A DNA stretch of 29,631 nt from Candidatus Bipolaricaulota bacterium (GCA_015661965.1 DQVA01000215.1:1-29631); one strand, 5' to 3'. Counted from the stretch's first letter, positions 1-29,631 are shown. A program made the numbers and translations. Notes: generated by a model from the sequence alone, not told the origin.

Positions 1-291
1 ACAGGTGACCGGACCTTTTGTGCCTTCGGTTGAAGGCCTGGGTGTAGACCCCGTTTAGCTGCCGCATCCCCCGGGAGAGATTGGCTTCCGGGGTTCCGAT
101 GAGCAGGTGGTAGGTTCAGCATCAGGCAATTAGGCGTAGCAGTGCCAGCGATAGCGCTCCACCACCTCGGCCAGGACCTCCAGGAACGCGAGGCGGTCTT
201 GGTCGTCTAAGTAGATGAGCTGCCTGGCGTTTCCCCGGGAGGTGATGTGGTAAACGGCCCCCGGAAACTCCAGTCGCAACGGCCTGGCCAC
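1..291 (-). pseudogene. REP-associated tyrosine transposase (RAYT, Y1/HUH, IS200-like superfamily), frameshifted, continues off the left edge
   Basis: Minus strand from GTG at 291 reads (M)ARPLRLEFPGAVYHITSRGNARQLIYLDDQDRLAFLEVLAEVVERYRWHCYA then TAA (130-132). Shifting frame restores CLMLN, then YHLLIGTPEANLSRGMRQLNGVYTQAFNRRHKRSGHL, matching the recalled RAYT consensus. This needs two indels, near 130 and 113. Confidence 0.9.
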
Positions 292-297
292 GGCGGC

Positions 298-306
298 AGC
301 ATACCA
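298..306 (-). promoter_or_regulatory. Extended -10 (TGGTATGCT), probable leaderless promoter of the RAYT gene
   Basis: TGn-TATGCT lies 6 nt before the GTG start and there is no SD. Confidence 0.5.
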
Positions 307-321
307 AACCACATCAAAAGT

Positions 322-335
322 AAAGACCTGACCCC
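322..335 (-). other. GGGGTCAGGTCTTT motif, candidate end or REP-like sequence of the RAYT element
   Basis: The motif is seen directly, 30 nt upstream of the RAYT start. From recall it resembles GGGGTCAGGTCTTG-type motifs flanking RAYT genes. Only one copy is in the window. Confidence 0.4.
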
Positions 336-355
336 AAAGTTTTATGCGTAGGCCG

Positions 356-361
356 TATCAT
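356..361 (+). promoter_or_regulatory. -10 box TATCAT, probable leaderless promoter of the EamA gene
   Basis: TATCAT lies 7 nt before ATG 369, with no SD. Confidence 0.45.
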
Positions 362-368
362 TCGCCAC

Positions 369-1265
369 ATGGAAGCCAAGGGGTTGGGGTGGCGTGTTTG
401 GCTATCGGTGGGGGCAATGCTCATCCTATGGGCCTCGGCCTTCGCCGCCATCCGAGCCGCCCTGTCCACCTTCCCCCCAGGGGAGCTGGCTTTGTTTCGC
501 TTCCTGGTGGCCTCGGTCACGCTGGGGGGCCTCAGTGCCGCCAGCCGCGTCCCGTTGCCAAAACCGCGGGATCTGCCGGTGCTCTTCCTGTTGGGCCTCT
601 CGGGGATCACCATCTACCACCTGGCCCTGAACTACGGGGAGGTGGTGGTGACCGCCGGAGCGGCCAGCCTGCTTATCGCCTCCGCTCCCATGTTCACCGC
701 CCTGCTCGCTGCCCTGCTGCTGGGCGAGAGGATACCCCCCGTGGGTTGGCTGGGGATCGCCCTCGGGCTTTTAGGGGTGGCACTGATCTCCCTGGGGGAG
801 GGGGGCGGGCTGCGGCTGGAACCACGCGCCCTGGTCATCCTGGGGGCAGCGCTTGCCGCCAGCGTGTATACCGTGCTCCAGAAACGCTATATCGTGCGCT
901 ATCCGCCGCTGGCCTTCACCACCTACTTGGTGTGGGCCGGAACCATCCCCTTGCTCGTCTTCCTCCCCGGGCTGACCGCCACGCTGCCCAGTGCCCCGGC
1001 GGAGGCCATCGCCGCAGTGGTCTACCTAGGGGTGTTCCCCGCCGGGATCGCCTACGTCCTGTGGGTGTACTGCCTTACCCAACTCCCCGCCTCGCGGCTG
1101 GCTAGCTTCCTCTATCTTAATCCGGTGTTGGCCATCGGGATCGCTTGGCTATGGCTGGGGGAGGTGCCCACTTGGCTGTCCCTGGTGGGCGGGGCGGTGG
1201 CTATCCTCGGGGTGGTCCTGGCCGCCCGCCGGCCGGATGCGGGACCGGCAAGGGCTGGGCCATAA
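369..1265 (+). CDS. EamA/DMT family drug-metabolite transporter
   Basis: 298 aa, about 10 hydrophobic segments in two repeats; motifs LWASAFAAIR, FRFLVA, ASLLIASAPMFTALLA..LLGER and ASFLYLNPV.A...AWLWLGE. Confidence 0.93.
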   Translation: MEAKGLGWRVWLSVGAMLILWASAFAAIRAALSTFPPGELALFRFLVASVTLGGLSAASRVPLPKPRDLPVLFLLGLSGITIYHLALNYGEVVVTAGAASLLIASAPMFTALLAALLLGERIPPVGWLGIALGLLGVALISLGEGGGLRLEPRALVILGAALAASVYTVLQKRYIVRYPPLAFTTYLVWAGTIPLLVFLPGLTATLPSAPAEAIAAVVYLGVFPAGIAYVLWVYCLTQLPASRLASFLYLNPVLAIGIAWLWLGEVPTWLSLVGGAVAILGVVLAARRPDAGPARAGP

Positions 1266-1271
1266 TGGGGC

Positions 1272-2699
1272 ATGCGCATCCCAATGGAAGAGCTGCTTTC
1301 GGTCCACCCGTTCGTAGGGGAGATCCTGGAGCGGCTCACCCGGGCCGGGCACGAGGCGGTGATCGTGGGCGGAGCGGTGCGGGACGCCGTCCTGGCCGCA
1401 CAAGCGAAGCGGCCATGCGTATTCCAGGACGTGGACATCGCCACCTCCGCTCCCCCACAGGAAATAAAGCGGCTGTTTCATGACCGGCCGGTGCTCACCG
1501 TGGGGGAGGCGTTCGGGGTGGTGGTGGTGGTGGCCCCGGACGGCCGCCAGTACGAGGTGGCCACCTTCCGCAGCGAGCGGGGCTACTCCGACGGCCGCCG
1601 GCCCGGGCAGGTCGCCTGGACCACCCTGGAGGAGGACCTCTGGCGGCGGGACTTCACGGTGAACGGCCTGGCTGCCCGTCCTGACGGGGAGGTCATCGAC
1701 CTGGTGGGGGGGCTTGCTGACCTCACGGCCGGGGTCATCCGCACCATCGGCGATCCCCGGGAGCGGTTCTCCGAGGACTCCCTCAGGATGCTCCGGGCAG
1801 TCCGGTTTGCCTGCCAGTTGGGCTTTTCCATCGAGGAGGGGACCCGGGCCGCCATCGCCGCCCAGGCAGCGGAGATCACACGGATCTCCTGGGAACGGAT
1901 CAGGGATGAACTCGTCCGTATCCTCTCCACCCCACGGGCCGCCCAGGGGTTCAAGCTATTGGACGAGCTAGGGCTCCTGTCGCAGATATTGCCGGAGATC
2001 ACCAGCCTGAAGGGGGTTCCCCAGGATCCCAACTACCACCCGGAGGGGGACGTGTTCACCCACACCCTGCTTGCCCTGGAGGTGGCGGACCGGCTCGGCT
2101 TTTCCTATCTGGTCAAGCTGGGGGTGCTGTTCCACGACGCCGGCAAGGGAGAGGCCCTGGCCCGGTCTGGGGGGGAGCACTCCGGGGGGCATGAGCTGGT
2201 GGGGGAACGATTGGCGGAGCACGCCCTAAGACGGCTCCGGTTTCCGGCCCGCGAGATCGCCCACGTCCGATTCCTGACCAGGGAGCACATGCGGGCCGGG
2301 CGGCTGCCCGAGATGGGGTTGGGCAAGCAGGTCCGGCTCCTTTCCGCAGGCGAGGACGAGCAAGCCCCAGTGGAGGAGTTCACCGCCCGCTTCCCCTTGT
2401 TTTCCGACCTATTGCGGCTGTTCATCTGCGACGCCGAGGCCTCGGCCCATCGGGCTTCCGCTTGGCTCCCGTTGCTCTCCCACATAGTCCGGTTGCACCT
2501 GCACGTGCGCAGGGTACAGGGGCTCAAGCGGGCGCGGGAGCTGATCTCCGGAGAGGACCTGATCGCGTTGGGGGAGCGGCCGGGGCCGCGGCTGGGGGAG
2601 ATCCTGTCCGAGATCCACGAGCGCATCCTGGCCGGGGAGATCGAAACCCGAGACCAGGCCTTGCAGCTCGCCAAAAAGCTCCTCAAAGGTCAGAGGTAA
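1272..2699 (+). CDS. cca: CCA tRNA nucleotidyltransferase (class II) with HD phosphatase domain
   Basis: Motifs GGAVRD, DVDIAT, EVATFRSE..Y.DGRRP, DL.RRDFT.N, RFSEDSLRMLRAVRF; HD domain HPEGDVFTHT and LFHDAGK. Confidence 0.9.
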   Translation: MRIPMEELLSVHPFVGEILERLTRAGHEAVIVGGAVRDAVLAAQAKRPCVFQDVDIATSAPPQEIKRLFHDRPVLTVGEAFGVVVVVAPDGRQYEVATFRSERGYSDGRRPGQVAWTTLEEDLWRRDFTVNGLAARPDGEVIDLVGGLADLTAGVIRTIGDPRERFSEDSLRMLRAVRFACQLGFSIEEGTRAAIAAQAAEITRISWERIRDELVRILSTPRAAQGFKLLDELGLLSQILPEITSLKGVPQDPNYHPEGDVFTHTLLALEVADRLGFSYLVKLGVLFHDAGKGEALARSGGEHSGGHELVGERLAEHALRRLRFPAREIAHVRFLTREHMRAGRLPEMGLGKQVRLLSAGEDEQAPVEEFTARFPLFSDLLRLFICDAEASAHRASAWLPLLSHIVRLHLHVRRVQGLKRARELISGEDLIALGERPGPRLGEILSEIHERILAGEIETRDQALQLAKKLLKGQR

Positions 2700-2782
2700 C
2701 GTCCATTACCCACCACATGTCCCTTGACGACCGCCCCCCTTCCCTGGCGCCCGGCCCCAGCCGATCGTAGCCTGACCCCGTC

Positions 2783-4198
2783 ATGCACCATCTGAACTTG
2801 GGCCCGGACCTCTCCCTGCCCCTTGCCGAGGCCAGCGGACAGTGCGTGGCCATCCTGGGGATCCGCGGCTCGGGCAAGTCAAACACCGCCGGGGTCATCT
2901 TCGAGGAGCTCCTGGCCGCCCGCTACCCCCTGTCCATCGTGGATATCGACGGGGAGTACTTCGGCCTCAAGGAGAAGTACGAGGTGTTGGTGGTGGGGGC
3001 GGGGGAGAACGTGGACATCGAATTGGACGTGGACGCCGCCCCGGGGGTAGCCGAGCTCTCCCTGCGGGAGGGGGTGCCGGTGATCTTGGACGTGTCGGAC
3101 ATGCTCGCCGAGGAGCGGGAACTGTTCGTCCTCGAGTACCTGACCCGCATCTGGTCCCTGGCCGGAAAGCTCAGAAAGCCCTACATGATCGGGATAGAGG
3201 AGTGCCACGAGTTCATCCCCCAGGGGATGCGGACCGATCTCAAGGAGGTGATCGCTCGCATCGCCCTGCGGGGGCGGAAACGGGGGCTGGGAGCGGTGAT
3301 CATCTCCCAGCGGTCGGCCAAGGTGGAAAAGGACGTCCTCACCCAAGCGGGGATGCTGTTTTTACATCGGGTAGTGCACGAGGTAGATATGCGTGTCTAC
3401 TCCGAGCTCCTCCCCTGGCCCAAGGCCGAGGTCAAGGAGCAGGTCACGAGCCTGGGGGTGGGGGAATGTATCTACCTTTCGGGGCAGAGCATCCGCAAGG
3501 TGAAGATCCGCCCCCGTCATACCTTCCACGGGGGGTTCACCCCTTCCTTCAAGCCGGTGGAGACCCCAAAGCTGCGCCAGGTACGGGGGGAGATCCTGGC
3601 CGCCATCCACAAGTTCAAGGAGGAGAAAGGCGCTTCCTTGCCGGAAGAGGAGCTCCAGCAAAGGTTGGAAAAACTGGAGGCGGAACTGGCCCTGAAGCAG
3701 GCAAGGATCAGGGAGCTAGAGCGCCGGCTTCGGGAACGCCAGGCGCCCCCAACGGCGAACCCCGCCGCCCCAGAGCCTCCCCCGGAACACCCCGTCCCGC
3801 CCACCTTCGATCTCCCCCCCGAGGTGCTACGCAAGGTGGAACGCCTGCTCAAGCGGCTGAGGCGCCTCCCCATCCACGAGCGACGACTGGTGTCATTCCT
3901 CGCGGCCCGGGAGCCTCGCTCCTATACCACTGCCGAGCTCGCCGCCTGGGCGGACTGCGCTGAAGCCACGCTGCTTGCCGAGCCCCCCACCGAACTGGTG
4001 GAGCTGGGGCTGCTTTCCTGCGAGCGCCTGGCCCGGGGGATCACCTATCGGGCCCAACTGAAGGCGTTCGTAAACCGGGCCTTCTCCGGTTTCCTCCCCG
4101 AACTAGGGCCGCAGGGGTGCCATCATCTAGTGGGCTACCTGCGGGGGCGCCTTTGCCAGCTTTCCGCTCTAGAACATGATTTTAGCCGGATAGCTTGA
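2783..4198 (+). CDS. HerA/FtsK-superfamily (DUF87-like) ATPase with C-terminal coiled coil and putative winged helix
   Basis: Walker A GIRGSGKS, IVDIDGEY, Walker B IGIEECHE, arginine finger RGRKRG, sensor ISQR; heptad-like segment EEELQQRLEKLEAELALKQARIRELERRL; Pro-rich linker followed by a helical, wHTH-like tail. Confidence 0.85.
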   Translation: MHHLNLGPDLSLPLAEASGQCVAILGIRGSGKSNTAGVIFEELLAARYPLSIVDIDGEYFGLKEKYEVLVVGAGENVDIELDVDAAPGVAELSLREGVPVILDVSDMLAEERELFVLEYLTRIWSLAGKLRKPYMIGIEECHEFIPQGMRTDLKEVIARIALRGRKRGLGAVIISQRSAKVEKDVLTQAGMLFLHRVVHEVDMRVYSELLPWPKAEVKEQVTSLGVGECIYLSGQSIRKVKIRPRHTFHGGFTPSFKPVETPKLRQVRGEILAAIHKFKEEKGASLPEEELQQRLEKLEAELALKQARIRELERRLRERQAPPTANPAAPEPPPEHPVPPTFDLPPEVLRKVERLLKRLRRLPIHERRLVSFLAAREPRSYTTAELAAWADCAEATLLAEPPTELVELGLLSCERLARGITYRAQLKAFVNRAFSGFLPELGPQGCHHLVGYLRGRLCQLSALEHDFSRIA

Positions 4199-4224
4199 CG
4201 ACCCACCGGTCCCCGTGCTAGGAT
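4195..4224 (+). promoter_or_regulatory. Sigma70-type promoter for hpf
   Basis: TTGACG (4195-4200), 18 nt, TAGGAT (4219-4224) with a TG extension at 4216-4217; SD AAGGGGGG and GTG start follow. Confidence 0.7.
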
Positions 4225-4243
4225 TCCATGAAGGGGGGATCAC

Positions 4244-4762
4244 GTGAAAGTACGTATCGTCGAGCGTTATGACTCGGATTCGGATACCGTCAAACAGTAC
4301 GTGCTCAAGAAGCTAGATGGCCTGTCTCGCTATTTCGACCAGATCATCAGTATCGATGCCACCCTGGAAGTAGAGCGGGGCCGGCACAAGGTGGAGCTGG
4401 TGGGGCACCTGGTCAACCGCAAAATCGTCAAAGCGGAGGCCACCACCGGGGACATGTACGCCTCCGTGGACCAGGCGGTGGACAAGCTGCAGCGGCAACT
4501 GGTCCGGTACAAGGAGCAACTGCGGGTGGAGCGGAAGACGGGCCGGCCGGAGGCAGCCCCCCAGCCCGAGGAACAGGACTCCCCGCGCATCGTGCGCATG
4601 GAGACCTACTTCCGCAAGCCGATGAGTCCCGAGGAGGCGGCGCTGCAGCTTGAAGCCAGCGGGCGGGAGTTCCTGGTTTTCTTCAACGCTGCGGACGACA
4701 CGCCGGCGGTGATCTTCCGCCGGGGAAACGGAGAGTATGGACTTATCGTCCCGCGACGCTAG
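4244..4762 (+). CDS. hpf: Ribosome hibernation promoting factor, long form (RaiA/S30AE)
   Basis: YV.KKL..L.RYF, DMYASVDQAVDKL.RQL.RYKE, and C-terminal dimerisation domain KPMS.EEA.LQL...FLVF.N....V.FRR..G.YGLI. Confidence 0.93.
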   Translation: MKVRIVERYDSDSDTVKQYVLKKLDGLSRYFDQIISIDATLEVERGRHKVELVGHLVNRKIVKAEATTGDMYASVDQAVDKLQRQLVRYKEQLRVERKTGRPEAAPQPEEQDSPRIVRMETYFRKPMSPEEAALQLEASGREFLVFFNAADDTPAVIFRRGNGEYGLIVPRR

Positions 4763-4774
4763 GAAAGGAGCTTG

Positions 4775-5785
4775 ATGGCAAGAGCCCTGGTGCTCTACTC
4801 GGGCAGCCTGGCGAGTAAGGTCACCCTCAGGCTGGCCCAAGGGGTGCCAGGGCTTGAGCTGAAGGTCCTTTACTTCCGCTCCCCGTTTTTCCTGGAACCG
4901 GAAGAGGTGGAAGATCGGCTCTATCCGCCGGGCGGGGGGCTGGGAACCAAGACCCTGAAACGGGAGTACTTGGGGATGGCCGCCAGCGGGACTGACCTCC
5001 CCTTCCCCTGTGGCGCTTGTCGCTGGGTGCTCCTATCTCGGGCCGCCCGATTGCTACGGCGGGGACGGCTGGACTACGTGATCACCGGGGAGCTCGTGGG
5101 GAAGGGGGGACTCGATGTCCCCCAGCTCGTGGCCCTGGATCAGGAGCTGGGCCTGGCCGGTCGAGTGCTGCGTCCCCTGTCGGGCAGGCTCCTCCCCCCC
5201 ACCCGGGCCGAGGAGCGAGGGCATTGGCCCCCGGAGCTGATGTTTGACCTCGCCTCCCCGGATGGACAGCGCCTGGAACTGCTGGCCCGCTATTTGCGCG
5301 TGCCCCCCGGGGTAGAGGCCGAGGAGCGCTGCCACCTCGCCAACCCCGTTTATGTAGCGCGCCTGCGCCTCCTTCTCGCGCGGGAGTCCCCCACCGTCAA
5401 CACCTTGCGCCTCCTCACCTTCCGCCACTTCTACTACCTGCCCCCCGACCTCAAGGTGGTGGTGGCCTTGGGGCAGCAAGAGCAAGCCCAGCTCCAGACC
5501 TTGTTCTTGCCCACCGACATGCGGCTGTACTTCTCCCTACCCCGCTCTCCCCTGGTGCTGGTGCGGGCGGATTGGTCCACCCACCCCCGGCGATGTCGCC
5601 TGGAAGCCGCCACCTCGGCAGCCCGGATCGCCCTGGCCCTGGCCGGGTTTTCCCCAGGGACCCTGTGTGAACTTTGCTTCCGGTTCGAATGGGAGGAGGA
5701 GACCAAACGGCTGGCAGTGGCCGCCCCCGCCTCCCTCGAGGAGGCCTTGATGCCAGCCTCAACCGAGGTATACTTGGCAAGTTGA
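4775..5785 (+). CDS. Degenerate PP-loop tRNA sulfurtransferase-like protein (ThiI/MnmA-like family with DUF814/NFACT-R-like C-terminus)
   Basis: ALVLYSGSLAS (PP-loop SGGLDS altered), FRSPFF, CGAC, VITGELVG, VLRPLSGRLLPPT..E..G, later C, RHF...K.VV. AAGGAG SD upstream. Confidence 0.7.
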   Translation: MARALVLYSGSLASKVTLRLAQGVPGLELKVLYFRSPFFLEPEEVEDRLYPPGGGLGTKTLKREYLGMAASGTDLPFPCGACRWVLLSRAARLLRRGRLDYVITGELVGKGGLDVPQLVALDQELGLAGRVLRPLSGRLLPPTRAEERGHWPPELMFDLASPDGQRLELLARYLRVPPGVEAEERCHLANPVYVARLRLLLARESPTVNTLRLLTFRHFYYLPPDLKVVVALGQQEQAQLQTLFLPTDMRLYFSLPRSPLVLVRADWSTHPRRCRLEAATSAARIALALAGFSPGTLCELCFRFEWEEETKRLAVAAPASLEEALMPASTEVYLAS

Positions 5786-5824
5786 GGCCGGTTTATGTAC
5801 CCGGGCTGGATGTTGTTTTTAGCA

Positions 5825-5971
5825 GACCGTACCTTGCTCTGGGTATGGTCGTGTCTTCCCGGCGGGACGGGGCTGCCCACTGGGAAAGGGTGGTTAGGTA
5901 CTCGTCAGGCCTGGCAGGGCCAGGCTGAGATGCAGAGGGTTCCCTTGGATTACCTCAAACCAGGGGGAGGT
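5825..5971 (+). other. Structured intergenic or 5' leader region upstream of the FmdB-like gene
   Basis: Inverted repeats at 5825-5833/5842-5850, 5905-5914/5920-5928 and 5940-5948/5960-5968; the last overlaps SD GGAGG at 5966-5970. Confidence 0.45.
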
Positions 5972-5976
5972 GTATG

Positions 5977-6210
5977 ATGCCGATCTATCGCTATGAATGC
6001 AAACGTTGCGGGGCGGAATTTCGCGAGCTGGTGACCCGCGGCGACGGGGCGCTGATCCGCTGTACTGCCTGCGGCTCCCACGAGGTGACCCGGCTCTTGC
6101 CTCGGTTCGGGGTGGTCTATAAGGGGAGCGGTTTTTACACCACCGAATACCGGAGAAAGTCCTCCGGTTCAAGCGAAGGCGGCGGCTCCAAGTCGGACGG
6201 GAAGGACTAG
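5977..6210 (+). CDS. FmdB-family zinc-ribbon putative regulatory protein
   Basis: MPIYRYEC..CG..F.....C..CGS..V.RL....GVVYKGSGFY.TEY, low-complexity tail, SD GGAGG. Confidence 0.9.
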   Translation: MPIYRYECKRCGAEFRELVTRGDGALIRCTACGSHEVTRLLPRFGVVYKGSGFYTTEYRRKSSGSSEGGGSKSDGKD

Positions 6211-6388
6211 CGCGATATCTGGGGGATGGGGTTTCCGGTGGTTTCCTGCCGGAAAGGGGGGGTGTTTGTGGATCCCGCTTGCGCTGGCTCGGCCAACCGA
6301 GACAGCCCAGTGCGATGGGACGCAGCGTGGCTGACAAGGATGGAGGTTTCCGGATCCGTCCGGATCTGACCCAGCGAGGTGAGCACAG

Positions 6389-9300
6389 GTGGTAATTTCC
6401 GGTGACGATATCAAAAAGGTGCGTCTGAGCCTAGCATCTCCCGAGGAGATGCTGTCTTGGTCGCGGGGGGAGGTCACCAACTCCGAGACCATCAACTACC
6501 GGACCCATAAGCCGGAGCGGGGGGGCCTGTACGCGGAGGAGATCTTCGGCCCAGAGAACGATTACGAGTGCGGCTGCGGCAAATACAGGGGGAAGAAATT
6601 CGAGGGCATCACCTGTGAGAAATGCGGCGTCTTGGTGACCGACTCCTCAGTACGCCGGGTCAACATGGGCCACATCAAACTGGCCAGCCCCGTGGTGCAC
6701 TTCTGGTACCTGAAAGGGGTAGCTAGTCCCCTTTCCCGCTTGCTTGGGATTAAGCGCCGGGACCTGCGCCGGATCGCATACTATGAAACGGAAACCTCTC
6801 GGGAGGAACTGTACGTGGTCACCTCTTCCTCCTCCCCCAAGGTAAAGGTCGGGGAAACCCTGTATGCCACCGAGGTGCGCATCCTGTCCGGGGCCTATAC
6901 CTTCCAAGTGGAGCGGGCGTTCCTGGTGGAGAAGGCCCCCCGGGTGGTGGCAGAGGAGGCTGGCACCGCCTTGATCGAGGAGCGCAAGCTCCAGACCGGG
7001 GAGCCGTTCCGGGTGGTGGTGATCGGCAAGCACGAATACCCGGTGACCAGGGAGGCGGAGCTCTATGTGGAGGACGGCGAACAGGTGGAACAGGGACAGC
7101 TTCTCTGCGAGCGACCGGCCGGGGAGGTCTGTTCCCAGACCATGTTCGAAATGCTGGCGGCCCGCTATGAGGGGGTGGAGGGGGGGGGCATCACCGAGAC
7201 CGTGGACAACCTCACCTTCCTGGTGACCCGGGTGAAAGGGGATGTGCCCCTGCGGGTGGGACAACAGATCTCCACCCTGGAAAAACGGGCCTACGAGCGG
7301 GCCTTCCCCGGCACCTTCGAGGCCGCGACCGGCGCCCACGGCATCAAAGGCCTGCTCGCCAACCTGGATTTGGAGGCCCTGTCCGAGGAACTGTGGGACC
7401 AGCTCGATCACACCGCCAATCAAGGCGAGCGGAGGCGGCTTCTCCATCGCCTGGAGGTGGTGGAACAGCTGAAGAAGTCCGGCAACCGTCCAGAGAACAT
7501 GGTGCTTGAGGTGGTGCCGGTGCTACCGCCCGCCCTGCGGCCCATGATCCAGCTAGAGGGCGGCAAGTTCGCCACCACCGACCTCAACGACCTGTACCGG
7601 CGGATCATCAACCGCAATAACCGGCTCAAGAAGCTGATCGAGATGGGGGCCCCGGAGATCATCCTCCGGAACGAACGGCGCATGCTCCAGGAAGCTGTGG
7701 ATGCCCTGATCCACAACGAGAAGAAGGACAACCCCATCCGGGGCCGGGATGGCCGTCCACTCAAGTCCCTGTCGGAGCGGATCCAGGGAAAGCAGGGGCG
7801 CCTGAGGCGACATCTGCTCGGACGCCGGGTGGACTACTCCGCCCGGGCCGTGATCGTGGTGAACCCAAAGCTCAAGCTCTACCAGTGTGGCATCCCCCGC
7901 AAGATGGCCCTGGAATTGTTCAAACCCTTCGTGCTGGCCCGGTTGGAGGACGTGTCCTTCTCCGACTATGACGAGGTAAAGAATCGCGCCCTGGCCGGGG
8001 AACTCCCGGAGGTGTGGGACATCTTGGACGTGCTGATCAAGGAATACCCAGTGCTCCTGAACCGGGCCCCCACCTTGCATCGCCTGTCCATCCAGGCCTT
8101 CGAGCCGGTGTTGGTGGACGGGGATGCAATCCAGATCCACCCCCATGTCTGCCCCCCCTACAACGCCGACTTCGATGGGGATCAGATGGCGGTGCATCTG
8201 CCCTTGTCCAAGGAGGCGGTGCGGGAGGCCAAGGAGCTGATGCTTTCGGCCAAGAACATCCTGTCCCCGGCCCATGGCGGCCCCCTGGCCGTGCCCACCC
8301 AGGACCAGGTGTATGGGTTCTTCTACCTCACCATGCTCAACCCCCAGGGGAAGGGGGCGGGCAAGGCGTTCCGGTCAGTGGAGGAGGCCCTGAAGGCCTA
8401 CGAACACGGGGTGATCGAGCTCCACTCACCGGTGAAGATCCGCATCGAGGGGGAACTCATCGAAACCTCACTGGGACGTGCCCTCCTCAACCAGGCCTTC
8501 CCCCCGGACCTCCGGGACTACACCCTCACCTTCGACTCCCGCATCACCCGCCGTAAGGTGCTGGAGTGCTTCCTGCGGTACGGCTGGGAGCGAACCGCGG
8601 AGCTGTTGGACCGGGTCAAGGAACTGGGGTTCAAATACGCTACTCTTTCCGGCCTCACCATCTCCATCCGGGATTGCGAGATCCCGCCGGAGAAATGGAA
8701 GCTGATCCGGGAAGCCCAGGAGAAGGTGGAACGGATTAACCGCATGTACGAGCGGGGCCTGGCCACCGAAACCCAGCGCTTCCAGGCGGTGGTGCGGGTG
8801 TGGCGGGACACGGTGGACAAGGTGGAGAAAGCCACCATGGACAACCTGGCCAAGAACCCGTTCAACCCGGTGTGGGGCATCGTGGCCTCGGGGGCGCGGG
8901 GCTCCTCCAGCCAGGTGAAGCAGCTTTCCGGGATGCGGGGCCCCATGGCCGACCCCCAGGGCCGGGTGATCGAATGGCCGGTGATCTCCAACTTCCGGGA
9001 GGGCCTGTCCATCATCGAGTACTTCATCTCCACCCACGGGGGGAGAAAGGGCACCGCGGACACCGCCCTGAGGACCGCCGACGCCGGCTACCTCACCCGC
9101 CGGCTGGTGGATGCCTGTGTGGACGTGATCGTGAAGGAACACGATTGCGGCACCCGCCAGGGGGTGGAGATCGACCCGTTGTACTTCGTGGGTGGGGGGA
9201 TCATGGAGTTCATCCCCGAGCGCATCTACGGGCGGGTCACCGCCGAGCCCATCTTCCACCCGGTCACCGGGGAGATCCTGGTGGAACGAAACGTGATGAT

Positions 9301-11338
9301 CGACCGGGAGACCGCCGAACGGGTGGGGAACTTGGAGGTGGAGTTGGACCTCACCGCCGAAGGGGCCCCCGACCGGGCCGTGCACGCCAAGGCGGTGGAT
9401 GATGTCCGGCACCCGGAAACCGGGGCGGTGCTGGTGCGCCGGGACGAGACCCTGACCCCGGAACTGGTGGAGGAGCTGGTGGCCGCTGGAGTGACCTCCA
9501 TCCTGGTGCGGCCCCGCATCGTTATCCGATCCCCCACCACCTGCCAGACCCCGGAGGGCATGTGCCAACTGTGTTACGGGATGGACCTAGCCTTCCACCG
9601 GCTGGTGGATTTGGGCACGGCGGTGGGGGTGATCGCCGCTCAATCCATCGGTGAGCCGGGCACCCAGCTCACCATGCGGACCTTCCACACGGGGGGCGTG
9701 GCCGGGGTGGACATCACCCAGGGCCTGCCCCGGGCCGAGGAGCTGTTCGAAGCCCGCAAGACCACCCGTTCCGCCCACGCCACCGTCGCCCCCCTCGCCG
9801 GCCATATCACCAAGGTGGAGACCACCCGGACCGGCAAAGAGCTGGTGGAGATCACCTCCACCCCCCGCACCGTGCGGCTGCCCGCCGCCCTCCTGCAGGT
9901 GGGGGAAGGGGAGGAAGTGGACGCCGCCTCCTTCCTCTCCCTCCGCTCCCCGTTGGACGGAGTGGCCTTCTACTTCCAAGAGGACGGCCGCCGGTTCCTG
10001 GCCATCCTGGACACCACCGGACTGGACCGGGTGTACACCCTGCCCGAAGGGGTGGCCCCCGCGGTAGGGCATCGGGCCCAAGTGGCCGAGGGGGACGCCT
10101 TAAGCGAGGAGTACCACATCGAGGCCCCGCTGGCAGACCTCCCCGGCCGGGTGGAACTGCGCCAGCAAGGCAAAAAGCGATTCGTGGTGATCCACGGGGA
10201 GGGCGGGGAAACCAGGGAATATGAGGTCCCCTACGGGGCCCAGATCCTGGTCCAAGACGGGGAGGAGGTGGAGAAAGGGCGGAAGCTGACCACCCGGTCC
10301 CGGCCCCTGACCGTAACCGCCGAGACCGAGGGCATAGTCCTCCGCTCAACCGGCAGCCTGGCGATCCTGTCCCCCTCCAGCCGGGGGGTGGTGCTCCCGC
10401 TGACCCCGGATCTGATGACCATGGTGGAGCATGGGGCCCCGGTGCGGGCAGGACAGGAGATCCTGCGGCTCAACCTGCCCCAAGGCGAGACCATTCTCAT
10501 CGATCAGGTCACCGTGACGGGCGAAGTGGCCACTGTCCGGTTGCGCTACCGGGCGCGGGTGGAGTGCTCGGAGATGGCGGTGGTGCGGGAAGGGGACAAG
10601 GTGGAGCGGGGCGAACCCCTCTCCAAGGGCGTCATCCCCCCCCACAGCCTGATGGAGGTGGCCGGGGTGTTGAAGACCCGGGAGTACCTGCTCACCGAGC
10701 TTCAGCGGGTCTACAAGTCCCAGGGCGTGGACATCAACGACAAGCACTTCGAGGTGGTCATCCGCCAGATCCTCAACAACGTGAGGATAGAGGACCCTGG
10801 GGAATCGGAATTCATGCTGAACGACATCGTGCCCTTGGAGGTGTTCCAGCAGGAGGTGCGTCGTCTCTCCGAGGAGAACGACCGTATCCGCCGGCAGCGG
10901 GAGGAGCTGGTGGGGGCGGTGCTCCTGGCCCCGGTGAGCAAGGGCGGGGTGACGCTGGCCGAGGCCGGGGAGGAGATCACCGAACGTCTCCTGGAGCGGA
11001 TGGTGGCCCATGGGGTGAGGCAGGTGCGGGTGGAGTTGCACGGGGAGCCCCGCACGGTGCGGATCCTGGAGTACCGGCTGCCCCAGGGGGAACGGGAGCT
11101 GCTCAGGATCTCCCGGGCGGCCCTGCTCAGAAAATCCTGGCTGGCGGCCGCATCGTTCGAGCGCACCACCAAGGTGCTGGCGGACGCCGCCCTGCGGGGG
11201 GAGGAAGACCCCCTCCTGGGCCTGAAGCCGTGCCTGATGGTGGGGAAGAAGATCCCGGTGGGGACCGGTTTCCCCCGCCAGAAGCCGCAGGAGGGCTCCC
11301 CAGAGGAAGAGCCCGCCGCGCAGGTGGAGGAACGTTGA
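6389..11338 (+). CDS. rpoC: DNA-directed RNA polymerase beta' subunit, 1649 aa with lineage-specific insertions
   Basis: Zn site C-C...C..C, NADFDGD at 8162-8182, [34 protein letters not shown] start with SD GAGGTG. Confidence 0.99.
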
Positions 11339-11364
11339 ATTCGCCCCCAAAAGTCGTCTAAAAT
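11335..11364 (+). promoter_or_regulatory. Sigma70-type promoter for rpsL and the downstream operon
   Basis: TTGAAT (11335-11340, overlapping the rpoC stop), 18 nt, TAAAAT (11359-11364), then SD AGGAGG. Confidence 0.75.
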
Positions 11365-11386
11365 GCGCGCCTAGGAGGTAGCGAGT

Positions 11387-11764
11387 ATGCCGACGTTCAA
11401 CCAACTGGTCCGTTACGGCCGCAAGCCGAAGCGCTCGAAGAGCAAGTCGGTGGCCCTGGAGGAGTGCCCCCAGCGACGGGGTGTGTGTGTGCGGGTGTTC
11501 ACCCGCACCCCCAAGAAGCCCAACTCCGCCCTGCGGAAGGTGGCCCGGGTGCGGCTCTCCAACGGGCGGGAAGTCACCGCCTACATCCCGGGGGAAGGGC
11601 ACAACCTCCAGGAGCACTCCATCGTGCTTGTGCGGGGTGGGCGGGTTAAGGACTTGCCTGGGGTGAAGTACCACATCATCCGGGGGGCGCTGGACGCCGC
11701 CGGGGTGGAGGGACGCCGCCAGGCCCGCTCCCGCTACGGGGTACGCCGCCCCAAGGAGGACTGA
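11387..11764 (+). CDS. rpsL: 30S ribosomal protein uS12
   Basis: [30 protein letters not shown]. Confidence 0.99.
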
Positions 11765-11765
11765 C

Positions 11766-12239
11766 ATGCCCACGTTCGACATCGTCATCCCGGGCCGGGA
11801 CGTGCCCCAAGACATCCGCTACGGCTCCAAGCTGGTGGAAAAGTTCATCAACTACGTGATGTGGGACGGCAAGAAATCCCTGGCCCGGCGCATTGTGTAC
11901 CAAGCGTTCGACATCCTGGAGCGGCGGGGGGAGGGGCCAGCCCTGGAGACGTTCATCAAGGCGGTCCAGAACTGCATGCCCAAGCTGGAGGTCAGGTCCC
12001 GGCGGGTGGGGGGTGCCACCTACCAGGTGCCCTTCGAGGTGCCACCCCATCGGCAGACCATGCTTGCCCTGCGGTGGATCGTGCAGGCGGCCCGCAACCG
12101 CTCGGAGCGCACCATGCCCGAACGCCTGGCCGCGGAGATCGCCGACGCCGCCCGGGGTGAAGGGGCTGCTGTCCAGAAGAAGCTCGAGTCCCACCGCATG
12201 GCCGAGGCCAACCGCGCCTTCGCCCACTACCGCTGGTAG
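11766..12239 (+). CDS. rpsG: 30S ribosomal protein uS7
   Basis: [37 protein letters not shown]. Confidence 0.98.
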
Positions 12240-12255
12240 AGAGGCGAGCCGGCCG

Positions 12256-14341
<2,086 letters not shown>

Positions 14342-14349
<8 letters not shown>

Positions 14350-14650
14350 GGAAAAGATAAGGATCAGGATCCAAGGCTACGACCACCAGATCGTGGACCA
14401 GGCCGTGCGGAAGATCGTGGAGACGGCCAAGGCCACCCGCGCCAAGGTGGCCGGGCCCATCCCGCTTCCCACGGAGCGCCGTCTGTACACGGTGCTGCGG
14501 TCGCCCCACGTCGACAAGCGCTCCATGGAACACTTCGAGCGCAAAGTCCACCGCCGGTTGATCGACATCCGGGAGCCCACCTCCGAGACCATCAATGCCC
14601 TCATGGAGGTGGAGCTCCCCACCGGCATCGACATCGAGATCAAGCTCTAG
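14342..14650 (+). CDS. rpsJ: 30S ribosomal protein uS10
   Basis: KIRIRI..YDH, GPIPLPT, RSPHVDK..HRRLIDI. Confidence 0.99.
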
Positions 14651-14660
14651 GGAGGACGAG

Positions 14661-15284
14661 ATGGCGCTCACGCTCATGGGACGCAAGGTGGGGATGACTC
14701 AATGGTTCAACGGGGACGGGCGGGCTGTGGCCGCCACCGTGGTCCAGATCGAGCCCTCGGTGGTGGTACAGGTGAAAAAGCCCGATACCGACGGCTATGC
14801 CGCCATCCAGCTCGGCTGGGGGACGGTGAAGGAAAGACGGCTTCCCAAGCCGGTGCTGGGCCACTTCCGCAGGGCGGGGGTGGAACCCCGACGGGTGCTC
14901 TACGAGGCTCGGGTGGAAGACCCCACCGCCTTCGAGGTGGGCCAGGAGCTCGGGGTGGATGCCTTCTCCGAGGGGGAGAAGGTGGATGTGACCGGCACCT
15001 CCAAAGGGCGGGGCTTCACCGGCACCATCAAGCGGTGGGGGTTCAGCTACCGGCCGAAGTCGCACGGCCACAAGCTGATCCGCCGCCCGGGCACGGCTGG
15101 CCCCATGGGGCTGCGGAAGGTGATGAAGGGCAAGAAGATGCCGGGCCACTCCGGGGCGGAGACGGTTACCGTGCGTAACCTGGAGATATTGAAGGTGGAC
15201 GCGGAGCGGGGTCTCCTGGTGCTGCGGGGATCGGTCCCCGGCCCGCGGAAAGGGATCCTGAAGATAAGGAAGCACGATGCCTAA
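14661..15284 (+). CDS. rplC: 50S ribosomal protein uL3
   Basis: GRKVGMTQ, VDVTGTSKGRGF.G.IKRW, KGKKMPG; ATG 14661 after GGAGG. Confidence 0.98.
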   Translation: MALTLMGRKVGMTQWFNGDGRAVAATVVQIEPSVVVQVKKPDTDGYAAIQLGWGTVKERRLPKPVLGHFRRAGVEPRRVLYEARVEDPTAFEVGQELGVDAFSEGEKVDVTGTSKGRGFTGTIKRWGFSYRPKSHGHKLIRRPGTAGPMGLRKVMKGKKMPGHSGAETVTVRNLEILKVDAERGLLVLRGSVPGPRKGILKIRKHDA

Positions 15285-15918
15285 AGCGAAGCTATATCGA
15301 TTCAACGCATTGGACGCAGGCCCGGAGGAGGTAGAGGTCCCGGAGGCCCTGTTCGGGGGCCCCATCCATCAGGACCTCCTGTACCGGGCGGTACGGGTGT
15401 TCCTCACCAACCAGCGACAGGGCACCGCCAAGGCCAAGACCCGGGGGGAAGTGGCCGGGGGCGGACGTAAGCCCTGGCGGCAGAAGGGGACCGGCCGGGC
15501 CCGGCACGGGTCCATCCGCTCCCCCATCTGGCGCCACGGCGGGGTCACCTTCGGACCGGTGCCCCATAAGGTGCGCCTCGCCCTCCCCAAGAAGATGCGG
15601 CGCAAGGCGCTCATCTCCGCCCTGTCCGCCCGCTGTCAGGCAGGGCGGCTTCTTTTGATAGACAAACTCGGGTTCGAGCGCCCCCGCACTAAAGAGGGGT
15701 TGGCCCTGCTGGAGAAGTTGGAGTGCCCGCCGAAGACGTTGGTGGTGGTGGCCCCGGAGGAGTGGCAGGTAGAGGTCACCAAGACCTTCTCCAACATCCC
15801 CGGGGTGGAATGCGCAAGGAGCGATTTCCTGTCCGCCTACCACGTACTGGCCTACGAAGGCCTGCTCATGACGGAGCGGGCGGTGCAGACCCTGGCCGGG
15901 AGGTTGAGCCATGGCTGA
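15277..15918 (+). CDS. rplD: 50S ribosomal protein uL4
   Basis: KTRGEVAGGGRKPWRQKGTGRARHGSIRSP. Confidence 0.98.
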   Translation: MPKAKLYRFNALDAGPEEVEVPEALFGGPIHQDLLYRAVRVFLTNQRQGTAKAKTRGEVAGGGRKPWRQKGTGRARHGSIRSPIWRHGGVTFGPVPHKVRLALPKKMRRKALISALSARCQAGRLLLIDKLGFERPRTKEGLALLEKLECPPKTLVVVAPEEWQVEVTKTFSNIPGVECARSDFLSAYHVLAYEGLLMTERAVQTLAGRLSHG

Positions 15919-16210
15919 GGTCAGGTTGCATCCAGAGGACATCTTGATTCGCCCCATCCTCACGGAGAAGTCCTGGCGGGACATGGAGGAGGGGAAGTAC
16001 ACGTTCGAGGTCCATCCCCGGGCCACCAAGGTGGACATCCGCCACGCGGTGGAGGAGCTGTTCGGGGTGAAGGTGGTTGAGGTGCGGACGCTGCGACGGC
16101 CGGGCAAGCCCCGCCGGACCAGGATGGATCGAGGGTTTGGCCGTACCAAACAGGAGAAGCGGGCCATCGTCAAGCTCGCTCCCGGCCACAAGATCGACAT
16201 CGTGGGGTGA
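15911..16210 (+). CDS. rplW: 50S ribosomal protein uL23
   Basis: [14 protein letters not shown]...ATK.DI..AVE.LFGVKV. Confidence 0.97.
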
Positions 16211-16217
16211 GGACGAC

Positions 16218-17045
16218 ATGGGGCTGAAGAAGAGGAATCCAGTAACGCCGGGGCAGCGGCACGCAGTGCTCCCCGACTACTCCGAGCTCACGAAGAAGCC
16301 CCCGGAGAAGTCGCTTTTGGTCCCGCTCAAGAAACACGCGGGGCGCAATTCCCAGGGGCGAGTTACCATCCGCCATCGGGGGGGAGGCCACAAGCGCCGC
16401 TATCGGCTCATCGACTTCGCCCGGGAAAAACACGGGGTTCCGGCCAAGGTGGTGTCGGTGGAGTACGATCCCAACAGGTCGGCTTGGATCACCTTGCTAC
16501 ACTATGCGGACGGGGAGAAGCGGTACATCCTGGCCCCGGTGGAGCTCAAGGTGGGGGACGTGGTGGAGGCGGGGGAGAACGCCGAGCCCCGCCCGGGCAA
16601 CGCCCTACCGCTCCGCAAGATCCCGGTGGGAAGCTTCATCCACAACCTGGAGCTGACCCCGGGGTCCGGAGGCAAGATCGCTCGGGCGGCGGGCACCGCC
16701 GCCCAGCTTCTGGGACGGGAGGAGGACCGGGCCGTCGTCCGGCTCCCCTCCGGGGAGGTGCGCCTGTTCAGGGTGGAGTGTATGGCCACCATCGGCCGGG
16801 TGTCCAACCCCGACCACAAGAACATCCGCCATGGCAAGGCGGGCCGGAGCCGGCATCTGGGGCGCAGGCCCCGGGTGCGGGGGGTGGCCATGAACGCGGT
16901 GGACCATCCCCATGGCGGGGGTGAGGGGCGCACCGGCGAGGGGGGGCCGCCCAAGTCCATCTGGGGCTGGCATACCAAGGGTGGGCGCAAGACCCGCAAG
17001 AAGCGGAAGCCCAGCGACTCTCTGATCCTGAAGAGGAGGAAGTGA
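16218..17045 (+). CDS. rplB: 50S ribosomal protein uL2
   Basis: [43 protein letters not shown]. Confidence 0.99.
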
Positions 17046-17329
17046 TGGGGCGCTCCAAGAAGAAGGGGCCCTATGTCCACCCCAAGCTCCTGAAGAAGGT
17101 GGAGAAGGCAAAACGGGGGGAGATCTCCGAGATCCGCACCTGGTCTCGGGCCTCCATGATCGTGCCCGACATGGTGGGGCTGACCATCCGGGTGCACAAC
17201 GGCCGGAGCTTCGTGCCCGTGCGCATTACCGAGGCCATGATTGGGCACCGGTTGGGGGAGTTTGCCCCCACCCGCACCTTCCGGGGCCATGGCGGCACTA
17301 AGAAGAAGGGGCCGCCGCCTTTGAAGTGA
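17045..17329 (+). CDS. rpsS: 30S ribosomal protein uS19
   Basis: [25 protein letters not shown]. Confidence 0.99.
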
Positions 17330-17339
17330 GGTGACGGAA

Positions 17340-17678
17340 ATGGAAGCTATGGCTCGGGCACGGTTCGTCAGGGTCTCGCCCCTCAAGGCGCGGCTGGTGA
17401 TAGACGAGATCCGAGGGAAGCCGGTGGCGGAGGCCCAAAGGATCCTGGCCTTCTCCCCTAAAAAGGCGGCCCGGATCATCAAGAAGGTATTGGATTCGGC
17501 GGTGGCCAACGCCCAGCACAACTTCGAGCTGGATCCGGACCGGCTGTGGGTGGTGAAGGCGTTCGTGGATGAGGGGCCGCGCCTCAAGCGGCTCAAACCC
17601 CGGGCCTTCGGCCGGGCGGACATCATCCGTCGGCGCCTTGCACACATCACAGTGGTGGTGGCGGAAAAGGAGGAGTAG
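17340..17678 (+). CDS. rplV: 50S ribosomal protein uL22
   Basis: R.SP.KARLV.D.IRG, SAVANA..N, PRA.GRA. ATG 17340 chosen from SD spacing. Confidence 0.97.
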
Positions 17679-18334
17679 TGGGTCAGAAAACTCATCCGGT
17701 CGGGTTCCGGATCGGGGTGCTGCGCAAGTGGCGCTCCACCTGGTATGCGCCCGACAAGCTGGTCCCCCAGTATATCGCGGAGGACAAGAAGATCCGGGAC
17801 TACATCAAACGGAACTACCGGGGTGCCGGGATCGCGGAGGTGTTGATCGCGCGGGCCGTGCCGGAGCGGATCCGGGTGACCATCCGGGCCGCCCGGCCGG
17901 GGATCGTCATCGGCCGCGGGGGCGCCGAGATCGAGAAGCTCACCCAAGAGCTGGAGGAGCTCATCGGCCGCCAGGTGAAGATCGGGGTGATGGAGGTGGA
18001 GCGGCCGGAGCTGGAGGCCCCCTTGGTGGCCCAGGACGTGGCGTTCCAGATCGAAAACAGAATCAACCCCTATCGGGCCATGAAGGAGACCATTCGGCGG
18101 GTGATGTCCGCCGGGGCCCAAGGGGTTAAAATCCGGATCTCCGGGCGCCTGGGGGGGGCGGATATCGCCCGCTCGGTGGAGATGAAGCAGGGGCGGGTCC
18201 CCTTGCAAACCCTGCGTGCCGACGTGGACTATGGGCTGGCCGAGGCCATGACCAAATACGGGGTCATCGGGGTAAAGGCCTGGGTGTTCCGGGGTGAGGT
18301 GTGGTCCCCCAAGGAAACCCGTGAGGTGAGCTAG
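17678..18334 (+). CDS. rpsC: 30S ribosomal protein uS3
   Basis: [40 protein letters not shown]. Confidence 0.99.
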
Positions 18335-18335
18335 C

Positions 18336-18764
18336 ATGTCTCTCCTTTTCCCGAAGCGGACCAAATACCGTAAACAGCAAAAAGGGCGGGTCAAAGGCAA
18401 GGCCACCCGCTGCAATGAGGTGGTGTTCGGGGACTGGGGGATCCAGGCCCTGGCCCCGGCTTGGATAACCCGGCAGCAGATCGAGGCTGCCCGGACCGCC
18501 CTGGCCCGGGCCACCCACCGGGGCAAGGTGTGGATCCGCATCTTCCCGGACAAGCCCATCACCAGAAAGCCGGCTGAGTCCCGGATGGGGAAAGGCAAGG
18601 GCAACGTGGAGAACTGGGTGGCGGTGGTGAAGCCGGGGACGGTGATGTTCGAGTTCGCCGGGGTGTCGGAGCGGGAGGCTAAACGGATCGCCAAGATCGT
18701 GGCCTACAAGTTCCCCATCCCCACCCGGCTGAAACGGCGGTTCCACCTGGGAGGTGAGCGATGA
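18336..18764 (+). CDS. rplP: 50S ribosomal protein uL16
   Basis: [29 protein letters not shown]. Confidence 0.99.
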
Positions 18765-18967
18765 AGGCGCGGGAGCTGCGGGAGCTATCCACAGACGAGC
18801 TCCATCAGAGGCTGCGCGACCTCAAGCGCAAGCTCTTGAACTTGCGCTTTCAGCTCGCCTCCGGGCAACTCCAGAACACGGCGGAGATCGGGAAGACCAA
18901 GCGGGACATCGCCCGGACGCTGACCGTGCTCCGGGAACGGGAGCTGGCAAAGGATCGCAATGCGTAA
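18761..18967 (+). CDS. rpmC: 50S ribosomal protein uL29
   Basis: MKA.ELR.L, LRFQ...GQL, .RDIAR.LT. Confidence 0.97.
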
Positions 18968-19205
18968 GCAAAGGATCGGCCGCGTGGTAAGCGACAGGAT
19001 GCAGAAGACCATCGTGGTGGTGGAAGAGCGATTGGCCATGCACCCCCGCTACCGCAAGTACGTACGCCGACGCACCAAATATTACGTGCACGACGAGCGG
19101 GAGCAGGCGCGGGTAGGGGACATCGTGCGCATCGAGGAGACCCGGCCCCTGTCCCGGCTCAAGCGGTGGCGGTTGGTGGAGATCGTACGCCGTTCGGAGG
19201 GCTAA
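18960..19205 (+). CDS. rpsQ: 30S ribosomal protein uS17
   Basis: G.VVSD.MQKTIVV, HP.Y.K, GD.V.I.ETRPLS..KRW. Confidence 0.98.
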
Positions 19206-19207
19206 CC

Positions 19208-19570
19208 ATGATCCTTCCCGAGACGCGGCTGGTGGTTGCGGACAACACCGGGGTCAAAGAGGTGAAATGTATCACGGTTTTGGGGAAGCGCCGCCGGGGC
19301 CAGATCGGCGACATCATCGTGGCCTCGGTGCAACGGCGCATCCCCACTTCCGACTTCGATAAGGGGGACATCGTGCGGGGGGTGGTGGTGCGCACCCGGG
19401 CCGCCTATAAGCGCCCAGACGGCAGCACCCTGCGGTTTGACGACAACGCAGTGGTGCTGGTGGACAAGAACCTGCAGCCAGTGGGTACCCGGGTGTTCGG
19501 CCCGGTGGCCAGGGAGCTGCGGGAGCTGGGGATGATGCGCATCATCTCCCTGGCCCCCGAGGTGGTGTGA
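19208..19570 (+). CDS. rplN: 50S ribosomal protein uL14
   Basis: [33 protein letters not shown]. Confidence 0.99.
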
Positions 19571-19571
19571 G

Positions 19572-19883
19572 ATGCGTAAGGTGAAAAAGGGCGACCGCGT
19601 CAAGGTCATCGCCGGGGACGACCGGGGCAAGATCGGCAAGGTGATCCGGGTCTACCCGGACCGGGAACGGGTGCTCGTGGAAGGGGTGAACATTATCACC
19701 AAACACCAGCGCCCCACCCAGACCGTGCGCGAGCCGGGGATCATAAAGCGGGAGGCCCCCATCCACTGGTCCAACGTGCGGGTGATCTGCCCCGAGTGCG
19801 GGGTGCCCACCCGCATCGGGTTCGCGGTGGTGGAAGGCCAGAAGCTGCGCAAGTGCCGCAAGTGCGGCGCCACGTTCGATTAA
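19572..19883 (+). CDS. rplX: 50S ribosomal protein uL24 with C-terminal CxxC...CxxC
   Basis: KKGDRV.VI.G.D.GK.G (KOW), VEGVN, EAPIH.SNV. Confidence 0.98.
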
Positions 19884-19887
19884 GGCC

Positions 19888-20424
19888 ATGCTGCTATACG
19901 AACGCTACAAGAAGGAGATCGTGCCACGCCTCATGAAGGAGCTTGGGTACAAGAACGTGATGCAGGTACCCAAGGTGGAGAAGGTCGTGATCAACATGGG
20001 GGTGGGCAAGCACGACGACCCCAAGGTGCTGGAGGGGGCGGTGGCCAACCTGGCCCAATTGGCCGGGCAGCGGCCGGTCATCACCCGGGCCAAGCGCTCC
20101 GTTTCGGACTTCAAGATCCGAAAAGGGGATGCCATCGGCTGCATGGTCACCCTGCGGGGAGTGCGGGCCTACGAATTCCTGAACAAGCTGTTCAACGTGG
20201 TGCTCCCCGGGATCCGGGACTTCAAGGGGCTGTCCTCGGACTCGTTCGACGGCCGGGGCAACTACTCCCTGGGGATCACGGAGCAGCTGGTGTTCCCCGA
20301 GGTCTCCTATGACGATGTGGTTCAAATCCAAGGGATGGACATCACCATCGTGACCACGGCCGAGACCGACCGGGAGGCGCAGGCGTTGCTTTCCGCCTTG
20401 GGGTGTCCGTTTCGCAAGGATTAG
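19888..20424 (+). CDS. rplE: 50S ribosomal protein uL5
   Basis: [30 protein letters not shown]. Confidence 0.99.
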
Positions 20425-20432
20425 GGGGAAAC

Positions 20433-20618
20433 ATGGCGAGGAAAGCGCTGATTTTAAAGTCGCAGCGGCCGCCGAAGTTCAAGGTGCGACACCGCAACCG
20501 GTGTCAACTGTGCGGCCGCCCGCGGGCCTACATCCGGGACTTCGGGATCTGCCGGTTGTGCTTCCGCAAGATGGCCCTGGAGGGGGAGATCCCCGGGGTG
20601 AAAAAGGCAAGTTGGTGA
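20433..20618 (+). CDS. rpsN: 30S ribosomal protein uS14, Zn-binding type Z, 61 aa
   Basis: [24 protein letters not shown]. Confidence 0.98.
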
Positions 20619-20628
20619 GGAGGACAAG

Positions 20629-21039
20629 GTGACGGTTGCGGACCCAATCGCCGACATGCTGACGCGGATTCGGAACGCCATCGGGCGCCTACACCCCGAG
20701 GTGGAGATGCCCTCCTCCAAGCTCCGGGAGGCCATTGCCCGGATTCTGAAGGAGGAGGGATACATCGAGGACTACCGGGTGGAGGAGGGGGACAGCTATC
20801 CCCTGCTCCGCATCCGGCTCAAGTACCTGGAGGAGGGGACCAGGCTCCGGCGGCCCGCCATCCAGGGGCTGCGCCGGGTCAGCCGGCCCTCGCGGCGCCT
20901 CTATGTGGGGGCCGACGAAATCCCCAATACCCATTCCGGCCTCGGGATCTCCATCCTGTCGACGTCACAGGGGATCATGACCGGGCGGGAAGCCCGCCAA
21001 AGGCGCATCGGCGGCGAGCTCCTGTGCGAGATCTGGTGA
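20629..21039 (+). CDS. rpsH: 30S ribosomal protein uS8
   Basis: DPIADMLTRIRNA, L..EGYI, RVSRP..R.Y, STSQG, GGELLC.IW. Confidence 0.99.
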   Translation: MTVADPIADMLTRIRNAIGRLHPEVEMPSSKLREAIARILKEEGYIEDYRVEEGDSYPLLRIRLKYLEEGTRLRRPAIQGLRRVSRPSRRLYVGADEIPNTHSGLGISILSTSQGIMTGREARQRRIGGELLCEIW

Positions 21040-21050
21040 GGTGAGAGGCG

Positions 21051-21593
21051 ATGTCCAAGATCGGCAAACGGCCCATCCCCCTGCCCGACGGGGTCAAGGT
21101 CACCGTCACCGAGGACGAGATAGTGGTGGAGGGACCACACGGGAAGTTGGTGCAGCGCTACGAGCCCCAATACGTGCTGATTGTGGTGGAGGACGGCGAG
21201 GTCCGGGTGGAGCGGAAGGGCGACCGGGCCGTCTTCCGGGCCCGACACGGCCTCTATCGGGCCTTGATCGCCAACATGGTGCACGGCGTGAGCCAGAAGT
21301 GGCAGAAGGAACTGGAGATCCACGGCCTGGGGTACCGGGCCCGCCTGGAGGGGAAGGCCCTGGTGTTGGAGCTGGGTTACTCCCATCCCATCCGGTACGA
21401 GCCCCCCGCCGGGGTGGAACTGGAGGTCCCGGACCAGCAGAAGATCGTGGTGCGGGGCATCGACAAACAGCTGGTGGGCCAAGTGGCGGCTGATATCCGC
21501 GCCTTCCGGCCCCCGGAGCCGTATCGGGCCACTGGGATCCGCTACAAGGGCGAGGAGATCGTACGCAAGGCTGGAAAGCTTGGGGTGAAGTGA
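21051..21593 (+). CDS. rplF: 50S ribosomal protein uL6
   Basis: MSKIGK.PI, GL.R.L..NMV.GV, G.GYRA, PEPY..TGIRY. Confidence 0.99.
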
Positions 21594-21601
21594 TCACTGT
21601 C

Positions 21602-21964
21602 ATGGGAAAGCTCAGTCGGAACGAAATGCGGAAGCGGAGGCATCGCCGGATCCGGAGGAAGGTGGTGGGTACCCCGGAGCGGCCGCGCCTGTGTGTGTAC
21701 AAGAGCCTCAGGCATATCTACGCCCAGTTGGTGGACGACTCGCGCGGCCACACGTTGGTGGCGGCCTCCACCCTGGATCCGGAGATCCGGGGCCAAGTCA
21801 AGTCCCCGGACGTGGAGGCGGCCAAGCTGGTGGGCCAGCTCCTTGCCCGCCGGGCGGTGGAGCAGGGGATCCGGGAGGTGGTGTTCGACCGGTCCGGCTA
21901 TCCCTATCACGGCAAGGTGCGGGCATTGGCCGAAGCCGCCCGGGAAGGGGGGTTGGTATTTTGA
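21602..21964 (+). CDS. rplR: 50S ribosomal protein uL18
   Basis: RH.RIR.K, RPRL.V.KS..HIYAQ, VVFDR.GY.YHG.V.ALA.AARE. Start could alternatively be GTG 21590. Confidence 0.97.
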
Positions 21965-22479
21965 GGACTAACGTCGGCGCGGAGCAGCTTTCCAACGAGG
22001 TTATCGAGATCCGCCGGGTGGGCAAGGTCACCAAGGGTGGCAAGCGCCTCCGGTTCCGGGTGGTGGTTGTCGTCGGCGACGGCGAGGGCCATGTGGGGGT
22101 GGGCATGGGCAAATCCATCGAGATCCCCATGGCCATCCAGCAGGCCATCCGTGATGCGGCCAAGCACATGATCGAGGTGCCCATCGTGAACGGGACCATC
22201 CCGCATGAGGTGATCGGGGAACTGGGGGCGGCCCGGGTGCTCCTGAAGCCAGCCTATCCCGGCACCGGGATCATCGCCGGCCGCACGGTGGGCGCGGTAT
22301 GCCGGCTGGCCGGAATACGGGACATCCTCACCAAGGCGTTGGGGTCCACCAACCCGTTGAACCTGGCCCGGGCGGCCCTGGACGGGCTGGCCCGGCTGGA
22401 GACCCCGGAGCAGGTGGCGGCCCGCCGGGGAAAGAAGCCGGAAGAGATCATGGAGGTCAACGGTGCTAAGGCTGAGTGA
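21961..22479 (+). CDS. rpsE: 30S ribosomal protein uS5
   Basis: KVTKGG.R..F, VVVGDG.G.VG.G.GK, GTGIIAG, GS.NP.N. Probable TTG start overlapping the rplR stop. Confidence 0.97.
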
Positions 22480-22912
22480 TCTTAAGCCGACCCCCGGGAG
22501 CGTACGGCGCCGGAAGCGGGTGGGGCGCGGCTACAGCTCCGGCCACGGAGGCCATGAATCCGGCCGGGGCACCAAGGGCCAGGGGTCCCGCTCCGGGATC
22601 AAGGTACGTCCCGGGTTCGAAGGAGGCCAGACCCCGTTCTGGATGCGGTTCCCCAAGCGGGGGTTCAAGAACCCGGCCCGCACCGAATACGCCATCGTGA
22701 ACCTGGCCCAGCTGGAGGCGCATTTCCAGGCCGGGGACGTGGTGACCTTGGAGCAGCTCATGGCCCGGGGGATCGTCAAGGACCCTCAGGCCGGGCTCAA
22801 GGTGCTGGGGGAGGGTGAACTCACCAAGGCCCTAACCGTTAAGGCTAACAAGTTCAGCCGCTCGGCCCGGGAGAAGATCCTGGCAGCAGGGGGCCAGGTC
22901 GAGGAGGTCTGA
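22463..22912 (+). CDS. rplO: 50S ribosomal protein uL15
   Basis: RVGRG..SG.G...GRG.KGQ.SR, FEGGQTP, PKRGF, K.LG.G. Confidence 0.98.
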   Translation: MLRLSDLKPTPGSVRRRKRVGRGYSSGHGGHESGRGTKGQGSRSGIKVRPGFEGGQTPFWMRFPKRGFKNPARTEYAIVNLAQLEAHFQAGDVVTLEQLMARGIVKDPQAGLKVLGEGELTKALTVKANKFSRSAREKILAAGGQVEEV

Positions 22913-22914
22913 TC

Positions 22915-24207
22915 GTGCTCGAGCGCATCCACCAGGTCTTCACCATCGAGGAGCTCCGTAAGAGGATCCTTTACACCCTGGGCATGCTGCTGGTGTTCCG
23001 CATCGGCTCCTACATCCCGGTGCCGGGGGTGGACACCAAGCAGCTGGCCGATGTCCTGTCCGGGGCGTTCGGGCAAGGGCTGTTCGGGTTCATCAACCTG
23101 TTCACCGGCGGGGCCCTGTCCCGATTCTCCCTGTTCGGCTTGGGGGTAATCCCCTACATCAACGCCTCCATCATCCTGTCCCTTTTGATCCCTGTGTTCC
23201 CGAAATTGAAGGAGCTCCAGCAGCAGGGCCGGGAAGGCCGCCGCAAGCTCACCCAGTACACCCGCTGGGGCACCGTGTTCCTCGCCTTCTTCCAGGCCTA
23301 CGCCATGAGCTACCTGGTGATCCGGTACGGCCTAGCTCAACCCACAGTGGGCTTCTTCCTCACCTCCATCATCGCCCTCACGGCGGGGACCATCTTCCTG
23401 ATGTGGATCGGCGAGCGCATCACCGAAAACGGTATCGGAAACGGCATCTCCATGATCATCATGGCCGGGATCATCGCCCGGTTCCCCGGCCAGCTACAGC
23501 GCACCTACATCGAGATCTCCGCCGGCACCGTGTCCCCCATCTGGGCGGTGGGACTGCTGGTGCTGTTCGTCGTAGTGATCGCCGGCACGGTGGTGATCCA
23601 GCAGGGACAGCGCAAGATCCCCATCCAGTACGCCAAACGGACCGCTGGCCGGCGGGTGTACGGGGGACATTCCGCGCATCTCCCCATCCGGGTGAACCAA
23701 GGCGGCGTCATCCCCATCATCTTCGCCTCGGCCATCCTCACCCTGCCCAGCTCCGTCGCCGCCTGGGTGCCGGGCCTCAACTGGTTGCAATCCTACGTGG
23801 CACCCGGGACCCTGATCTACCTAATCGCTTACGTATTGCTGATCTTCTTCTTCACCTATTTCTACTCGTCGCTGGTGTTCGATCCCCATGACCTGGCGAA
23901 GAACCTCAGGGAGGCCGGTGGGTTCATCCCCGGGGTGCGGCCGGGGGAGCCCACCGCCCGCTACCTCACTGACGTGACCGGGAGGCTTCTTTTGGTGGGC
24001 GCGCTGTTCCTAGCCGCCATCGCTGTTCTTCCCTATGTGTTTCAAGCCATATCGGGGATAACCGCGTTCTCCCTGGGTGGGACCTCACTGCTGATTCTGG
24101 TGGGGGTGGGGATCGACACCATCATGCAGATCGAGGCTCATCTGGTAATGCGGCAGTATGAATCGCTAGTCAAGGGGGCTGCCTTCCTGGGCCGGAGGCG
24201 GGGATGA
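22915..24207 (+). CDS. secY: Preprotein translocase subunit SecY
   Basis: SLFGLGV.PYI.ASI, GRRKL.Q.TR, GIGNG.S.II, LP..VN..GV.P.IFA, FIPG.RPG..T, GGTS.LI.VGV. Confidence 0.99.
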   Translation: MLERIHQVFTIEELRKRILYTLGMLLVFRIGSYIPVPGVDTKQLADVLSGAFGQGLFGFINLFTGGALSRFSLFGLGVIPYINASIILSLLIPVFPKLKELQQQGREGRRKLTQYTRWGTVFLAFFQAYAMSYLVIRYGLAQPTVGFFLTSIIALTAGTIFLMWIGERITENGIGNGISMIIMAGIIARFPGQLQRTYIEISAGTVSPIWAVGLLVLFVVVIAGTVVIQQGQRKIPIQYAKRTAGRRVYGGHSAHLPIRVNQGGVIPIIFASAILTLPSSVAAWVPGLNWLQSYVAPGTLIYLIAYVLLIFFFTYFYSSLVFDPHDLAKNLREAGGFIPGVRPGEPTARYLTDVTGRLLLVGALFLAAIAVLPYVFQAISGITAFSLGGTSLLILVGVGIDTIMQIEAHLVMRQYESLVKGAAFLGRRRG

Positions 24208-24836
24208 AGAACCTGATCTTGCTGGGGCCGCCCGGGGCGGGAAAGGGGACCATCGCCAAGCGGCTGGCGGCCGAACTCGGCTACCTCCACCTCTCCACCG
24301 GGGACATCCTGCGGGAGGAAGTGGCGCGGGGAAGCGAGCTGGGGAAGAAGGCCAAGGCGTACATGGACGCCGGGGAACTGGTTCCGGACGAGCTTATCCT
24401 GGCTATGGTCAAGGAACGCGTGGCCGGCAAGGACGGCATCCTGTTCGACGGCTTCCCCAGGACCCTGGCCCAGGCCAGGGGCCTAGAGGAGATCGCCCCG
24501 GTGCAGCTGGTGCTGCTACTGGAACTCGATCGGGACACGGTGGTGCGCCGGCTGTCGGCCCGGCGGGTCTGTCCCCAGTGTGGGGCCCTGTACAACCTGA
24601 TCACCAGCCCCCCCAAGGAGGACGAGCGCTGCGATAGCTGTGGCGAAAAACTCATCCAGCGGGAAGACGACCGGCCCGAGGTGATCGCCCGCCGGTTCCA
24701 GGTGTACATGCGGGATTCCGTGCCGCTGGTGGACTACTACCAAGGGAAGGGGATCTTGGTACGGCTGGACGCCGCCCGCCCCCCCGGGGAGGTGTACGCC
24801 GCTGCCCTCCATGCCATCGGTGATGATCGCCCTTAA
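24204..24836 (+). CDS. adk: Adenylate kinase with Zn-binding LID
   Basis: GPPGAGKGT, STGD.LR, DGFPR, CPQCG...CDSCG, QREDD. Confidence 0.98.
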   Translation: MKNLILLGPPGAGKGTIAKRLAAELGYLHLSTGDILREEVARGSELGKKAKAYMDAGELVPDELILAMVKERVAGKDGILFDGFPRTLAQARGLEEIAPVQLVLLLELDRDTVVRRLSARRVCPQCGALYNLITSPPKEDERCDSCGEKLIQREDDRPEVIARRFQVYMRDSVPLVDYYQGKGILVRLDAARPPGEVYAAALHAIGDDRP

Positions 24837-25602
24837 GACGGACCGCGAGCTGGAACTGGTGGAGGAGAACGCGCAGCTCCTTTCGGAGATCCTGGTGGAG
24901 GTGGGGGCGGCGGTGGGCCCGGGGGTGACCACGGCAGAGCTAGACCGGTTGGCGGAGCGACGCATCCGCGCGGCCGGGGCCAAACCGGCCTTCAAGGGGT
25001 ATCAGGGATATCCAGCCACCCTGTGTACCTCCGTGAACGAGGAGATCGTGCACGGGATCCCGTCCGATGAGCGGGTGCTCAGGAATGGAGACATCGTGTC
25101 CCTGGACCTGGGCCTTTTGCGGGCGGGGTATTACGCGGACGCAGCGGTGACGGTGGGGGTGGGGGAGATTTCCCCCGAAGCGAGGCGCCTGATGGAGGTG
25201 ACGTGGGGGGCCTTGCGGGAGGCCATAAGTAAAGCTAGAATTGGGGCGCGGCTTTCGGACATTTCCCACGCCATCGGCGCCTATGTGCGGCGTCATGGTT
25301 TTTTCGTGGTGCGGGAATTCGTGGGGCATGGCATCGGCCGGGAGCTCCACGAGGACCCGCAGATCCCGAACTACGGCCCGCCGGGGCGGGGGCCACGTCT
25401 GCGGGAGGGCATGGTCCTGTGCCCGGAGCCGATGGTGAAAACGGATGATGGACCGGTGCGGATCCTTCCGGATGGGTGGACGGCGGTGACCGAGAGCGGC
25501 GGTCTTTCGGCCCATTACGAGGAGATGGTGGCCGTTCTGCCGGAGGGGCCCAAGGTCCTCACCGGCTGGATTTGGGAGGGGATTTGGCGAAAAAGGAAGT
25601 GA
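24823..25602 (+). CDS. map: Methionine aminopeptidase type I
   Basis: [11 protein letters not shown], metal ligands D/D, GHGIG, EPM, AH.E. ATG 24823 (MIALK) is the likely start. Confidence 0.97.
25213..25241 (+). promoter_or_regulatory. Sigma70-type promoter inside map, candidate promoter for infA and the alpha operon
   Basis: TTGCGG (25213-25218), 17 nt, TAGAAT (25236-25241), encoded by the rare-codon run ATA AGT AAA GCT AGA ATT. Confidence 0.6.
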
Positions 25603-25802
25603 TCCGGGCGCGCGGAGAGGTGATCGAGGTGCTGCCTGACTCCATGTTCCGGGTGCGCCTCGACAATGGCCACGTAGCCTTATGCAAGACGTCGGGCAGG
25701 ATGCGGAAGCACTTCATCCGGGTGGTGGCCGGGGATCGGGTAGTGGTTGAGTTCTCGCCCTACGACCTCACGCGCGGGCGGATCGTGTATCGGGAGACCT
25801 GA
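25584..25802 (+). CDS. infA: Translation initiation factor IF-1, 72 aa
   Basis: TTG start after GGAGG; G.V.E.LP..MFRV.LDNG, SG.MR..FIR...GD.V.VE.SPYDL.RGRI.YR. Confidence 0.97.
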
Positions 25803-25813
25803 CGGAGGCTGAC

Positions 25814-25927
25814 ATGAAAGTGCGGAGTTCGGTAAAGAAAATCTGCGAGAAGTGCCGAGTGATCCGGCGCCACGGCCGGCTATGGGTCGTGTGCCGGGAT
25901 CCCAAGCACAAGCAGAGGCAAGGCTAA
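25814..25927 (+). CDS. rpmJ: 50S ribosomal protein bL36, 37 aa (not in the ORF track)
   Basis: Manual translation gives [37 protein letters not shown]; SD GGAGG. Confidence 0.98.
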
Positions 25928-25936
25928 GGGGGGCCG

Positions 25937-26302
25937 ATGGCGAGGATCGCAGGCGTTAATCTGCCAGCCAAGAAGCGGATCGAGGTGGCACTGACCTACA
26001 TCTACGGGATCGGGCCCTCCCGGGCCAAGGAGATCCTGGCCAAGACCGGGGTGGACCCGAACACCAAGGTCATGGACCTCACCGAGCAGGAGGTAACCGC
26101 CCTGCGGCGGGAGGTGGAGTCCTACCCGGTGGAGGGTGATCTCAGGCGGCAGGTGAGGGCGCACATCCAGCGACTCATCGACATCGGCTGCTATCGGGGC
26201 ATTCGGCACAAGCAAGGGCTGCCGGTGCGGGGGCAGAAGACCCGGTCCAATGCCCGCACCTGGAAGGGGCCGCGGCCGGCCAAGGCCGGGAAGAGGAAGT
26301 AG
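25937..26302 (+). CDS. rpsM: 30S ribosomal protein uS13
   Basis: [38 protein letters not shown]. Confidence 0.99.
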
Positions 26303-26304
26303 TC

Positions 26305-26664
26305 ATGGCACGCAGGCAGAGCACCCGGAAGAAGAAGAAAGCGATCAAGCTGGAGCGGGCACGGGTGCACGTGCACTCCACGTTCAACAACACCATCCTC
26401 ACCCTGACAGACCTGGGCGGGGACGTGATCACCTGGAAGTCCCCGGGCACGGTGGGTTTCTCGGGCTCCCGCAAGGGGACACCATATGCGGCCCAGCTCG
26501 CTGCCCAGGCCTTGGCCAAGGAGATGAAGGATTATGGCATCCGGTCGGTGGTGGTCACGGTGAACGGGACCGGGCCGGGTAGGCAGGCGGCGGTACAGAC
26601 CCTCCGCGCGGCCGGCATCCAGGTGGAAGAGGTCAAGAACGTGACCCCCGTTCCGCACAGCTAG
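26305..26664 (+). CDS. rpsK: 30S ribosomal protein uS11, C-terminally shortened (119 aa)
   Basis: HSTFNNTI.T.TD, GF.GSRKGTPYAAQ; ends at VTPVPHS followed by a stop. Confidence 0.97.
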   Translation: MARRQSTRKKKKAIKLERARVHVHSTFNNTILTLTDLGGDVITWKSPGTVGFSGSRKGTPYAAQLAAQALAKEMKDYGIRSVVVTVNGTGPGRQAAVQTLRAAGIQVEEVKNVTPVPHS

Positions 26665-26677
26665 GAGGCCTGAGAAG

Positions 26678-27301
26678 ATGGGCAGGTATACCGGATCCAA
26701 GTGCAGGCTTTGTCGCCGTGAGGGAGTGAAGCTGTTCCTGAAGGGGGACCGCTGTTATTCGCCCAAGTGTGCCCTCTCTAAGCGGCCGTATGCGCCGGGA
26801 CAGCACGGGCGGTTCCGCCGGCGGGCCACCCAGTTCGCCATTCACCTACGCGAGAAGCAGAAGGCCAAACGCATCTACGGGGTGCGGGAAGGCCAGTTCC
26901 GCCGCTATGTGGAGCTGGCCAAGAAACGTAAGGGCGTCACCGGCGAGGCCCTGCTCAAGATCCTGGAGCGGCGGCTGGACAACGTGGTTTATCGTGCCGG
27001 GTTCGCCTACTCCCGGGACCAGGCCAGGCAGCTCATCAGCCACGGCCACTTCCTGGTGAACGGTCGCCACCTCAATGTCCCTTCCTACTTGGTGAAGGAG
27101 GGAGATCTGATCGAGGTGCGACCCCAGTCAAAGGACAAACTGCGGGAGCTCATAAAGGCAGCGGTGGAGCGCAAACCACTGCCCAGCTGGCTGAGCCGGG
27201 ATCTGGAGGCCCTGCGCATCCAGGTCGCCTCCGAGCCCAGCATGGAAGAGCTGGATCAGTCCATCGAGACCAGCTTGATCGTGGAATTCTACTCGAGGTA
27301 G
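26678..27301 (+). CDS. rpsD: 30S ribosomal protein uS4, Zn-binding type
   Basis: C..CRREG..LFLKG.RC...KC, LREKQK, LERRLDNVVYR.GF, ARQL..HGH. Confidence 0.99.
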   Translation: MGRYTGSKCRLCRREGVKLFLKGDRCYSPKCALSKRPYAPGQHGRFRRRATQFAIHLREKQKAKRIYGVREGQFRRYVELAKKRKGVTGEALLKILERRLDNVVYRAGFAYSRDQARQLISHGHFLVNGRHLNVPSYLVKEGDLIEVRPQSKDKLRELIKAAVERKPLPSWLSRDLEALRIQVASEPSMEELDQSIETSLIVEFYSR

Positions 27302-27305
27302 AGCG

Positions 27306-28232
27306 ATGCCGAGCTTCGTGTATCCGGACACCTTAACCTGGCAGGAGCGCGACGACCGGTACGGCCGATTGGCGGTGGAGCCCCTGGAGCGGGGATATGC
27401 CACCACCTTGGGGAACTCCCTGCGGCGGGTGTTGCTCTCCTCCATCCCCGGGGCGGCCATTGTACGGGTGAACTTCGCCGGGAAGTACCATGAGTACGAC
27501 ACCATCGAGGGGGTGCGGGAGGATCTGCTCACCATCATCCTCAACCTGCGGGGAGTGGTGTTCCGCACTCAGGACGAGGAGCTACATCGGTTGTATCTGG
27601 ACGTAACCGGACCGGCGGAGGTGCGGGCCCGGGACATCCAGACCCCAGCCGGGGTGGAGATCGTCAACCCCGACCACTACATCGCGACGTTGAACGAGGA
27701 AGGCAGGCTCGAGGCGGAGATGGAGCTGGAGGTAGGGCGGGGCTTCCGGCCCGCCGAGGAGAACAAGCGGGAGGACGCTCCCCTATCCCTGATCCCCATC
27801 GACTCCGACTTCTCACCCGTGGAGAAGGTGAACTTCCAGATCGAGGAGACCCGGGTGGGGGGACGTCCCGGCTATGAGCGCCTGGTGCTGGAGGTATGGA
27901 CCAACGGCGCCATCACCCCGCAGGCCGCGGTGGCCCAAGCGGTGGAGATCCTGCAGCGACACCTGGGGTTCGTGGCCGGGGCCGCTCCGGAAGAGCCCGA
28001 AGAGGCGGAGGAGGTCCCGGAGGAGCTGCTCCAGCCACTGACCGAGCTTGGGTTCGAGGCCCGGGCTTGTAACCTGCTGCGGGAGGAGGGGATCGTCACC
28101 CTGGGGGACCTCCTGGCGCGCAGTCGGGAGGAACTCCTGGACATCCACGGCTTCGGGGAGAAGACGTTAAAGCGGCTGGAGGAGCAGCTAGCCCAGCTCG
28201 GCCACAAACTAAGCTCCGAGAAGGAGGCCTGA
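27306..28232 (+). CDS. rpoA: DNA-directed RNA polymerase alpha subunit
   Basis: EPLERG...TLGNSLRRVLLSSIPG, HEY.TI.GV.ED, D..FSPV, WT.G.I.P, alpha-CTD. Confidence 0.99.
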   Translation: MPSFVYPDTLTWQERDDRYGRLAVEPLERGYATTLGNSLRRVLLSSIPGAAIVRVNFAGKYHEYDTIEGVREDLLTIILNLRGVVFRTQDEELHRLYLDVTGPAEVRARDIQTPAGVEIVNPDHYIATLNEEGRLEAEMELEVGRGFRPAEENKREDAPLSLIPIDSDFSPVEKVNFQIEETRVGGRPGYERLVLEVWTNGAITPQAAVAQAVEILQRHLGFVAGAAPEEPEEAEEVPEELLQPLTELGFEARACNLLREEGIVTLGDLLARSREELLDIHGFGEKTLKRLEEQLAQLGHKLSSEKEA

Positions 28233-28233
28233 A

Positions 28234-28584
28234 GTGAGGCATCGGCGCAAGGTTCCCAAGCTCTCTATGACACGTTCCCGGCGACGTTCGGTGCTGGCGG
28301 GGCAGGCCAAGGCGTTGATCCTACATGGCAAGGTGGACACCACCCCGGCCCGGGCCAAGGCCACCCAGCAGCTGGTGGAACGGCTGGTGACTTGGGCCAG
28401 GCGGGGGGACCAGGCGGCCCGCCGGCTGGCGTTTGCGGTCCTTCAGGATAAGGAAGCCACCCACAAGCTGTTCGAGGAAATAGGCCCCAAGTACAAGGAT
28501 CGCCCCGGGGGCTACACCCGCGTGCTCAAGTTGGGGCCCCGGCGCGGGGACGGGGCGGAGGAGGCACGGCTAACTTGGGTATGA
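28234..28584 (+). CDS. rplQ: 50S ribosomal protein bL17
   Basis: MRHR, TT..RAK, LF..IGP.Y.DRPGGYTR.LK.G.R.GD.A. Confidence 0.97.
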   Translation: MRHRRKVPKLSMTRSRRRSVLAGQAKALILHGKVDTTPARAKATQQLVERLVTWARRGDQAARRLAFAVLQDKEATHKLFEEIGPKYKDRPGGYTRVLKLGPRRGDGAEEARLTWV

Positions 28585-28967
28585 GGGAGGGGCGCAAGGC
28601 AATTGTCCCAGCGGGGGCGCAGACGGTGGGGCCCTATTCCCCGGCGATCCGCGCCGGGGATTTTTTGTTCGTCTCCGGGCAGATCCCGGTGGGCGAGTTC
28701 GGGGAGCTGGTGGACGGCGGGATCGAGGAGCAGGCGCGGCAGTGCATGGAGAACCTGCGGACGGTACTCGCGGCCGCCGGGGCCTCGTTCCCCGATCTGG
28801 TGAAGGTGACGATCTACCTCACCGACATGCGGGACTTCCCCGTGGTAAACCGGGTGTATGGGAGCTATTTCGACCTCGAGCCTCCGGCCCGGGCCTGTAT
28901 ACAGGTGGAGGCTTTACCCAAGGGGGCCCGCATCGAGATCGAGGCCATCGCCTACCTGGGCAAGTAA
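28581..28967 (+). CDS. ridA: RidA family reactive intermediate/imine deaminase (YjgF/YER057c/UK114)
   Basis: GPYSPA, VSGQIP, VKVTIYL, N..Y..YF...PAR.C..V..LPKG..IEIEAIA; catalytic Arg present. Confidence 0.93.
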   Translation: MREGRKAIVPAGAQTVGPYSPAIRAGDFLFVSGQIPVGEFGELVDGGIEEQARQCMENLRTVLAAAGASFPDLVKVTIYLTDMRDFPVVNRVYGSYFDLEPPARACIQVEALPKGARIEIEAIAYLGK

Positions 28968-29096
28968 CCCCCCTCTTCTCACATCCTACTTAAGAGATCC
29001 GCGGGCCTTGGCGTCGCGGCTATCCCGCCTCCGCTGGCACACGCTCCGGAAAGGATATTCGCACGGGAACCCCGCCTCGCGGTGGGGATGGCCGCT

Positions 29097-29102
29097 TATA
29101 AT
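29097..29102 (+). promoter_or_regulatory. Consensus -10 TATAAT upstream of rtcB, no recognisable -35
   Basis: Exact TATAAT 51 nt before the ATG, in high-GC intergenic DNA. Confidence 0.6.
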
Positions 29103-29153
29103 CGGAAACCGAGGGGCGCACAGCACGGCCCCTCCCGGGAAAGGGGGCAGGCG

Positions 29154-29631
29154 ATGGAACTAAAGAAGGTGAGCGATTGGGAGTGGGAACTTCCTAAGTC
29201 CGGGGACATGCGGGTCCCCGGGTGGATATTCGCCTCGGAGGAGATCCTGCGGCCCCTCCTCGACGTGAAGGGGCACGAGTGGAACGCCCTGGAGCAGGTG
29301 CGAAACGTGGCCTCGCTCCCCGGGATTGTGAAAGCCTCCATCGCCATGCCGGACGTGCATCCCGGCTATGACTTCCCCATCGGCGGGGTGGCTGCCTTCG
29401 ACCCCGCGGAGGGCGTGGTGGCCATGGGGGGCGTGGGGTTTGACATCAACTGCGGCGTGCGGGTGCTGGCCACCCCCTTGTCCCGGGAGGACGTTGAGGC
29501 CAAAAAGGAAGAGATAGCGGACCGGCTGTTCTCCCATGTGCCGGCCGGCTTGGGCTCCACCGGCAAGCTCAAGCTCACCGAGCGGGGCATCGACCAGGTG
29601 CTGGTGAAGGGGGCTTACTTCGCCCTGGAGC
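29154..29631 (+). CDS. rtcB: RtcB RNA ligase (3'-phosphate/5'-OH), 5' part only, runs off the right edge (not in the ORF track)
   Basis: Manual translation: MELKKVSDWEWELPKSGDMRVPG...QVRNVASLPGIV...MPDVHPGYDFPIGGVAA...GGVGFDINCGVR; SD AGGGGG. Confidence 0.95.
   Translation, partial: MELKKVSDWEWELPKSGDMRVPGWIFASEEILRPLLDVKGHEWNALEQVRNVASLPGIVKASIAMPDVHPGYDFPIGGVAAFDPAEGVVAMGGVGFDINCGVRVLATPLSREDVEAKKEEIADRLFSHVPAGLGSTGKLKLTERGIDQVLVKGAYFALE

What the first reader, a model, noticed from the sequence alone, without database searches (positions are those of the whole stretch)
26560..26680. uS11 lacks its near-universal C-terminal tail
Seen: the protein ends NVTPVPHS-TAG; only 13 nt remain before the rpsD ATG and no frame there encodes the expected NGCRPPKxRRV. 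The Asn after PH is Ser, and neighbouring basic motifs are also changed (KGPGxGRE to NGTGPGRQ). Established: this tail inserts into the 30S platform near h24/h45, bS18/bS21 and the SD-antiSD exit channel, and the Asn after PH is the isoaspartate site seen in high-resolution E. coli structures. Inference: a remodelled platform, perhaps with another protein or peptide supplying the tail, and possibly related to the leaderless genes noted above.
Basis: partly seen in the sequence, partly recalled or inferred. Interest (0 to 1): 0.72.

Follow-up and report, generated by a model that had tools for sequence, protein, structure and literature searches.

The report
Naturally tail-less ribosomal protein uS11
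In this uncultured hydrothermal-vent bacterium (phylum Bipolaricaulota), ribosomal protein uS11 really ends ten residues early and lacks the near-universal tail carrying an isoaspartate; this is a trait of the whole phylum that a 2026 preprint already noted, and here it is shown to go with matching changes in the 16S rRNA pocket and with no YbeY or bS21.

Summary
rpsK (26305-26664, +) encodes 119 aa ending PHS-TAG, and 13 nt separate the stop from the rpsD ATG. It aligns residue for residue with E. coli uS11 up to 119 of 129.

It is not an artefact:
- There is one rpsK copy per genome.
- 40 related genomes from 11 families (two closed) and 120 homolog clusters show the same end.
- Independent metagenome contigs show it too.

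The organism is a Bipolaricaulota (Acetothermia) MAG. A bioRxiv preprint (Xue et al., Aug 2026) already reports truncated uS11 with loss of YbeY in this phylum, so the core finding is known.

New here:
- YbeY was found in 0/151 and bS21 in 0/151 phylum genomes.
- The 16S h23 pocket that normally holds PH-isoAsp-G is changed. A718C occurs in all 79 authentic 16S genes, A715U in 74 of them, and U684A in those inspected.
- Conserved uS11 residues P89, E94 and D112 are replaced in all 120 homologs.
- The TAG stop lies inside the rpsD Shine-Dalgarno sequence.
- The short tails in some families look like secondary read-through.

I found no protein or rRNA expansion that could replace the tail, and no link to leaderless initiation. 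The scan's first readers noted the same feature on two other genomes.

The parts
26305..26664 (+). rpsK, ribosomal protein uS11, 119 aa, ending at S119 (E. coli numbering applies directly to residues 22-119)
   Evidence: ORF; Pfam PF00411 at 121 bits, profile positions 3-100 of 110; aligned 1-119 to 129-aa solved uS11 chains; gap-free alignment to E. coli uS11 22-119; only copy in the genome
26653..26664 (+). Codons P117-H118-S119 and the TAG stop at the place of G120. The isoAsp site N119 is Ser, and the tail 120-129 is absent.
   Evidence: In 120 homologs, H118 is kept in 119 and position 119 is S in 116 (G in 2, N in 2). Independent contigs from another study show no indel and no change at the stop.
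26563..26586 (+). Loop residues 87-94, NGTGPGRQ (canonical KGPGxGRE), with phylum-wide P89T/A/S and E94Q/N
   Evidence: In 120 Bipolaricaulota-type homologs, P89 is 0/120 and E94 is 0/120. In the nearest representatives of other bacteria, P89 is 91/99 and E94 is 94/99.
26638..26640 (+). Codon N112, where other bacteria have a near-invariant Asp (D112)
   Evidence: N in 120/120 homologs; D in 96/100 representatives of other bacteria
26663..26668 (+). AGGAGG Shine-Dalgarno of rpsD, overlapping the rpsK TAG stop (TAGGAGG), 9 nt before the rpsD ATG
   Evidence: Sequence. TAG followed by GAGG or GGAGG is kept in all 19 genomes of the same family while the rest of the spacer varies. The 16S 3' end keeps CCUCC.
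26678..27301 (+). rpsD, ribosomal protein uS4, 207 aa
   Evidence: Pfam Ribosomal_S4 and S4 domain
25937..26302 (+). rpsM, ribosomal protein uS13, directly upstream (usual rpsM-rpsK-rpsD-rpoA order)
   Evidence: Pfam Ribosomal_S13; ORF list

Best explanation
This is the intact, functional rpsK of a Bipolaricaulota bacterium. In this phylum uS11 was cut back, probably once on the stem lineage, so that it ends at residue 119. It has therefore lost the Asn-Gly isoaspartate site and the basic tail that elsewhere staples helices h23 and h45 of the 30S platform. The loss belongs to a coordinated remodelling. The isoaspartate-forming enzyme YbeY and the late platform protein bS21, which the isoAsp anchors in E. 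coli, are both missing. The 16S pocket that normally cradles P117-H118-isoAsp119-G120 is reshaped. A718, the purine on which H118 stacks, is C throughout the phylum. In most families the A675-A715 purine-purine pair has become a Watson-Crick A-U. Three otherwise near-invariant residues of the uS11 globular domain (P89, E94, D112) are fixed in new states, and the two acidic ones are neutralised to amides. The ribosome still uses Shine-Dalgarno pairing. Shown: the truncation, its distribution, the gene absences, the rRNA and protein substitutions, and the absence of obvious replacements. Inferred: that these changes compensate for one another. Also inferred: that the conserved small C-terminal residue (Ser119), whose free alpha-carboxylate and beta-carbon sit where those of isoAsp119 would sit, may act as a genetically encoded stand-in for the start of the isoAsp kink.
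For: The truncation is real:
- Sequence and alignments show it.
- There is one copy in the genome and in all 31 genomes, including the two closed ones.
- The same end occurs in 40 genomes of 11 families and in 120/120 closest homolog clusters.
- Logan contigs of three runs from a different study (2023) cover the rpsK end and rpsD start with no indel and no change at TAG. A contig from an RNA library of a ~93% relative reads VSHS-TAG.

Absences:
- YbeY was found in 0/151 phylum genomes and bS21 in 0/151. 69 of these are high quality and 2 are closed. The controls behave as expected.
- The usual ybeY slot after phoH and the HD-domain gene is empty; ligA follows directly.

16S:
- Own-genome and four relatives' 16S were aligned to E. 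coli rrsH and to the Rfam consensus.
- C718 is present in 79/81 phylum 16S segments.
- Position 715 is U in 74, C in 1 and A in 4 authentic genes of families f8 and f11.
- The two non-C718 cases are a mis-binned and a chimeric 16S.
- Background: in bacteria 675:715 is A:A in 2065 and A:U in 1 of about 2077 genomes. A718 or G718 is the norm (Watson et al. 2020, PMC7550191).

Protein co-changes.

Prior report of the truncation with YbeY loss in Bipolaricaulota: Xue et al., bioRxiv 10.64898/2026.08.26.747336.
Against: - No structure or proteomic data exist for a Bipolaricaulota ribosome, so every compensation claim rests on correlation within one clade. That amounts to one evolutionary event, not independent replicates.
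- bS21 is also absent from Thermus, Deinococcus, Thermotoga and Corynebacterium, which keep the tail and YbeY (controls). Its absence is therefore not specific to tail loss.
- C718 occurs in about 1% of other bacterial 16S entries that presumably have normal uS11.
- Families f4 and f5 carry 4-9 extra residues after S119. In them residue 119 is not C-terminal, which weakens the carboxylate-mimic idea as a general rule.
- Most genomes are incomplete MAGs, although two closed genomes agree.
Confidence: 0.85

Rival explanations
1. The tail function is supplied in trans by another protein or small peptide. Candidates would be an extended bS18, bS6 or bS21, or a new phylum-specific small basic protein that fills the vacated h23/h45 groove.
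For: The tail is otherwise near-universal and is described as stapling the platform, so a substitute is conceivable. Small-protein searches in GC-rich MAGs are insensitive.
Against: bS18 is 71 aa with no extension. bS6 sits in ordinary ~100-137-residue open frames in five relatives. bS21 is absent. No NGCRPPK-like peptide lies in any credible frame of the genome. A screen for SD-preceded, Lys/Arg-rich small ORFs returned only known ribosomal proteins, fragments of them and a few unrelated DNA-binding-like ORFs. The 16S pocket itself changed, which points to adaptation to an empty or differently filled site rather than to the same peptide supplied in trans.
Confidence: 0.06
2. Passive decay without compensation. 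After YbeY was lost the tail became useless or harmful and was simply lost. The rRNA and uS11 substitutions are then unrelated lineage markers of a slow-growing, genome-reduced clade.
For: The phylum has small genomes (1-2 Mb) and reportedly few ribosome biogenesis factors (bioRxiv 10.1101/2024.11.29.625318). All changes map to one stem branch, so correlation cannot be told apart from coincidence. C718 occurs sporadically elsewhere.
Against: The changed positions are not relaxed. They are fixed in new states: N112 120/120, Q/N94 117/120, S119 116/120, H118 119/120 and C718 79/79 authentic 16S genes. They cluster in the very nucleotides (715-718) that contact residues 117-120. The rest of h23, h24 and h45 matches the bacterial consensus.
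Confidence: 0.08
3. Artefact or recoding: an assembly deletion, a pseudogene, TAG read as sense, or a frameshift that fuses uS11 to uS4.
For: The rpsD frame is open from 26645, so a +1 shift would in principle fuse the two proteins. The genome is a fragmented MAG.
Against: The same end is found in two closed genomes and in dozens of independent assemblies. Other families use TAA or TGA at the same codon, so TAG is not a sense codon. Reading through TAG meets TGA after 3 codons. The spacer length to rpsD varies among relatives without keeping a frame. The gene is under strong purifying selection. No second rpsK exists.
Confidence: 0.01

Closest known systems
Truncated uS11 of Bipolaricaulota reported with loss of YbeY (Xue, ... 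Cate, Mitchell; bioRxiv 10.64898/2026.08.26.747336, Aug 2026, Fig. 4d and S13)
   Same: Same phylum and same feature: H118 is kept, positions 117 and 119 diverge, a stop stands at position 120, no tail lies in other frames, and YbeY is absent. This window is one more genome of that case.
   Different: The preprint text held here does not mention, for this phylum, the 16S A718C/A715U/U684A changes, the absence of bS21, the P89/E94/D112 substitutions, the overlap of the stop with the rpsD SD, or the short secondary tails in some families.
Canonical bacterial uS11 (E. coli RpsK, 129 aa) with YbeY-made isoAsp119
   Same: Same fold family (Pfam PF00411), same operon position and 48% identity over residues 22-119. 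H118 and the TP-x-P/S-H motif are kept.
   Different: It lacks N119-G120 and residues 120-129. P89, E94 and D112 are replaced. There is no YbeY and no bS21. The 16S partner nucleotides 715 and 718 differ.
YbeY-less lineages that changed N119 to G119 but kept the tail (Dojkabacteria, Gracilibacteria, UBP14; same preprint)
   Same: Loss of YbeY goes with loss of the isoaspartate-prone Asn.
   Different: Those lineages keep a full-length tail (G119-G120...). One such representative seen here ends PHGGCRKKGGRRGRRV (P0146). Bipolaricaulota remove the tail altogether.

Membership tests
Ribosomal protein uS11 (Pfam PF00411, rpsK) | Significant match to the family profile | tested here: met
   121.2 bits against a cut-off of 25.1; E = 3.5e-35. 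Best PDB matches are all uS11.
Ribosomal protein uS11 (Pfam PF00411, rpsK) | Position in the rpsM-rpsK-rpsD-rpoA-rplQ cluster, single copy | tested here: met
   Neighbours identified by Pfam and ORF order. One match in the genome and in each of 30 relatives.
Ribosomal protein uS11 (Pfam PF00411, rpsK) | C-terminal PHNG motif and basic tail (profile positions 101-110; E. coli residues 119-129) | tested here: not met
   The match stops at profile position 100 of 110. The protein ends at S119. This is a variant within the family, not grounds for exclusion.
YbeY-dependent isoaspartyl-uS11 platform module (uS11 N119-G120, YbeY, bS21, 16S 716-718 pocket) | Asn-Gly at positions 119-120 | tested here: not met
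   S119 is followed by a stop. Position 119 is S in 116/120 homologs.
YbeY-dependent isoaspartyl-uS11 platform module (uS11 N119-G120, YbeY, bS21, 16S 716-718 pocket) | ybeY gene present | tested here: not met
   PF02130 found in 0 of 151 phylum genomes, including the own genome (87% complete) and two closed genomes. It was found in 10 of 10 bacterial controls.
YbeY-dependent isoaspartyl-uS11 platform module (uS11 N119-G120, YbeY, bS21, 16S 716-718 pocket) | bS21 present | tested here: not met
   PF01165 found in 0 of 151 genomes and in 6 of 10 bacterial controls, matching the known distribution.
YbeY-dependent isoaspartyl-uS11 platform module (uS11 N119-G120, YbeY, bS21, 16S 716-718 pocket) | 16S purine at 718 and A-A pair 675:715 | tested here: not met
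   The own 16S has C718 and A675:U715. C718 is in 79/81 phylum segments, and the 2 exceptions are artefacts.
YbeY-dependent isoaspartyl-uS11 platform module (uS11 N119-G120, YbeY, bS21, 16S 716-718 pocket) | isoAsp actually present or absent in the protein | not testable with these tools
   This needs mass spectrometry or a high-resolution structure. With no Asn or Asp at 119, isoAsp cannot form there.
Bipolaricaulota-type truncated uS11 (Xue et al. 2026 preprint) | Ends after position 118/119, with YbeY absent, in a Bipolaricaulota genome | tested here: met
   Closest homologs are named Candidatus Bipolaricaulota or Acetothermia by their sources.

The most novel reading that the evidence does not exclude
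Ending the chain exactly at a small residue 119 is not mere loss. It may be a genetically encoded substitute for the isoaspartate. The C-terminal Ser119 offers a free alpha-carboxylate on the same C-alpha, and a beta-carbon in the same direction, as isoAsp119. Together with the reshaped 16S pocket (A718C, A715U, U684A) and the neutralised E94 and D112, this would give a stable platform that needs no YbeY, no isoAsp kink, no h23-h45 protein staple and no bS21. That would make it a natural minimal solution to a step recently proposed to be universal in ribosome biogenesis.
Probability: 0.25. Interest if true: 0.7.

Novelty: already known. Interest (0 to 1): 0.48.

Why it matters
Two 2026 preprints argue that isoaspartylation of the uS11 tail, by YbeY in bacteria and Fap7 in archaea and eukaryotes, is a nearly universal and functionally important step in small-subunit assembly. 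Bipolaricaulota are a free-living phylum that does without the modified residue, the tail, the enzyme and bS21. They are therefore a natural experiment on what that module is for.

The co-varying 16S nucleotides (715, 718, 684) and uS11 residues (89, 94, 112, 119) listed here give a concrete, testable set of candidate compensatory changes. These could be moved into E. coli to ask whether the tail and YbeY can be made dispensable. For genome annotation, a 108-119-aa rpsK in this phylum should not be flagged as truncated or as a pseudogene.

Tried and rejected
- **Second rpsK or assembly error:** none found.
- **Tail encoded in another frame or elsewhere in the genome:** a six-frame regex scan gave only chance PH[ND]G hits in off-frame translations.
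- **TAG read-through or a frameshift fusion to uS4:** rejected. Read-through meets TGA after 3 codons, other families use other stop codons, and the spacer varies.
- **Extensions on bS18 or bS6:** none. bS6 itself was not found in the own genome because contig C243 begins just upstream of ssb. This says nothing about its absence.
- **New small basic protein as a substitute:** a heuristic screen (SD-preceded, 30-110 aa, Lys/Arg-rich, coding-like GC3) gave only known ribosomal proteins, fragments of them and a few HTH or RHH-like ORFs. The screen is insensitive, so this is a weak negative.
- **rRNA expansion in the platform:** insertions relative to E. coli lie only near positions 90, 197, 1025-1039 and 1137, not in h20-h27 or h45.
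- **Rfam scan of the window:** no RNA family.
- **Apparent counter-examples with a canonical 16S pocket:** the G053 16S is only 76.5% identical to the own 16S, against 92-99% for the other family members, so it is mis-binned. The G132 16S is chimeric: its 5' part is 53-94% and its 3' part 95-100% identical to a congener.
- **Short basic tails in f4 and f5 as vestiges of the canonical tail:** judged less likely than secondary read-through. In f4 they are encoded by the purine-rich rpsD ribosome-binding region, with the stop overlapping the rpsD ATG. The families that keep the ancestral A715 (f8, f11) already end at or within two residues of 119. This is not proven, because no rooted phylogeny was made.
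- **First E. coli 16S reference:** the best BLAST hit (strain C311) had a non-E. coli middle part and was replaced by K-12 rrsH.
- **Truncated uS11 outside the phylum:** the representative search gave none. P0235 ends at H118 only because it is a contig-end fragment.

Full report
**The observation.** The + strand ORF 26305-26664 encodes a 119-aa protein ending ...EEVKNVTPVPHS. A TAG stop follows at 26662-26664, then 13 nt, then the rpsD ATG at 26678.
- It is uS11: Pfam Ribosomal_S11 scores 121 bits. The match covers only profile positions 3-100 of 110.
- Against solved structures it aligns end to end with residues 1-119 of 129-aa uS11 chains.
- Against E. coli K-12 RpsK it aligns without gaps over residues 22-119, so E. 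coli numbering applies directly.
- S119 therefore stands where the isoaspartate-forming N119 stands, and residues 120-129 (G-C-R-P-P-K-K-R-R-V) have no counterpart.
- The loop at 87-94 reads NGTGPGRQ where E. coli has KGPGPGRE.

**Not an artefact.** Several lines agree.
- The window is the whole contig C103 of a 1.5-Mb, 327-contig MAG that is 87% complete. It holds one rpsK.
- Thirty relatives, from the same genus up to the same class and including two closed genomes, each hold one copy.
- In all 19 genomes of the same family the protein ends (P/S/A)HS followed by TAG. Other families end at the same residue with TAA or TGA, or add 2-9 unrelated residues.
- Of the 120 closest protein clusters in a 5.8-billion-protein collection, none has the canonical tail. 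65 end at residue 119 (S 61, G 2, N 2) and the rest carry short non-canonical ends. Their sources name them Candidatus Bipolaricaulota or Acetothermia.
- Logan contigs from three runs of a different, later hydrothermal-vent study cover the end of rpsK and the start of rpsD with no indel and no change at the stop. A contig from an RNA library of a ~93%-identical relative reads VSHS-TAG.
- Reading through TAG meets a TGA after three codons. The rpsD frame is open upstream, but the spacer length is not conserved among relatives. No NGCRPPK-like peptide exists in any credible frame of the genome.

**Already in the literature.** A bioRxiv preprint of August 2026 (Xue et al., 10.64898/2026.08.26.747336) identifies YbeY as the enzyme that makes isoAsp119. 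[quoted passage not shown] The authors checked this in all three frames. The core of the finding is therefore known.
- A companion preprint (10.64898/2026.08.26.747345) calls the modification universally conserved. [quoted passage not shown]
- Within this scan, first readers noted the same feature on two other genomes (e1-5314555, e1-5046280).

**What goes with the truncation: genes.**
- YbeY (PF02130) was found in none of 151 phylum genomes. 69 of these are high quality and 2 are closed. It was found in all ten bacterial controls.
- In the own genome phoH is followed by an HD-domain gene and then directly by ligA. The slot where ybeY often lies is empty.
- Era is present.
- bS21 (PF01165) was also found in none of the 151 genomes. 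The controls show that Thermus, Deinococcus, Thermotoga and Corynebacterium also lack bS21 while keeping the tail. Its absence may therefore be older than the tail loss and is not specific to it.

**What goes with the truncation: 16S rRNA.** Watson et al. 2020 (PMC7550191) showed that P117-H118-isoAsp119-G120 packs against h23. There, three consecutive purine-purine pairs (674:716, 675:715, 676:714) change the helix direction, and H118 stacks on A718.
- I took the 16S gene of the own genome (contig C168) and of four relatives and aligned them to E. coli rrsH.
- 674:716 (G-A) and 676:714 (A-G) are kept. 675:715 is A-U, and 718 is C.
- In Watson's table 675:715 is A:A in 2065 bacterial genomes and A:U in one. 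In the held part of their genome list 718 is A in 1334 entries, G in 26 and C in 13.
- The Rfam bacterial consensus shows the same two mismatches. It also marks 684:706 as a non-standard A-A pair where the consensus has U. The 690 loop, the 790 loop, h45 and the anti-SD are ordinary.
- Across the phylum, 81 of 151 genomes carry this 16S segment, and 79 of those have C718. The two exceptions are a mis-binned 16S (76.5% identical to the own 16S, where family members are 92-99%) and a chimeric one.
- Position 715 is U in 74, C in one, and A in four authentic genes from families f8 and f11. The uS11 of those two families is nevertheless truncated.
- So truncation and C718 are phylum-wide, and A715U arose within the phylum.

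**What goes with the truncation: the rest of uS11.**

| Position | 120 Bipolaricaulota-type homologs | Nearest representatives of other bacteria, 1.84-billion-protein library |
|---|---|---|
| 89 | never P (T 94, A 19, S 6) | P in 91 of 99 |
| 94 | never E (Q 91, N 26) | E in 94 of 99 |
| 112 | always N | D in 96 of 100 |
| 118 | H in 119 | not tabulated |
| 119 | S in 116 | NG at 119-120 in 93 of 100 |

The changed positions are fixed in new states rather than relaxed. Two conserved acidic residues have become amides in a protein that has lost a strongly basic tail. Whether E94 and D112 touch the tail, bS21 or rRNA in canonical ribosomes I could not establish from the papers held.

**No visible substitute.**
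- bS18 is an ordinary 71 aa.
- bS6 in five relatives sits in ordinary open frames of about 100-137 residues.
- 16S insertions relative to E. coli lie in variable regions outside the platform.
- A heuristic screen for small, basic, SD-preceded ORFs gave nothing new. That screen is weak evidence.

**Initiation.** The TAG stop of rpsK is the first part of TAGGAGG, so the AGGAGG Shine-Dalgarno of rpsD sits 9 nt before its ATG. This arrangement is kept in all 19 family members while the rest of the spacer varies. The 16S 3' end keeps CCUCC in all five genomes examined. I see no support for a link between the missing tail and the SD-less genes noted elsewhere in the window.

**Short tails in other families.**
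- In family f4 the protein continues after S119 with K-G-R-R or similar. The codons are a purine-rich stretch (aag ggg aga aga) that runs into TAATG, so the stop overlaps the rpsD start. The added residues are thus encoded by what is the ribosome-binding region.
- Family f5 has His-rich or basic ends.
- Families f8 and f11 keep the ancestral A715 and already end at residue 119, or two residues after it in G063. I therefore read these tails as secondary read-through of a lost stop rather than as vestiges. Without a rooted tree this remains an inference.

**Mechanism, with its status.**
- Shown: the phylum has a uS11 that cannot carry isoAsp119 and cannot bridge h23 to h45. It has no YbeY and no bS21. 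The pocket nucleotides and three conserved uS11 residues are changed and fixed.
- Inferred: these changes are mutually compensating, so that H118 and S119 dock on a regularised h23 (one purine-purine pair turned Watson-Crick, a pyrimidine at 718) without the kinked tail.
- Speculative: ending the chain at a small residue 119 leaves a free alpha-carboxylate on the same C-alpha, and a beta-carbon in the same direction, as in isoAsp119. The truncation would then mimic the first atoms of the modified residue. The strong conservation of Ser at 119 and of the stop at 120 fits this idea. The families with added residues do not.

**Verdict.** This window adds one more genome. The follow-up adds the rRNA and protein co-variation, the bS21 absence and the negative search for a substitute.

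Noticed in passing
L054 (G053:C50) and L064 (G132:C55): Two Bipolaricaulota MAGs carry 16S genes that are not their own. G053's is 76.5% identical to the own 16S, against 92-99% for family members. G132's is a chimera: its 5' part is foreign and its 3' part is 95-100% identical to a congener.
   Followed up: yes
L037 (NZ_CP062204.1 1289197-1290738, E. coli strain C311): The annotated 16S of this RefSeq E. coli genome has E. coli-like ends, but its middle part around positions 655-760 differs from K-12 and looks like another organism's. It may be a chimeric or contaminated rrn copy.
   Followed up: partly
L105 and L114 (G000:C25:1-6535): phoH is followed by an overlapping 443-aa HD-domain gene and then directly by NAD-dependent DNA ligase ligA. 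The position where ybeY usually lies in phoH operons is empty.
   Followed up: yes
L024, L026 (G022, G025); P0100, P0115: One genus (family f5) ends uS11 with histidine-rich heptapeptides after S119 (T-E-P-H-I-H, T-D-H-H-M-H, A-E-H-H-L-H). These are unlike the basic ends of other families. Their meaning is unknown.
   Followed up: no
L098:467-682 (G000:C243): bS18 of this genome has Cys at C-x-x-C near the N-terminus and a further Cys in H-L-C-A-K-H. It may be a zinc-binding type of bS18.
   Followed up: no
P0121-P0123: The top-scoring representatives are ~205-aa 'uS11' proteins in which an internal segment is repeated exactly in tandem. These are most likely misassemblies in public contigs, not real duplicated proteins.
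   Followed up: partly
L034 (G000:C168), 16S position 684 (E. coli numbering): Bipolaricaulota 16S has A at 684 where the bacterial consensus has U. This makes 684:706 an A-A mismatch inside h23, close to the uS11 site. It was seen in all sampled genomes except the two artefactual 16S genes.
   Followed up: partly
window 28575-28967 and 29082-29630: Directly after rplQ lie a RidA/L-PSP-like ORF that overlaps the rplQ end, and then an RtcB-like RNA ligase ORF that runs off the contig. Both names are by eye only and were not tested.
   Followed up: no
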